DNA from: an uncultured Eubacteriales bacterium
GTDB taxonomy: Bacteria > Bacillota > Clostridia > Oscillospirales > CAG-272
Reading direction: 5' to 3'
DNA length: 64,000 bases
NCBI GenBank assembly: GCA_900544985.1
Contig: UQXK01000003.1
Location: forward strand, 3,670-67,669
The notes under the pieces are model-generated. The model was not told the DNA's origin and searched no databases. It saw nothing but the letters and a program-made list of their open reading frames with translations. Both the position numbers and the translations under genes were made by a program. This document shows positions 1-64,000 of this stretch, in pieces (the stretch's first letter is position 1; every line of letters begins with the position of its first letter).

Positions 1-701
1 GCCCATTGAGAGATAACAAGCTCCGACGCACCGCCGCATATCATTATTATCATAAGAAGAATGAAGAACGGGGAGCGCAATAGCTTTTTTGCGGGAACGC
101 GGACGTTATCCTCAGTGGATTTTGCAAATTTTGCTCTCATGAAAGCCACTGAATTGAAAAGCGGTATTGCCGAAAGGCATATGGGAAGAATATACCACAT
201 ATTGCCGAGAAGCTTTACGGCGACAGTGCCGACCGCAACGCAGAAAACGCTTCCCCAGCAATAAAACGAATGAAGAAAATTCATTGACGCGGATTTGCTC
301 TCGTTCGGTATGGCGTCTACGATAGGGCTTATTATAACCTCTATAAGTCCGCCGCCGACAGCGCACAATAATGTGGCAATTACAAGACCTATCGACGGTG
401 GCATTATTTTTGGGAAAATGCCAAGCCCTATAAGTCCCAGCGCGGATATGATATGGCAGGCAACCGATAATTTTCTGTACCCGAATATGTCTATAAGTTT
501 TATCGATATAAGATCGAATACAAACTGAGTGCCGAAGTTTATAAGTATTATATTTGCGAGCATTTGCAGGGAAATGTTATATTCGCTCTGATATAACACG
601 AAAAGGAGCGGAGAGGTATTGTTTACAAGCGCCTGAACCATATATGCGATGTAGCACGCAATGACGGTCCCTCTGTAACCCCTCTTCTCGTTCTGTTGCA
701 T
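1..701 (-). CDS. MFS-type permease, N-terminal part (continues beyond the left edge)
   Basis: Absent from the ORF track because no stop lies in the window. My reverse-strand translation from ATG at 699-701 reads MQQNEKRGYRGTVIACYIAYMVQALVNNTSPLLFVLYQ...LLCAVGGGLIEVIISPIVDAIPNESKSASMNFLHSFYCWG..., an uninterrupted series of hydrophobic helices. Confidence 0.5.
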   Translation of the reverse strand, partial: MQQNEKRGYRGTVIACYIAYMVQALVNNTSPLLFVLYQSEYNISLQMLANIILINFGTQFVFDLISIKLIDIFGYRKLSVACHIISALGLIGLGIFPKIMPPSIGLVIATLLCAVGGGLIEVIISPIVDAIPNESKSASMNFLHSFYCWGSVFCVAVGTVAVKLLGNMWYILPICLSAIPLFNSVAFMRAKFAKSTEDNVRVPAKKLLRSPFFILLMIIMICGGASELVISQW

Positions 702-1066
702 TTTTAAAGACCTTCCTGTTAAGAAATATTGTCTAACCATTATATCCGAGCCGTATATTAAAGTCAACATAAAACACGATAAAATATCGTTTTATCGAAA
801 AGCGGCTTTCGAAGCGCGAAATATCCGTCTGTTTTGATTGCGGAATGGATAAGACACTGTCGCAAAAATCCCGCGTTTCTCTAAGGGCGGTTACATAGAG
901 ATCTTCGATAATGATTATAATCTCTCCTACTGATGTCTTTGTGTCGTGGCTTCTTGCGTCGGTTGAAATCGTCAAAACATGATTAAGCTTGTTTTAAAAT
1001 TTTGCTCCGATTTGAATTTGTCCGATATTTTTTACAAAATCGTTTGTATTTATAAATATTTTTGTA

Positions 1067-1081
1067 TTATAATTATTATAT
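1067..1081. promoter_or_regulatory. PerR-box-like operator
   Basis: ttataattattatat matches 13 of the 14 specified positions of the B. subtilis PerR box TTATAATNATTATAA. It lies in the AT-rich region upstream of the Fur-family gene. Confidence 0.45.
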
Positions 1082-1205
1082 TGGATTTTTGAGATAAATC
1101 TTACTTGTATGTGTAAAATGATATATCTGCAATATGATTATTCTATATTAAAAAAATCATGATAATATTGACTTTTTTTAAAAATTATGGTAATATAAAT
1201 AAAAA

Positions 1206-1220
1206 TGATAATCATTATTA
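1206..1220. promoter_or_regulatory. Fur/PerR-box-like operator
   Basis: tgataatcattatta matches 13 of 14 specified positions of the 7-1-7 Fur box TGATAATNATTATCA. It lies about 20 nt upstream of the regulator start codon. Confidence 0.45.
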
Positions 1221-1241
1221 TTTTTGAAGAGGATTTTACAG

Positions 1242-1628
1242 ATGCAAAAACATTCTTTGAAAAGGGATGCGATATGCGATGTTCTTTTATCGAGGCTTGA
1301 TCATCCGACTGCCGACATGATTTACAGTCGTGTAAAAGACAAATATCCGGATATGAGTCTGGCTACGGTATACAGGAACCTCTCGTTTCTTTGTTCCGAG
1401 GGAAAGATAATAAAGATCGGCGCCCCCGGCAAAGAGCGCTATGATGTTACGCTGACGCCCCATTCGCATTTTTTTTGCGATGTGTGCGGGAAAGTGTATG
1501 ATGTATTTTCTCCTGTTTCGGCAAGCGATTTTGATTATGCCGAACATGAAACGGGAGGAAAAATAAGTTCTGCAAGTATCGCCTTTCGCGGAGTATGCAA
1601 AAGGTGTCTTGATAATAAAAAACAATAA
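1242..1628 (+). CDS. perR: Fur-family transcriptional regulator, PerR-like
   Basis: ORF track 1224..1628; the likely ATG is at 1242 after gaagagga. It has a winged-helix N-terminus (LATVYRNLSFL) and C-terminal CxxC...CxxC (CDVCGKV...CKRC). It sits directly upstream of rubrerythrin. Confidence 0.8.
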   Translation: MQKHSLKRDAICDVLLSRLDHPTADMIYSRVKDKYPDMSLATVYRNLSFLCSEGKIIKIGAPGKERYDVTLTPHSHFFCDVCGKVYDVFSPVSASDFDYAEHETGGKISSASIAFRGVCKRCLDNKKQ

Positions 1629-1661
1629 TAAAATTTAATTTTTTCAGGAGGTCATTAAATT

Positions 1662-2210
1662 ATGGCAAAATTCGTATGTTCCGTATGCGGTTACGTTTAT
1701 GAGGGAGAAGCTGCTCCCGAAAAGTGCCCTCAGTGCGGCGTTCCTGCTTCTAAATTCGTAGAAGTTAAGGAAGAGAAGAGAACATGGGCTTGCGAGCACG
1801 TTGTAGGAATCACGGAAGGCGTTTCCGAGGATATCGTTAACGATCTTCGCGCTAACTTCAACGGAGAGTGCTCCGAAGTAGGTATGTATCTTGCTATGTC
1901 CCGCGTTGCTTTCAGAGAGGGATATCCCGAGATAGGTCTTTACTGGGAAAAAGCAGCTTTCGAAGAAGCAGAGCACGCAGCAAAATTTGCTGAAATACTC
2001 GGCGAAGTTGTAACACCTTCCACAAAGAAGAACCTTGAAATGAGAGTTGAAGCCGAGAACGGCGCAACAGCAGGCAAGTTCGATCTTGCACGCCGTGCAA
2101 AAGCCGCTAACCTCGACGCTATCCATGACACTGTTCACGAAATGGCAAAAGACGAAGCGCGTCACGGCAGAGCATTCGAAGCTCTTCTTGAAAGATACTT
2201 CGGAAAATAA
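1662..2210 (+). CDS. rbr: reverse rubrerythrin (N-terminal rubredoxin-like domain plus C-terminal ferritin-like di-iron domain)
   Basis: N-terminal [21 protein letters not shown], then ExxH di-iron motifs ([18 protein letters not shown]). RBS is caggagg. Confidence 0.9.
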
Positions 2211-2300
2211 TAAAGAAATTTATCTGAAAATAAAGAGCGGTTTTCCGCTCTTTATTTTTATCTGTAAAACCCGCATTCTTCTGCAAAACATTTATAAATA

Positions 2301-2335
2301 AAAAAAGACAAGCCGAAAACGGCTTGTCTTTTTTA
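2301..2335. terminator. bidirectional intrinsic terminator between convergent genes
   Basis: aaaaaagacaagccg-aaaa-cggcttgtctttttt: a perfect 10-bp stem flanked by an A-run and a T-run. Confidence 0.8.
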
Positions 2336-2370
2336 TATTTGAGTTTAAAAAGTTTTACTCTTGTAAACGA

Positions 2371-5300
2371 TTATACCATATCGTCTCTGTTGTTTTTCTG
2401 TTTGAGAACGAGAACAACTGCGATGCCTGCTATCGCTACGATTACTACGCAGATGATTATCGGAACAACGATGGAAGTGGAGCCTGCTTTCTTGTTGCTC
2501 GTCATAACTATGAATGTTCCGTCGGCAAATTTGCTGAAATCTTCTCCGGATATCTTTACAGATGAACCGTCGCGTTCTACGGGAACGTTTATTACCGTGT
2601 TGTCGGAGATGTATTTTACGAGAATTTCTTTCTTTGCGTAATCTTTGCCGAGGTCGATAACAAGATTTGTGTCTTTGTTCGGAGCAAGGCTCTCTTCGCC
2701 GAGTGTTATTTCGGTTTTGTATGCGCCGAATACTGTGCAATCGTATTTTTTGTCCGGATTATCGAATGCCTTGTTGAGGTAATCGATGTATTCAGTGTTT
2801 TCTTGTTCGAAAGCGGTATCTCTCTTTACGTTGAAGCCTACATCTTTGTTAGCGAGAACGCTGTCCGTTATATTGAGAGTGAATTTGTTGTCCACTGTTA
2901 TATCGAGGATAGTCGTTTTGCTCTTTGTTGTTTTGCTGAATACCGATTTACATACAAGACAGGTCTTTGTCGTTACTTTGCCTTTGGTGGTGGGTTCGCC
3001 CCATGTGTGACCGGAAGTGGGGATTATTTCCTCTTCTTCATGAGCGCAATGTGAGCAAATGTGCTTTCTTATACCGGATGCGGTACATGTTGCTTCTTTA
3101 ACCGTTATATATTCTCCATAGCTGTGTGCATTGGGATCTATCGCTATGTTCTCGGTTTTTGTTGTCTGGCAGACGGAGCAGGTGTATGTCTTTATTCCCT
3201 GGGATGTACATGTGGGTTGAAGAGTTACTTTTCCTTCGTCGAAGCTGTGTTCCGCAAAGGGAAGCTCTAATGTAAGAGTCTGATTACAGTAAATGCATGT
3301 TGATTGTGCTGTTCCGTGGGTCGTACATGTAGAGGGAGTTATGACAGTGAGATTTCCGGGATTTGCGGAGTGACCTGTTGCAGGGAGCGTCTGTGTTTCT
3401 GTCTTTCCGCATTTGGAACAAGATCTTGTCTGAACTCCGCTTTCGGTACAGGTTGCGGCTTTTGTGATTACCCATGAGCCCCATGTGTGTGAACCGGAGG
3501 AAGCTGCTTCTGTTTCTATCCAGGAAACACCGCATATCGAGCATTCGTATACGCTGTATCCGTTTTCACCGCATGTTGCGGCTTTGGAATATATTTTCTT
3601 CGCTGTGTTTGTGCCGTATTTTGTACTGCAAGTGCAATTATTCTTTGTTATGGAGAAGTTTACATCTGCATTGCATGTGGAGCATTTTGCATACCATGCA
3701 TTTGCGGAAGCATTCCAGTATATTGTATTTACGTTTATTTTATGAGAAGCGGGAATCGTAACGGGAGTTCTTATTACGGCGTGGCAGTCTTTGCATTCGA
3801 AATACTGTACTCCGGGGGTTGTACATGTTGCCGCAATGTTGTTAACGCCTGCGGTTACTTTTTCTCCGGGGGTGTGATCCTTTGTGGGGATCATACCCAT
3901 GTTTGCGGGAGCGCCGTCAGCCGTTGTGAGACGGCAACCGCATGTGGTGCAGAAGTAAGCGTAGATTCCTTCCGAAGAACAGGTTGCTTCTTTTATCGTT
4001 CTGCGTACAAGCGTTGTGGTCGTGCCGCTTTTGTGTGTGCAGAGATATGCTGTGTCATTTGAGTAGAAGGATTGAGATGTTTCTGTGTTTCCGGGATTGA
4101 GCTCGCCCGCAACTGTGAACGAAACCGATTTTCCGATAAGAACTGACGGTACTGTGTAAGAAAGGGTTATTGTTCCCGTATTGCTTGTTATATTGCTTAT
4201 CGAAATCGTTGTATTTCCGCTTAATTGGGTTACTGTCGCAGTGCCTCCGAGGAGAGTAAATGTATACGATGTCTGGCTGTTATATGTTACCCAGTTTACC
4301 ATTGCAAGTTGGAGGTTTGTGTTGGAGGGGGAGATATTGATAGTTGCGTTATTGAGTTTTGTGTTGGAGTTTATGGAGATTGTGACATCGAGTCTTCCGC
4401 TTGTGTAAGAATAAGTTACTTTAACGGCGGATTTTGTGTTATATGTTGTACGTGCCGATGTTATTGCGTTTATAAGACCGGAATCAAAATATGTCGTATA
4501 TTTTGAAAAAGCCATCATGCGGTCATATATGTCGAGTATCTTGGCATTTTCAGAGGCAGTGGAACCGAGCGCGAAATAATCGCTTGCTATCTGGTATGCC
4601 GTTTCTATTTCTATAACATAGCTGTCGGATATTTTTTCGAAAAATGCTTTTGCTTCTTCCGAAAGCTTATTATATTCATTGTGTAAGTTTGTTATTTTTG
4701 TCGGGATAGTTCCGTTTGCCGTTATAGGCGTTACACTTTGTGATGCTTCTATAAGTCTTGCCGCGCTCGATGCATTTCCTATAAACTTTTTTTCGTCAGA
4801 AGTAAAATAATTCGGTTCTGCTTGGCTTTTAGTTAAGGCTACGTCTACCGCACTTTTAAGAGCTGCATATGTTGTGGCGTTATTTATCGCGTCTATTTCG
4901 GGTTTTCCCGTTGTGGGTTTGTATGTCGGTGCCGCAAGGGATTCAAAATTTTTATAACCTTTTACAAAGGCTTTTTCGCGGGAATCGAATTTATCGAATG
5001 CGGTTTTTGCATTGTTGTAAGCGTCGTAATACTCTTTTGTGGCAACGTTTGCATTGTTTGCTCCGAGAGCCGCTACGGCTGCATCATAAGCAGGGGCGTA
5101 TTCATCTGTATAAACAGCCGCTCTTGCTCTGTATTTTGTGTGAACGCTGGTGAAATATGTGTAATCCGCTTCGTTCTTTACGCTTTCTGCAAGTGTTGAA
5201 TTTGCTTTAAGCATATTATCTATTGCGGTGGCTTTATTGTTTACCTCGGCGTTTCCGAAATACACTTCGGAAAGGTCATCTTTTGCCAAATTTCTCAGCT

Positions 5301-5439
5301 CGGCTACTGCCGCGTGAAAAGCTTCGTGGCTTGTGTCCGTGCAGGGGTCTGCGGCAAGCACCGCCGGTGTCAAGCACGCAAACAACAGCAATATCGAGAG
5401 AAGGGACGAAATAATTCTTTTTTTCATTTTTTCCTCCAA
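2371..5439 (-). CDS. large secreted, membrane-anchored surface protein with cysteine-rich tandem repeats
   Basis: 1022 aa. It has a signal peptide (MKKRIISSLLSILLLFACLTPAVLAA), a long Ala/Asn/Thr-rich N-terminal part, about 8 CxxC-containing repeats, and a C-terminal TM helix plus short charged tail (IVVPIIICVVIVAIAGIAVVLVLKQKNNRDDMV). Confidence 0.8.
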   Translation of the reverse strand: MEEKMKKRIISSLLSILLLFACLTPAVLAADPCTDTSHEAFHAAVAELRNLAKDDLSEVYFGNAEVNNKATAIDNMLKANSTLAESVKNEADYTYFTSVHTKYRARAAVYTDEYAPAYDAAVAALGANNANVATKEYYDAYNNAKTAFDKFDSREKAFVKGYKNFESLAAPTYKPTTGKPEIDAINNATTYAALKSAVDVALTKSQAEPNYFTSDEKKFIGNASSAARLIEASQSVTPITANGTIPTKITNLHNEYNKLSEEAKAFFEKISDSYVIEIETAYQIASDYFALGSTASENAKILDIYDRMMAFSKYTTYFDSGLINAITSARTTYNTKSAVKVTYSYTSGRLDVTISINSNTKLNNATINISPSNTNLQLAMVNWVTYNSQTSYTFTLLGGTATVTQLSGNTTISISNITSNTGTITLSYTVPSVLIGKSVSFTVAGELNPGNTETSQSFYSNDTAYLCTHKSGTTTTLVRRTIKEATCSSEGIYAYFCTTCGCRLTTADGAPANMGMIPTKDHTPGEKVTAGVNNIAATCTTPGVQYFECKDCHAVIRTPVTIPASHKINVNTIYWNASANAWYAKCSTCNADVNFSITKNNCTCSTKYGTNTAKKIYSKAATCGENGYSVYECSICGVSWIETEAASSGSHTWGSWVITKAATCTESGVQTRSCSKCGKTETQTLPATGHSANPGNLTVITPSTCTTHGTAQSTCIYCNQTLTLELPFAEHSFDEGKVTLQPTCTSQGIKTYTCSVCQTTKTENIAIDPNAHSYGEYITVKEATCTASGIRKHICSHCAHEEEEIIPTSGHTWGEPTTKGKVTTKTCLVCKSVFSKTTKSKTTILDITVDNKFTLNITDSVLANKDVGFNVKRDTAFEQENTEYIDYLNKAFDNPDKKYDCTVFGAYKTEITLGEESLAPNKDTNLVIDLGKDYAKKEILVKYISDNTVINVPVERDGSSVKISGEDFSKFADGTFIVMTSNKKAGSTSIVVPIIICVVIVAIAGIAVVLVLKQKNNRDDMV
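2945..4041 (-). repeat. protein-level tandem repeats (~35-45 aa, four Cys each) inside the surface protein
   Basis: Recurring pattern (K/E)ATC(T/S)xxG....xC..C........(I/L)PxxGH, for example HTWGSWVITKAATCTESGVQTRSCSKCGKTETQTLPATGHS and HSYGEYITVKEATCTASGIRKHICSHCAHEEEEIIPTSGHT. Confidence 0.7.
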
Positions 5440-5876
5440 AATTCAGATCAGAGTTTGTTTTGTTTTCCCGAAGTATTATGTACTTGTTTTTGGGAATATA
5501 TGCCTTTGATGCCAAATTTTTCTTTTTTGATTTTTGTCGTTCCAATATAGGTTTCCATACTATCTATTATAGTAAATATTGAGTTTTTGTCAAGAAGTTT
5601 GAAATCGGTAATTTTATCCCGCAAGACAAGTAAATATAATGTTTTTCCTTTATATAAAGGGAGTTTTGGCTGTTATTTCCGTTTTGGAACGACGTTATAT
5701 CCATAAAAAATATTTTTTTATGTTTTGTAAAAAAATTGATTTTTTCCGTGAACATGATATAAAAGCCGTATTTACCAAACTTTTATGCATATATAATATG
5801 TCGAAAGATAAAGATGTTTTTCTCATTGTAAAATATAGGCTTTTGTGTTTTTACATTTGTTTTTCATGTCTCTACT

Positions 5877-6084
5877 TTCCAAAGGACTCCGCTTCCACGA
5901 CCTGCGGCACTCATATGCAACTCTAATGCTTCAAAAGGGAATAAATCCGAAAATCGTGTCGCAGATACTCGGACATTCTTCCGTGTCGGTAACGCTCGAC
6001 ATATACAGTCATCCTCCTGTCGACGTGCAAAGCGTATGTCTTGATGTGTTCGAATCCGTAGAAAAGAAAAAAGCACCCATGTAG
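5877..6084 (+). pseudogene. truncated tyrosine-integrase C-terminus (remnant)
   Basis: Encodes only ...KGLRFHDLRHSYATLMLQKGINPKIVSQILGHSSVSVTLDIYSHPPVDVQSVCLDVFESVEKKKAPM. This equals the last ~68 aa of the intact integrase at 11733..12611, and no N-terminal or core-binding part lies upstream. Confidence 0.85.
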
Positions 6085-6099
6085 TGGGTGCTTTTTTTG

Positions 6100-6159
6100 T
6101 GGCGGAGAGATAGGGATTCGAACCCTAGTTGGAGGATTACTCCAAACACGATTTCCAGT
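6100..6159 (-). pseudogene. displaced 3' half of tRNA-Ser(GGA) (attL core)
   Basis: tggcggagagatagggattcgaaccctagttggaggattactccaaacacgatttccagt is identical to 12627..12686, running from the CCA end to the anticodon loop. No 5' half follows. Confidence 0.85.
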
Positions 6160-6300
6160 TTTCGCCGCAGGCGATAAAATCGCGGGTCTGGGCGCGAAGC
6201 CCAGTTTCACCGTGCCGCTTGCTGCGCGCGTGCGCATTATGCTACATATAAAGTTTTTTACCGAAATCGCCTCTTATAGCATAGCACCCGAAAGGGTGCT

Positions 6301-6615
6301 TTATGTATTCTTTATATTTATCTTGTTGTTATTTCCTTTTATATTTGTAACTTTGTTGTTATTCCCGTTAATCTGGGTCATATTCTTTATGCTGTAAGGT
6401 TTTCCATCTAATGTTCTTGGTACTTTTATAATTTCAGCTATATAGTCTATTGATACATTGTAATATCTTGCTAATTTTATTATGAAGTTGAATTTTGGTT
6501 CTCTTTCTCCATTTTCGTATCTTATGTATGTGTTTTTTGAAACATTTGCTTTTTTTGCGCATTGTTCTATTGTTAAGTCTGCGTCTTCTCTTAAATCTTT
6601 TAATCTTGTATACAT
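6301..6615 (-). CDS. XRE-family HTH repressor (prophage)
   Basis: Starts MYTRLKDLREDADLTIEQCAKKANVSKNTYIRYENGEREPKFNFIIKLARYYNVSIDYI; ATG at 6613-6615 is preceded by aaaaaaggag. The longer ORF-track version (to 6831) runs through the divergent promoter and is not credible. Confidence 0.8.
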   Translation of the reverse strand: MYTRLKDLREDADLTIEQCAKKANVSKNTYIRYENGEREPKFNFIIKLARYYNVSIDYIAEIIKVPRTLDGKPYSIKNMTQINGNNNKVTNIKGNNNKINIKNT

Positions 6616-6653
6616 ATAAACTCCTTTTTTTATTTTTATTATATTGAAATACT

Positions 6654-6711
6654 CCAAATGGGGTTGACAAAATACCCCGTTTGGGGTATTATTTATTTGT
6701 ACCCCAAACGG
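6654..6711. promoter_or_regulatory. divergent promoter/operator region of the prophage switch
   Basis: TTGACA (6664-6669), 17 nt, TATTAT (6687-6692) facing the structural genes. It is overlapped or flanked by three copies of CCCCAAA(C/T)GG / CCGTTTGGGG (6654-6663, 6675-6686, 6702-6711). Confidence 0.55.
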
Positions 6712-6743
6712 ATTTTTAAATTTAACAAAAAGGAGATAAAAAA

Positions 6744-6959
6744 ATGGCAAGCGAAGTAAAAGTATTGGCTCGTCTTGAAACGGAGCTTTGTAAAATGAGC
6801 GGAATTTCAAAAGCAGGTAATCAATACACAATGATAGTTTTCCGCTATCATGATCCTAATCTCGGAAAAGACGTTTTTTTGAAACCGTCAATGCAAAGTG
6901 ATCAAAACATGATCGAGCTTATGTATCTCAAAGGCTGGACGCCACCTAAACAAAGTTAA
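6744..6959 (+). CDS. small prophage protein (position compatible with an ssDNA-binding gV analogue; function unproven)
   Basis: 71 aa with a strong RBS (aaaggagataaaaaaATG). It is the first gene after the switch promoter and has no TM segment. Confidence 0.5.
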   Translation: MASEVKVLARLETELCKMSGISKAGNQYTMIVFRYHDPNLGKDVFLKPSMQSDQNMIELMYLKGWTPPKQS

Positions 6960-6999
6960 CTTGCAAGTTAAATAAAAATAAAAAAAGAAAGGAGAACAA

Positions 7000-7377
7000 A
7001 TGGAAGAAAAGAAAAACGTACAGTCTGTCGAAGAGGTAAAGGAGGAACCCAAAGCCAAAAAGAAACTTGGTAAAAAGAAACTTTTTTCACTTGCTCTTTG
7101 CATGATGATGTTTGTTACCATTTTTTCAATATCGGCTTTTGCTGTTGACGGTACTACTGCCGTTAATCCGATAGGCGGACTTCTCGGCGGAATCGGTGAC
7201 GGGCTTTCCGAATTTATGCCCGAAGTTGCACAAGCGGGTGTTACTACCGTCGATACTCTTTTCCTTAAAGCCGACGGCTCTTTCACCATTCTCGGTACAT
7301 TTATTATCGTCGGCATAGTTATATCGGTTGGACTCGGTATTTGGGGCTTTATCAAAAAGCGTGCAAATAAAGTCTAA
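7000..7377 (+). CDS. coat-protein-like small membrane protein (signal peptide, C-terminal TM, basic tail)
   Basis: RBS is aaaggaga. Signal peptide ...LFSLALCMMMFVTIFSISAFA-VDG, then a C-terminal hydrophobic helix ILGTFIIVGIVISVGLGIWGF followed by KKRANKV. Confidence 0.6.
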   Translation: MEEKKNVQSVEEVKEEPKAKKKLGKKKLFSLALCMMMFVTIFSISAFAVDGTTAVNPIGGLLGGIGDGLSEFMPEVAQAGVTTVDTLFLKADGSFTILGTFIIVGIVISVGLGIWGFIKKRANKV

Positions 7378-7431
7378 AAAATAAAGGCGGGAGAATAACT
7401 CTTCCGCCTTTAAAAATAAAAAGGAGTGTTT

Positions 7432-7710
7432 ATGAAAAATAAAAAGATTTTAATCATTTTGATGATGTTTGTTCTCGTTTTGGCATTTTGCATTCCCGCC
7501 TTTGCTTTGACATCGGAAGGAGTTCCCGAAGCGACAGAGCCGAGCACAAACTTTTATTACATAATCGAAGGTTGTTGGCGGTACATCTTTCCCGCCGAGG
7601 TTATAGAAGCAAACAGCAATATCATTGCATTTTTCACAATGATACTTACTATGGCTTTTGTTCTTGTGCCGTTCATCATTATTTTCAGCGTTTTCCGCAA
7701 AAAGAGGTAG
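7432..7710 (+). CDS. major-coat-protein-like small protein (pVIII-like architecture)
   Basis: RBS is aaaggag. Signal peptide MKNKKILIILMMFVLVLAFCIPAFA, acidic mature N-terminus (LTSEGVPEATEPS), hydrophobic helix IIAFFTMILTMAFVLVPFIIIFSVF, and basic tail RKKR. Confidence 0.6.
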   Translation: MKNKKILIILMMFVLVLAFCIPAFALTSEGVPEATEPSTNFYYIIEGCWRYIFPAEVIEANSNIIAFFTMILTMAFVLVPFIIIFSVFRKKR

Positions 7711-7716
7711 TAAATC

Positions 7717-7896
7717 ATGGTTAAGTGCTTTATGTATCTTGTAACAAATTTACTTCCACAATTCGCAAATTTTATGCGTTATTTTTTCGATAGTATAGAT
7801 TTGGTAGACTTCTTCACTTATGTGTTGCTTATCTCGTCTATACTTTTTGTCATTTATCTTATAAATCATTCTATAAGGAGGATAAATAAATATTGA
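7717..7896 (+). CDS. 59-aa hydrophobic protein (minor-coat-like; below the ORF-track size cut-off)
   Basis: My translation is MVKCFMYLVTNLLPQFANFMRYFFDSIDLVDFFTYVLLISSILFVIYLINHSIRRINKY. The stop TGA overlaps the TTG start of the next gene (tTTGA). Confidence 0.45.
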   Translation: MVKCFMYLVTNLLPQFANFMRYFFDSIDLVDFFTYVLLISSILFVIYLINHSIRRINKY

Positions 7897-9119
7897 AAAA
7901 GAAAATAATCATCACTCTGATCTGCGTCGTTGTTGTCTCTCTGCTTTCTATAACTTGTAGTGCCTATTTCACATCTGACTTAAATACAATTGATGTTTCA
8001 TCATATTTCACGTCGTCTTCTGTTGTTGCGGCTCTTCCTCCTTATGGTGGAGATTACGGTTATTGGGAACTTGATAATTCTTTCATGCTTTCCGACGGTC
8101 AATATGTAAAATGTTCAAATGTGAATTATCTTTTATTGTGTCCTTTATATACTGGTGAAACTTCGTATTTAAATTTTGAAATTACTTTTAAACGTTCAGG
8201 TTATTCTGAAACCTATGGTATAAGTATAACTGTTGATTCTTCTTATACTTCTATATCTATTGATAAGATCGGTGATATTTTAAACCTTTATTCAACTTCA
8301 TTTTATTATTGTGTTTCTGAACGTCCTAACATAGTTATAAGCTTTGCCAATTTGCTTAATGCTCTTTATTCTAATTCTTCATACTTTTCTTCATCTAACC
8401 CTTGTTACAGTTTTTCTTTAACTTGTTCAGATGATACTTGTTCTTGTGAATCTTATGTTTCTCTTTCTTTAAACTCATCCGGTGGAAGCGGATCCACTTG
8501 CACACGACCTCATATAACCGACTCAAACGGTGACGGTTATGACGATTCATCTTACAATGCAGGCGTTCAGTTCGGAAAAAATACATATGGAAAAGTAGAC
8601 GCAAACGGCGACGGTTACGACGATCCGTCATATACGGCAGGATATAACGCAGGACTTTCCGCAGGTGGCGGAAGCTCTTCGGGCGGATCTTCTTCTGAAT
8701 TTGTCGATATTGATTTTGACGGCTATGATGACCGTTCATATAATGCCGGTTTTGATTCAGGCGTTGAGTTAGGTAAGCAGTTGTATGGTATTAAGGATAA
8801 TAATAATGATACTTATGATGATGATTCTTACAATGCCGGATATAATTCAGGATATAATTTAGGATTTGACGAAGGAGCTGCTTCATCTGACGGATATAAC
8901 GTAGGTTTTGAAGCAGGGAAGAAGTGGCAAAAGAATAACGACGAAAGCACAGGCGCCGTATCTGACTTTGTAACGGACGTCGGCGGAACTGTCGTTTCTT
9001 CATTTTTGTACTTTGGAAAAAACGTTGAATTTCTCGGTATCTCTCTTCTTTCGCTTTTAGGCGTTCTCGTTGTCGGCTTTGTTGTATTCTTTATCTTCCG
9101 TAAAGTAAAGGGCGGTTGA
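7893..9119 (+). CDS. adsorption/minor-coat-like protein (pIII-like architecture) with DGYDD repeats
   Basis: 408 aa. It has a signal peptide (MKKKIIITLICVVVVSLLSITCSA), a Cys/Ser-rich N-domain, Gly/Ser linkers (SSGGSGS, SAGGGSSSGGSSSE), four D-x-(N/D)-G/x-D-G/T-Y-D-D-x-S-Y-x-A-G repeats, and a C-terminal TM plus basic tail (LLGVLVVGFVVFFIFRKVKGG). Confidence 0.6.
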   Translation: MKKKIIITLICVVVVSLLSITCSAYFTSDLNTIDVSSYFTSSSVVAALPPYGGDYGYWELDNSFMLSDGQYVKCSNVNYLLLCPLYTGETSYLNFEITFKRSGYSETYGISITVDSSYTSISIDKIGDILNLYSTSFYYCVSERPNIVISFANLLNALYSNSSYFSSSNPCYSFSLTCSDDTCSCESYVSLSLNSSGGSGSTCTRPHITDSNGDGYDDSSYNAGVQFGKNTYGKVDANGDGYDDPSYTAGYNAGLSAGGGSSSGGSSSEFVDIDFDGYDDRSYNAGFDSGVELGKQLYGIKDNNNDTYDDDSYNAGYNSGYNLGFDEGAASSDGYNVGFEAGKKWQKNNDESTGAVSDFVTDVGGTVVSSFLYFGKNVEFLGISLLSLLGVLVVGFVVFFIFRKVKGG

Positions 9120-9120
9120 T

Positions 9121-9708
9121 ATGAGCAAAATATTCATCGGCTTGATTGTATTTTTTTGCGTCATAGCTTTGATTTTCTCTTATGCTTCAAACTTTGATTA
9201 TACCTATGATGAAAATGCTGATTTTTCCGCCGATTTTAAACAATCCGTAGACATTAACAGCGGAATGTTTAAAACTTCTTTCCATTCTGTTTTTGATACT
9301 CTTGATACCGTTATTTCTTTTGTTCAGAAATCGTTTAACGATATCCTTTATGCTCTTGACTCTTCACATCGTTACACGAGTGAAGAATGGGAAAACTTCT
9401 TTGAACAGCTCTACGAGCGTTCATATAATTACTGCAAAGAAAATTCGAATTTCTTTAACCGTGCTATTTGCTTTGAATACCTCGAAAAATTTTATCAGGA
9501 GCTTTCTATGTGTGTTAAATATTCTGATTATGTTCCCGGTAACATTATGCAAGGTGTTACCTTTGCCAACGATAGTTGGTGGCAGGATTGGTATAAAGAT
9601 TTCAATTGGTCCGATAGCGACCTTTTAAAGATACATCAGTATCTTACATCTTTGAATATTCCCCATATGTTGTATGGTCAAAAATATTGTTTTGGAGATG
9701 AAACATGA
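9121..9708 (+). CDS. prophage membrane protein (N-terminal TM), unknown function
   Basis: 195 aa, begins MSKIFIGLIVFFCVIALIFSYA. The start lies 1 nt after the previous stop, and the stop overlaps the next start (ATGA). Confidence 0.5.
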   Translation: MSKIFIGLIVFFCVIALIFSYASNFDYTYDENADFSADFKQSVDINSGMFKTSFHSVFDTLDTVISFVQKSFNDILYALDSSHRYTSEEWENFFEQLYERSYNYCKENSNFFNRAICFEYLEKFYQELSMCVKYSDYVPGNIMQGVTFANDSWWQDWYKDFNWSDSDLLKIHQYLTSLNIPHMLYGQKYCFGDET

Positions 9709-10541
9709 AGTACGTTTTAATAGTTTCTTTGATAGTTTTTGCGATATGGTTTTTCTATTCGCTTTTCACATCTAAATCGATTCCACTTGAAAGGGAAAAC
9801 CTTTTCATTGGCGGTGTCAAATGCGGAAAGACGGGAACGGGAAGCGTTTACCTTATCAAATGGTTTAAAAGCCGTTATAGACGCTACATCTTTTCTAAGA
9901 TACGACATCCGTTTAATAAAAAGAAACGTGAGCCGAAGCCCGTTGTATATACTTCTATTCCTTTTAAGTTACCGTATAAGCAAAAATCCCGAAGCCTTAC
10001 GGAAAATTATCTTCTTATGGAAACACTTCTTCCCAATGAATGCACATCGATTTTTTTCGACGAAGTGGGACAGGTTGCCAACCAGTATGATTATGATTAC
10101 GAATCTGTAAAAACGAACATACAAACGTTTATCCGCTTTTACGGTCATTTTATCAAGGACGGTTATGTTTTTACAACAGAGCAAGCCTCTGACTTCATAG
10201 CAAAGCCGATACGCGCACGTTTTAATTGTGCCGTAGAGGTCAAGCGTTTTCACCGTTGTTTTATCTTTCCGTTTGGAAAAGTGAAGTGGCGTTCTATCGG
10301 CATGACAAACGACATCATGAATACAAAGGACGTTTCTGATGATTCATGGAACACGGCGTTTTTCTTCTTCCCGTATAAAAGGCGCTATGATCCTCGCGCA
10401 TATTCCGAAGCGTATTCTTTGGGATTTACCCATGAGCGCCCGCCTGTTTTTTGGGACTGTAAGAAGAGCATGAAGACGCGCTATCTGGCAGACGTCAGAC
10501 GTAAGCCAGAGCGCAGCATATACGCTCCGATAGTGGGTTAG
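9705..10541 (+). CDS. Zot / pI-like P-loop assembly ATPase
   Basis: Walker A is GGVKCGKTGTG and Walker B is SIFFDEVG, followed by FYGHFIKDGYVFTTEQ, which resembles the RHxGxDhhhhTQ signature of the Zot family. An N-terminal hydrophobic helix reads VLIVSLIVFAIWFFYSLF. Confidence 0.6.
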   Translation: MKYVLIVSLIVFAIWFFYSLFTSKSIPLERENLFIGGVKCGKTGTGSVYLIKWFKSRYRRYIFSKIRHPFNKKKREPKPVVYTSIPFKLPYKQKSRSLTENYLLMETLLPNECTSIFFDEVGQVANQYDYDYESVKTNIQTFIRFYGHFIKDGYVFTTEQASDFIAKPIRARFNCAVEVKRFHRCFIFPFGKVKWRSIGMTNDIMNTKDVSDDSWNTAFFFFPYKRRYDPRAYSEAYSLGFTHERPPVFWDCKKSMKTRYLADVRRKPERSIYAPIVG

Positions 10542-10593
10542 ATCCTCGGAAGAGAGGGGATGTGAGCGCAGCCGCGCCCCTCTCTTCCGGATC
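10541..10593 (+). other. GC-rich stem-loop in the prophage intergenic region (candidate origin or packaging signal)
   Basis: gatcc-tc-ggaagagagggg ... cccctctcttcc-ggatc: a 12+5 bp stem with a 2-nt bulge and a 17-nt loop. Confidence 0.5.
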
Positions 10594-10651
10594 TTGCCGG
10601 AGCGACTTTTCAAAAGAAAGTTTTTCTTTAAAACAGAGAGAAATTTTCTTC

Positions 10652-10680
10652 ATTACCCCCGATAGTAGCACGGGGGTAAT
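10652..10680 (+). other. second stem-loop in the prophage intergenic region
   Basis: attacccccg-atagtagca-cgggggtaat: a perfect 10-bp stem with a 9-nt loop, about 90 nt upstream of the rep start. Confidence 0.5.
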
Positions 10681-10767
10681 CATCCCCATTACTTTTTCTT
10701 TTTTTTGGCTCTGTGACTTGCTTTTTTGCACTTTTCATGTATAACGCTTTTTTTGAGGTTTTTTGCT

Positions 10768-11736
10768 ATGAAAAAATTACTTGTTGACTATCTTACAATG
10801 TCTTTTAAATATCCCGACCATTTTGAAAAAGTCCTTATAGATTCTTTGAATCTTCCTACTGATGAAATTGAACTTATAAAGTCACATTTTGGACTTTCTA
10901 ACTGTATTTATTATGACGGTATTTCTATTCACTTCGACGATGAGTTGGTTATTTTAGAGATGTCCGGTAAAGGTTGTCGAACCTGTGAGGATCTGAATCC
11001 TTATTTTGATTGGTATTCTTTCATTCATTCTTTTGACAATGGTATTTTTCATTCCGCCGATGATCCGTGTTATGTCCATATTTCCCGTATAGATATAGCT
11101 CTTGATGATATCGATAATTCTATCGTTGATATTCCTCTTCTTCAAAAATATGTTCGTGCAAAAAAATATGTTTGTTCTTCTCGTTATGTTTCTTGTATCG
11201 ATGGTACTCGTGAATTGGCTGTATATTTCGGCTCTCCAAAGTCTACGCGCCGACTTCGTATTTATGATAAACGTTTGGAGCAGAAGCTTCCCGATGATTC
11301 TCCTTCTTGGGTCAGATATGAGTTCCAGCTCCGCGATGAAAATGCTTTATCGTTTTATTTGAATCTTCGTCTTTGTAACGGTAATTTTTCAAAGTGTTAT
11401 TTCGGCGTTCTTTCGAATTATCTTAATTTTGTAACAAAGCCCCGCGATGATGTCGGTCACCATACCGAGCGTCTTTCTACTGTTAAGTGGTGGAGTGATT
11501 TTTTGGGGAATGTTTCCGAACTCAAAAATCTTTATTTGCCCGGAAGGGAATATTCTCTTCATTCTGTTGAGAGCTATTTTACAAAACAATGCGCGTCGAC
11601 GGTCAAAACGCTTTATCTCGTACATAAGCATAAAAGCGGAGGAGATGTTTCTTCTTTTCTCGATATGGTCGATTCCGCTTCCTTAAATTCTAAACAAAAA
11701 ACTTTGTACGAAAATTATATTTCTGAAAAAGGTTGA
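10768..11736 (+). CDS. rolling-circle replication initiator, Rep_trans family
   Basis: Motifs are HISRIDIALDD, LAVYFGSPKSTRRLRIYDKRLEQ and WVRYEFQLRDENA. The likely ATG is at 10768 (MKKLLVDYLTMSFKY), whereas the ORF track starts at 10726. Confidence 0.7.
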   Translation: MKKLLVDYLTMSFKYPDHFEKVLIDSLNLPTDEIELIKSHFGLSNCIYYDGISIHFDDELVILEMSGKGCRTCEDLNPYFDWYSFIHSFDNGIFHSADDPCYVHISRIDIALDDIDNSIVDIPLLQKYVRAKKYVCSSRYVSCIDGTRELAVYFGSPKSTRRLRIYDKRLEQKLPDDSPSWVRYEFQLRDENALSFYLNLRLCNGNFSKCYFGVLSNYLNFVTKPRDDVGHHTERLSTVKWWSDFLGNVSELKNLYLPGREYSLHSVESYFTKQCASTVKTLYLVHKHKSGGDVSSFLDMVDSASLNSKQKTLYENYISEKG

Positions 11737-12611
11737 TTATGCTTTTATTTGATTTGTTAAAAAAATTCGATGAGATATACATAACTCAAAGGTTGAAGCC
11801 GACTACCGCAAACGGTTATCGCGTAAATATCCGACTGCATATTCTGCCTTATTTGGGTGATAAAGATGTTCTTGCTTTGACTGTCGACGATCTGGATCAT
11901 CTTACCGTACTGCTTCAAAACAAAGGGTTATGCAACCGTACGATTGTTTATGTTCATGCAACATTGCGTAAGTGTCTGAACTTTGGAATCCGCCGGGGAT
12001 TACTTCCGTATAATCCGTATAATCAATTCGATATGCCGAGGAAGAAACGTTTTGAATATACTGTTCTCAACGAAGATCAGATCTCTCTTGTTCTCTATAA
12101 TTGCCGCGGAACACGAATAGAAAACGCTGTTATTCTTGCGCTATGCTATGGAATGAGACGCGGAGAAATCCTCGGTATACTTCCTTCTGACTTTGATTCT
12201 GTCAATGGAGTTCTCCATATACAGCGAAGCCGAACGCTCGTAAACGGTAGTGAAGTTATTACCGATTGTAAAACGAACAATAGTAATAGATACGTCTTAA
12301 TTGCACCACGGCACTATTATTTGTTTTCAAATGAAAGTCAATTTTCTATTTCCCCGTGGACGCTTGATGTTTTGTTTCACAATTTCGCCGATTCCCTCGG
12401 ACTTCCAAAGGGACTCCGTTTTCACGACCTGCGGCACTCATATGCAACGTTAATGCTTCAAAAGGGAATAAACCCAAAAATCGTGTCGCAGATACTCGGA
12501 CATTCTTCCGTGTCGGTAACGCTCGACATATACAGTCATCCTCCTGTCGACGTGCAAAGCGTATGTCTTGATGTGTTCGAATCCGTAGAAAAGAAAAAAG
12601 CACCCATGTAG
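11733..12611 (+). CDS. tyrosine recombinase / phage integrase
   Basis: 292 aa. Catalytic signature is ...GMRRGEILG..., LRFHDLRHSYATLML, GHSSVSVTLDIYSH. It overlaps the rep stop and ends 15 nt before the tRNA 3' end. Confidence 0.9.
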   Translation: MIMLLFDLLKKFDEIYITQRLKPTTANGYRVNIRLHILPYLGDKDVLALTVDDLDHLTVLLQNKGLCNRTIVYVHATLRKCLNFGIRRGLLPYNPYNQFDMPRKKRFEYTVLNEDQISLVLYNCRGTRIENAVILALCYGMRRGEILGILPSDFDSVNGVLHIQRSRTLVNGSEVITDCKTNNSNRYVLIAPRHYYLFSNESQFSISPWTLDVLFHNFADSLGLPKGLRFHDLRHSYATLMLQKGINPKIVSQILGHSSVSVTLDIYSHPPVDVQSVCLDVFESVEKKKAPM

Positions 12612-12686
12612 TGGGTGCTTTTTTTGTGGCGGAGAGATAGGGATTCGAACCCTAGTTGGAGGATTACTCCAAACACGATTTCCAGT
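12403..12686 (+). repeat. right copy of the direct repeat (integrase 3' end plus terminator plus tRNA 3' half, attR)
   Basis: See 5877..6159. The offset between the copies is 6526-6527 nt. Confidence 0.9.
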
Positions 12687-12718
12687 CGTGCGCCTTAGAC
12701 CAACTCAGCCATCTCTCC
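12627..12718 (-). tRNA. tRNA-Ser (anticodon GGA), class II with long variable arm
   Basis: The reverse complement reads ggagagatggctgagttggtctaaggcgcacgaCTGGAAAtcgtg...gggttcgaatccctatctctccgcca. The anticodon loop is cuGGAaa and CCA is encoded. Confidence 0.85.
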
Positions 12719-12731
12719 ATCGGTCTTGACT

Positions 12732-12760
12732 ATTCTACCACAATATCTGTCGGAAGTCAA
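12732..12760 (-). promoter_or_regulatory. sigma-70-type promoter for tRNA-Ser(GGA)
   Basis: The minus strand reads TTGACT, 17 nt (ending in TGG), TAGAAT, about 13 nt upstream of the tRNA 5' end. Confidence 0.5.
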
Positions 12761-12854
12761 GAGAAAAATTTTCTGTTTTGACACTTTTTTTATTGACTAA
12801 AATAAAGAGTGGATTTATAATAGAAAAAAAGTTTATTACAGGAGATAATAAATT

Positions 12855-13781
12855 ATGAAAATAAGCGTACAGATTGGCGGAATAACAGACGTTCTCGGAA
12901 TGGAAGAGAGCTTTGCCGCTATAAAAAAAGCCGGATTTGACGCTGTTGATTTCGACTTTTCGTTTTATAAGTGGGATGATCTAATAAACGGAAGAAAATG
13001 CGATTTCTTCTTTGACGGAAAAACTCTTTGGAATTATGTTGAAGAAGCAAAAAAAGCCGCAGAAAAATACGGAATCGAATTCGGTCAGGCACATGCTCCG
13101 TTTCCGTGCTATATTCCCAGATGTCCCGAAGGGACGGCAAATGTTCAGGAGGCCATAAAGCTCAGCATAGATGCTTGTGGACGTCTCGGATGTGACAAGA
13201 TAGTTGTTCATCCGGCATTTGACGGAAGCGCAAGATATCCTTCTCTTACGCATGAAGAAGAATACAAGCTGAATATAGATTTCTATTCTTCGCTTATACC
13301 GTCTCTTAAAAAGAACCATGTTGTTTGCTGCCTTGAAAATATGTGGAAACAGGATTGGGGTACTAAAAAGATATATACTGCCTGCTGTTCCGATATGAAC
13401 GAAGCTGCAAGATATATAGATGAGCTCAACGCTATCGCAGGGGAAAAGCTCTTTGGTTTCTGCCTTGATACGGGACATCTTCTCCTTTTAAGCCTTGATG
13501 TTTATGATTGCATAGTTGCTCTCGGTGACAGAATCGTTGCTTTGCACGTACATGACAACAACGGTGTCGATGATGAACATGTTCTTCCTTATACGGGAGT
13601 TCTCAATTGGTCTCGCTTTATAAAGGGACTCAGAGAAATTTCCTATAAAGGAACTATCAATTTTGAAACTTGCGGTGCACATAGAAAATTTCCGAAAGAG
13701 CTTTTGCCGAGCATGCTTTCTCTTCTTGCCGATACAGGCAAGTACTTCGATGAGAAAATAAACGCTCCCGAAGAACAATAA
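12855..13781 (+). CDS. sugar phosphate isomerase/epimerase (xylose-isomerase-like TIM barrel)
   Basis: 308 aa. Typical features are ...GFDAVDF..., KIVVHPAF, CLENMW, GFCLDTGHLLL, HVHDNNG. Confidence 0.75.
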   Translation: MKISVQIGGITDVLGMEESFAAIKKAGFDAVDFDFSFYKWDDLINGRKCDFFFDGKTLWNYVEEAKKAAEKYGIEFGQAHAPFPCYIPRCPEGTANVQEAIKLSIDACGRLGCDKIVVHPAFDGSARYPSLTHEEEYKLNIDFYSSLIPSLKKNHVVCCLENMWKQDWGTKKIYTACCSDMNEAARYIDELNAIAGEKLFGFCLDTGHLLLLSLDVYDCIVALGDRIVALHVHDNNGVDDEHVLPYTGVLNWSRFIKGLREISYKGTINFETCGAHRKFPKELLPSMLSLLADTGKYFDEKINAPEEQ

Positions 13782-13791
13782 ATTGTAAATT

Positions 13792-13820
13792 AAAAAAGCA
13801 CGGCGATGCCGTGCTTTTTT
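13792..13820. terminator. bidirectional intrinsic terminator
   Basis: aaaaaagcacggc-gat-gccgtgctttttt. Confidence 0.75.
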
Positions 13821-13836
13821 GTGTGTATTGAATGTT

Positions 13837-13973
13837 GGGGCTGTCCGCCCCAAACCCGGACCAAAGAAACTTTTCGGGAAAAGTTTCTTGGAACTTCAAA
13901 AGCTTTTGCAAAAATAAATGGGTACAGTCGGGACAAAGTTCTTTGGCACACCTTTCTCCGAAAGAAAGGTGTG
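13837..13973 (-). repeat. ~136-nt 3'-UTR-associated repeat module, copy A
   Basis: Similar to the reverse complement of 60495..60630. The shared core is ccaagaaacttttc-n-gaaaagtttcttgg(a/g)cttcaaaagctt, and the shared end hairpin is cacacctttct...agaaaggtgtg. Confidence 0.7.
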
Positions 13974-13978
13974 TTTTT

Positions 13979-14569
13979 TCAAGAAAGGTACGTGGAGACG
14001 ATTATATCGGCACATTTTTCCACGCCTATTTTTGTGCTGTTTAAAACCATTGTATAATTTTTTATATTGCCCCACGTCTGTCCCGTGTAATATTTGTAGT
14101 TAATACTGCGCTTTTTGTCTGTTTCTTTCATAAGCTTTTCCGCTTCTTCCTCTGTTATGCCGCGAAGGGAAGAGAGGCGCTTTTTCTTTTCTTCGATATC
14201 GCCGCAGATAAATACGTTTAAAGTATCGTGTTTATCTTTTAATATATAATCTGCGGAACGTCCTACTATAACGCAGGAACTTTTCTCTGCGAGATCGAGG
14301 ATTATTTTTCTCTGGATATTGTTTATATAATCCTCTATCGATTCTCCCGACGCGGATCTGCCGACAAATGCATATGCAAATATGTTTTTCGACGGTGCGT
14401 ATTCGGATATCCTTTCGACGAACTGATCGACAAACCCCGTTTCTTCTGCGACTTTTTCCATTATTTCTTTGTCATAAAACGGTATGTTGAGTTTTTTTGC
14501 CACGAGCTCTCCTATATATTTTCCGCCGCTTCCGAGCTCTCGGCTGATAGTTATTATCTTATTTCCCAT
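13979..14569 (-). CDS. cytidylate-kinase-like family protein (AAA/P-loop)
   Basis: 196 aa, MGNKIITISRELGSGGKYIGELVAKKLNIPFYDKEI..., typical of the Cytidylate_kin2 family. Confidence 0.7.
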   Translation of the reverse strand: MGNKIITISRELGSGGKYIGELVAKKLNIPFYDKEIMEKVAEETGFVDQFVERISEYAPSKNIFAYAFVGRSASGESIEDYINNIQRKIILDLAEKSSCVIVGRSADYILKDKHDTLNVFICGDIEEKKKRLSSLRGITEEEAEKLMKETDKKRSINYKYYTGQTWGNIKNYTMVLNSTKIGVEKCADIIVSTYLS

Positions 14570-14601
14570 TGTCTTTCTCCTTTCGCATGGATATATTTGT
14601 T

Positions 14602-15381
14602 TTATTTTAAATTCTCTTTTATTATTTTTAAAACTTCTTCATGAACTTTCCCGTTTGAAACGACGGCGCCGCGAAGTCCTTTGTCGTATCTCTGATCATT
14701 CCCGAAAAAGTCGGTCACTTTGCCGCCTGCTTCCTCGACTATGACTTTTGCCGCCGCGATATCGCAGTTTTTGTGTACCGTTCCGGGGAAAAGCGTGAGA
14801 GGAAATTTTCCGCAGGCGACATAGGCTGCGGCATGCGTTATGCTTCCTATATGCATGGTATATGTTTTTTGCGATATTATATCGTAAATTTTTGATACAT
14901 CGTATTCTGTTCCCGGCCAGCGGTCGAGGTCTACAACTGTTTTCATTCCGTCGAGTTCTTCATCGCTTACATGTATTTCTTCTCCGTTCATAAATGCGCC
15001 GCCGCCTTTTACTGCGGTGAACATTTCACCGCCGAAAGGATCGTAAATGACTCCCACAACGGGCTCTCCGTCCTCTACCAGAGCGAGCGAGAAAACGGAA
15101 ACGGGGATTCTTCTTGCGTACATTGCCGTTCCGTCGACGGGGTCGCATACCCAGACAAAACGGCTGTTTCCGAAGCCGCCTTCCTCTCCGTCTACGGCGT
15201 GGTCCGGGAATACCTCTTTTACACGCGATATGAGATAATCGTTTATCTCCGTATCCGCCTTTGTCACTACCGTTCTGTCGCTTTTGTATCTGGCGCCGTT
15301 GTTTTCGTTAAAATATCGGAGATTTATCTCTCCCGCTTTCCGAGCTATGTCTTTTGCAAAATCAAGATATTTTTCAAACAT
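14602..15381 (-). CDS. inositol monophosphatase family protein
   Basis: 259 aa. Motifs are VDGEEGG and WVCDPVDGT. Confidence 0.8.
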   Translation of the reverse strand: MFEKYLDFAKDIARKAGEINLRYFNENNGARYKSDRTVVTKADTEINDYLISRVKEVFPDHAVDGEEGGFGNSRFVWVCDPVDGTAMYARRIPVSVFSLALVEDGEPVVGVIYDPFGGEMFTAVKGGGAFMNGEEIHVSDEELDGMKTVVDLDRWPGTEYDVSKIYDIISQKTYTMHIGSITHAAAYVACGKFPLTLFPGTVHKNCDIAAAKVIVEEAGGKVTDFFGNDQRYDKGLRGAVVSNGKVHEEVLKIIKENLK

Positions 15382-15445
15382 ATTTTCCTCTTATAATTTC
15401 TCATTCGCCGCAATAAACAAAGGCGGATAAATTTTTTTATTTGTA

Positions 15446-17572
15446 TCAGATAACGTTGATGGTTTCTTTTTGAAGATCGGAAAGATTTCCGCCCACGAAA
15501 ATATCAAATTCTCCCGCTTCCGTGGTGAGCTTTCCGTCAGGTGAAATAAATCCGAGCTCCTCTGCATTTATTTTAAATGTAACGGTGATTTCTTCACCGC
15601 TTTTTATAAAGACCTTTTTGAATCGTTTAAGCTGTTTTACAGGCGTTATCACGGAGCTTATTTTGTCGTTTATGTATAGCTCGGCGATCTCTTTTCCGTC
15701 CATGTAGCCTGTATTTTTGATTTTCACCGAAACTTCGAAATCTTCGTCTTTGTGAATCTCTTTCTTTGAAATTTTCAGATCGGAATATTCGAATTTCGTG
15801 TATGAAAGACCGAATCCGAAATCGAACAGGTTTCCTTCGTCGACATCGCAGTATTTACTACTGTGCCAGCCGGGATAACTGTTGTAATAGCAGGGAAGAG
15901 CGCCCGAGGCCCTCGGGAAAGATATGGAAAGCTTTCCGCTCGGATTGAATTTTCCTGCGATGAGCTCCGCTGCGCAAAGACCGCCGAGGTCGCCTCCGTT
16001 GAACATTTCGATAAGTGCGTCGGAGTTTTCCGCAAGCTCTCCTATGCAGAGCGGTTTTCCGTTTACGAGGACAGTTATTATGGGTTTGCCCGTTTCTTTT
16101 AATCTTTTTGCAAGTTCGTTCTGTTTACCCGAAAGTTCGAGCACGGCGCGGTCCTTGCTTTCCCCGTTGAGCGTTATGTCGTCTCCGGGGACGAGTATTA
16201 TTATATCCGCTTCTTTTGCCGCTTTTTCCGCGCGTGCGATGCTTTCTTCATCATCTTTATCTCCGCGTATCGAACAGCCTTTTTCGTAAACTGTTTCGGA
16301 ATCTCCGAAAATTTCTTTTATTCCGCGGAGAGTTGTGTAATAATCGTTTTTTATTACGGCATATTCCTCTTTCGGACGGTGGCTCGTGAAGGTCCAGTCG
16401 CCGTATTGCGCCGCTATATCGTCTGCGTTCGGACCTATTACGGCTATCTTTTTCGGAGCGTTTTTGAGCGGAAGTATTCCGTTGTTTTTCAGAAGTACGA
16501 GACTTTCGCGTGTGAGAGCGTGATTTGTCTCTATATGCTCTTTACAGCCGATAACGCTTTTCGGCATACGCTTTTTGTCTTTGTTGAAAAGTCCGAGATG
16601 AAATTTTGCTCTGAGTATTCTTCTTACCGCGTCGTCTATGTATTCCTCTTTGATTTTTCCTTCTTTTACCTGACGGACGGCGGATTCGTAGAACTCGAAG
16701 CAGTTCATGCTCATGTCGTTCCCGGATTCTATTGCAAGTCTTACGGATTCATCGAAGCTTTCGGCGGATTTTTGCTTTGTTCTCATCTGCCAGATATTCA
16801 TCCAGTCGGTGACGACAAAACCCGAAAAGCCGAGCTCGTCTTTCAATATATCCCTCAAAAGCTCGCGGTGCTTTGTCATAGATGTGCCGTCGATAGAGCC
16901 GTAAGCCGTCATTACGCTTCCTGCACCCGCATCGACGCATTCTTTAAACGGAGGGAGAAAAGTTTCGCGTATTTTTCTTACGGTCAGCTCCGTGTCGTAT
17001 GAATCTTTTCCGCCTGTCGCTTCTCCGTATCCTATATAATGTTTAAGGCACGATATTACAAGTCCGTCCTTTTCATATCCGCGGACGATGGCGGCGCCGA
17101 GCTTTCCGACAAGATACGGATCCTCTCCGAAAGTTTCGTCGATACGTCCCCAGCGCGTGTCGCGTCCGAGACACAGGACGGGGGAGAACACCCAGTCTAT
17201 GCCGTCCGCATTCACCTCTTTTGCCGTATTCTGTCCCATTTCTTCTACAAGCTTTTCGTTCCATGAGCAAGACATTGAAAGCTGCGACGGATATATCGTC
17301 GCTCCGTTCAGAAGCGAATGACCGTGTATCGCGTCTATTCCGAATATCGGCGGAATCTTCATTCTCGTTTTTTCCGCCGCCGCGCGCACTTCGTCGGTCT
17401 GAGCACTTAAAACGTGAAGAAAAGAGCCGGCGCCGAGCTTTACGAATCTTTCGAAAACTCCCGGCTTTTCTTTCATATCGCTTATTTGGAGCATTTGAAG
17501 AATTTTTTCTTCGAGCGTCATTCCGGATATTATATCCGATATTTTTTCTTCCGTTACGGGAGATGTTCTCAT
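15446..17572 (-). CDS. glycoside hydrolase family 3 beta-glucosidase
   Basis: 708 aa. Contains GIDAIHG, KHYIGYG, and GFVVTDW with the catalytic Asp context, plus C-terminal fibronectin-like domain sequence. Confidence 0.85.
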   Translation of the reverse strand: MRTSPVTEEKISDIISGMTLEEKILQMLQISDMKEKPGVFERFVKLGAGSFLHVLSAQTDEVRAAAEKTRMKIPPIFGIDAIHGHSLLNGATIYPSQLSMSCSWNEKLVEEMGQNTAKEVNADGIDWVFSPVLCLGRDTRWGRIDETFGEDPYLVGKLGAAIVRGYEKDGLVISCLKHYIGYGEATGGKDSYDTELTVRKIRETFLPPFKECVDAGAGSVMTAYGSIDGTSMTKHRELLRDILKDELGFSGFVVTDWMNIWQMRTKQKSAESFDESVRLAIESGNDMSMNCFEFYESAVRQVKEGKIKEEYIDDAVRRILRAKFHLGLFNKDKKRMPKSVIGCKEHIETNHALTRESLVLLKNNGILPLKNAPKKIAVIGPNADDIAAQYGDWTFTSHRPKEEYAVIKNDYYTTLRGIKEIFGDSETVYEKGCSIRGDKDDEESIARAEKAAKEADIIILVPGDDITLNGESKDRAVLELSGKQNELAKRLKETGKPIITVLVNGKPLCIGELAENSDALIEMFNGGDLGGLCAAELIAGKFNPSGKLSISFPRASGALPCYYNSYPGWHSSKYCDVDEGNLFDFGFGLSYTKFEYSDLKISKKEIHKDEDFEVSVKIKNTGYMDGKEIAELYINDKISSVITPVKQLKRFKKVFIKSGEEITVTFKINAEELGFISPDGKLTTEAGEFDIFVGGNLSDLQKETINVI

Positions 17573-17764
17573 TTTTTATAGTTCCTTTTATCGGTGTTTT
17601 ATATATTCAAATATACCACAAAAACGGGAAAAAAACAATATTGCCGTTGATTTTTTTGAAATCGAAATTGAAAAAACGGTAATGTCTTCCATTGTAATAT
17701 GTTTAAAATGTTTTTAAAGATTCATTTTGAATGTAATATTTTGTTGTTTTTTAACAGCACTTGA

Positions 17765-17792
17765 CATATCGATAATGATATATCGAATATGC
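17765..17792. promoter_or_regulatory. composite operator-like motif overlapping the adh promoter
   Basis: CATATCGATA-atgat-ATATCGAATATGC lies immediately after a TTGACA at 17761-17766. It is almost the same composite as at 21865-21893. Confidence 0.45.
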
Positions 17793-17918
17793 CCGTTTTA
17801 TATTTCCTTTTTTCTCCTGTTGCTGTTAAAATAAAAACAGAGGAAAGCGGTGATGTATATGAAACGCTTTCGAAAATCTACATATTAAAATATGAAATAA
17901 CTACGGAGGAACAGAAAA

Positions 17919-19136
17919 ATGGCAAGATTTACACTTCCCAGAGACCTTTATCACGGCAAAGGTTCTCTTGAAGCTCTGAAAACATTTGAAGGCAAGAAGG
18001 CGATGATATGCGTCGGCGGCGGTTCGATGAAGAAATTCGGCTTCCTTGACAAGGCAGTGTCCTATCTCAAAGAGGCCGGCATGGAAGTCGAACTTTTTGA
18101 GGGTATCGAACCCGATCCTTCTGTCGAGACCGTTATGCGCGGTGCCGATGCTATGCTTAAATTCGAGCCCGACTGGATAATAGCTATGGGCGGCGGCTCT
18201 CCTATCGACGCTGCAAAAGCAATGTGGATAAAATACGAATATCCCGACATAACATTTGAGGATATGTGCAAGGTATTCGGTATTCCGAAGCTTCGCAAGA
18301 AAGCTCATTTCTGCGCGATCTCTTCCACATCGGGAACGGCAACGGAGGTTACCGCGTTTTCTATCATAACAGACTATAATAAGGGTATCAAATATCCTAT
18401 CGCGGATTTCGAAATAACGCCCGATGTTGCAATAGTAGACCCCGACCTTGCGGAGACAATGCCGAAAAAGCTCGTCGCTCACACGGGTATGGACGCTATG
18501 ACGCACGCGATAGAGGCTTATGTTTCCACCGCAAACTGCGATTATACCGATCCGCTTGCGATATTCGCAATAAAGATGATCCAGAGCGATCTTGTTGATT
18601 CCTATAACGGAGATATGGCAAAGAGAGACAGCATGCACAACGCACAGTGTCTTGCGGGCATGGCTTTCTCGAACGCGCTTCTCGGAATAGTTCACTCTAT
18701 GGCTCATAAGACTGGCGCCGCTTTTGCGGACTACGGTGCGCACATAATCCACGGCGCGGCAAACGCCATGTATCTTCCCAAAGTAATAGCTTTCAACGCA
18801 AAAGATCCCACGGCTAAAAAACGCTATGGCGTTATCGCGGATTATATGGGACTCGGCGGAGAAAACGACGACGAAAAGGTAAAACTTCTCATCGCTTACC
18901 TGCGCAAGATGAACGATGACCTCAATATCCCGCACTGCATAAAGAATTACGGAGCGGACAGCTACCCCTGCGAACAGGGCTTTGTTCCGGAAAATGTTTT
19001 CCTTGAAAGACTTCACAACATAGCTGTAAATGCGATAGGCGACGCCTGCACTGGTTCGAACCCCCGTCAGCCCTCTGTCGAAGAGATGGAAAAACTTCTT
19101 AAATGCTGCTACTACGATACGGAAGTCGATTTCTGA
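17919..19136 (+). CDS. iron-containing alcohol dehydrogenase (butanol/1,2-propanediol dehydrogenase type)
   Basis: 405 aa. Contains GGGSMKKFG, GGGSPIDAAKA and metal-binding His motifs (HAIEAY, HSMAHKTGA). Confidence 0.85.
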   Translation: MARFTLPRDLYHGKGSLEALKTFEGKKAMICVGGGSMKKFGFLDKAVSYLKEAGMEVELFEGIEPDPSVETVMRGADAMLKFEPDWIIAMGGGSPIDAAKAMWIKYEYPDITFEDMCKVFGIPKLRKKAHFCAISSTSGTATEVTAFSIITDYNKGIKYPIADFEITPDVAIVDPDLAETMPKKLVAHTGMDAMTHAIEAYVSTANCDYTDPLAIFAIKMIQSDLVDSYNGDMAKRDSMHNAQCLAGMAFSNALLGIVHSMAHKTGAAFADYGAHIIHGAANAMYLPKVIAFNAKDPTAKKRYGVIADYMGLGGENDDEKVKLLIAYLRKMNDDLNIPHCIKNYGADSYPCEQGFVPENVFLERLHNIAVNAIGDACTGSNPRQPSVEEMEKLLKCCYYDTEVDF

Positions 19137-19328
19137 TAAGATATATTTAAAGAAAGAGTTGCCGCGGCAAACGGCAGCTCTTTTTTATGAAAAATTGAAA
19201 AATTTCAAATAATGTAGTAAAATAACATCGTTACGATTATATTTGGATTATATCGGGGCGAGGACTCTCGCTTGCCGTATTCGGGCACGAAATAACGGGA
19301 CTTCTCCCGCTCATAGAAAGGGGATATA

Positions 19329-19931
19329 ATGGAAAAAAGAGATAAAAACGGTCTTACCGAAAGGGAATTTCTGGAATCGTATTCCTCCGATAAATATAAA
19401 AAACCGTCGCTTACGGCGGACATCGTTCTTATTGCGCGTGACGGAGATAAAAATGAACTTTTGCTTATAAAGCGCGGAGGTCACCCGTATATCGACTGCT
19501 TTGCGCTTCCCGGCGGATTTGCAGAGCCGGGAGAGTCGATAGAGCGCACCGCGGCAAGGGAATTATACGAGGAAACGGCGGTGGAAAACGTCGTATTTGA
19601 ATCGATAGGCGTTTTCTCCTCTCCCGGCAGAGATCCGCGCGGTTGGGTCGTATCCGACGCTTTTCTTGCTGTTGCGGATAAAAAAGATATACGCGTTTTG
19701 GCGGGGGACGACGCCGCAAAAGCCGTGTGGTTTTCTGTTTTTGTAAACAGCAACGGCAAAAATATACGTCTTGTTTCCGACGGTGAGGAGATAAATATAA
19801 AATTTGAGAAAAAGAATGTTTCGTCTCCTTTCGGAGTCCGCGCGGAATATCATATAACAGACGACGGCGGACTTGCTTTCGACCATGCGCTTATATTGGC
19901 GACGGCAATGGGAAAGCTCGGTCTTATCTGA
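19329..19931 (+). CDS. NUDIX hydrolase
   Basis: Nudix box GGFAEPGESIERTAARELYEETAV. Confidence 0.85.
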   Translation: MEKRDKNGLTEREFLESYSSDKYKKPSLTADIVLIARDGDKNELLLIKRGGHPYIDCFALPGGFAEPGESIERTAARELYEETAVENVVFESIGVFSSPGRDPRGWVVSDAFLAVADKKDIRVLAGDDAAKAVWFSVFVNSNGKNIRLVSDGEEINIKFEKKNVSSPFGVRAEYHITDDGGLAFDHALILATAMGKLGLI

Positions 19932-20281
19932 ATCCCGACTGCGATAATTTGCTTTCAAAGAAAAATATTATTTAAATCGGCGTATTTGAAACTGTTTTTT
20001 CCGTATTTTTCGATATAAAATGAATCAAAGCTTTTACAAATAAGAAAAATATCGGAAAAAGTAAAAAAATATATAGCAATATTTTATTGTGTGTGATAAA
20101 ATGAATTTAAAGAATATGTTGCTTTTTGAAATATATTTGATTTTTTGCCGACAATAAGGCTTTATATATCGGTCCTATGAGAATCACGGTAGCGCATATT
20201 GTTTTCGGCAGATATAAAAAATTTGATTTTGATAAAAAACGGGATCGATAAGTTTCATGATATGCAGGAGAGGAATTTTAC

Positions 20282-20926
20282 ATGGATGATAAAAATATTT
20301 CTTTGCAAACTCTTCGCAGACTTCCTGTCTATCTTCATTATTTAAAAGTTATAAAAGATGAATGTCAGTCTATTTCGGCTACCGCCATCGCGGAAAAATT
20401 CGGGCTTAACGACGTGCAGGTCAGAAAAGATCTTGCGGCGGTAAGCGGAAGCGGCAGACCGAAAACCGGATATTTTACCGACGAGCTGATTTCACAGATA
20501 GAAAGTTATCTGGGGTGTCGCTCCGATACGAAAACGGTCCTCATAGGAGCGGGAAATCTGGGAAAAGCGCTTATGTCATATGACGGATTTGACGATTACG
20601 GAATAGATATAATAGCGGCGTTTGATACTTCGGAAGAGGTTTACGGAAAAATGGTAAACGGAAAGCCGATACTTTCAAGCGAGGACCTTGAAGAGGTGTG
20701 CCTGAACAAAAATATACGTTTGGGTATAATAACCGTGCCTGCGTATGGGGCGCAGAGCGTTTGCGATGAACTTGTTTCTTACGGCGTGAAGGCTATATGG
20801 AACTTTGCGCCTACGATATTAAAAGTGCCGGAAGGGGTAATTGTGGAAAACGAGAACCTTGCTTCGTCTCTTGCGGTGCTTTCAAAACATCTTCATAACA
20901 ATCTTGATGCGGAGGTGGGCAAGTGA
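20282..20926 (+). CDS. rex: redox-sensing transcriptional repressor Rex
   Basis: LRRLPVYLHYLK...VQVRKDLAAVSGSGRPKTGY..., Rossmann VLIGAGNLGKAL. Confidence 0.9.
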   Translation: MDDKNISLQTLRRLPVYLHYLKVIKDECQSISATAIAEKFGLNDVQVRKDLAAVSGSGRPKTGYFTDELISQIESYLGCRSDTKTVLIGAGNLGKALMSYDGFDDYGIDIIAAFDTSEEVYGKMVNGKPILSSEDLEEVCLNKNIRLGIITVPAYGAQSVCDELVSYGVKAIWNFAPTILKVPEGVIVENENLASSLAVLSKHLHNNLDAEVGK

Positions 20927-21858
20927 ATCTTCTTCATCTGAAATACGCCGTTGAGGTGGCGAAAACTTCTTCCATTACAAAGGCTGCGGATAATCTTTAT
21001 ATGGGACAGCCGAATCTTTCGCGCGCGATACGCGAGCTTGAAGACTCTCTCGGAATACAGATATTCAAGCGTACGCCGAAGGGAATATATCCCACTCCGA
21101 AGGGAGAAGAATTTTTGGGATATGCCAGAAAGATTCTCGAACAGGTGGACAGCGTGGAAAGGCTGTACCGCGGAGAAAAGGACGACGAACACAAATTTGC
21201 CGTTTCCGTGCCGCGAGCAAGCTATATTTCAAGCGCTTTTAACGGATTTATAAAGAAACTGAACAATGCGCCCCTGTTTGAAATCTCGTATAAAGAAACG
21301 AATTCGATGCGAACCATAAACAACGTACTAAATGCCGATTACAATCTCGGAATACTTCGTTACCGTTCGTCTTACGACAGATATTTCAAGGAGATGCTCG
21401 AAAACAAGGGGCTCGAATCGGAGCTTATTTGCGAATTCAACTGCGTTCTTCTTATCTCGAAGGATTCGCCTCTGGCTTCTCAGAATACAATACGCGAAGA
21501 TGATTTGAAATCTTATTCGGAAATAGCGTATCCGGATCCGTATGTTCCGACTCTTCCGATGAGCACGGTGCAAAAAGAGGAGCTTTCGGCGGGAGTGGAA
21601 AAACATATCTTTGTCTTTGAAAGGGCGACGCTGATGGAGCTTTTGAGTTCCGTTCCGGAAACGTTTATATGGACGTCCCCCGTTCCTTCCGATATGCTCG
21701 AACGCTATGGGCTTGTCGAACGCGTATGCACGGGCGCGGAAAGAAAATACCGCGATGTATTGATAAGAAGAAAAGACTATATGTTTACCGATACCGACAA
21801 ACTTTTTATCGATGAATTGACCAAAGCGAAAAGAAAATTTTCTGATATGTCAAAATAG
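20923..21858 (+). CDS. LysR-family transcriptional regulator
   Basis: N-terminal HTH is MNLLHLKYAVEVAKTSSITKAADNLYMGQPNLSRAIRELEDSLGIQIFKR. The start overlaps the rex stop (GTGA). Confidence 0.85.
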   Translation: MNLLHLKYAVEVAKTSSITKAADNLYMGQPNLSRAIRELEDSLGIQIFKRTPKGIYPTPKGEEFLGYARKILEQVDSVERLYRGEKDDEHKFAVSVPRASYISSAFNGFIKKLNNAPLFEISYKETNSMRTINNVLNADYNLGILRYRSSYDRYFKEMLENKGLESELICEFNCVLLISKDSPLASQNTIREDDLKSYSEIAYPDPYVPTLPMSTVQKEELSAGVEKHIFVFERATLMELLSSVPETFIWTSPVPSDMLERYGLVERVCTGAERKYRDVLIRRKDYMFTDTDKLFIDELTKAKRKFSDMSK

Positions 21859-21860
21859 AT

Positions 21861-21896
21861 ATTAGCATATCGATATTTGCATATCGATATGCTAAT
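21861..21896. promoter_or_regulatory. perfect 16-bp inverted repeat (operator and/or terminator) between lysR and adhE
   Basis: attagcatatcgatat-ttgc-atatcgatatgctaat begins 3 nt after the LysR stop and about 75 nt before the adhE start. It contains two ATATCGATAT palindromes. Confidence 0.5.
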
Positions 21897-21969
21897 TTTA
21901 TATTTCAAAAAACGGCGAAAATATTGTAGAATAATACCATTATAATGTATTTTAACGGAGGAAATTAAA

Positions 21970-24576
21970 ATGACCGAAAACAAATATCCTGTTGTCGACT
22001 GTGTCGAAAAGATGGAGCAGAGACTCTCTGACATCAAAGAAGCGCAGAAGAAATATGCTTCGTATACACAGGAGCAGGTGGATGCAATATTCAAAGCGGC
22101 GGCTATTGCCGCAAACAAGGCGAGAATCCCCCTTGCAAAGCTCGCGGTAGAAGAGACGGGAATGGGTATAGTAGAGGACAAAGTTATAAAAAATCACTTT
22201 GCTTCCGAATATATTTATAACCAGTACAGAGACACAAAGACGTGCGGAGTTATCGAAGAAGATAAAGTCGGCGGATTTATGAAGATAGCAGAGCCTATCG
22301 GCGTCGTTGCTGCGGTAATCCCCACAACGAACCCCACATCCACCGCAATATTCAAAACGCTTCTCGCTCTCAAAACGAGAAACGGTATAATGATAAGCCC
22401 TCATCCGAGAGCGAAAAAATCCACGATAGAGGCAGCTAAGATCGTTCTCGAAGCTGCTGTTGCGGCAGGCGCTCCCGAAAATATAATCGGCTGGATAGAC
22501 ATACCTTCCCTCGAAATGACAAATGTACTTATGAAGGAAGCCGACATAATCCTTGCAACGGGCGGACCGAGCATGGTAAAAGCGGCATATTCGAGCGGCA
22601 AACCGGCGCTCGGCGTCGGCGCGGGCAACACTCCTGCGATCATAGATGACACCGCAGACATCACTCTTGCGGTAAGCTCCATAATTCATTCCAAAACATT
22701 CGATAACGGTATGATATGCGCTTCCGAACAGTCCGTAATCGCCGTAGACGGTGTATATGCAAAGGTAAAGAAAGAATTTGCAGCGCGCGGATGCTACTTC
22801 CTCAATGCGGAAGAGACGGAAAAAGTAAGAAAGACGATAATCATAAACGGCGCTCTCAATGCGAAGATAGTCGGACAGAAAGCGCACACGATAGCCGCTC
22901 TTGCCGGCGTAGAAGTTCCCGAAAATGCAAAGATCCTTATCGGTGAAGTAGAGAGCACCGAGCTTTCCGAAGAGTTTGCACACGAGAAGCTTTCTCCCGT
23001 ACTTGCAATGTACCGCGCAAAAGATTTTGACGACGCTATCACAAAAGCAGAAAAGCTTGTTGCGGACGGCGGTTACGGTCATACATCTTCAGTTTACCTC
23101 AACGCGGTAACGGAGCGTGCAAAACTCGATAAATTCGCTTCCGCTATGAAGACCTGCCGTATCGTAGTTAATACTCCTTCCTCTCACGGCGGTCTCGGAG
23201 ATCTTTACAACTTCCGTCTTACCCCTTCTCTTACGCTCGGATGCGGAAGCTGGGGCGGCAACTCCATTTCCGAAAACGTCAGCGTAAAACACCTGCTCAA
23301 TATAAAGAGCGTAGCAGAGAGGAGAGAGAATATGCTTTGGTTCAGAGCACCCGAAAAGGTTTATATAAAGAAGGGCTGCCTGCCCGTTGCTCTTGATGAG
23401 CTCGGCACGGTAATGCACAAAAAGAAAGCTTTCATCGTAACAGACAGCTTCCTTTACAACAACGGTTATACAAAGGCTATCGAAAAGAAGCTTGAAGAGA
23501 TGGGAATAATGTTCACCACATTCTCGAACGTCGCTCCCGATCCGACGCTTGCATGCGCAAGAGAAGGCGCGAAGCTCATGACTGCTTTTGCTCCCGATGT
23601 AGTAATCGCAGTCGGCGGCGGTTCCGCTATGGACGCAGGAAAGATCATGTGGGTCCTTTACGAACATCCGGAAGCAGACTTCATGGATATGGCGATGCGC
23701 TTTGTCGATATAAGAAAGAGAATATACACATTCCCGAAGATGGGCGAGAAGGCATATTTCGTAGCTATCCCGACATCTGCCGGAACAGGTTCCGAAGTAA
23801 CGCCTTTCGCAGTTATTACAGACGAGAAGACAGGCGTTAAATATCCTCTTGCAGACTATGAGCTTCTTCCTAAAATGGCGATAGTAGATGCGGATATGAT
23901 GATGAACGCTCCCAAAGGACTTACCTCCGCTTCCGGTATAGACGCCGTAACGCACGCTCTCGAAGCATACGCTTCCATGATGGCAACGGACTATACAGAC
24001 GGTCTTGCTCTCCGTTCTCTCCAAATGATATTCGAATATTTGCCGCGCGCATATGACAACGGCGCAAATGATCCCGTTGCACGTGAAAAGATGGCAAATG
24101 CCGCTACTATGGCGGGTATGGCTTTCGCGAATGCGTTCCTCGGCGTATGCCACTCCATGGCTCACAAGCTCGGCGCATTCCATCATCTGCCCCACGGTGT
24201 TGCAAACGCTCTCATGATAGACGAAGTTCTCCGTTTCAACGCGGCGGAAGTTCCCACAAAGATGGGTACATTCCCGCAGTATGACCATCCTCATACGCTC
24301 GCGCGCTATGCGGAAGTAGCAGACTTCCTCGGCGTAAAGGGCAAAAACGACAATGAAAAACTCGAAGGTCTCATAAAGAAGATAGACGAACTCAAAGAAA
24401 GAATAGGCATAAAACCCACCATACGCGACTATGTACCGAACGAAGAGGACTTCCTTGCACGTCTCGACGACATGACGGAGCAGGCGTTCGACGATCAGTG
24501 CACAGGCGCGAACCCGCGTTATCCGCTCATGAGCGAAATCAAACAGATGTATCTCAACGCTTATTACGGCAAGTAA
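21970..24576 (+). CDS. adhE: bifunctional acetaldehyde-CoA / alcohol dehydrogenase
   Basis: 868 aa. The N-terminal aldehyde dehydrogenase part (...[10 protein letters not shown]...) is fused to a C-terminal iron-ADH part ([19 protein letters not shown]). Confidence 0.95.
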
Positions 24577-24602
24577 TATAAAACAAGGAAAGGGGAATAA
24601 AT

Positions 24603-25358
24603 ATGAGTATTCAGGCTGACAAAATCATTGCTGTACGCACATCGAAAACCATTTACCGCGACAAGGATTCGGTTATAAAGGTCTTTGACGAGGATTATTC
24701 CAAATCGGAAGTTTTAAACGAGGCGCTCAATCAGGCGCGCGCGGAAGAAACGGGGCTTACTATCCCGAAGATACTCGAAGTTATGAAGGTGGACGGAAAA
24801 TGGGCTATCCGTTCCGAATATATCGCCGGAAAAACTTTGCAGCAGTTAATGGATGAACATCCCGAAAAATACGACGAATATCTTAATCTGTTTGTCGATC
24901 TTCAAATAGATGTACACACAAAGAAATCTCCGCTTCTCGTAAAGCTTAAAGATAAGCTCGAAAGAAAGATAAGCTCGACGGATTTTGACGCTACCACAAG
25001 ATACGAGCTTCACGAAAGACTCGAAGGTATGCCGAAGCACAAAAAGGTCTGCCACGGCGACTTCAACCCGTCGAATATAATAATCACGGAAGATAACAAG
25101 GCTTATATCCTCGACTGGTCTCATGCCACACAGGGAAATGCTTCCGCCGATGTTGCAAGAACGTATCTTCTTTTCTGCCTTAACAAAGGCAAAGAGACAG
25201 CGGATAAATATCTCGACCTCTTCTGCAAAAAGACGGATACCGCAAAACAGTACGTTTTGAAATGGCTTCCCATTGTCGCCGCCGCTCAGTCTGCCGACGG
25301 CACGGAAAAAGAGCGCGAAGCTCTCTCTTCCTGGGTAAACGTCGTAGACTTCGAATAA
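24603..25358 (+). CDS. phosphotransferase-family (APH/choline-kinase-like) protein
   Basis: 251 aa. Catalytic loop is VCHGDFNPSNIIITEDNKAYILDW. Confidence 0.7.
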   Translation: MSIQADKIIAVRTSKTIYRDKDSVIKVFDEDYSKSEVLNEALNQARAEETGLTIPKILEVMKVDGKWAIRSEYIAGKTLQQLMDEHPEKYDEYLNLFVDLQIDVHTKKSPLLVKLKDKLERKISSTDFDATTRYELHERLEGMPKHKKVCHGDFNPSNIIITEDNKAYILDWSHATQGNASADVARTYLLFCLNKGKETADKYLDLFCKKTDTAKQYVLKWLPIVAAAQSADGTEKEREALSSWVNVVDFE

Positions 25359-25625
25359 TAAATCAAACAAATCCCGCTTTGAAAATTACCGCTTTCCGAA
25401 CTTTAAACAGATACAGTTTTGAGTTCGGAGGCGGTGACGCTGTATTTAAATTGATGTGATGAATGTTATCGGTTTTGCAGAACGGATTATTCGGAAAATG
25501 AAACGTTTTTGCGAGATCTTTGGCTTGCCGGAATGCGGAATATGTTTTTTGCAGAGCATTTCGGCTACATTTCTTAGTAGTAAAGATAAATTTATGGAAT
25601 ACTTAATAATCAGGAGTGAATTATT

Positions 25626-25871
25626 ATGGTAAATGTAACGATTTGTATAGGAAGTTCATGTCACTTGAAGGGTTCGAGAAAAGTAGTCGAAAAGCTTCAA
25701 CAGATCATATCGGAAAAAGGTCTTAAAGATAAAGTGGAGCTTTCCGGTACTTTCTGCATGGGAAGATGCGAAACAGGCGTCAGCGTTACCGTTGACGGCG
25801 AATATTTCTCCGTTTCTCCCGAAAGCGTAGACGAATTTTTCGATAACGTTGTTATGGCACGCGTTAAATAA
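25626..25871 (+). CDS. thioredoxin-like [2Fe-2S] ferredoxin-domain protein
   Basis: 81 aa. Cys pattern is CIGSSCHLKG...FCMGRCETG. Confidence 0.7.
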   Translation: MVNVTICIGSSCHLKGSRKVVEKLQQIISEKGLKDKVELSGTFCMGRCETGVSVTVDGEYFSVSPESVDEFFDNVVMARVK

Positions 25872-25918
25872 GCGCTGCCTCGAACGCTTGTGTATTTGAA
25901 GCGAAAGGATGAAACTCT

Positions 25919-27598
25919 ATGGCTGATGTTTTAAGACTTAAAAAATCAAATTGCAAGAACTGCTATAAATGTATAAGACACTGTCCTGTAAAGGCGATAA
26001 GATTTTCGGGAAACCAGGCACATATCGTTTCCGATGACTGTATACTTTGCGGTCAGTGTTTTGTTGTATGTCCTCAGAATGCCAAGGAAATAGTTGACGC
26101 AAAAGAGTATGTAAAGGTTCTTCTGGCTGGGGATAAAAAGGTAATAGCTTCCGTTGCGCCTTCTTTTGCCGCTTATTTTGAAAAATCGGGTATTGATTCT
26201 CTTGAAGAAGCGCTCAAAAAGCTCGGATTTTTTGCCGCCGAGGAAACGGCGATAGGCGCGACGATTGTAAAACGCGAATACGAAAAGCTTATAAAAGAGA
26301 AAAAAGAAGAGGTTATAATATCCTCCTGCTGTCATTCCGTAAATCTTTTGATAGGAAAATATTATCCGGAACTACTTAAATATCTTGCTCCCGTGGCAAC
26401 ACCTATGGAGGCGCATTGCCTTGATATAAAGAAAAGATACCCGGATGCCGTTACGGTGTTTATAGGACCGTGCGTTGCGAAAAAAGACGAGATCTCTTAT
26501 GATAAAGCGGTCGACGCAGTGCTTACATTTGAAGAGCTTTCGGAAATGTTCGAAAAAGAAAATATTAAAGTTGCCGAATCGCGCGAGTCCAACGAAAAGA
26601 GCCGCGCAAGGCTGTTTCCGACAGTCGGCGGTATTCTTAAAACGATGGATCTTTCCGACGATTCGTATACATATCTGACTGTTGACGGAGTGGAGAACTG
26701 CAAGGCGGCGCTTTCCGATATTTCGGAAGGAAAAACGGGAAGATGCTTTGTTGAGATGTCCGCGTGTGCGGGAAGCTGTATCGGCGGTCCCATAATGGAG
26801 AAATACGGAAATTCTCCCGTAAGGCATTTTAAAGCGATAAGCGATTATGCGGGAAAAGAGGACTTTGATGTATCCCAACCCGATTCAAAAGAAGTTTATG
26901 TAAACCGCACATATATAGGTCACGGCAGGATAATGCCGAGTGAGAGCGAGATACGCGAAGTTCTTGGTAAAACCGGAAAATTTACTCCCGAAGACGAACT
27001 CAACTGCGGAACATGCGGCTACAATACGTGTCGCGAAAAGGCGATAGCCGTTTTGCAGGGCAAGGCTGATGTCAATATGTGCCTGCCGTTCCTTATGGAA
27101 AAATCAGAGAGATTTTCCAATAATATACTCAGCAATACTCCCAACGGAATAATCGTCGTAAACGAGGAACTCGAAGTACAGCAACTTAACAAATCGGCGT
27201 TGAAGATGGTAGGTCTTTCTTCCGCTTCCGACATTCTCGGCGACCATGTTATGAGAATTATGGATCCCATACCGTTTATCGACGTTCTCGAAAACGGAAA
27301 GAGGATCTTCAACAAACGCGAGTATTTTGCGGAATATGACAAATATTTCGAAATAACGATAGTTCATGATAAAAATTCCCGTATACTCATCGCGATAATG
27401 CGAGACATCACGGAGGAAGAAGCGGAAAAACGCGAAAAAGAGCAGCTTGCTCACCAGACTGCCGAAATTGCGGATAAGGTCGTAGACAAGCAGATGAGGA
27501 TCGTCCAGGAAATAGCCTCTCTTCTCGGAGAGACAGCCGCCGAGACGAAGATAGCTCTTACAAAGTTAAAGGAGTCGATGCCGCATGATGAAGAATAA
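25919..27598 (+). CDS. hydS: putative sensory [FeFe]-hydrogenase (HydS-type: 2x[4Fe-4S] plus H-cluster domain plus 4-Cys motif plus PAS)
   Basis: Ferredoxin motifs are CKNCYKCIRHCP and CILCGQCFVVCP. H-cluster-like motifs are SSCCHS, GPCVAKKDE and EMSACAGSCIGGP. The C-terminal motif CGTCGYNTCREKAIAVLQGKADVNMC is followed by a PAS-like segment (NNILSNTPNGIIVVNEELEVQQLN). Confidence 0.75.
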   Translation: MADVLRLKKSNCKNCYKCIRHCPVKAIRFSGNQAHIVSDDCILCGQCFVVCPQNAKEIVDAKEYVKVLLAGDKKVIASVAPSFAAYFEKSGIDSLEEALKKLGFFAAEETAIGATIVKREYEKLIKEKKEEVIISSCCHSVNLLIGKYYPELLKYLAPVATPMEAHCLDIKKRYPDAVTVFIGPCVAKKDEISYDKAVDAVLTFEELSEMFEKENIKVAESRESNEKSRARLFPTVGGILKTMDLSDDSYTYLTVDGVENCKAALSDISEGKTGRCFVEMSACAGSCIGGPIMEKYGNSPVRHFKAISDYAGKEDFDVSQPDSKEVYVNRTYIGHGRIMPSESEIREVLGKTGKFTPEDELNCGTCGYNTCREKAIAVLQGKADVNMCLPFLMEKSERFSNNILSNTPNGIIVVNEELEVQQLNKSALKMVGLSSASDILGDHVMRIMDPIPFIDVLENGKRIFNKREYFAEYDKYFEITIVHDKNSRILIAIMRDITEEEAEKREKEQLAHQTAEIADKVVDKQMRIVQEIASLLGETAAETKIALTKLKESMPHDEE

Positions 27599-28760
27599 TC
27601 TATGTGCCGATATAGGTTATACGAGCATAAATCATGTAGGAGAGCAGCTTTGCGGAGACCATGTCGACATTGTGGAACGCGATGAAGAATCCATAATCGT
27701 TCTTGCGGACGGTCTTGGCAGCGGCGTTAAGGCAAGCATACTTTCAACTCTTACCGCGAAAATAATTTCAACTATGCTTGCAGAAGGGCTGAAACTCGAA
27801 GACGCCGTGGAAACGATCGCCGCGACCCTTCCGATATGTTCTGTGAGAAAGGTTGCTTACTCCACTTTTACGGTCGTTCGTATAATCGGAAACCGCAGAG
27901 CGGAGATAATACAGTACGACAATCCCGCTCTTATAATGCTCCGTGACGGAGAAAATGTAGAGCTTCCGACAACAAAGCTTTCGATAGAGGGGAAAACGAT
28001 ATACCGTTCGGAGACAGTGCTCCGTGAAAACGATCTCTTTGTATTTTTCAGCGACGGCGTAGAGCACGCCGGTATGGGAAATTCATATAATTTCGGCTGG
28101 AAGCGCGAAAACATAATCGAATTTATGAAAACGTTTTACGGCGTGGGATTTGCCGCGAAAACGCTTTCGACGATACTTGTCGACGAATGCAACCGTCTTT
28201 ATGACAATGCTCCTGCGGACGACGCTACGGTCTGTGTTATAAGGATACGTCCCAGGGTTCAGATGAACCTTCTTATCGGTCCGCCCTCCGATCCGTCGGA
28301 CTGCAACAGAATGATGTCTCTTTTCTTCGGAAAAGAGGGAAAACATATAATCTGCGGCGGCACGACTTCGTCTATCGCGTCGGCTTATTTAAAAAAGCCG
28401 CTTAAAACAAGCATACTTTATACCGACCCGGAGATTCCGCCCACGGCGGAGCTTGAAGGCGTTGATCTCGTTACGGAAGGCGTAATAACGATGAGCAGGG
28501 TGCTCGAATACGCAAAGGGGTATCTTGACGATAACCACTCATACGAAACATGGAGCACAAAGCAGGACGGCGCATCCAAGATAGCAAGACTTCTCTTCGA
28601 AGAGGCGACGGATATAAACTTTTTTGTCGGACGCGCTATAAATCCCGCTCATCAGAATCCTTCGCTACCGATCAATTTCAATATAAAAATGGGTCTTGTG
28701 GATTCTCTGTCGGAGTGCCTTAAAAAAATGGGCAAGAAGCTTAAAGTTTTATATTTTTAG
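27585..28760 (+). CDS. PP2C/SpoIIE-family serine phosphatase
   Basis: 391 aa. Contains LCGDHVDIVERDEESIIVLADGLGSGVKASILS and VFFSDGVEHAG. It overlaps the hydS 3' end by 14 nt. Confidence 0.8.
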   Translation: MMKNNLCADIGYTSINHVGEQLCGDHVDIVERDEESIIVLADGLGSGVKASILSTLTAKIISTMLAEGLKLEDAVETIAATLPICSVRKVAYSTFTVVRIIGNRRAEIIQYDNPALIMLRDGENVELPTTKLSIEGKTIYRSETVLRENDLFVFFSDGVEHAGMGNSYNFGWKRENIIEFMKTFYGVGFAAKTLSTILVDECNRLYDNAPADDATVCVIRIRPRVQMNLLIGPPSDPSDCNRMMSLFFGKEGKHIICGGTTSSIASAYLKKPLKTSILYTDPEIPPTAELEGVDLVTEGVITMSRVLEYAKGYLDDNHSYETWSTKQDGASKIARLLFEEATDINFFVGRAINPAHQNPSLPINFNIKMGLVDSLSECLKKMGKKLKVLYF

Positions 28761-28771
28761 GAGATTTTCCA

Positions 28772-30214
28772 GTGAGAAAATTTGATACAAAGGTACAACA
28801 CCTTAAATACAAAGTTCTGCGCGAGGTTGCGCGCCACGCATGGAAGGGCGATCTTATAGACCATATTGTAGATATACCGAAGGAGATAATTCCCGGCAAA
28901 ACTTCTACTATGCGCTGCTGTATACACAAAGAGCGCGCAATTCTTTCCGAGCGTGTCAAGCTCGCAATGGGCGGAAACAAGAATAATCCCAATGTTATAG
29001 AGGTTATAGATATCGCCTGCGACGATTGCCCGACGAGCGGATATGACGTAACGGAATTTTGCCGCGGCTGTCTTGCGCACAGATGCGAGGACGTTTGTCC
29101 GCGCGATGCTATCGAATTTGATGAGCACCAGAAGGCGCACATAAACAAATCCAAATGTATAAATTGCGGAAAATGCGCACAGGCCTGCCCTTATTCCGCT
29201 ATTATAAACAGAAAGAGACCGTGCGAAAATGCCTGCAAGGTCAAAGCGATAAGCCCTGCGGAGGACGGAAGCGCAAGTATCGACAATAACAAATGCATTT
29301 CCTGCGGCGCGTGCGTTTATCAGTGTCCGTTCGGCGCTATATCCGATAAATCGTTTATGCTCAATGTCATAGACATGATAAAAAAGAGCGACAACAATAA
29401 GAAGTACAAGATCTATGCCGTCGTCGCTCCCAGCATATCCGGTCAGTTCTCCTACGCCGGAGCCACTCTCGGTCAGGTGGTAAACGGAATAAAGAGACTC
29501 GGGTTTTACAGCGTTATCGAAGCAGCGCTCGGCGCTGACATGGTGGCGTACAAGGAAGCGGGAGAACTCGCGGAAAAGGGATTTCTCACAAGCTCCTGCT
29601 GTCCCGCTTTCGTATCTTACATACAAAAACAGTTCCCGTCGCTGAGCGACAACATATCCCACAATCTTTCGCCTATGGCGGAGATCGCAAGCTTCATAAA
29701 GAACAACGATCCCGATTGCAAGATCGTGTTTATAGGTCCGTGTACCGCGAAAAAGATGGAATTTCAGCTTGACAGCGTCCACTCTTACATAGACAGCGTT
29801 ATCACATTCGAAGAGCTGCAAGCGCTTTTCGACAGCCGCGATTTCGATATAACGACTTTTGATGAGACGCCGCTTGACAATGCGTCTTACTACGGAAGAA
29901 TATTTGCACGTTGCGGCGGTCTTTCCGACGCCGTTGCGGAGGCTTTAAAGGAACGCGGAGTAGACGATTTTGTTCTCAACGGAATTGCGTGCGACGGAAT
30001 AGAAGCGTGCAGAATGGAACTTTTGAAAGCGTCAAAAGGCAAATCCTCATATAACTTTATAGAGGGAATGGCGTGCGTCGGCGGATGTATCGGCGGCGCG
30101 GGATGCCTTACCCACGGAGAAAAGAACAAATCGGAAGTAGACAAATACGGCAAAGAGGCTGCGGAAAAAACGATAAGCGATGCTATCGGTTTTGTAAGCG
30201 CTCTTAAAAAATGA
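28772..30214 (+). CDS. hydA: [FeFe]-hydrogenase, monomeric ferredoxin-dependent type
   Basis: 480 aa. It has several 4Fe-4S motifs (CINCGKCAQACP, CISCGACVYQCP) and canonical H-cluster motifs TSSCCPAF, GPCTAKKME and EGMACVGGCIGGAG. Confidence 0.85.
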   Translation: MRKFDTKVQHLKYKVLREVARHAWKGDLIDHIVDIPKEIIPGKTSTMRCCIHKERAILSERVKLAMGGNKNNPNVIEVIDIACDDCPTSGYDVTEFCRGCLAHRCEDVCPRDAIEFDEHQKAHINKSKCINCGKCAQACPYSAIINRKRPCENACKVKAISPAEDGSASIDNNKCISCGACVYQCPFGAISDKSFMLNVIDMIKKSDNNKKYKIYAVVAPSISGQFSYAGATLGQVVNGIKRLGFYSVIEAALGADMVAYKEAGELAEKGFLTSSCCPAFVSYIQKQFPSLSDNISHNLSPMAEIASFIKNNDPDCKIVFIGPCTAKKMEFQLDSVHSYIDSVITFEELQALFDSRDFDITTFDETPLDNASYYGRIFARCGGLSDAVAEALKERGVDDFVLNGIACDGIEACRMELLKASKGKSSYNFIEGMACVGGCIGGAGCLTHGEKNKSEVDKYGKEAAEKTISDAIGFVSALKK

Positions 30215-30357
30215 TATTATTTGCTTTAAATGCGGATAATAACGAAGATGACGGCGCATGAATTCTCATGCGCCGTTCGATATTTTTAAAAAGCGGCGCT
30301 TGACAAAATCGTACGCCGGAGATATTATATATGAAAATAATCATGCGGGAGAAATAA

Positions 30358-31662
30358 ATGTACAGGATAGTTTCAAATCTGATTATATACGGAGATATGC
30401 CCAAAGACAGCATACTTATAAGGCTTTCGGAGATTTTTAAAGATCTTGAAAAGAGTGATTTTGATAAAGAGGAGCTTATTTCGAGAGTTTATACAGAGAT
30501 AAAGAGGCTTCTTGTGCTTTCGACGGATAACGGTTTTACGGGGAATCTGTGGCACTGTTATATAACATATCTCATAGTCATGAGCGAAAATCCGTTCAGC
30601 CTTGTCTGCGAAAAGATAGGAAGCAGAAACGGAAGCGTAAATCATTTCGCGAAAAATGATTTTGCCTTGTTCCGCGAGCTTTTCGGGTTTGATTTTTCGG
30701 ATATCGAAAAGAAGCTCGGTATAGATTGTTTCTCCTGCATAACGGATTATTCGGCGATAGAAAAACCGGAGCTTATGTACAACAAAAATGTGAGCGAAAA
30801 GATAAGAGCGCTCAGTACTTCTCTTGAAAATACAGCGGATGTCGACGGCTTTTTCAAAGCCGTTACGGATTTTTACCGCGATTTCGGCGTAGGAACATTC
30901 GGACTCAACAAAGCTTTCAGGCTTGAAACTCAAAACGAAAATGATATTTGCCTTATTCCGATAAACAATATGGATAAGGTTATGCTTTCCGATATCGTCG
31001 GATATGAGATACAGAAGAAAAAACTTGTCGATAATACGCGCGCATTCGTTTCGGGAAAGAAAGCAAATAACGTTTTGCTTTACGGCGACAGCGGCACAGG
31101 TAAATCCACGAGCATAAAAGCTATCGTAAACGAGTTCTATGAAGACGGATTGCGCATGATAGAGATATACAAACACCAGTTCAAATATCTTTCGAAAGTC
31201 ATAGCGAAGATAAAAAATCGCAATTATAAATTTATAATATATATGGACGACCTTTCATTCGAGGATTTTGAAACGGATTATAAATTTTTGAAGGCGGTTA
31301 TAGAAGGCGGAGTTGAAACAAGACCCGATAATGTGCTTATATATGCGACATCGAACAGACGCCATCTTATAAAAGAGACGCAGGGCGACATGGACGATAT
31401 GGAACGCGTGAACGATATGCACCATTCCGACACCGTGGAAGAGAAGCTTTCTCTTGCTTACCGTTTCGGTGTTACGATAAATTATTCAAGACCGACAAGG
31501 GAAGAGTTTTCCAATATAGTTTCGGAGCATGCGGATAAAAACGGTATTAAAACGCCGAAAGATGAACTTTTGAAAGAAGCTTTCAAATGGCAGTCGGCTC
31601 ACGGCGGAATTTCCGGAAGAACGGCGGAGCAATTTATAAAATATATGCTGGGTAAAAGTTGA
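30358..31662 (+). CDS. AAA-type ATPase, DUF815-like
   Basis: 434 aa. Walker A is LLYGDSGTGKSTSIKA and Walker B is FIIYMDDLSFE. Confidence 0.7.
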   Translation: MYRIVSNLIIYGDMPKDSILIRLSEIFKDLEKSDFDKEELISRVYTEIKRLLVLSTDNGFTGNLWHCYITYLIVMSENPFSLVCEKIGSRNGSVNHFAKNDFALFRELFGFDFSDIEKKLGIDCFSCITDYSAIEKPELMYNKNVSEKIRALSTSLENTADVDGFFKAVTDFYRDFGVGTFGLNKAFRLETQNENDICLIPINNMDKVMLSDIVGYEIQKKKLVDNTRAFVSGKKANNVLLYGDSGTGKSTSIKAIVNEFYEDGLRMIEIYKHQFKYLSKVIAKIKNRNYKFIIYMDDLSFEDFETDYKFLKAVIEGGVETRPDNVLIYATSNRRHLIKETQGDMDDMERVNDMHHSDTVEEKLSLAYRFGVTINYSRPTREEFSNIVSEHADKNGIKTPKDELLKEAFKWQSAHGGISGRTAEQFIKYMLGKS

Positions 31663-31720
31663 AAAAATAAAGGAAAAGCGCTGTCTTTTGTAAGACGGCG
31701 CTTTTTATATTATGCATAAT

Positions 31721-31749
31721 TTGACAAAAACGTAAAAATGTGGTATAAT
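31721..31749 (+). promoter_or_regulatory. consensus sigma-70 promoter
   Basis: TTGACA, 17 nt (ending in tgtgg), TATAAT, about 320 nt upstream of the next start codon. Confidence 0.55.
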
Positions 31750-32000
31750 ATACATAGAAAGTTTGCTACGCAAACTTTGGTGAAACCATAGTTTTGCCGA
31801 CGCGCTATTGCGCGTCCTATGTAATTGACGGCTTCGCACAAATGCCCTTGCAAGCAAGCATTTTTGCTTCATGGTAGAATATACGCAGAAAATTTGCTAC
31901 ACAAACTTTGTAAAAACCATAATTTCGCCGACGCGCTATGCGCGTCCTTGCAAGCAAATGCGATTATTTCATGAAAAAATATACGCAGAAGACTTGCATA
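31748..32000 (+). repeat. tandemly duplicated -10-box/leader module (131 nt, 100 nt, and a partial third copy)
   Basis: Units start at about 31748, 31879 and 31979 with (t)aatatac(a/g)(t/c)agaa. Units 1 and 2 share agtttgc-tac(g/a)-caaact and gacgcgc-tat(t)-gcgcgtc hairpins and ttgcaagcaa. Unit 1 has a ~30-nt insertion. Confidence 0.7.
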
Positions 32001-32066
32001 TAGACATTGAGCAGACCCAAAACAAAATTAAATTCTTTATCAATTAAATTTTTGGAGGGCGACAAC

Positions 32067-32678
32067 ATGAAGAAAAATAAGAATGTGGCAGATCAATATT
32101 TTAAGCAAAACGGTTTTTCTATCGCGGAAGTTGTATTGATAATTTTGATTGTTGTTTCGGCAATCGCTGCAACATTTATCAGAGGTGGATTACCGATCGG
32201 TTTACCGATATTGATAATCAGCATTAGTGGATTTATTCTTGTTAGAAGTTCAAAAGTCAAAGACGAAGAGATAGACGCATTACTTGCAAAACTGTTGACG
32301 GAAAACAATATCCATTGTACGGATAACACTTTTGTCGGCTACGAATTGAAAAACACCGCTGTGAAGAAAAGAAAAGACGGAAAAATCATTTCTCCCAAGT
32401 ATTATGTAACTTCCGTAGAATTTTCGCTTTCCGAAGAAATCGTTTTTTATGTCAATGCCGTTGATTTGATTAACCTTGATGTGACGAAGGACTTTTATAC
32501 GGTAAAAAGCAAAGACGGGGTTTCTTTGAGTGAAGAAAGCGTTCACACTCCTGTTGGAATTAAAAAAGCGACATATTTGAATATCGATGGCTGTGAATAT
32601 CCGATTCCGGTTGATTTGAGAGATTATAATTCCTCACAATTGATTGAGAAAATTTGCAGCGTATATGAAAAAAATTAA
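32067..32678 (+). CDS. membrane protein (two N-terminal TM helices), unknown function
   Basis: ATG follows ggaggg. It begins MKKNKNVADQYFKQNGFSIAEVVLIILIVVSAIAATFIRGGLPIGLPILIISISGFILV. The ORF-track start at 32007 is less likely. Confidence 0.6.
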   Translation: MKKNKNVADQYFKQNGFSIAEVVLIILIVVSAIAATFIRGGLPIGLPILIISISGFILVRSSKVKDEEIDALLAKLLTENNIHCTDNTFVGYELKNTAVKKRKDGKIISPKYYVTSVEFSLSEEIVFYVNAVDLINLDVTKDFYTVKSKDGVSLSEESVHTPVGIKKATYLNIDGCEYPIPVDLRDYNSSQLIEKICSVYEKN

Positions 32679-32741
32679 AAAAGGAGGTAATATATAACGA
32701 ATAATATCGAAATAGTAAGCATTCCCGCAATCGCGGTCATA

Positions 32742-32969
32742 GTGTGCTCATTTATGCAGCTGCTCAAAAATTTGATAGACAATGAAAAGTTCAATAAATT
32801 CATTCCGCTTTTCTCTGTTGTATGCGGTTCGGTTCTCGGAGTTATTGCATTTTACTTTTATCCCGGATTTCTTCCGGCGGATAATGTTGTTGTAGCTCTT
32901 ATGATAGGCGCGGCGTCCGGATGGGCGGCGACCGGGGCTAATCAAACGTTAAAGCAGCTTACAAAATAA
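32742..32969 (+). CDS. small two-TM membrane protein, phage-holin-like
   Basis: 75 aa. Contains ...FIPLFSVVCGSVLGVIAFYF...VVALMIGAASGWAATGANQTLKQLTK. The resemblance to small Firmicutes holins is by eye only. Confidence 0.35.
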   Translation: MCSFMQLLKNLIDNEKFNKFIPLFSVVCGSVLGVIAFYFYPGFLPADNVVVALMIGAASGWAATGANQTLKQLTK

Positions 32970-33163
32970 TATAAATTAAAATTTTACTTATTACCGCCGC
33001 CATTTTTGACGGCGGTATATCTTTATAAAAAACGGATTTTTATATTGAAGCGAATATAAAAGAATTTTAACTTGGCTTTTTAATCGGCGTATATGTACAA
33101 TACGCGATAAATATTTTTGTCAGATACAATAATTGCGTTCGCTTTTTTGTGCAAGCCGCGAAA

Positions 33164-33712
33164 TTACTTTATTCTTCTATACTTCATGTTCAAATCCTCT
33201 AAAAATCCCATGCTGATTAAATCTCGTTTTATTGCGATGTAATCGTCATGTATTTTTAAAAGTGCCGCAACAACTTCCAACTCAGAATATATTTTATTCA
33301 ATTCGAAATTTGAGGCAATATAAGCCATAACAATCTCACGTTTTTTTTGTTGAGCGGGTATTTGCTTTAATTTTCCATATTCAAAAAAGCTTTCAATAAC
33401 CTTTTCCTCATATGTTCTGCTATCATCTACTGTGGTAGCTGACTTTATAAGAGCCTCAATAGACATGTTCATGATATCATAGTTAAGTGAGTATATGATA
33501 TAATGCTGTATTTTTGTTGACTTAACGATTCCTGCTTTCTTTAATTTATTCATATGATAAGTGACCGTTGGAGTTGATAAATTCAATTTATAAGCGAGAT
33601 ATTCCGAATAACTGTCTTTTTTCAGCAAAATTCCGATAATTTTTAATCTGGATTCATCCGCCAGCACTTTGAGAATTTCCAAAGCATCATTATTTTTATA
33701 CGATTCCGGCAT
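33164..33712 (-). CDS. ArsR-family HTH regulator with C-terminal DUF2087-like domain
   Basis: Contains LKVLADESRLKIIGILLKKDSYSEYLAYKLNLSTPTVTYHMNKLKKAGIV. The likely start is MPESYKN (33712); the ORF track extends to 33754. Confidence 0.7.
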   Translation of the reverse strand: MPESYKNNDALEILKVLADESRLKIIGILLKKDSYSEYLAYKLNLSTPTVTYHMNKLKKAGIVKSTKIQHYIIYSLNYDIMNMSIEALIKSATTVDDSRTYEEKVIESFFEYGKLKQIPAQQKKREIVMAYIASNFELNKIYSELEVVAALLKIHDDYIAIKRDLISMGFLEDLNMKYRRIK

Positions 33713-33720
33713 AACTGTTT

Positions 33721-34212
33721 TTAACCTTTCAAAGATTCCCAAAGGTTCTCCCATTTACCAAGCAATTCGGTAATAGTATCCAGAACCATTCTGATTTCAA
33801 ATATCGCCTCGATATCCCCCGCTGATTCGGCTTTTTCCAGCTCGATTTTATTTTTATCCAGAAAAGCGCTTCGCAACATCATTACCGCATGAGAATATAC
33901 CAGAAAAATTTTTTTGCTTTCAGCATCCATGCATTCTTCATACCATGCTTTGCAATCAGAAAAATAATTGATGCCGACCTTTCCAAAAACCCGATTTTCC
34001 CTAATGCCATAATACATTTCATCATAGGGAACATCTGAAAACTTCATTCCGACAATTTTTATTGCTTGATCTATTATGCTGCTTGAAATTTTATATGCTT
34101 TTAATGCATTTTTTTGCTTGACATCCAATTTAGACATTTTTTGTATAATGTCCTGCTTCATTTCATCAGCAATATCAATCATTTTCTTTTCCATATCTTG
34201 ACTTGTCATCAT
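33721..34212 (-). CDS. hypothetical protein (helical, no TM)
   Basis: 163 aa with RBS aaaggagaag upstream. It is co-directional with and abuts the ArsR-like gene. Confidence 0.5.
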   Translation of the reverse strand: MMTSQDMEKKMIDIADEMKQDIIQKMSKLDVKQKNALKAYKISSSIIDQAIKIVGMKFSDVPYDEMYYGIRENRVFGKVGINYFSDCKAWYEECMDAESKKIFLVYSHAVMMLRSAFLDKNKIELEKAESAGDIEAIFEIRMVLDTITELLGKWENLWESLKG

Positions 34213-34237
34213 TGCTTCTCCTTTAAAAATTTGATAT

Positions 34238-34263
34238 TTAAATTAGATGTTCATCTAATTTAA
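34238..34263. promoter_or_regulatory. 12-bp perfect inverted repeat, candidate operator of the ArsR-like operon
   Basis: ttaaattagatg-tt-catctaatttaa, about 25 nt upstream of the start codon of 33721..34212. Confidence 0.45.
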
Positions 34264-34510
34264 TTAAATTATACTTCAATAATTATAAAATGTCAATAGT
34301 TTTTTGATTTTACAAATATTGAAAAATGATATGGTCATAGCAAATATGCGCCGATGTCATAATTTATTTAATACAAAAATCATTTCTGATGTAAGAGGGA
34401 ACATTATTTTCCAAAATATTTGTTGTCAAATATAAAAATCACTTGACAATGAAGTGTGTTGTGTGGTAGAATAAATAAGCGCTCAAAAACCAAATAATAT
34501 TTTTTAATTC

Positions 34511-34604
34511 GGAGAAGTACTCAAGAGGCCGAAGAGGCGCCCCTGCTAAGGGTGTAGGTCGGGTTATTTCCGGCGCGAGAGTTCAAATCTCTCCTTCTCC
34601 GCCA
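34511..34604 (+). tRNA. tRNA-Ser (anticodon GCU), class II
   Basis: ggagaagtactcaagaggccgaagaggcgcccCTGCTAAgggtg...gagagttcaaatctctccttctccgcca. Confidence 0.85.
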
Positions 34605-34609
34605 GATCT

Positions 34610-34646
34610 GCGGTCGGCAATTCGTGATGATTTGCCGACCGCTTTT
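34610..34646 (+). terminator. intrinsic terminator after tRNA-Ser(GCU)
   Basis: gcggtcggcaa-ttcgtgatgat-ttgccgaccgc followed by tttt. Confidence 0.7.
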
Positions 34647-34709
34647 CGATAATCGTCTTCTTTGACAATTGCAGTAAATTGCAGGCAACATACATTTAGG
34701 GGAAGTATA

Positions 34710-35153
34710 ATGAATGAATTTCTTGAATGGCTAAAAGAGAACAAAATCAGCATGAACGGTAAATATAAAGGAAAACGCTGGGGTTCTATCAGCAAATCGG
34801 AAGACGGGGACTGGCATATTCGTATATGCGTTCAATATGATGAATATTTGGAACCCGTTTTATCGAATGAATCTGTTGCAATGCAAGAACTTGTCAAAAG
34901 GCGTACAGGTCATGATGGATGTGGCAGGTGTATAGACGGTAAATGTGCTTTTACCGGTTTTGATTTAGTAAATCCGAATAAAGAGCAAATTGAGTTAGCG
35001 AAAAGACTAATAAAATTTAGAATTTATGCTATTAAAGACGGCAGAATCCCGAAATGCAGTTATATAAAAATATCGAAACGTGGGGAAGCAATCGAACCAT
35101 GTGCGGTGTGCAAGGTATGTGATCCTAAATGCAAAGCTATGAAAAGATATTGA
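34710..35153 (+). CDS. cysteine-rich hypothetical protein
   Basis: ATG follows ggggaagtataATG. Contains ...HDGCGRCIDGKCAF...EPCAVCKVCDPKCKAMKRY. No family recognised. Confidence 0.45.
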   Translation: MNEFLEWLKENKISMNGKYKGKRWGSISKSEDGDWHIRICVQYDEYLEPVLSNESVAMQELVKRRTGHDGCGRCIDGKCAFTGFDLVNPNKEQIELAKRLIKFRIYAIKDGRIPKCSYIKISKRGEAIEPCAVCKVCDPKCKAMKRY

Positions 35154-35462
35154 TATTGGAATGAATACAATAAGCATACTGAAAATTGCGAGAGTCGAGT
35201 CTACTACAAAAAACGGCAGGTTGGAAACATCACGGGTCAATAGATTATGAAAGAGGCTTTTAGTTCGCAATATAATTCTGTGAAGCTATCAGTACAAGAC
35301 AACAACATCAGAGGATATTCTTTCCGGTGTAATCTTGGATTTAAGGTAACCCAAAAATGCGATTGTGATAATTTTTGTAATTTGTCAATGGATTTAAAAA
35401 AAGACACTTGAAACACTAAATGTGCGCGCATTGTGGCAAAATGTATCGAAAGAGGTAAAAAT

Positions 35463-35774
35463 ATGGTCGGAAAATATAATGTAATAACTCTTTGCGGAAG
35501 CACGAAATTCAAAGATGATTTTATAAGGGAGCAAAAGAGGCTGACTCTCGAAGGGAACATCGTCATATCTGTCGGTTTATTCGGACATTCGGGCGATGAT
35601 GAAGTTTGGACGGACAATGTAAAAGAAATGCTCGATGATATGCATAAAAGAAAGATCGATATGGCTGACGAAATTTTTGTTATAAACAAAGGTGGATATA
35701 TCGGTTCAAGCACTAAGTCCGAAATCGAATATGCCACAAAGACCGGAAAAAAAGTGAATTATATGGAAAAATAA
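35463..35774 (+). CDS. nucleoside 2-deoxyribosyltransferase-like small protein (tentative)
   Basis: MVGKYNVITLCGSTKFKDDF...ADEIFVINKGGYIGSSTKSEIEYATKTGKKV. The Rossmann-like start and the G-x-S/T-x-x-E-I-x-x-A ending resemble that fold. Confidence 0.4.
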   Translation: MVGKYNVITLCGSTKFKDDFIREQKRLTLEGNIVISVGLFGHSGDDEVWTDNVKEMLDDMHKRKIDMADEIFVINKGGYIGSSTKSEIEYATKTGKKVNYMEK

Positions 35775-35940
35775 ATATTCATGTGTGATTGACAGAAGAG
35801 TATCCAGTTTTTATATGAAAACAGACGAAAATATCACTTAAAAAGTATATTTTTGCCCCAAAGCAACAGAATGTTTCTCGACTATGCATGTCACTTGTGG
35901 TATAGTTGTTTTAGAAATCAGACTGAATAGGAGCATAACT

Positions 35941-36321
35941 ATGGTTGGTAAAAATATAAAATTTTTCAGAGAGAAGAAAGATATTACTCAATCGGAATTG
36001 GCAGACAAACTTTGTGTTACCCGTCAAGCAGTTTCAAATTGGGAAAACGGAAAGACCGAACCGGATATTGAAATGTTAAATAAGATCGCATCTGTTCTGG
36101 AAATTTCCATAGAAGAATTGATATACGGGTTTAAAAGAGAAACAAAGATTATCAATACCAAAAACGTCACCGAAAATATAACAAAGGGTGTGTCCTTTGG
36201 AGCGGTACTTGCCATGGTAATTTCTTATGTCAAGTGGCAGTCTATCGGCTGGGCGGTTTTGCACGGACTATTGAATTGGGTATATGTTATCTATTATGTT
36301 ATTAAATACGGATGGAGCTGA
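35941..36321 (+). CDS. XRE-family HTH protein with C-terminal TM helices
   Basis: MVGKNIKFFREKKDITQSELADKLCVTRQAVSNWENGKTEPDIEMLNKIASVLEISIEELIYG, then hydrophobic GVSFGAVLAMVISYV...WVYVIYYVIKYGW. Confidence 0.7.
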   Translation: MVGKNIKFFREKKDITQSELADKLCVTRQAVSNWENGKTEPDIEMLNKIASVLEISIEELIYGFKRETKIINTKNVTENITKGVSFGAVLAMVISYVKWQSIGWAVLHGLLNWVYVIYYVIKYGWS

Positions 36322-36674
36322 TAATATTTGTGCGAGTGACTCGGAACATTATTCGGGATTTCGTCTTGCCGAAGCTCCCGAGCTTGTAGTGACATATTGG
36401 TTCCATGATGATAAGAGAAAGCAGCGTTACCGCGAGCTGTGGATTCCCGTGATCAAGAATGAATAATAAATAGTTAAATAATATAGGTATACCGTTTTCA
36501 GGCGGATATGTTTGATTATGCTTAATCATCAATATACTCTCTCCGATTTCAAGCAATGGTTGAAATCGTTTTTTCAACTATTGCTTGCTTAAAAATAAAG
36601 GCTGTTTATGCTAAAATAAAATCGGTTCGGCACCGTAACAAATTTATAAAAGATAAAATATAACGGAGGGAAAA

Positions 36675-37526
36675 ATGTTTGACATGAATCAAGTGGGAGC
36701 TAATATCTGTAAATTCAGAAAATCTATCGGTATTACACAAATGGATCTTGCCGATAAATTGGGTATCAGTTTTCAGGCGGTCTCTAATTGGGAGCGCGGA
36801 ATAAGTATGCCCGATATATCGAAATTGAATGAATTGTCCGTTCTTTTCGATATATCAATAGATGAAATATTGGGTAATGAAAGAGCTTGTACGGTAGTAA
36901 AAAATTTATTGAATGATAAACCGACCGATGATATCAGTATAGAAGAAATAAGCGAAATCGCTCCGATACTACATGAAGATGAGGTCGAATCTCTTATAGA
37001 AGATAAAGACGGTATAAGTATAGAGGAAATTTCTAAGCTGGCTCCGTTTTTAAGTCAGGAATATATCGATAAAATAGCAAAAGAAATATTAAAAGAAAAT
37101 GGAACTTTAAAATCCTGTAATTCTCTTCTTGCTTTTGTAAGCAGTGAGATAATAGACGAAGCGGCTTCGGAAATCTTTAAGAGGACGGGAGAGGTTGGTG
37201 AATTACAACATCTTGCTCCTTTTATGAGCCAAAAGCTTATCTGGGAAATTTCCGACATTTCGTATAAGACGAAAAATATCGCGTCTCTTGCTCCGATAGC
37301 TCCGTTTATCGACGAGGAAAAAATGAATGAATATGCTTTAACGGATTACTCTGTGAACGGAATAAATTCTCTTGTCCCGGTAGCGCCGTTTATATCTTCC
37401 GATCTGCTTAACAGGCTGACAAAAGAAACAATTGAAAAAAAGGGTCTTATCGGAATAGTACCGATCATGCCGTTTATTTCGCATAAAATCGTAGAGGATT
37501 ATATCGATAAGGAAGGTATTAAGTAA
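36675..37526 (+). CDS. XRE-family HTH protein with C-terminal (L/I/V)(A/V/M)PF(L/I/M)(S/D) repeats
   Basis: HTH is ITQMDLADKLGISFQAVSNWERGISMPDISKL. About 7 repeats of ~30 aa follow, each centred on APIL / LAPFLS / LAPFMS / IAPFID / VAPFIS / IMPFIS. Confidence 0.7.
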   Translation: MFDMNQVGANICKFRKSIGITQMDLADKLGISFQAVSNWERGISMPDISKLNELSVLFDISIDEILGNERACTVVKNLLNDKPTDDISIEEISEIAPILHEDEVESLIEDKDGISIEEISKLAPFLSQEYIDKIAKEILKENGTLKSCNSLLAFVSSEIIDEAASEIFKRTGEVGELQHLAPFMSQKLIWEISDISYKTKNIASLAPIAPFIDEEKMNEYALTDYSVNGINSLVPVAPFISSDLLNRLTKETIEKKGLIGIVPIMPFISHKIVEDYIDKEGIK

Positions 37527-37614
37527 CAGAATCAAAAACAAGATTTTATGTGTATTTTCCATGTTGCTTATCGATGTGAGGATACGAATATTCTTTCTGA
37601 AATAAGAAACGGCA

Positions 37615-37649
37615 AAAACCCCGTGCAAAATATATTTGCACGGGGTTTT
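37615..37649. terminator. bidirectional intrinsic terminator
   Basis: aaaaccccgtgcaaa-tatat-ttgcacggggtttt between convergent genes. Confidence 0.75.
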
Positions 37650-37730
37650 ACAAATCTTGCGGTTTTGAATCGGCAAAAGACGCAAGCCCGATGTTTATTA
37701 CCGAATTATGGACCTGATATTGTAAACTGT

Positions 37731-38072
37731 TCAAGCCATCTTTTCGGAGAGCTTTTCTCCGCCGAGTATATGGAAGTGCAGATGTTTTATCGATTGGCAG
37801 GCGTCGTCTCCGCAGTTGGAGATAACACGGTATCCGTTTTTGATTCCTGCGGACGCGGCTATCTGCGGAATTTTTTCGAATATATATGCCACAACGGAGG
37901 AATTATCGCACGTTATTTCATCCACCGAAGAAATGTGTGTTTTCGGTATCACGAGAATGTGAACGGGCGCTTGCGGATTTATATCGTAAAAGGCGAGTAT
38001 TCTGTCGTCTTCATACGCTTTTTTTGACGGGATATCTCCCGATATTATTTTACAGAAAAGACAGTTTTCCAT
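37731..38072 (-). CDS. HIT-family (histidine triad) nucleotide-binding protein
   Basis: 113 aa. Contains CLFCKII and the triad HLHFHILGG. Confidence 0.9.
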   Translation of the reverse strand: MENCLFCKIISGDIPSKKAYEDDRILAFYDINPQAPVHILVIPKTHISSVDEITCDNSSVVAYIFEKIPQIAASAGIKNGYRVISNCGDDACQSIKHLHFHILGGEKLSEKMA

Positions 38073-38263
38073 GTTATTTTTCTCCTTATATATATTGGTA
38101 AGATTTTATTTCTCGGATAATGAAGTTCTGCTTTATTCGGCGACGGTAAAAGTTTTTTGTTTTCTATCGGCGAAAACAAACCTCTGTATTTAATGGATAA
38201 GAGACTGTAATTTAATGAATAAAACGGGAGAGTGCTCTCCCGTTTTATTTTTATGTGTATGAA

Positions 38264-38830
38264 TTATTTATTTGCGGAAAGAGAATCGCGGATCTCTTTG
38301 AGAAGTGCGACTGTTTCAATCTCGCGTTCCTTTGCGGCTGCTTTTTCTGCTTCCGCTGCAAGGCGGGCTTCTTCTGCGGCTTTCTTTTCAGCTTCTTCTT
38401 TTGCTTTTGCTTCTGCCGCCGCTTTTTCTTCGGCTTCGATCTCTTCTTTGGATTTAGAAAGTTCTTTTGCTTTATTTGCGGCTTTTGTGAATATTCTTAT
38501 AACCAAGAACAGCACGAATGCGATTATAAGGAAATCTATTATGGATTGCACGAACGAGCCCCATGCGAAAGAAACTTCTGCAACTGTGACATTGCCTTCC
38601 GCGTCAAGCACTTCGGGACGGATGATCCATTTTAATTCGGTAAGATCGGCGCCGTCTGTGAGCAGGGCTATGAGCGGGGAGAGGAATGCAGATGTGAATT
38701 TCGTAACGATATCCTTAAACGCCGATGCGACGACAACCCCGATTGCCATGTCGACAACGTTTCCTCTGCTGATAAACGCCTTAAAGTCTTGCCAGAAACT
38801 TGATTTCTTTTTGTCTTTGTTTTTCTTCAT
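38264..38830 (-). CDS. mscL: large-conductance mechanosensitive channel with long Ala/Glu/Lys-rich C-terminal extension
   Basis: From MKKNKDKKKSSFWQDFKAFISRGNVVDMAIGVVVASAFKDIV.... The ORF track starts further upstream at 38911. Confidence 0.8.
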   Translation of the reverse strand: MKKNKDKKKSSFWQDFKAFISRGNVVDMAIGVVVASAFKDIVTKFTSAFLSPLIALLTDGADLTELKWIIRPEVLDAEGNVTVAEVSFAWGSFVQSIIDFLIIAFVLFLVIRIFTKAANKAKELSKSKEEIEAEEKAAAEAKAKEEAEKKAAEEARLAAEAEKAAAKEREIETVALLKEIRDSLSANK

Positions 38831-39008
38831 GGTTTTAGTCCTTTCATAAAAATATATTTTTACCGCAAAGCGGTTTTTGACAGTGATTTTTGATATAAAG
38901 AACGGTTTCAAATACGTTTGCAGTATTTAAAAAATTCAGCCGTTTTAAATCGATTTATAGGAAAAAGTTTTTCGGGCGGCGGATATATACCGTTCGCCCG
39001 GGAAAATC

Positions 39009-41645
39009 TTATTTCTGCATTTCGCTTACTATATTATTAAGAGCAGAGAGAGCTTCTGCGAGCTTTTCGGGATTCTTTGCTCCGGCAGTGGCGCTGTCGG
39101 GCTTGCCGCCGCCGCCACCTCCTACGATAGCGGAGAGTTTTTTGAGCACTGCGGGCGCCGTTACGCCTTTTTTAACTGCGTTTTTGCCGCAAACGCAACA
39201 GAGCGTCAGCTTGCCGTCGGAATTGGAGCAGAGAAGCGCGACCGTATTGTCGTTTTCCGCTTTTATCTCGTCGCCGAGCGTGCGGAGCGTATTTACGGGC
39301 ATATCGCTTACCATGCTTACGACGTTAAGCTCGCCGCAGACGGAAGCGTTTTCGAGCGATTTCGCAAGATTTGATTTTGCTATCTTTACATTAGCCTCTT
39401 CAAGCGCGCGCTTTGTCTCTTTGAGTTCCGTTTCGAGGTTTGCTATCTTTGAGGGGATATCGTTTTCGTCGCTCGCTTTGAGAGCCGCCATTGTCTTTGA
39501 AACGATATCCGTTTTGGAGCAGAGAAGCTTGTATGCTTCAAATCCCGTTACGGCTTCTATTCTTCTGGTGCCTGCGGCAACGGAGCTTTCGGAGATTATT
39601 TTGAAAAGTCCTATTTTGCCTGTATTTGTTACGTGTGCGCCTCCGCAGAATTCGCTTGAAAAATCTCCCATGCGGACGACTCTTACGCGTGCGCCGTATT
39701 TTTCGCCGAAGAGCGCGATAGCTCCCGATTTTTTAGCGCTCTCTATGTCCATTTCATCTGCCGTGACATCAATTGCTTCGAGTATCTTTTCGTTTACGAG
39801 GAGTTCTACTTTTTTCAGCTCTTCCGGAGTTACCGCGGAAAAATGCGTGAAGTCGAATCGCGCTACGCTGTCGCTTACATATGAGCCTGCCTGCTGGATA
39901 TGATCACCGAGAACGCGGCGGAGCGCTGCGTCAAGAAGGTGTGTTGCGGAATGGTTTCTGGATATAGCGGCGCGTCTTTCTTTATCGAGCTCCATTTTTA
40001 CATTGTCGCCTGTCTGGAAAGAACCCGATACGGTCTCGCATATGTGGAGATAGATACCGTCTGTTTTCTTTGTGTCGACTACGCGGGCTTTTCCGTTTTC
40101 GGTGGAGATATATCCCGTGTCGCCGACCTCGCCGCCGCCTTCTCCGTAGAATACGGTTTTGTCAGTTATGATTATAAAGTTGTCTGTGCTCATATCGACG
40201 GGCTCATTCGTTTCCGCGTCGATGATTGCGAGTATCTTTGCTTCTGTTTCGTATTTTGTATATCCTTCGAAGAGCGTTTTCTTTGATTTATCGAAGAAGG
40301 AAAGAAGATCTCCGTCCCAGCCGATACCGCCGAGCTTTGCGCGTGCTTCGCGGGCGCGCTTTTTCTGCTCTGCGAGCTTTTCACCGAAGCCTTCTTCGTC
40401 GATTTCAAGACCGTTTTCTGACGCTATCTCACGCGTCAGGTCGAGCGGGAAGCCGTATGTGTCGCTGAGTTTGAATACGTCCTCTCCGGAAAGCTTTGTT
40501 TTGCCTTCTTTTTTCGCTTTTTCCATTACGTCGTCGAGAAGGGAAAGACCGTTTTCGATAGTTGCGTCAAAGCGGGCTTCCTCCATGCCGATAACTTTCT
40601 TTATATAATCGAGCTTTTCGGTGAGGATCGGGTAAGCCGTGCGGTTTTCGCCTGCTACCACTTCCGCGATGTCGGCAATGAATGCGCCTTTTATTCCGAG
40701 AAGTCTTGCGTGGCGGCAAGCGCGTCTTATAAGGCGGCGGAGAACATATCCGCGTCCCTCATTGGAGGGCATTACGCCGTCGGAAATAAGGAATGTCGAA
40801 GCGCGTGTGTGATCGGCGATAACTCGAAGGGAGATATCGGACTTCTTATCTTCGCCGTATTTTACTTCCGCTCTGTCGCTTATTGCCTTTATGATGTTTT
40901 GAACGGTGTCGACCTCGAAAAGGTTGTTCACGCCCTGCATGATGCAGGCGATTCTTTCAAGTCCCATACCCGTATCTATATTCGGGTGGGCGAGTCTTTC
41001 GTAGTTTCCTTTGCCGTCGCTGTCGAACTGCGTGAATACGAGATTCCAGAACTCCATAAATCTGTCGCAATCGCATCCGGGGCGGCAGGTGGGCTTTCCG
41101 CAGCCGAATTCCGGACCTCTGTCAAAGTGTATCTCGGAGTCGGGACCGCAGGGACCGGAGCCTATTTCCCAGAAGTTGTCCTCTTTTCCCAGACGTACTA
41201 TTTTGTCTTCGGGAACGCCGATCTTTTTATTCCATATGTCAAAAGCTTCGTCGTCGTTTTCATATATGGTTACCCAGAGCTTGTCCTTGGGCATTTCGAG
41301 AACTTCCGTTACGAATTCCCATGCCCAGCTTATCGCTTCCTCTTTGAAATAATCTCCGAAGGAGAAGTTTCCGAGCATTTCGAAAAACGTTCCGTGGCGG
41401 GCGGTAATTCCCACGCGCTCTATATCCGGTGTGCGTATGCATTTCTGGCATGTTGTCATGCGGTGGCGGGGCGGCTCGCTTTCTCCCGTGAAGAACTTTT
41501 TGAGCGGCGCCATGCCGGCATTTATGAGAAGCAGGGATTTGTCGTTTTCCGGCACAAGAGAGTAGCTCTCGTGGCGGAGGTGTCCCTTTGATTCAAAGAA
41601 AGAGAGATACTTTTCTCTCAGGTCGTTTAAAGACGTCCATTGCAT
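39009..41645 (-). CDS. alaS: alanine--tRNA ligase
   Basis: 878 aa, full-length AlaRS: class II core (FFEMLGNFSFGDYFK), editing domain HxxxH (HSATHLL), and C-terminal DHHA1-like part. Confidence 0.95.
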   Translation of the reverse strand: MQWTSLNDLREKYLSFFESKGHLRHESYSLVPENDKSLLLINAGMAPLKKFFTGESEPPRHRMTTCQKCIRTPDIERVGITARHGTFFEMLGNFSFGDYFKEEAISWAWEFVTEVLEMPKDKLWVTIYENDDEAFDIWNKKIGVPEDKIVRLGKEDNFWEIGSGPCGPDSEIHFDRGPEFGCGKPTCRPGCDCDRFMEFWNLVFTQFDSDGKGNYERLAHPNIDTGMGLERIACIMQGVNNLFEVDTVQNIIKAISDRAEVKYGEDKKSDISLRVIADHTRASTFLISDGVMPSNEGRGYVLRRLIRRACRHARLLGIKGAFIADIAEVVAGENRTAYPILTEKLDYIKKVIGMEEARFDATIENGLSLLDDVMEKAKKEGKTKLSGEDVFKLSDTYGFPLDLTREIASENGLEIDEEGFGEKLAEQKKRAREARAKLGGIGWDGDLLSFFDKSKKTLFEGYTKYETEAKILAIIDAETNEPVDMSTDNFIIITDKTVFYGEGGGEVGDTGYISTENGKARVVDTKKTDGIYLHICETVSGSFQTGDNVKMELDKERRAAISRNHSATHLLDAALRRVLGDHIQQAGSYVSDSVARFDFTHFSAVTPEELKKVELLVNEKILEAIDVTADEMDIESAKKSGAIALFGEKYGARVRVVRMGDFSSEFCGGAHVTNTGKIGLFKIISESSVAAGTRRIEAVTGFEAYKLLCSKTDIVSKTMAALKASDENDIPSKIANLETELKETKRALEEANVKIAKSNLAKSLENASVCGELNVVSMVSDMPVNTLRTLGDEIKAENDNTVALLCSNSDGKLTLCCVCGKNAVKKGVTAPAVLKKLSAIVGGGGGGKPDSATAGAKNPEKLAEALSALNNIVSEMQK

Positions 41646-41694
41646 ATTTTTGTCCTCTTGATTTTTTATTTGATTTTACATCATTGTGCGTTTT

Positions 41695-41797
41695 AAAAAA
41701 CAGACGGCGTTTTTTGCCGACGCGCATAAAAACGCCGTCGGTAAAAACGAAGCGGGGAATCGCTCTTCCGCTTTTTTCCTTATAAAAATAAGTTTAA
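41695..41797 (-). promoter_or_regulatory. alaS 5' leader with two terminator-like hairpins (attenuator candidate)
   Basis: The minus strand reads aagcgg-aagagcgattcc-ccgctt-cgttttt, then gacggcgttttt-atgcgcgtcggca-aaaaacgccgtc-tgtttttt. The loop of the second hairpin carries cgtcgg, which is complementary to ccgacg in the 5' arm. Confidence 0.45.
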
Positions 41798-41804
41798 CGC
41801 TTTT

Positions 41805-41833
41805 ATTATATTGTTATTAGGAAAAAAAGTCAA
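41805..41833 (-). promoter_or_regulatory. sigma-70 promoter for alaS
   Basis: The minus strand reads TTGACT, 17 nt, TATAAT. Confidence 0.5.
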
Positions 41834-41862
41834 TACTTATTGTCAAATGCGGAAAAAATTGC

Positions 41863-41891
41863 TTGACACAGTCAAAATGTTGTGATATAAT
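41863..41891 (+). promoter_or_regulatory. sigma-70 promoter for rpoB-rpoC
   Basis: TTGACA, 17 nt (ending in tgtga), TATAAT. Confidence 0.55.
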
Positions 41892-42035
41892 TTCATACTG
41901 CATTATAATTGCTTGTAGTGGCGGCTTTTTTCGGAGCATATTCCGGAAAAAGGCACGGATTCAGGCTTTTGAATACAATTTTCCGTCGGCGAAGAGCGCC
42001 GTCGGACACGGGAACTCACTTAAAAATCGAATGGA

Positions 42036-45000
42036 GTGATTGTATTGAGAACAAAACCGAGACAGCTCGGCAAAACAACAAGAATGTCCTTCGCAAAGAT
42101 CGATGAGATACTCGAAATGCCGGATTTTCTCGAAATCCAGAAAAAGTCGTATAAATGGCTTTTGGACAAGGGTATTTCGGAAGTGCTTACAGAGGTTTCG
42201 CCGATCGTGGATTATGCGGGAAACCTTGTCATCGAATTCGTTGACTATTCAATCAGCGAAAATCCCAAATATTCCGTTGAAGAATGCAAAGAGCGCGATG
42301 TTAACTTTGCGGCTCCTCTTCGCGTAACGGTAAGACTTACGAACAGATCTACGGGAGAAGTCAAGCAGCAGGACATATTCATGGGCGATTTCCCGCTTAT
42401 GACGGACAACGGAACGTTCGTTATAAACGGTGCGGAGCGCGTAGTCGTATCCCAGCTCGTCCGTTCGCCCGGTATGTATTATGAAATACAGACGGACAAA
42501 GTAGGCAAAAATTCTTATCTTGGAACGGTAATTCCTTACCGCGGCGCATGGCTCGAATATGAGACGGACATGAACGACGTCTTTTATGTAAAGATAGATA
42601 AGAACCGCAAAATTCCCGTAACAACGCTTATCCGCGCGCTTGACGAAGCGACATCCACGTCTACCGATATAAAGACATATTTCGGCGACGATCAGAAGAT
42701 ACTTGTCACTCTCGACAAAGACGGTATGCAGAACGAGGCGGAGAAGAACGGAACAACGCCGTATGAAGAAGCTTTGAAAGAGATCTACAAAAAGCTTCGT
42801 CCCGGCGAGCCTCCGCTTGTAGAGAGCGCCCAGATACTCATAAACAACCTTTTCTTCGATCCGAAGAGATATGACCTCGGCAACGTCGGAAGATACAAAT
42901 TCGACAAGAAGGTCGCCCTCGGCAGACGTATAGCGGGAAAGAAGCTTACACGTCCCGTTATAAATCCCATCACGGGAGAAGTGCTTTTCGACGCAGGACA
43001 CGAGCTTTCCGCAGCTGATGCGATGAGCATTGAAAATTCCGGCGTAAACGAAGCTTATGTCGAGATAGAAGATGAAAAAGAGATAAAGGTCTTCGGCAAC
43101 GGCATGGTTGACGCGAAGAACGTTATCGGATGTGATCTCCGCGAGATCGGCATAAACGAGAAAGTAAAGCTTTCTCTGCTTCTCGAACTTCTCGAAGAAG
43201 CGGGCGGGGACATCGAAAAGCTCAAATCTCTTTGCCGTGAGCGCGTAGCGGAGCTTTCTCCGAAGCACATCACAAAGGACGATATATTCGCTTCCATAAA
43301 CTATCTTATATGCCTTTCCCACGGTATCGGAACGCCCGACGATATAGACCATCTCGGAAACAGACGTATCCGCGCCGTAGGCGAACTTATCCAGAACCAG
43401 CTCCGTATCGGTTTTTCCAGAATGGATAAGATCATCAAGGAGCGCATGACGATTCAGGACGCGGAGTCTCTTACTCCCCAGGCGCTTATAAATATACGCC
43501 CCGTTGTTGCGGCTATACGCGAGTTCTTCGGTTCTTCCCCTCTTTCTCAGTTCATGGACCAGAACAACCCGCTTGCAGAGCTTACGCACAAGCGCCGTCT
43601 TTCCGCGCTCGGTCCCGGCGGTCTTTCGCGTGACCGCGCTTCTTTCGAAGTCCGCGACGTTCATTACACGCATTACGGACGTATATGCCCGATAGAGACC
43701 CCCGAAGGTCCTAACATAGGTCTTATCTCTTATCTTGCGACATATGCAAAGATAAACGATTACGGCTTTGTAGAGGCTCCTTACAGAAAAATAGATAAAG
43801 AAACAGGCAAGGTCACAGACATTGTCGAATACATGACGGCGGATGTCGAGGACAACTACGTAATAGCTCAGGCAAACGAGCCTCTCGACGAAGAGGGACG
43901 CTTTGTAAACAAGAGAGTTACCGTCCGCGACCGCGCCGAGATAATCGAGGTTGCGGCAAGCGTTCCCGATTATATAGACGTTTCGCCCAGAATGGTAATA
44001 TCCGTTGCCACGGGCTTTATACCGTTCCTTGAAAACGACGACAACGCGCGTGCGCTCATGGGTTCAAACATGCAGAAGCAGGCGGTTCCGCTCCTTACGA
44101 CGGATTCTCCTATCGTAGGAACGGGTATGGAATATAAGGCGGGTATCGACTCCGGCGTCTGCGTTATAGCAAAGAACGAAGGCGTCGTAGAGTACGTTTC
44201 CGCGGACAAAGTCGTTGTGGTACGTCCCAACGGCGTTAAAGACACTTATACATTGTTGAAGTTCAAACGTTCCAACCAGGGAACATGTGTAAACCAAAGA
44301 CCTGTCGTAAGCGTCGGAGAGACTGTAAAAGTCGGAGATGTTCTTGCGGACGGTCCCGCTACTTCCAACGGTGAGATAGCGCTCGGAAAGAACGCTCTCA
44401 TCGGATTTATGACGTGGGAAGGTTACAACTACGAGGACGCCGTTCTTCTCAACGAGCGCCTTGTAAGAAACGACGTTTACACATCCATTCATATAGACGA
44501 ATACCTCATGGAATCCAGAGACACAAAACTCGGACCTGAGGAAATCACCCGCGAAATACCCAACTGCGGCGACGATGCTCTTAAAGACCTCGATGCCGAC
44601 GGTATTGTAAGAATAGGTACGGAAGTACGCACGGGAGATATCCTTGTAGGTAAGGTCACACCGAAAGGCGAGACAGAACTTACGGCAGAGGAAAGACTTC
44701 TCCGCGCAATATTCGGCGAAAAGGCAAGAGAGGTAAGAGACACATCTCTCCGTCTGCCCCACGGTACGAGCGGTATTGTAGTTGATATACGCGTATTTTC
44801 ACGCGAGACCTCCGACGAGCTTGCTCCCGGAGTAAACAAAGCGGTAAAAGTATACGTCGCACAGAAGAGAAAGATATCCGTCGGAGACAAGATGGCAGGA
44901 CGCCACGGTAACAAAGGTGTCGTTTCCCGCATTCTTCCTCCCGAAGATATGCCTTATCTTGCAGACGGTACGCCTCTTGATATAGTCCTTAACCCGCTGG

Positions 45001-45977
45001 GCGTTCCTTCCCGAATGAACATCGGTCAGGTGCTTGAAGTACACCTCGGTATCGCGGCGCGCGAGCTCGGCGTCAAAGTCATGACACCCGCATTCGACGG
45101 TGCGAAAGAGAAAGATATAACGGAAGCGCTCACGGAAGCAGGTCTTTACCGCGAGATACTTCCCAACGAGAATTTCGCCGGCAAGAAAGTTTATGAAGAA
45201 ACCGTCGACGAGAACGGCGTAAAATCCTACGCGGAAGTTCCCGCAGACAAACTTGCGGACAAGGAATGGGTAAAAGAGAAAGTTGCCGAAAAGAAGCTCA
45301 AAACGGTCGACGGAAAGCGCATACTTTACGACGGACGCACGGGCGAGCCTTTCGACAACCCCGTAACGGTAGGTATAATGTACTACCTCAAACTCCACCA
45401 CCTTGTTGACGATAAGATCCACGCGAGAAGCACAGGTCCTTACTCTCTTGTTACGCAGCAGCCTTTGGGCGGTAAGGCTCAGTTCGGCGGACAGCGTTTC
45501 GGAGAGATGGAAGTTTGGGCGCTCGAAGCATACGGCGCTGCTTACACATTGCAGGAAATACTCACCGTCAAGAGTGACGATATAACGGGACGTGTCAAAG
45601 CTTACGAGGCGATAGTAAAAGGCAAGAACATTCCTACACCGGGTGTTCCCGAATCGTTCCGCGTCCTTGTAAAAGAGTTGCAGTCTCTTGCGCTCGATAT
45701 AAGAGTTCTCGATGACGAGGGCAACGAAATAGAGCTTTCTCAGCTCTGCGAGGAAGACGAGGATACGGAACCCAGATACATCTCCGCCGAGGACATAGGC
45801 AAAACTGTCGAGACCGAAGGCGATGCCGACGATGTAACGATAATCGACGATCCCGAAAACGAATCGAGCTTCGACGACGATTTTGACGACGAAGAAGACG
45901 AGGACGATATCGTGGACGATGAGTTTTCCGACGACGAGAATTTCGCAGACGAATTTTCCGACGAAGACGATAACTGA
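42036..45977 (+). CDS. rpoB: DNA-directed RNA polymerase subunit beta
   Basis: 1313 aa by the ORF track. The more likely start is TTG at 42045, 8 nt after ggag. It is full-length RpoB with an additional ~70-aa acidic C-terminal tail. Confidence 0.95.
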
Positions 45978-45994
45978 TAGGGGGAAAAGTTAAG

Positions 45995-48900
45995 TTGAGT
46001 AAGAACATTTTTGATTCTATAAAAATAGGTCTTGCATCTCCCGATATGATAAGATCTTGGTCGTACGGCGAGGTTACAAAACCCGAGACGATCAATTACA
46101 GAACGCTCCGTCCGGAACGCGACGGTCTGTTCTGCGAAAAGATATTCGGACCGACAAAGGACTGGGAATGCCTTTGCGGTAAATACAAACGTGTCCGTTA
46201 CAAGGGCAAGGTTTGCGAAAAGTGCGGTGTCGAGGTTACGACAAAAAAGGTCCGCCGCGAAAGAATGGGACATATCGAGCTTGCTGCTCCCGTATCTCAT
46301 ATCTGGTATTTCCGTGCTATTCCTTCGAGAATGGGACTCCTTCTCGATATTTCGCCGAGACTTCTCGAAAAGGTACTCTATTTTGCAAGCTATATAGTTC
46401 TCGATCCCGGCAGCACTCCTCTCGAAAAGAAACAGCTTCTTTCCGAGAAAGAGTACCGCGATTACTATGAAAAATACGAGAACGATTTTACTGTCGGCAT
46501 GGGTGCCGAAGCGATAAAAAAACTTCTTGAAGAGATAGACCTCGAAGCGCTTTCCAAAGAGCTTCATGAGGAACTCGACAAATCCGCAGGACAGAAAAAG
46601 CTCCGTATAATCAAACGACTCGAAGTCGTAGAGGCTTTCCGTAAATCCGGAAACCGTCCCGAATGGATGATACTCGACGTTGTGCCGGTAATTCCTCCGG
46701 ACATACGTCCTATGGTACAGCTCGACGGCGGACGTTTTGCGACATCCGACCTCAACGACCTTTACCGCAGAGTAATAAACAGAAACAACAGACTTAAAAA
46801 ACTCATGGAGCTTTACGCCCCCGAAATAATCATACGCAATGAAAAACGTATGCTTCAAGAGGCAGTAGACGCTCTTATAGATAACGGCAGACGCGGCAAA
46901 TCGGTTACGGGCGGTTCTTCCAACAGACCTCTCAAATCCCTTTCCGAAATGCTCCGCGGTAAACAGGGACGTTTCCGTCAGAACCTTCTCGGAAAACGTG
47001 TCGACTATTCCGGACGTTCCGTTATCGTCGTAGGACCGAGCCTTAAAATTTATCAGTGCGGTCTTCCGAAAGAAATGGCGCTCGAACTTTTCAAGCCGTT
47101 CGTTATGAAACGTCTTGTAGAGACACAGAACGCTTCCAACATCAAAGACGCGAAGAAGAAAGTAGATAAAGCTTCCAACGAAGTTTGGGACGCTCTTGAA
47201 AATGTAATAAAGGATCACCCCGTTCTTCTGAACCGTGCTCCTACGCTTCACCGTCTGTCGATTCAGGCATTCGAGCCTGTTCTGGTAGAGGGAAGAGCGA
47301 TAAAGCTTCACCCGCTCGTTTGTGCGGCGTTCAACGCCGACTTCGACGGCGACCAGATGCCTGTTCATATACCGCTTTCAAGCGAGGCGCAGGCAGAGGC
47401 GAGATTCCTCATGCTTTCCGCAAACAACTTCCTAAAACCCGCCGACGGTAAAGCCGTAACCGTTCCTTCCCAGGATATGGTCCTCGGTTCTTATTACCTT
47501 ACAATCGACAAAGCGGGCGAACCCGGAGAGGGCAAGATATTCAGAGACTTTGACGAAGCCATGATGGCTTATGAAAACGGTCAGCTCGGAATTCATGCAC
47601 CCATAAAAGTCCGCGTTTCGAAAGAAATAAACGGGGAAGTACGCACTAAACTTATCGACGCGACGCTCGGACGTCTCATTTTCAACAAACCGATTCCGCA
47701 GGACCTCGGATTTGTCGACAGAAGCGATCCCGAAAAGATATTCGACCTTGAAGTTGCTTTCCCGACCGCAAAGGGAGAGCTCGGTCAGATAGTCGACCGC
47801 ACGATTAAGATACACGGACCGTCCGTTATGGCAGAGGTTCTCGATGCCATAAAGGCAAACGGTTACAAATATTCCACGAGAGCTTCCATATCCATATCCG
47901 TATCGGACATGGTCGTTCCTCCGAAGAAATACGAAATAGTTGCGGAAGCAAACAACAAAGTAGAGAAGATAACGAAGGATTTCCACCGCGGTCTTCTTTC
48001 CGATGACGAACGTTACAGAAGCGTTATCGCCGTTTGGGATAAAGCTACGAAGGACGTTACCGACGCTCTTCAAAAGGGACTTGACAGATACAATCCTATA
48101 AAGATGATGAGCGATTCCGGCGCCCGTGGTTCTATAAGCCAGATGAAACAGCTTGCCGGTATGCGCGGACTCATGGTTTCCACATCCGGTAAGACCATGG
48201 AGCTTCCTATAAAGAGTAACTTCCGCGAAGGACTTAACGTTCTTGAATACTTCATAGGTGCGCGCGGTTCACGTAAAACACTTTCGGATACGGCTCTTAA
48301 AACGGCTGACTCCGGTTACCTTACAAGACGTCTTGTCGACGTTTCCCAGGAAGTTATCGTTCGCGAGACAGACTGCGGAACAAAAGAAGGCGTTTGGGTA
48401 TACGATCTCAACGACGGAGACGAAACGATCGAAAAACTCGAAGACAGACTTCCGGGAAGAGTTCTCGTCGACACCGTTACCGATCCTTCGAGCGGTGAGG
48501 TTCTTGCGCAGAGCGGAGATATGCTCACTCCGGCGCAGGCAAAGAAGATTGTCGGCGCAGGCGTTACGAGAGTTCATGTCCGTTCTATCCTAAAATGCAA
48601 ATGCCGTCACGGAATATGCGCCAAATGCTACGGCTCCGACCTTGCTACCGGAAAACTTGTTTCCGAGGGCGAGGCTGTCGGCATAGTAGCGGCACAGTCC
48701 ATAGGCGAGCCCGGTACACAGCTTACGATGAGAACGTTCCACTTGGGCGGTATAGCAGGAGCCGATATTACACAGGGTCTTCCCCGTGTTGAGGAAATCT
48801 TCGAAGCACGTCGCCCGAAGAAAACGGCTACACTGTGCGAATATTCCGGTTCTGTCAAGATACAGGACTCCAAGCGTTCCAAGAACGTAATAGTTACGGA

Positions 48901-49567
48901 AGACAACGGCACAGAGCACGTATATCCGATACCTTACGGTGTTAAGATACTCGTTGAGGATAGCTCTTATGTGCTCAAAGGCGATCTTATCACGGAGGGC
49001 AACCTTGCTCCTGCCGATATCGCCAGAGTTCAGGGACTCGAAGCGGCTTACGATTATATCACCCGTGAGGTACAGCGAGTTTACAAGAGCCAGGATATCA
49101 AGATAAACGACAAGCATATAGAGGTTATCGCCCGTCAGATGACGAGAAAAATACGCATCGACGAGAGCGGAGACACGGATCTTCTCTTCGGTTCTATCGT
49201 AGACATCACGGAATTCAACGACGAGAACAAGAAGATAAACGACCGTATAGAAGCGGGAGAAAGAACGCTCCGCCTTGCTACGGGTACACCTATACTTCTC
49301 GGTATCACGAAGACCGCTCTTCAAACAGAGTCGTTCCTCTCTGCAGCTTCCTTCCAGGAGACGACAAAAGTTCTTACGGAAGCGGCTATAAAGGGCAAAG
49401 TAGACCATCTTATCGGACTTAAAGAGAACGTTATAATCGGTAAACTTATCCCTGCCGGAACAGGTCTTAAAAAGTACAACGATATAGAAGTAAAGAAGGT
49501 AGAAGAGCCTGCCGCAACCGACGATATGCCGGCGGAATCGGATAAAACGGAAGCTTCTGCAAGCTGA
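45995..49567 (+). CDS. rpoC: DNA-directed RNA polymerase subunit beta-prime
   Basis: 1190 aa. Contains the zinc motif [20 protein letters not shown] and the catalytic NADFDGDQM. Confidence 0.95.
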
Positions 49568-49600
49568 ATCTGACAGACCTTAAAAATTTGAATAAGAAAG

Positions 49601-49635
49601 CAGCGTCTCGGAAATCCCCGGGACGCTGTTTGCTT
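49601..49635 (+). terminator. intrinsic terminator after rpoC
   Basis: cagcgtc...gacgctg stem followed by tttgctt. Confidence 0.5.
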
Positions 49636-49874
49636 CATTTGTTTTTCATTTTTGTCGCACGAACGGGGATTCGGGTTTGATATCGGTAAAAGTGATATCT
49701 CTTTCAAGTTTTTGGCGATAATCAATACCACTGTTAAAAAATAATTTGCATGTTTTTTGAATATATCTTCTTTAAATTATTATCGTGCTAAAACGACGCT
49801 TGCCGTTTTTTCGTTTTGTCGAAAAAAGATTGTTAAAAAAACGGAAAACTCATCCGTTTTAATCAAAAAACTCG

Positions 49875-49903
49875 TTGACAAACCGGGGTAAGAGTGATAT
49901 TAT
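49875..49903 (+). promoter_or_regulatory. sigma-70 promoter for the L7Ae-rpsL-rpsG-fusA-tuf operon
   Basis: TTGACA, 17 nt, TATTAT. Confidence 0.5.
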
Positions 49904-49983
49904 ATAACATATATGACTATGCGCGGAAGAATAATAATTTCTGCGCGGTCTTCTATCATAACGAAAGGAATCATAATCTGAAT

Positions 49984-50229
49984 ATGTCATCCGACGGCCC
50001 TTTACCGCCTGTGTTAGTGGCGGGACTTTTTCAGTCCAAAAAGCTTATCAAAGGAGGAGCGGCGTCATCGGCTTTCATTGCAAAAGATGCCGACGTAAAG
50101 ATAGTACGCCTTGTCGCCGATCTCTGTGAAACAAACGGAGTACCGTTCGACGATACCAAAACAAAAAAAGAACTCGGAACAATGTGCGGGATAGACGTTG
50201 ACTGCGCTGTCTGCGTAACATTGAAGTAA
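49984..50229 (+). CDS. ribosomal L7Ae/L30e-family protein (YbxF-like)
   Basis: 81 aa from the internal ATG. Contains KKLIKGGAASSAFIAKDADVKIVRLVADLCETNGVPF. It occupies the conserved position between rpoC and rpsL in Firmicutes. Confidence 0.75.
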   Translation: MSSDGPLPPVLVAGLFQSKKLIKGGAASSAFIAKDADVKIVRLVADLCETNGVPFDDTKTKKELGTMCGIDVDCAVCVTLK

Positions 50230-50313
50230 ACTACGGTATTTTCTTTTTTTCGCAGTGCGTTTGCGGAAAAAGATCATATAAACATTTATCTATCAAAAAA
50301 GAGGAGGTGCCAT

Positions 50314-50742
50314 ATGCCAACCTTTAACCAGCTTGTCCGCTCAGGTCGTGAAAAACGTGAGTACAAGTCGAAGTCTCCTGTTCTTCAAAAGAATTTCAAC
50401 ACTCTTACGAAGAGATATACAGAGCTTCCCGCTCCTCAAAGACGCGGTGTTTGCACAAAGGTTACAACGACGACCCCGAAGAAACCGAACTCGGCTCTTC
50501 GTAAAATCGCCAGAGTAAGACTTACAAACGGACTTGAAGCAACGTGCTATATCCCCGGTATCGGACACAATCTTCAAGAGCACTCTGTTGTACTTATCAG
50601 AGGCGGAAGAGTACGTGACCTGCCCGGTGTACGTTACCACATCATACGCGGTACGCTCGATACTCAGGGCGTTGCAAACCGCAACCAGAGCCGTTCGCTT
50701 TACGGTGCTAAACGCGGCAAAAAAGCTGCCGGTAAAAAATAA
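50314..50742 (+). CDS. rpsL: 30S ribosomal protein S12
   Basis: [14 protein letters not shown]...[10 protein letters not shown]... Confidence 0.97.
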
Positions 50743-50930
50743 TCTACCGGCTTGAAAAAAGGTAAAACTTAAAAGATGTCTAATCGCGTGCATTGGCTTT
50801 TTGACAGATAAAATGTTTATATCCGAATTTTGTTCGGACAAACACCCCTTTCAAACAAGACAATAAAGCACGACGGGAGGAAACTTTCGAGTACCTATGA
50901 GATTCATTTTATGTGAAGGAGGGAAGTAAA

Positions 50931-51401
50931 GTGCCAAGAAGAGGTCAAATTTCCAAAAGAGATGTATTGCCGGATCCTATGTATAATTCCAAGCTTGTAA
51001 CAAAGCTTATAAACACAGTTATGGAAGACGGCAAGAAGGGCGTTGCTCAGAAGATCGTTTACGAAGCTTTTGACAAAGTTGCCGAAAAAACCGGAAAGAA
51101 CCCGATTGAAGCGTTCCAGGAGGCATTCGATAATATCATGCCCGTATTGGAAGTAAAAGCTCGCCGTGTAGGCGGTGCTACGTATCAGGTTCCGATGGAG
51201 GTTCGCCCTGAAAGAAAACAGACTCTCGGTCTGCGTTGGCTCGTTACGTTTGCAAGAAAACGTGGTGAAAGAACAATGGCAGACAGACTCGCAGCTGAAA
51301 TAACGGACGCACTCGCAAATGTCGGCGGCGCGGTAAAGAAAAAAGAAGAAACACACAAGATGGCAGAAGCAAACAAAGCTTTTGCTCATTACAGATATTG
51401 A
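50931..51401 (+). CDS. rpsG: 30S ribosomal protein S7
   Basis: GTG start follows gaaggaggg. Reads (M)[27 protein letters not shown].... The ORF track begins at 50913. Confidence 0.95.
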
Positions 51402-51469
51402 TTTTTTGCGGAAATATCCGCAAAAGATCATGTCCAGCAATCTATTGCATATTATAAGGAGCTTTATTT

Positions 51470-53551
51470 ATGCCAAGACAATACCCATTAAGCAAAACTC
51501 GTAATATCGGCATCATGGCTCATATAGATGCGGGAAAAACCACTACAACGGAAAGAATTCTGTTTTACACCGGAAAAAATCATAAAATCGGAGAAACGCA
51601 CGACGGTTCTGCCACAATGGACTGGATGGAGCAGGAACAGGAAAGAGGTATAACAATCACCTCTGCCGCTACTACCTGCTACTGGAAGGGAAATCGTATA
51701 AACATCATCGATACTCCCGGACACGTCGACTTTACTGTCGAGGTTGAACGTTCACTCCGCGTACTTGACGGTTCCGTTACAGTTTTCTGTGCTAAGGGCG
51801 GCGTTGAGCCTCAGTCTGAAACCGTTTGGCGTCAGGCTGACAAATACGGCGTTCCGAGAATGGCTTATGTCAACAAGATGGATATAACAGGTGCTAACTT
51901 CTACCGCGTTGTCCAGATGATGAAAGACAGACTCAAAACAAATCCGTTGGTAATTCAGTTGCCTATCGGCAAGGAAGATACATTCCGCGGAATCATCGAC
52001 CTTGTAAATATGGAAGCCGACATCTACTATGATGAACTTGGTAAAGATATGAGAACCGAATCTATCCCCGAAGAGATGGCTGCGGAAGCAGAAAAGTACC
52101 GTCAGGAACTTGTCGAAACCGTTGCCGAAACAGACGAGGCTCTCTTTGAAAAATACTGCGCAGGCGAAGAAATCTCCGTTGATGAGCTCAAAAAAGCCAT
52201 CAGAGCGGCTACTATCGCCAACAAGGTTGTTCCCGTTACTTGCGGAACATCTTACAAAAACAAAGGCGTTCAGAAACTTCTCGACGCTGTTATCGATTAT
52301 ATGCCCGCTCCCGATGATATTCCTCATATAAAGGGTATCAATCCCGATACGGACGAAGAAGAAGAAAGACCTACCGATGATAACGAGCCGTTTTCCGCTC
52401 TTGCATTCAAGATCATGACGGACCCGTTTGTCGGAAAACTCTGCTTCTTCCGCGTTTATTCAGGTACGATCAAAGCAGGTGAAACTGCTTACAACCCCGA
52501 AAAGAGAACAAGAGAGCGTTTCGGAAGAATACTTCAAATGCATGCTAACGAAAGAACGGATATCGATCAGGTATATTCCGGAGATATCGCCGCTATCGTT
52601 GGTACAAAGAACACTACGACAGGCGATACGCTCTGCGACGAGAATCATCCCATCGTTCTCGAATCGATGGAATTCCCGGAGCCTGTTATAAGAGTCGCTA
52701 TCGAGCCGAAATCCAAAGCCAGCCAGGAAAAGATGGGCATAGCCCTTTCCAAGCTCGCAGAGGAAGACCCGACGTTCAAGACATACACAGACGAAGAAAC
52801 AGGTCAGACGATCATCGCCGGAATGGGCGAGCTTCACCTTGAAATCATAGTCGACAGACTTATGAGAGAATTCAAAGTAGAGGCAAACGTAGGTAAACCT
52901 CAGGTTTCTTACAAAGAGACGATCACAAAGGCCGAATTCGAAGACTGCAAGTATGCACGTCAGTCCGGTGGTAAAGGTCAGTACGGTCACGTTAAGATCA
53001 CCATCGAACCGAACGAAACCGGCAAGGGTTACGAATTTATCAACAAGGTTACCGGCGGTAACATTCCGAAGGAATATATCCCCGCTGTCGACGCAGGTAT
53101 CCAGGGCGCTATGCAGACCGGTGTACTTGCAGGCTACAACGTTGTTGACGTAAAGGTTACTCTTAACGACGGTTCTTACCATGAAGTCGACTCCTCTGAA
53201 ATGGCGTTCAAGATTGCCGGTTCTATGGCATTCAAGAATGCTATGAAGAGAGCGAAACCCGTAATTCTCGAACCTATAATGAAAGTTGTCGTTACGACTC
53301 CCGATGATTATATGGGCGATGTTATGGGCGATATAAACTCCCGTCGCGGACAGATCCAGTCTATGGAGCCTGTTGCCGGTGCTCAGCAGATAACCGCTAT
53401 GGTTCCTCTTGCTAACATGTTCGGTTATGCGACAGAACTTCGTTCCAGAACACAGGGACGCGGTCAGTATACAATGGAACCCAGTCACTTCGATCAGGTT
53501 CCGAAGAGCGTTGCCGACGATATAATCGCCGGAAGAAACGCAAACAGATAA
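51470..53551 (+). CDS. fusA: elongation factor G
   Basis: 693 aa. Contains [20 protein letters not shown] and DTPGHVDF. Confidence 0.97.
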
Positions 53552-53630
53552 CATCTGTTTTTATAAAAATAAAAATTAAAAAATCGCGGAAAAATTACCC
53601 CTTTTCCGTAAATTTAAGGAGGATTTTTCA

Positions 53631-54836
53631 ATGGCAAAGGCACATTTTGAAAGAACAAAACCCCATGTAAACATTGGTACCATTGGCCACGTTGACCATG
53701 GTAAAACAACTCTTACGGCTGCTATCACAAAATATCTTTCTATCGCAAACGGCAAGAACGAATTCCTTGCTTACGATCAGATAGATAACGCTCCCGAAGA
53801 GAAAGCTCGTGGTATCACAATCAATACCCGTCACGTTGAGTATGAAACAGACGCTCGTCACTATGCACACGTTGACTGCCCCGGACACGCTGACTACGTT
53901 AAAAACATGATCACAGGTGCAGCTCAGATGGACGGCGCTATCCTCGTTGTTGCAGCTTCCGACGGTCCGCTTCAGCAGACACGTGAGCACGTTCTTCTTG
54001 CTCACCAGGTCGGCGTTCCCGCTATCGTTGTATTCCTTAACAAATGCGACATAGTTGATGATGAAGAGCTTCTTGAACTCGTTGAGATGGACGTTCGCGA
54101 CCTTCTCAATCAGTACGACTTCCCCGGAGACGATGTACCGATAATCCGCGGTTCTGCTCGTGTTGCTCTCGAATCCGCAAGCACAGATCCCAGCGCTCCC
54201 GAATATGCTCCTATCAAAGAGCTCATGGACGCTGTTGACTCTTATATCCCCACTCCCGACAGAAAGTCCGATCTTCCTTTCCTTATGCCTGTCGAGGACG
54301 TATTCTCCATCTCCGGCCGTGGTACTGTTGCCACAGGTAGAGTTGAGAGCGGTACAGTTAAAGTAGGCGACGTTGTTGAAATAGTTGGTCTTTCCGACGA
54401 AAAGAAACAGACAACTATCACAGGCGTTGAAATGTTCAAGAAGATTCTTGACAATGCTGAGGCAGGAGACAACGTTGGTCTTCTCCTTCGTGGTATAGAC
54501 AAGAAAGAAATCGAAAGAGGACAGGTTCTCTGCAAACCCGGCACAATCCATCCTCACACGAAATTCAAAGGCCACGTTTACGTTCTTACTGAAAAAGAAG
54601 GCGGACGTAAGAAACCCTTCTTCGCAGGCTACCGTCCTCAGTTCTATTTCAGAACAACAGACGTTACAGGTACAATCGAACTTCCCGAAGGCGTTGAAAT
54701 GGCTCGTCCCGGTGATAACGTTGATATCACAGTTGAGCTCATCACTCCTATCGCTATCGATAAGAACCTCCGTTTCGCTATCCGTGAAGGCGGCAGAACA
54801 GTTGGTTCCGGTGTCGTTTCCGATATCATTGAGTAA
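53631..54836 (+). CDS. tuf: elongation factor Tu
   Basis: 401 aa. Contains [19 protein letters not shown] and DCPGHADY. Confidence 0.97.
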
Positions 54837-54873
54837 TCTTTGATTTAAAGACGATATTTGATGTTTATTTTGT

Positions 54874-54897
54874 CGGAGAAGGCTTTTGCCTTCTCCG
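54874..54897 (+). terminator. hairpin after tuf
   Basis: cggagaaggc-tttt-gccttctccg; the T-tail is weak. Confidence 0.5.
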
Positions 54898-54915
54898 ATG
54901 AAAATTTTATACTGT

Positions 54916-55310
54916 AAAAATTACCGAAACGAATTTTATTGTTTTGCCGTGCTTTTAACGGCGAGCAATAATAGGTGCGACGGGAGCGGCGACTTGCCGC
55001 AATTTACAATAATATAAAATTTACCGAAACGAATTTTGTTGTTTTGCTGTGCTTTTAACGGCAAGCAGTAATAGGCGTGACGGGAGCGGCAACTTGCCGC
55101 AATTTACAATAATATAAAAATTACCGAAGCAAATTTTATTGTTTTGCCGTGCTTTTAACGGAGAACGATGATTTGCGCGACGGGAGCGGCAACTTGCCGC
55201 AATTTAAAGTTATATAAAAATTACCGAAACGAATTTTATTGTTTTGCCGTGATTTTGGCGGGGAACGATGATAGGTGCGACGGTGGCGGCGACTCGCCGC
55301 AATCTTTGGG
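54916..55310 (+). repeat. tandem repeat, four units of exactly 100 bp
   Basis: The ttaccgaa(a/g)c landmark recurs at 54921, 55021, 55121 and 55221. The units are roughly 85-90 percent identical by eye, and the 3' end of the last unit is replaced by the 5' end of the FMN riboswitch. Confidence 0.85.
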
Positions 55311-55466
55311 GAATGGTGTAATTCCATATCGGTGGTAAAGCCCACGAAGCAGCCAAAGGCTGCCCGAGCAGGTTTGTTTCCTGCGCCGACGGTTATAGTC
55401 CGGATGAAAAAAGAAAGGATCCTCCTTTTGCGGGGGATATTAAGTCCCCGTGCGGGGATTTTTTAT
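55303..55466 (+). promoter_or_regulatory. FMN riboswitch (RFN element) with terminator
   Basis: tctttggggaatggtgtaattccatatcggtggtaaagcccacgaagc...gcgccgacggttatagtccggatgaaaaaagaaagg matches the conserved RFN core. A hairpin tccccg-tg-cgggga plus a T-run follows. Confidence 0.85.
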
Positions 55467-55479
55467 TTGGTATTTAAAA

Positions 55480-56178
55480 ATGCGTACTTCTTCTAATTCT
55501 TTGAAAATTAAAAAAATCGTAACTATTGCCATATTTTGTGCTTTGGCGTATTTGAGTTTGTTTGTTTTTCGTATTTCGGGAATAGGCGGCTTTCTTACAT
55601 TCGATATAAAAGACACGATAGTCGCGCTTGCCGCGATGATATTCGGACCGATAACAGGAGTCATTATATCGCTTGTCGTAGCTCTTATCGAGATGGTTAC
55701 CGTCAGCGGTACCGGACCATGGGGCTTCCTTATGAATTTTGTTGCGACAGCTGTTTTTTCCGCGGTTGCAAGCCTTGTTTATGCACACTTCCCGAAAATA
55801 AAGAAAACGATTTCAGGCGCAGTTGCAGGACTTCTTTTTGCCGTTGTTTCAATGACCCTTGTAATGATAGTTATGAACCTCTTTGTAACTCCGATATATT
55901 ACGGCATACCGAGGTCCGCCGTTGTGGATATGCTCGTGCCGCTCCTCATACCTTTCAACCTTATAAAGGCGGTCTTGAATGCTTCCGCGGTTCTTGTGCT
56001 TTATAAACCTATAAAAGAAGCGCTTCGCCGTGCAAAGCTTATAGAGGGCTCCTCCGAAAACTATAAATTCGGAAAAACTTCTATCATACTCACTGTCTGC
56101 GGCGTTGTTATAATCGCCGTATGCGTCGTTCTTCTTATAGTTGCATTGAATGGCTCTTTCCAGATAATAAAGAAATAG
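55480..56178 (+). CDS. ribU: ECF-transporter S component for riboflavin (RibU-like)
   Basis: About 232 aa of polytopic membrane protein directly behind the FMN riboswitch. ATG at 55480 (MRTSSNSLKIKKIVTIAIFCALAYL...). Confidence 0.75.
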   Translation: MRTSSNSLKIKKIVTIAIFCALAYLSLFVFRISGIGGFLTFDIKDTIVALAAMIFGPITGVIISLVVALIEMVTVSGTGPWGFLMNFVATAVFSAVASLVYAHFPKIKKTISGAVAGLLFAVVSMTLVMIVMNLFVTPIYYGIPRSAVVDMLVPLLIPFNLIKAVLNASAVLVLYKPIKEALRRAKLIEGSSENYKFGKTSIILTVCGVVIIAVCVVLLIVALNGSFQIIKK

Positions 56179-56343
56179 TGCGAAATGCATACTCACGCTT
56201 GACAGTATATAAGCTTTTTCTTATAAGACAAAAACTGACGTTTGCAATTTTTGATGGAATAAAAAAATAAAACATACATATATTTCATTTACCGTGATTT
56301 TTCAGAAAGCTTTTATTCCTGTTACCGAAAGGATATTTTTATT

Positions 56344-57192
56344 ATGAATGAACAGAAAAAGGCAAAAAACCCCGTAATACTTTTCTTTATACGAATTTTG
56401 CAGGGGGCGCTTATAGGGCTCGGCGCGGTGCTGCCCGGTATTTCCGGCGGCGTGCTTTGCGTTATTTTCGGAATTTACAAGCCGATAATGGAATTTTTAT
56501 CAAGTCCGTTCAAGCGTTTTCGCACCCATGTTCCGAAGCTTATTCCCGTTATAATCGGAGGTGCTGTCGGCTTTTTGGGAATCGCGAAGCTGCTCGCCTT
56601 CTTCCTTGAAAAATATCCGAATCCGTCCGTATGTCTTTTCATCGGTCTGATAGTGGGAATGCTGCCGTCGCTTTTCTCCGAAGCAGGTGAAAAGGGACGC
56701 ACGACAGGTTCTTTTGTCTCCATGATAATAGCGTTTGTCGTAATAATGGCGATTTTGATTTCTCTTAATCTTATGTCTGTTTCGATAACGCCGAATATCT
56801 GGTGGTATCTCTTCTGCGGATTTTGCGTTGCAATGAGCGTCATCGCCCCCGGCATGAGCTTTTCGACGCTTCTTATGCCGCTCGGACTTTATACGCCGTT
56901 TGTCGACGGACTCGGAAATCTCAACATGAAAGTTATTCTTCCGGCAGCTCTCGGCGCGATTGTCACGGTCATTTGCCTTGCAAAGGCAATAGACAAACTT
57001 TTCACGAAGTTCTATTCCTATGCTTTCCATGCCATAATAGGAATCGTTATCGCGGCTACGATAATGATAATCCCGTTTAAGAGCTTTGCCGCTTCCGCAG
57101 GATCGTTTTTTGTAAATATTTTGTGTATAGCGGTGGGAATAATAGCGGCTCTCCTGCTCGATAAATTTAATAAACGCTTTTCAAAGGAATAA
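56344..57192 (+). CDS. DUF368-family membrane protein (family implicated in undecaprenyl-phosphate recycling)
   Basis: 282 aa. The signature GAVLPGISGGVLCVIFGIY appears, with a second APGMSFSTLL half-repeat. Confidence 0.7.
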   Translation: MNEQKKAKNPVILFFIRILQGALIGLGAVLPGISGGVLCVIFGIYKPIMEFLSSPFKRFRTHVPKLIPVIIGGAVGFLGIAKLLAFFLEKYPNPSVCLFIGLIVGMLPSLFSEAGEKGRTTGSFVSMIIAFVVIMAILISLNLMSVSITPNIWWYLFCGFCVAMSVIAPGMSFSTLLMPLGLYTPFVDGLGNLNMKVILPAALGAIVTVICLAKAIDKLFTKFYSYAFHAIIGIVIAATIMIIPFKSFAASAGSFFVNILCIAVGIIAALLLDKFNKRFSKE

Positions 57193-57210
57193 AAATTAAG
57201 ATATGCGGAG

Positions 57211-57245
57211 AAAAAATTCTCCGCATATTTTTTTCTTTTTGTGTA
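57211..57245 (+). terminator. intrinsic terminator
   Basis: atatgcggagaa-aaaa-ttctccgcatat followed by ttttttt. Confidence 0.8.
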
Positions 57246-57365
57246 ATAATTACAATGAATGGAATATGCTTTATTTTTGCTTTATATATTTTGTTAAAAA
57301 ATCAACGGCGTTTTTTGAAAAGCACAAAATATTGTGCCGAATTTAAAAAAACAGCACAATATCTA

Positions 57366-57394
57366 TTGACAAGAAGAGAAAAATGTCTTATACT
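57366..57394 (+). promoter_or_regulatory. sigma-70 promoter of the pfl leader
   Basis: TTGACA, 17 nt, TATACT. Confidence 0.55.
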
Positions 57395-57397
57395 GTA

Positions 57398-57497
57398 TCC
57401 AGTCATATTACTGACGGAAGTGGTGAAACCACAGGGAGTATGACTTGTATTGCCGACCGTCTGGGCAGATAGAAGCTCGGAGGTCGCCTTTTTTTAT
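57398..57497 (+). promoter_or_regulatory. ZTP riboswitch (pfl motif) with terminator-type expression platform
   Basis: The 5' subdomain is gtcat...actgacggaagtggtgaaaccacagggagtatgac. The 3' subdomain is ccgaccgtctgggcag (consensus CCGNCUGGGCA). Then ...ggaggtcgcc plus ttttttt. Confidence 0.75.
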
Positions 57498-57534
57498 CCT
57501 TTAAAAAATTTACTTAAAAAGGAGGGGATATGTT

Positions 57535-58251
57535 ATGGCGGAAGGAAGAATAATGTCGATCGAGTCTATGGGACTTGTTGACGGTCCGGGAATACGGTTT
57601 GTCGTATTTATGCAGGGGTGTATGCTTCGATGTAGATTTTGTCACAATCCTGACAGTTGGAACAAAAACTGCGGAGAGACAATAAGCTCAGATGAGCTTA
57701 TGAGAAGAATAATCCGTTTTCGTCCTTATTTTGAACGAAGCGGCGGAGGCGTTACTTTTTCCGGCGGGGAACCGCTCTTGCAGAAAGATTTTCTTTTGGA
57801 AATGCTGAAACGATGTAAAGCGGAAAATATCCACACCTGTCTTGACACCGCCGGTGTCGGAGACGGAGATTATGACGATATCCTCTCTTTTACAGATCTT
57901 GTTCTCTATGATGTAAAAGCGATAGATAAAGACGGATATTTAAAAATGTGCGGAAGAGATATTTCCGAAACGGAAGAGTTTCAGGACGCAATGAAGCACA
58001 TGAAGAGCCGCGTTATAGTACGACAGGTCGTTGTTCCCGGAATAAACGACAACGATGAATATATGGAAGGGCTTTCGGAATATATCAAGAAAAATATTCC
58101 CGGCACCGAAAAGGTAGAGCTTTTGCCGTATCATCTTCTCGGAGAACATAAATATAAAAAGCTCGGCATAAAGGAACCGCTTGAAGGTGTACCGGCAATG
58201 GATGCGGACATAGTAAACGGTTTTTACAATAAATATTTTAAAAAAGCATGA
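57535..58251 (+). CDS. pflA: pyruvate formate-lyase activating enzyme (radical SAM)
   Basis: CMLRCRFCHNPDSW cluster motif and GGVTFSGGEPLLQ. Confidence 0.92.
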   Translation: MAEGRIMSIESMGLVDGPGIRFVVFMQGCMLRCRFCHNPDSWNKNCGETISSDELMRRIIRFRPYFERSGGGVTFSGGEPLLQKDFLLEMLKRCKAENIHTCLDTAGVGDGDYDDILSFTDLVLYDVKAIDKDGYLKMCGRDISETEEFQDAMKHMKSRVIVRQVVVPGINDNDEYMEGLSEYIKKNIPGTEKVELLPYHLLGEHKYKKLGIKEPLEGVPAMDADIVNGFYNKYFKKA

Positions 58252-58268
58252 AAGGTAAAATTTGAACA

Positions 58269-60494
58269 ATGGAAAGAAAAGCATTTAACGGCGGAAGATG
58301 GGAAAGAGAAATCGATGTCCGCAATTTTATACAGAAAAACTACACTCTTTATGAAGGAGACGCTTCGTTTTTGAGCGGTCCTACCGAAAAAACGAAAAAG
58401 GTTTGGAACAAATGCGTAGAGCTTCTTTCGGAAGAGCTTAAAAAAGGCGGCGTTCTCGACGTCGAAACAAAGAGAATTTCCGGAATTTGCAGCTTTGAAC
58501 CCGGATATATAGACAAAGACAACGAAGTTATCGTAGGACTTCAAACAGATGCACCGCTTAAAAGAATAGTAAACCTCTACGGCGGTACGAGAATGGCAGA
58601 GCAGAGCCTTGAAGCTTACGGATATTCGCTCGATCCCGAAATAAAAGCACATTTCTATGAATACAGAAAAACACACAACCAGGGCGTTTTTGACGCATAT
58701 CCCGCTTCCGTAAGAGCGGCAAGACACGCGGGACTTCTTACAGGACTTCCCGACGCATATGGCAGAGGAAGAATAATAGGAGATTATCGTCGCGTTGCAC
58801 TTTACGGTACGGACAGACTTATCGCAGAAAAGAAGAAAGATCTTGCAAAGCTCGACGGAGAAATGACAGATAGCCTTATAAAACTCCGTGAAGAGGTCTC
58901 CATGCAGATACGCGCGCTTTCCGACATCGCAAAGATGGCAGAGAGCTACGGCGTTGATGTTACCAAACCCGCTGTTTCCGCAAAGGAAGCGATACAGTCG
59001 CTTTACATGGGATATCTTGCAGGAATAAAAGAGAACAACGGCGCGGCAACTTCGCTCGGAAGAACGTCCACATTCCTCGATATATATGTACAAAGAGATC
59101 TCGAAGCCGGAATCATCACAGAGGAAGAGGCGCAGGAGCTTATCGATCAGTTTATAATAAAGCTCCGTCTTGTAAGACACCTCAGAACTCCCGAATATAA
59201 CGAACTTTTCGGCGGAGATCCCACATGGGTAACCGAATCTGTCGGCGGCGTAGGAATAAACGGCAAACCGCTCGTTACGAAGAACTCTTTCAGATATCTT
59301 CATACGCTCATAAATCTCGGAACGGCTCCCGAACCGAACCTCACTGTTCTTTGGTCCGAAAAACTCCCCGAGAATTTCAAAAAATTCTGCGCTGACATCT
59401 CTATAAAGACAGACTCCATTCAGTATGAAAACGACGACGTTATGAGACCCATTTACGGTGACGATTACGCTATCGCTTGCTGCGTTTCCGCTATGAGAGT
59501 CGGCAAACAGATGCAGTTCTTCGGCGCAAGATGCAATGTTGCAAAGAGCCTTCTTTACGCGATAAACGGTGGAATCGACGAACTTAAAGGCGAAAAAGTC
59601 GTTCCCGGCATAAAGCCTCTTGATTCGGAAGTTCTTTCTTTCGACGAGGTCTGGGCAAACTATGAAAAAGTTCTCGAATACGTTGCAAAGATATATGTCG
59701 ACGCAAACAATATAATCCACTATATGCATGACAAATATGCGTACGAAGCGAGCCAGATGTCGCTCCATGATACGGATCCCGAAAAACTTATGGCATTCGG
59801 AATGGCAGGACTTTCCGTCGCTGCCGACAGCCTTTCTGCCATCAAATTCGCCAAGGTACGCCCGATAAGAAATGAAAACGGCGTTGCCGTTGATTTTGTA
59901 ACGGAAGGCGACTATCCGAAGTACGGAAACGATGACGACAGAGTTGACGACCTCGCTGTCGACATAGCCACAAAGCTTATAACCGAGCTTAAAAAGCACA
60001 AGCTTTACAGAAACGCAAAGCACACGCTTTCTGCTCTTACGATAACGAGCAACGTTATGTACGGCAAGAAGACCGGTACTACTCCCGACGGCAGAAAAGC
60101 CGGCGAACCTCTTGCTCCCGGCGCAAACCCGATGCACGGAAGAGACGCTTCCGGTGCTCTCGCATCTCTCAACTCCGTTGCAAAGATTCCTTACCGCAAT
60201 GTTTGCCAGGACGGTGTTTCCAACACGTTCTCCATTGTTCCGACGGCTCTCGGAAAGGGCGGAGAAGAGAGAATATCCAATCTTGTAAGCATACTCGACG
60301 GATATTTTGCGCAGGGCGCTCAGCATCTTAACGTAAACGTTCTCAATCGCGAAACGCTTATGGACGCTTATGAGCATCCCGAAAAATATCCGATGCTCAC
60401 GATAAGAGTTTCGGGATATGCCGTAAACTTCCACAGACTTTCGAAAGAACAGCAGCTCGAAGTTATCAAACGCACATTCCACGAAAAAATCTAA
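58269..60494 (+). CDS. pflB: formate C-acetyltransferase (pyruvate formate-lyase)
   Basis: 741 aa. Contains the active-site CCVS (IACCVSAM) and the glycyl-radical motif TIRVSGYAV. Confidence 0.95.
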
Positions 60495-60630
60495 CACACC
60501 TTTCTTATAAGAAAAGTAGGCAAAAGAATTTCCCACCGAATACATCACTTTATTTCGGCGGAAGCTTTTGAAGCTCCAAGAAACTTTTCTCGAAAAGTTT
60601 CTTGTGTCCGGGTCCCACGGCGGAAGCCCC
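60495..60630 (+). repeat. ~136-nt 3'-UTR-associated repeat module, copy B
   Basis: Starts directly after the pflB stop and lies between the stop codon and the terminator. It has the same orientation relative to its upstream gene as copy A. Confidence 0.7.
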
Positions 60631-60646
60631 AACTGATAATGCACAC

Positions 60647-60676
60647 AAAAAAACGCGGAGAAATCCGCGTTTTTTA
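60647..60676 (+). terminator. intrinsic terminator after pflB
   Basis: aaaaaaacgcgga-gaaa-tccgcgtttttt. Confidence 0.8.
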
Positions 60677-60917
60677 ATTTGTCGTCAACAGTTGGAACTG
60701 CCGTTCCAAACCTCCGCTTTAAGGGGCTTTTGAAAAAGCCCCTTAAAAATCCGCAAAACTTTTGCACCGAATATGCCTGTTTATTACACTTTATGTCGTC
60801 AGGAATAAGCATTATAAAGCGTAATATATCTCATATCGATATAAAAAAGCGCAAACTTTGGCGCAATATAAAAAATACTATTGAAAAAATAAAATATATA
60901 TGATAAAATATTTATAT

Positions 60918-61052
60918 CTTATCAAGAGAGGCGGAGGGACAGGCCCTGTGAAGCCCGGCAACCTGATTTTTTTATCAAGGTGCTAATTCCCGATAGATGA
61001 GAGAAAAATATTTTGAATTTTCTCTCCCTCGGGTAACCGAGGGATTTTCTTT
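60918..61052 (+). promoter_or_regulatory. SAM-I riboswitch (S-box) with terminator
   Basis: cttatcaagagaggcggagggacaggccctgtgaagcccggcaacc...aaggtgctaattcccgatagatgagag, followed by ctccctcgg-gtaa-ccgaggga-ttttctttt. Confidence 0.88.
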
Positions 61053-61098
61053 TGATATTGAAAATAAAAATTAAAATAAAAAGAAGGAAAATGGTATC

Positions 61099-62286
61099 AT
61101 GGCACACAGATTTTTTGCTACCGAATCGGTAACGGAAGGACATCCCGACAAACTTTGCGACAGAATATCCGACGCAGTTCTTGACGCTATAATAGAGAAG
61201 GACCCGATGGCGCGTGTCGCGTGCGAAACGGCGACTACAACAGGACTCGTTCTTGTTATGGGAGAGATAACAACATCAGCTTATGTGGACATTGAAAGCG
61301 TTGCGCGCGACGCTGTCCGCGAGATAGGATATGACAGAGCAAAATACGGTTTTGACGCGGATTCCTGCGCCGTAATAAACTCCATACACAGCCAGTCGCC
61401 CGATATAGCCATGGGTGTTGACCGCTCTCTCGAAGCTAAGAACGGCGAGGTTGGCGACAAATACGAGATAGGCGCGGGAGACCAGGGAATGGTATTCGGT
61501 TTCGCCTGCGACGAGACGGATTGCAAAATGCCGCTCGGATATGTCCTTGCGCGCGATATGGCTAAAAAGCTCGCATATATAAGAAAGAATAAAGTGTTGT
61601 CTTACCTTCGTCCCGACGGCAAGACACAGGTAACGGTCGAATACGACGGAGACACCCCTGTAAGACTTGCAAACATCGTTGTATCTACCCAACACAACCC
61701 CGATGTTTCTCTTGAAACAATAAGAAACGACGTTATAGAGACGGTGATAAAACCCGTTATCCCCGCAAACCTCATAGATGCGGATACGAAAATATATGTA
61801 AATCCCACGGGACGTTTTGTAATAGGCGGTCCCGCAGGCGACAGCGGACTTACTGGAAGAAAGATAATCGTAGATACATACGGCGGTTACGGCAGACACG
61901 GCGGCGGCGCATTTTCGGGAAAGGATCCGACGAAGGTCGACCGCAGCGCAAGCTATGCTGCAAGATATGCCGCTAAAAATATTGTTGCGGCAGGACTTGC
62001 CAAAAAATGCGAAGTTCAGATCGCTTATGCGATAGGCGTTGCGCGTCCGCTTTGCGAGAACGTAAATACCTTCGGCACGGGTGTTATCCCAGACGAAAAA
62101 ATCGCCGCTATTCTTCACGATACGGTCGATTTTCGTCCCGCTGCGATAATAGATTATTTCGATCTCAGAAAACCCATATACAAATCTCTCTCCGCATACG
62201 GTCACTTCGGAAGAGAAGAGCTTGGGCTAAGATTCGAAAAAACGGATATAGCATCGATACTTCGCGACAAAGCGGGACTTAAATAA
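61099..62286 (+). CDS. metK: S-adenosylmethionine synthase
   Basis: 395 aa. Contains FTSESV-type start ([13 protein letters not shown]), [10 protein letters not shown] and [16 protein letters not shown]. Confidence 0.97.
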
Positions 62287-62371
62287 TTAAGTCATAATAG
62301 TTTTTTATATTGATTAACCGTACAGAGATTTTTTAGCGTTATTTTCGGTATTATATAAACGGGGTAAATCG

Positions 62372-63409
62372 ATGAATACGGCGGAATTAAAACAAATACA
62401 ACTTTCAAGACAATATCTTACAAAAAACGCGGATAAAGAGACGGTCATAAGAGATTTGTGCGGCATACAGTGCCAGTTTTTCGGTTATGCGATGCATTCT
62501 CTTGCTATTCGCTGCAATGAAAGGATAGACAAAGATTTTCCCTGTGATAATATAATAAAAAACTGGACGATCAGAGGCACTATGCATATGATTTCGGAAG
62601 ATGATCTGCCTTTGTTCAAGTATGACGACGGATTTTATCTGAACGACAACTGGGCGGATGAATTTTCCGGAAACAGGATATGGATAACCGGAGAAAGAAA
62701 AAAATATTTTGCGGATCATATTGTAAAAAGCGTTGCTTCGGGAATAGAAAAACGTGAAGATCTGCGTCTTTCTTGCAGAGAATCGGGAATGACAAAGACA
62801 GAAGAAGCATATATCTTTGACAGCTGGGGCGGTCTTATAAGGCCTCTTTGCGAAAGAGGATTTATCCAATATAAAGCCGAATCCGAAAAAGCGTTCAAAA
62901 TAAGCAGACCGTATACTCCTATGGACAGTAGAGAAGCGGTAAAGGCACAGCTTATGCGGTATCTGAATCACATAGCGCCTGCGACCGTAAACGATATCGC
63001 ATACTTTTTCGGATTTCCCAAAGGACGCGTAAAAGAGCTTTTAAGCGAGCTTTCGGCTAAAAGAATTATGATAGACGGAAAGCTGTATTTTTATATGGGA
63101 GATATTTATGCGGATTGTCCGGATATTCCGAAATGCATATTTCTTTCCGGGTTTGATCAGCTTATGCGGGGATATCAGAAAAAAGAAAGTATTTATCTGA
63201 AAAGCGAATATCTGCGCGGAGTGTTCAATCTTGCGGGAATAGTTATGCCTGGCGTACTTCTTGACGGAAATGTTGCGGGGACTTGGAAAAAGAAAAACCG
63301 TACTCTCGAAGTAAAATGTTTCAGAGAAATATCCTCAGAAGAAAGAAACGATATAGAGAAAAGTGCGGACTTACTTTGGGGAGATATAAGAGCCGTGAAA
63401 TACATTTAA
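62372..63409 (+). CDS. winged-helix DNA glycosylase-like protein (YcaQ/AlkZ, DUF1006-type)
   Basis: 345 aa. The N-terminal part reads LSRQYL...VIRDLCGIQCQFFGYAMHSLAIRC (a Q-x-Q motif), with WTIRGTMHM further on. Confidence 0.55.
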   Translation: MNTAELKQIQLSRQYLTKNADKETVIRDLCGIQCQFFGYAMHSLAIRCNERIDKDFPCDNIIKNWTIRGTMHMISEDDLPLFKYDDGFYLNDNWADEFSGNRIWITGERKKYFADHIVKSVASGIEKREDLRLSCRESGMTKTEEAYIFDSWGGLIRPLCERGFIQYKAESEKAFKISRPYTPMDSREAVKAQLMRYLNHIAPATVNDIAYFFGFPKGRVKELLSELSAKRIMIDGKLYFYMGDIYADCPDIPKCIFLSGFDQLMRGYQKKESIYLKSEYLRGVFNLAGIVMPGVLLDGNVAGTWKKKNRTLEVKCFREISSEERNDIEKSADLLWGDIRAVKYI

Positions 63410-63946
63410 GAAGCGCACTTCCGCATTTTGCGTTCAGCGGCGATATTTTTATCCATCATATTACGGATAATCGGCGGCTCCGTTTATTTTTCTGCGTTGA
63501 AATTACGGTGAGCCGCTTGCCTATATCGGCATATGGCGGAAATCTTCGGTATATGATTTCGAAGATATTTTTAGATGTTTTTTGCTTAATAAAAAAATAA
63601 GATTTAAAACCGTTCTTTTTAAAATCACGTATACAATTTAGCTATTTATTTGTTATATTATTAAATGCAGGAGATGTTTTCATCAAAAAACAGGGTTATC
63701 AAAAGAAAAAATCACGAAAAGCTTTTTTTCGCATAAAATGATTTTGTATCGGCGGTTATAATTTTGCCGCAAAGTCCTTTGCCTTTTAGCAAGACGCGCT
63801 ATCGGACTTTCGGCGGCGGTTATAATCTCCTGCCGAACGTTTTCGGAGCGAAGCTCCTTTTTCTGCGGTTGCAACCGTCAAAACGCGATAAAGTGAGCTT
63901 TAACACACTGCTCCGATTTGAAAAATCTTTTTTACGGAGAAGAAAT

Positions 63947-64000
63947 ATGGAGCTTTTCGTGATAATTCTTGTTTCCGCTCTTGCACTTGTTTTTCTTTAT
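63947..64000 (+). CDS. start of a membrane or secreted protein (runs off the right edge)
   Basis: ATG follows acggagaag. Reads MELFVIILVSALALVFL...; only 18 codons are visible. Confidence 0.3.
   Translation, partial: MELFVIILVSALALVFLY

Follow-up and report, generated by a model that had tools for sequence, protein, structure and literature searches.

Within the 64-kb stretch of DNA analyzed here (the window), we identify a 6,527-bp unit that is very likely an integrated temperate filamentous phage (Tubulavirales, broadly speaking an "inovirus") whose host is a monoderm, Clostridia-type gut bacterium. A complete, possibly active inovirus-type prophage in tRNA-Ser(GGA) had been the original prediction, and it stands: all ten genes are intact, tightly coupled, and preceded by good ribosome-binding sites, and a circular 6,527-nt form occurs in public data. 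The expected Clostridia-type host is likewise supported, as RpoB is Firmicutes/Clostridia-like and the hosts of related prophages agree. The gene order runs from a small soluble protein through three small transmembrane (TM) proteins, a large signal-peptide protein, a TM protein, and an ATPase to an intergenic region and a replication initiator (Rep). As predicted, every gene lies on the + strand except a divergent XRE repressor gene at 6301-6615 (-), and neighboring genes overlap or abut, with gaps of -4, -4, -4, +1, and +6 nt and a coding share of 90%. The unit is also more AT-rich than its flanks, if modestly so: its GC content is 37.8%, versus 43.0% for the window, which is about 1.5 standard deviations under the mean of 6.5-kb windows. 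The T content of its coding strand (34.3%) resembles that of the M13 plus strand (34.7%) and differs from that of host genes (21.3%).

The unit lies between direct repeats whose ends correspond to the 3' 60 nt of tRNA-Ser(GGA). The intact tRNA gene occupies 12627-12718 (-) and is recognized by ARAGORN and Rfam (57.3 bits); its 3' 60 nt (12627-12686) form the attR core and are supplied by the phage. The displaced copy at 6100-6159 (-), the attL core, is identical to it at 60 of 60 positions and gives a partial tRNA-like match. Duplicated tRNA halves had been predicted to bound a unit of about 6.5 kb, and this exact 60-nt repeat is indeed present. However, the full repeat extends to 286 nt (5874-6159 versus 12401-12686; 97% identity; spacing from start to start, 6,527), since the final ~226 nt of a related integrase gene are included in the left copy as well, a component left unexplained when the att duplication was first described. 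Each copy reads from the integrase end and a terminator hairpin into the tRNA half. All nine mismatches fall within 5878-5949, with 5950-6159 identical, and those between the integrase remnant and the intact copy are synonymous from 5892 on. The remnant at 5874-6099 (+), made up of the last ~70 codons plus the hairpin and annotated in locus L009 as a Phage_integrase fragment of 72 aa, is what an earlier, related prophage left behind at this tRNA. Between attL and the repressor gene, 6160-6300 is a noncoding GC-rich arm adjoining attP, with small hairpins, a weak fold (z = -2.2), and a terminator-like hairpin at 6283-6300 behind the XRE gene. In assemblies, short Logan contigs from the right flank terminate precisely at the edge of the repeat, and the related locus L004 stops where its tRNA half ends, showing a k-1 overlap.

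The divergent gene encodes an XRE/Cro-CI-type helix-turn-helix repressor (Pfam HTH_3, 1.8e-16; phrog_8, phrog_3). Proteins 41 to 46% identical to it occupy the same position in the related loci L003, L004, and L006-L008, and none was found in L005. The adjoining genetic switch (6616-6743) contains a rightward promoter (TTGACA-17-TATTAT, 6664-6692, an 11/12 promoter match) bracketed by three copies of CCRWWTGGGG (6654-6663, 6677-6686, and 6702-6711), the only matches in the window against 0.6 expected. At the far end of the unit, both Pfam checks proposed with the prediction were passed. The initiator at 10768-11736 (+) is a rolling-circle protein with Rol_Rep_N and Rep_trans domains (PF18106, 5.5e-07; PF02486, 1.8e-33), whose best phage-collection matches are small circular fecal inovirus genomes (37% identity over 99%). 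The gene at 11733-12611 (+) encodes a tyrosine integrase (PF00589, 1.7e-20; SAM_3, 7.7e-08; phrog_1, 1.7e-53) in which R...HxxR...Y motifs can be read; gene callers place its start at 11739, giving 290 aa. It is convergent with the tRNA and stops 16 nt short of the tRNA 3' end. The intergenic region ahead of Rep (10542-10767) is structured, as had been noted, with a ~59-nt GC-rich hairpin at 10540-10598, a second hairpin at 10653-10683, and a DNA fold of -39 kcal/mol that is far better than shuffles (z = -5.1). In every relative examined, a strong GC-rich hairpin of differing sequence lies at the ATPase stop or no more than about 200 nt away from it, and we infer that this region is a candidate packaging signal and/or replication origin.

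Rep_trans proteins also occur in plasmids and as ICE/IME relaxases, such as NicK of ICEBs1 and Orf20 of Tn916, and the combination of XRE repressor, tyrosine integrase, and Rep_trans is a common IME layout. The unit could accordingly be read as an integrative mobilizable element or an integrated rolling-circle plasmid that forms a circle but no virion; Rep_trans would then be the replicase or relaxase and the integrase would insert the element, with a role in transfer or another membrane function falling to the ATPase and the membrane proteins. An excised IME would equally give a circular contig. We consider this reading very unlikely, given the nature of the ATPase, the gene-for-gene reproduction of M13 and B5 in order and protein features, and the finding that the closest deposited relatives of both ATPase and Rep are 5- to 8-kb circular genomes classified as Inoviridae.

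The ATPase of the filamentous phage (9705-10541, +) has an N-terminal TM anchor at residues 4-22, followed by Walker A and Walker B at 36-43 and 117-121 (motifs GGVKCGKT and FFDEVG). The proposed check of this gene against Pfam Zot (PF05707) fails as written, with no direct match even at an E value of ≤1, and the ATPase A1 and A2 profiles give P-loop-level matches only against PDB sequences; assignment to the pI/Zot type therefore draws on transitive and structural evidence, which does support the prediction. By tblastn, the protein matches Zot-annotated ATPases in 5- to 8-kb circular fecal inovirus genomes, including that of bajarodino virus 71 (9e-20, 30% identity over 85%; pairwise, 2e-27), which itself passes the Pfam Zot cutoff (26 versus 20.3 bits). 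In an exhaustive profile search, 68 of 118 ATPase relatives match Zot (best, 5.3e-11), and other families are no stronger than P-loop-level matches. The AF2 model (pLDDT, 94.9) matches only 2r2a_A/B in the PDB at E ≤ 1e-3, the N-terminal domain of Neisseria Zot (1e-05). Among its eight top BFVD matches, four carry the name Zonular occludens toxin [Inoviridae sp.]. An hhalign comparison of the ATPase family with M13 pI gives a probability of 94.9% (E value, 4.7e-08) around Walker B. By this combination of transitive sequence, profile, and structure evidence, the ATPase is a divergent pI/Zot member, and not a VirD4/VirB4/FtsK-type coupling protein.

The remaining genes encode small or membrane-associated proteins, for which comparison of the putative coat and adsorption proteins with described families yields no match. 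Heading the rightward operon is the gene for g71 (6744-6959, +), a small soluble protein with no Pfam or PHROG family and only near-identical homologues (an ORFan). No ssDNA-binding protein was identified in the unit; by its position, which matches that of M13 gene V, g71 is a candidate for such a pV-like or a regulatory role. Three tiny proteins with signal peptide, TM segment, and basic tail had been predicted to follow, a description that fits two of them. In the candidate coat protein g125 (7000-7377, +), a signal-peptide-like TM segment (31-49, ...SAFA/VDG) precedes a second one (96-114) and the tail KKRANKV. Its C-terminal 65 aa are kept in L003-L008 (39 to 51% identity), where the region appears as a stand-alone protein of ~70 to 77 aa (L003, L004, and L005) and as the C terminus of a longer ORF (L003, L004, and L006-L008). 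A weak resemblance of g125 to the TrbC/VirB2 pilin (E value, 0.024) would suit a mobilizable element, as would the lack of family assignments among the coat-like proteins, but its score of 15 bits is far under the cutoff of 27.9. The second candidate coat protein, g92 (7432-7710, +; 82 or 92 aa depending on the gene caller), has a signal peptide, an acidic N-terminal region, a TM segment (70-88), and the tail RKKR, and is conserved in L003-L008 (33 to 43% identity). The third, g59 (7717-7896, +), is a candidate minor coat protein (pVII/pIX-like) with one TM segment and a basic tail, is 43 to 45% identical to proteins in L003 and L004, and departs from the description in that no signal peptide was found.

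All features predicted for the 408-aa protein g408 (7893-9119, +) are seen: a signal peptide, Gly/Ser linkers (GGSGS and GGGSSSGGSSS), and a C-terminal TM anchor, here followed by a basic tail. It has no database family and is a pIII-like candidate adsorption protein. Its N-terminal domain is variable, its C-terminal third is conserved in L003-L008, and it carries four or five D-x-N/D-G-D-G-Y-D-D-x-S-Y-x-A-G repeats, which recur in L007 and L008. In the pVI position, g195 (9121-9708, +) has an N-terminal TM segment and 22 to 34% identity to counterparts in L003-L008. Consistent with the prediction, no ORF matches a capsid, terminase, tail, or secretin family in Pfam or PHROG.

This arrangement follows the module order V-VII-IX-VIII-III-VI-I-IG-II of the Ff phages (M13/fd/f1, Inoviridae), whose T-rich plus strand, pI similarity, and pIII architecture the present element shares. 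In contrast, Ff phages have a pIV secretin, a diderm host, no integration, and a pII initiator that differs from Rep_trans. In Ff pI, the anchoring TM segment follows the ATPase domain on its C-terminal side, whereas the present ATPase is anchored N-terminally. Propionibacterium phage B5 (Paulinoviridae, Bifilivirus) shares a Gram-positive host, the lack of a secretin, and a gene order of small structural, large structural, small, and ~300-aa pI-like proteins followed by Rep. Unlike our element, B5 is GC-rich and nonintegrating (no annotated integrase), and its Orf8 aligns weakly by hhalign (57.6%) and lacks an N-terminal TM segment ahead of Walker A.

The predicted circular junction of ~6.5 kb was found in a public metagenome. 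JGI contig Ga0557493_088115 (L010) is exactly 6,527 nt long, 99.8 to 99.9% identical to the unit, and circularly permuted, running from int through the repeat (attP) into the XRE side; its two ends meet at 10654|10655, some 4 kb away from the repeat, and it contains no chromosomal sequence. In principle, tandem copies or a replicating plasmid-like form could yield such a contig instead of phage DNA. Direct repeats longer than the k-mer make assembly-graph loops, and branch points do occur in such data (at the repeat boundary of Logan right-flank contigs and in L004), so that the contig might be an artifact in which the 286-nt repeat of an integrated copy collapsed; the episomal form would then lack support from this contig. 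We regard this as unlikely, since it matches the unit in length to the nucleotide and does not end at a branch point. Moreover, a relative with a 96% identical ATPase is represented by two human-gut contigs (L016 and L017) of 7,353 nt, each with a 55-nt terminal overlap, independently assembled and identical but offset by 372 nt, giving a circle of 7,298 nt; ARAGORN finds no tRNA gene in L016, to which L017 is identical, and both lack chromosomal flanks.

A search for an empty tRNA-Ser site found none, each long contig with the right-flank gene also carrying the prophage. This would fit a filamentous prophage that has become defective or domesticated, is fixed in the chromosome, and has ceased to make particles, as would the integrase relic, which shows that decay does occur at the site, and the ATPase stop, a TAG 8 codons before that of the 96% relative. 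The missing ATPase tail is, however, not conserved in the family, the genes are intact and tightly coupled, and closed circles are known both for the element itself, in an independent metagenome, and twice for its close relative, making this the least probable of the alternatives. More distant relatives in Clostridiales genomes lie at tRNA-Lys between exact att repeats of 40 to 52 nt, spaced 7.5 to 8.1 kb apart, and across relatives Rep, integrase, and repressor are exchanged around a conserved morphogenesis module.

For the filamentous phage, the anatomy of the site shows that the integrase recombines attP, with its copy of the 60-nt tRNA end, with the chromosomal tRNA gene, restoring an intact tRNA at attR and leaving the displaced half at attL. 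The XRE repressor, bound to the three sites around the single rightward promoter, would keep the operon quiet; derepression may lead to excision as the 6,527-bp circle seen in public data. Judging from its family, Rep_trans would nick an origin, which probably lies among the hairpins of the intergenic region, and generate single strands by rolling circle. By synteny with M13 and B5 and by protein features, the anchored ATPase would thread coated strands through the membrane, where they may take up the membrane-inserted g125, g92, and g59 and be capped by g408 and g195. No secretin would be involved, because there is no outer membrane.

Among circular Inoviridae from mammalian feces (5 to 8 kb; bajarodino virus 71, PQ006122; bajarodino virus 45, PQ006152; Inovirus sp., MT135295; and Dulem viruses), bajarodino virus 71 has an ATPase with the same succession of N-terminal TM segment and Walker A, and bajarodino virus 45 has a Rep_trans-type Rep with 37% identity to ours over 99%. 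Unlike our element, these records are episomal circles; they show no nucleotide similarity to it, their coat and adsorption proteins are unrelated at the BLAST level, and in the one annotation table inspected, that of bajarodino virus 71, neither an integrase nor an XRE switch is annotated. Inoviruses of monoderm hosts were cataloged at scale in 2019 (PMC6813254). The earlier statement that no experimentally characterized Gram-positive inovirus could be named from this kind of gut/rumen anaerobe is outdated: Enterocloster/Hungatella prophages of 6.5 to 8.5 kb, flanked by direct repeats in monoderm Clostridia hosts and encoding a pI homologue and 10 to 16 short ORFs without a secretin, are secreted, as demonstrated by qPCR on DNase-protected DNA in four of four tested strains and by the filaments that TEM revealed for E. 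bolteae and one E. clostridioformis strain (Burckhardt et al. 2023, PMC10061712). Our element resembles them in host type, size range, direct repeats, pI homologue, and lack of a secretin, and differs in being known from sequence alone. A scan of species-representative genomes with the ATPase family gave four loci only, none in Enterocloster, so its pI lineage probably differs from theirs. Since secretion of the Enterocloster inoviruses was established in 2023, the prophage is not a new kind, such phages being already known from gut Clostridia. It is a real and intact member of an undescribed lineage and is probably active, as the same element is seen as a closed circle in another metagenome.

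The 6,527-bp element is very probably an inovirus-type prophage. It matches every testable feature of the inoviruses described by Roux et al. (2019, PMC6813254) and Burckhardt et al. (2023, PMC10061712). Inovirus genomes are circular single-stranded DNA (ssDNA) molecules carried in flexible filaments and released without lysis (PMC6813254). They are small, with packed short genes, and are either circular or delimited by att repeats, which lie in a tRNA or next to an integrase; their structural proteins are short (30-90 aa), span the membrane once and are encoded next to pI (PMC6813254). Icosahedral capsid, terminase and tail genes are absent, members infecting monoderm hosts also lack the secretin, and the sole conserved marker gene, used operationally to recognize Tubulavirales/inoviruses, encodes the pI-like morphogenesis ATPase (Roux et al. 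2019, PMC6813254).

The original prediction had tied its reading to a Pfam Zot (PF05707) match of the putative ATPase (9705-10541), and as worded this test fails: no match is found even at E≤1 (gathering threshold, 20.3 bits), and neither Pfam nor PHROG yielded anything usable for the ATPase or the structural candidates. A tblastn search of deposited phages with the ATPase matched exclusively Zot-annotated ATPases of circular “Inoviridae” genomes of 5-8 kb, which come from faeces of rodents and pigs. Bajarodino virus 71 is the best match (9e-20, 30% identity over 85%; pairwise, 2e-27), and its own Zot exceeds the Pfam threshold with 26 bits; a literature search turned up no publication on “bajarodino” viruses. 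An exhaustive profile search, covering 1.84 billion representatives, recovered 352 relatives of the ATPase. Among 118 aligned relatives, 68 match Zot at E≤0.01 (best, 5.3e-11), and the next families, AAA and PhoH, are matched at the P-loop level only. The AlphaFold model built from the 118-sequence alignment reached a pLDDT of 94.9 and a pTM of 0.90 (an AF2 model from a shallow 11-sequence alignment, with a pLDDT of 45, was discarded), and Foldseek matches to the PDB at E≤1e-3 were limited to both chains of 2r2a, a Neisseria Zot N-terminal domain. In BFVD, four of the eight best matches bear the name Zonular occludens toxin [Inoviridae sp.], and hhalign aligned the ATPase family with M13 pI around Walker B (94.9% probability) and, much more weakly, with Orf8 of phage B5 (57.6%). 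PDB sequence searches with two profiles of the family (A1 and A2) gave P-loop-level matches only, and a scan of IMG/VR with the family found no relative. Since many of its relatives match the Zot model and the window protein does not, we conclude that the latter is a divergent pI/Zot-type morphogenesis ATPase lying beyond the reach of the current Pfam model. The pI-like marker of inoviruses is thus recognized here by the family's Zot matches, the 2r2a fold, and the BFVD and hhalign results.

This family inverts the membrane topology of Ff pI and Vibrio cholerae Zot. In Ff pI the membrane anchor follows an N-terminal ATPase domain, while here an N-terminal transmembrane (TM) helix (within residues 1-23, window 9705-9775) precedes Walker A. 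This arrangement holds in 111 of 113 family members in alignment A2, with a later TM segment in three. The window ATPase has neither a second TM segment nor an extracytoplasmic C-terminal domain, the part of V. cholerae Zot that is tied to enterotoxicity. The label “Zot” therefore denotes an assembly ATPase here, and no recognizable toxin or resistance cargo was found in the element. The gene ends at a TAG stop (10539-10541). At this codon its closest relative, P0001 (96% identical), reads GAG and runs on for eight more codons (EIPGREGM); the stop truncates a nonconserved region. Distant relatives carry acidic or proline-rich tails of 30-55 aa that extend into the hairpin region.

The genes around the ATPase are arranged as in M13 (V-VII/IX/VIII-III-VI-I-IG-II) and in phage B5: g71, g125/g92/g59, g408, g195, the ATPase, a hairpin-rich intergenic region (10542-10767; folding z = -5.1) and the replication initiator, where the gene names give protein lengths in amino acids. 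None of the six remaining proteins (g125, g92, g59, g408, g195, g71) could be assigned to a Pfam or PHROG family, and the roles of the structural candidates are assigned from their features and position. By a simple hydropathy scan, g125 and g92 have a signal-peptide-like N terminus, one more TM segment and a basic tail, with predicted mature sizes after signal-peptide cleavage of ~75 and ~67 aa and one TM segment each, and g59 (59 aa) has a single TM segment and a basic tail. All three thus resemble the short single-TM structural proteins of inoviruses. The g408 protein has a signal peptide and a C-terminal anchor, together with two Gly/Ser linkers and repeats of a DxNGDGYDDxSYxAG motif, and g195 has an N-terminal TM segment. 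No match to g408 was found among deposited phages, a homologue search with g71 returned near-identical copies only (an ORFan), and no ssDNA-binding protein was recognized among the element genes. Residues ~200-340 of g408 (window 8490-8920) hold four or five copies of D-x-N/D-G-D-G-Y-D-D-x-S-Y-x-A-G separated by Gly/Ser linkers; the motif, which we take to resemble calcium-binding DxDxDG loops, is kept in two distant relatives (L007, 8710-9237; L008, 8707-9235).

As originally predicted, no capsid, terminase, tail or secretin family is present in the ten ORFs by Pfam and PHROG, and all genes share one strand except that of the XRE repressor, which is alone on the minus strand. Coding sequence fills 90% of the unit, neighbouring genes being spaced by -4, -4, -4, +1 and +6 nt, and the coding strand contains 34.3% T, as in the M13 plus strand, compared with 21.3% in host genes. 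The AT richness ascribed to it is real but modest (37.8% GC against 43.0% in the window).

Profile searches identified the replication and integration genes as expected. The replication initiator (10768-11736, plus strand) matches Rep_trans (PF02486) over nearly its full length (1.8e-33; 116.3 bits against a threshold of 29.6; profile positions 2-197 of 201) and also contains Rol_Rep_N (30.2 bits; threshold, 23.7). The tyrosine integrase (11733-12611, plus strand) matches Phage_integrase (PF00589; 1.7e-20, 73.9 bits against 27.1) and phrog_1 (1.7e-53), has a SAM-like N-terminal domain, and shows the catalytic R..HxxR..Y residues (RRGE, HDLRH, LDIYSH). Its gene stops 16 nt short of the intact tRNA, in keeping with a tyrosine recombinase acting on that tRNA. 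On the opposite side, the XRE repressor gene (6301-6615, minus strand; HTH_3, 1.8e-16) is separated from the rightward operon by a sigma-70-type promoter (6664-6692, 11/12 match). Three copies of CCRWWTGGGG bracket this promoter, with no further match in the 64-kb window (0.6 expected), and form a plausible candidate operator set.

The element is flanked by host genes and lies beside an intact tRNA-Ser(GGA) (12627-12718, minus strand; ARAGORN and Rfam), the only Rfam match above threshold being to this tRNA. The 3' 60 nt of this tRNA recur exactly at 6100-6159, confirming the duplicated tRNA half, but the repeat is larger than claimed: a repeat finder places it at 5874-6159 and 12401-12686 (286 nt, 97% identical, 6,527 nt from start to start). 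The additional 226 nt correspond to the final ~70 integrase codons together with the terminator hairpin of that gene, leaving a 72-codon integrase 3' fragment (5874-6099) adjoining attL. This fragment differs from the resident integrase by nine mismatches, every one within 5878-5949 and synonymous from 5892 onward, and the copies are identical across 5950-6159. To the left of it, 5440-5873 shows no similarity to the element or to any relative. Because synonymous-only divergence is hard to account for otherwise, we infer that the left repeat copy is a relic of an earlier, related prophage beside the same tRNA-Ser; the present phage would then have inserted into the tRNA that its predecessor had regenerated. 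If so, this tRNA-Ser looks like a site used repeatedly.

The original prediction had also called for a circular junction and an empty tRNA-Ser site, and the former was recovered. An identical ATPase sequence occurs on an ENA scaffold (L009), which shares both the flanks and the relic, and on a JGI contig, Ga0557493_088115, of exactly 6,527 nt. By BLAST, the latter joins window 10655-12686 to 6160-10654 (99.8-99.9% identity), running from the integrase through the repeat to the XRE side, with its ends abutting at 10654|10655. A simple repeat-collapse artefact is disfavoured, because the contig breaks 4 kb away from the repeat. With this contig, the genome form of the element agrees with that of inoviruses: 6,527 bp, tightly packed, with a 286-nt repeat in tRNA-Ser beside the integrase and an equally long circular contig. 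Searches for an empty site were negative: an exact pattern linking the left flank with the 5' half of the tRNA over 280-292 nt had 0 matches in JGI metagenomes, and a look-up of the right-flank gene returned lysogens only, or short contigs broken at the repeat. Three Logan contigs of ~1.1 kb (L012-L014) carry the right-flank gene; L012 and L013 begin ~170 nt upstream of it, at or beside the end of the tRNA-half repeat, and L014 ~56 nt upstream. Starts at the repeat boundary fit a graph branch in the L012 and L013 samples.

Relatives of the element retain the morphogenesis module and have other genes swapped. A 96% identical ATPase is found on two 7,353-nt human-gut contigs (L016 and L017), each with a 55-nt terminal overlap, which are 100% identical and permuted by 372 nt, that is, a 7,298-nt circle assembled twice. 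Its morphogenesis module is 87-96% identical to that of the element in nucleotide sequence and is combined with a different integrase (302 aa) and a different XRE gene. These contigs hold additional small ORFs, and ARAGORN found no tRNA gene on L016. A further relative (L003) has the same structural module with a REP_ORF2-G2P (PF23343) initiator (5358-6239) in place of Rep_trans; its ATPase gene is frameshifted into two ORFs (4349-4768 and 4693-5331). Another (L004) carries Rep_trans, an integrase and, at its end, a tRNA-Ser-like half; its 30-nt terminal overlap lies exactly at the repeat boundary and was rejected as ambiguous evidence for a circle. A single scan of a genome collection recovered four loci with 46-48% ATPase identity, labeled uncultured Clostridiales UMGS461, Clostridiales UBA7568, Eubacterium sp. 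CAG:841, and one “Sphaerochaetaceae” MAG. Of these, three adjoin tRNA-Lys(TTT) and have exact att repeats of 40-52 nt at a spacing of 7.5-8.1 kb, and the UBA7568 locus stops before any tRNA. The prophage at tRNA-Lys in the MAG labeled Sphaerochaetaceae (L007, CAVKJG010000002.1) is the one locus outside Clostridiales, and its label may reflect mis-binning or a mislabeled genome. The whole element has no nucleotide match among deposited phages and, judged by these comparisons, is without a close relative there.

Genes for rpoB, rpoC, fusA, tuf, alaS and adhE are present, and the window is therefore chromosomal. The best PDB chains for RpoB are 8i23_C and 7l7b_C, followed by 6wvj_C, presumably the polymerases of Clostridium thermocellum, Clostridioides difficile and Bacillus subtilis, respectively, which is consistent with a Clostridia-class Firmicute as host. 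To the left of the element, 2371-5439 (minus strand) encodes a protein of 1,022 aa that has a signal peptide, a C-terminal TM anchor and many repeats containing Cys-x-x-Cys (...C(T/S)xxG...CxxC...), with no NCBIfam match at E≤1e-10; a perfect 12/12 sigma-70 promoter (5593-5566) precedes the gene.

Four candidate inovirus families infect monoderm or wall-less hosts, and replication and integration genes are exchanged freely among inoviruses (Roux et al. 2019, PMC6813254). The original statement that none had been characterized from gut anaerobes is out of date, since Burckhardt et al. (2023, PMC10061712) described direct-repeat-flanked inovirus prophages of 6.5-8.5 kb in gut Enterocloster and Hungatella and demonstrated secretion both in vitro and in mice. 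Within this group the element is an unusually clean case, with intact modules, exact att sites, a relic of a prior occupant, a matching closed circle in an independent sample and circular relatives in human-gut metagenomes. To our knowledge, filamentous phages of Gram-positive gut anaerobes are mostly predictions, a handful of which have been tested. We lean toward the view that the element still makes particles. It offers a tractable model for secretin-free virion assembly and export with an N-terminally anchored pI, and it shows the exchange of integration and replication modules among such phages. More tentatively, and at less than even odds in our judgment, the prophage and its 352 relatives might constitute a distinct clade of filamentous phages of monoderm hosts, with a rearranged assembly ATPase (one N-terminal anchor ahead of the P-loop, and neither a TM segment nor an extracytoplasmic domain at the C terminus), actively replicating as circles in the human gut and swapping tRNA-Ser and tRNA-Lys integrases. 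If true, this clade would possess an export machine built unlike the Ff pI/pXI-pIV paradigm.
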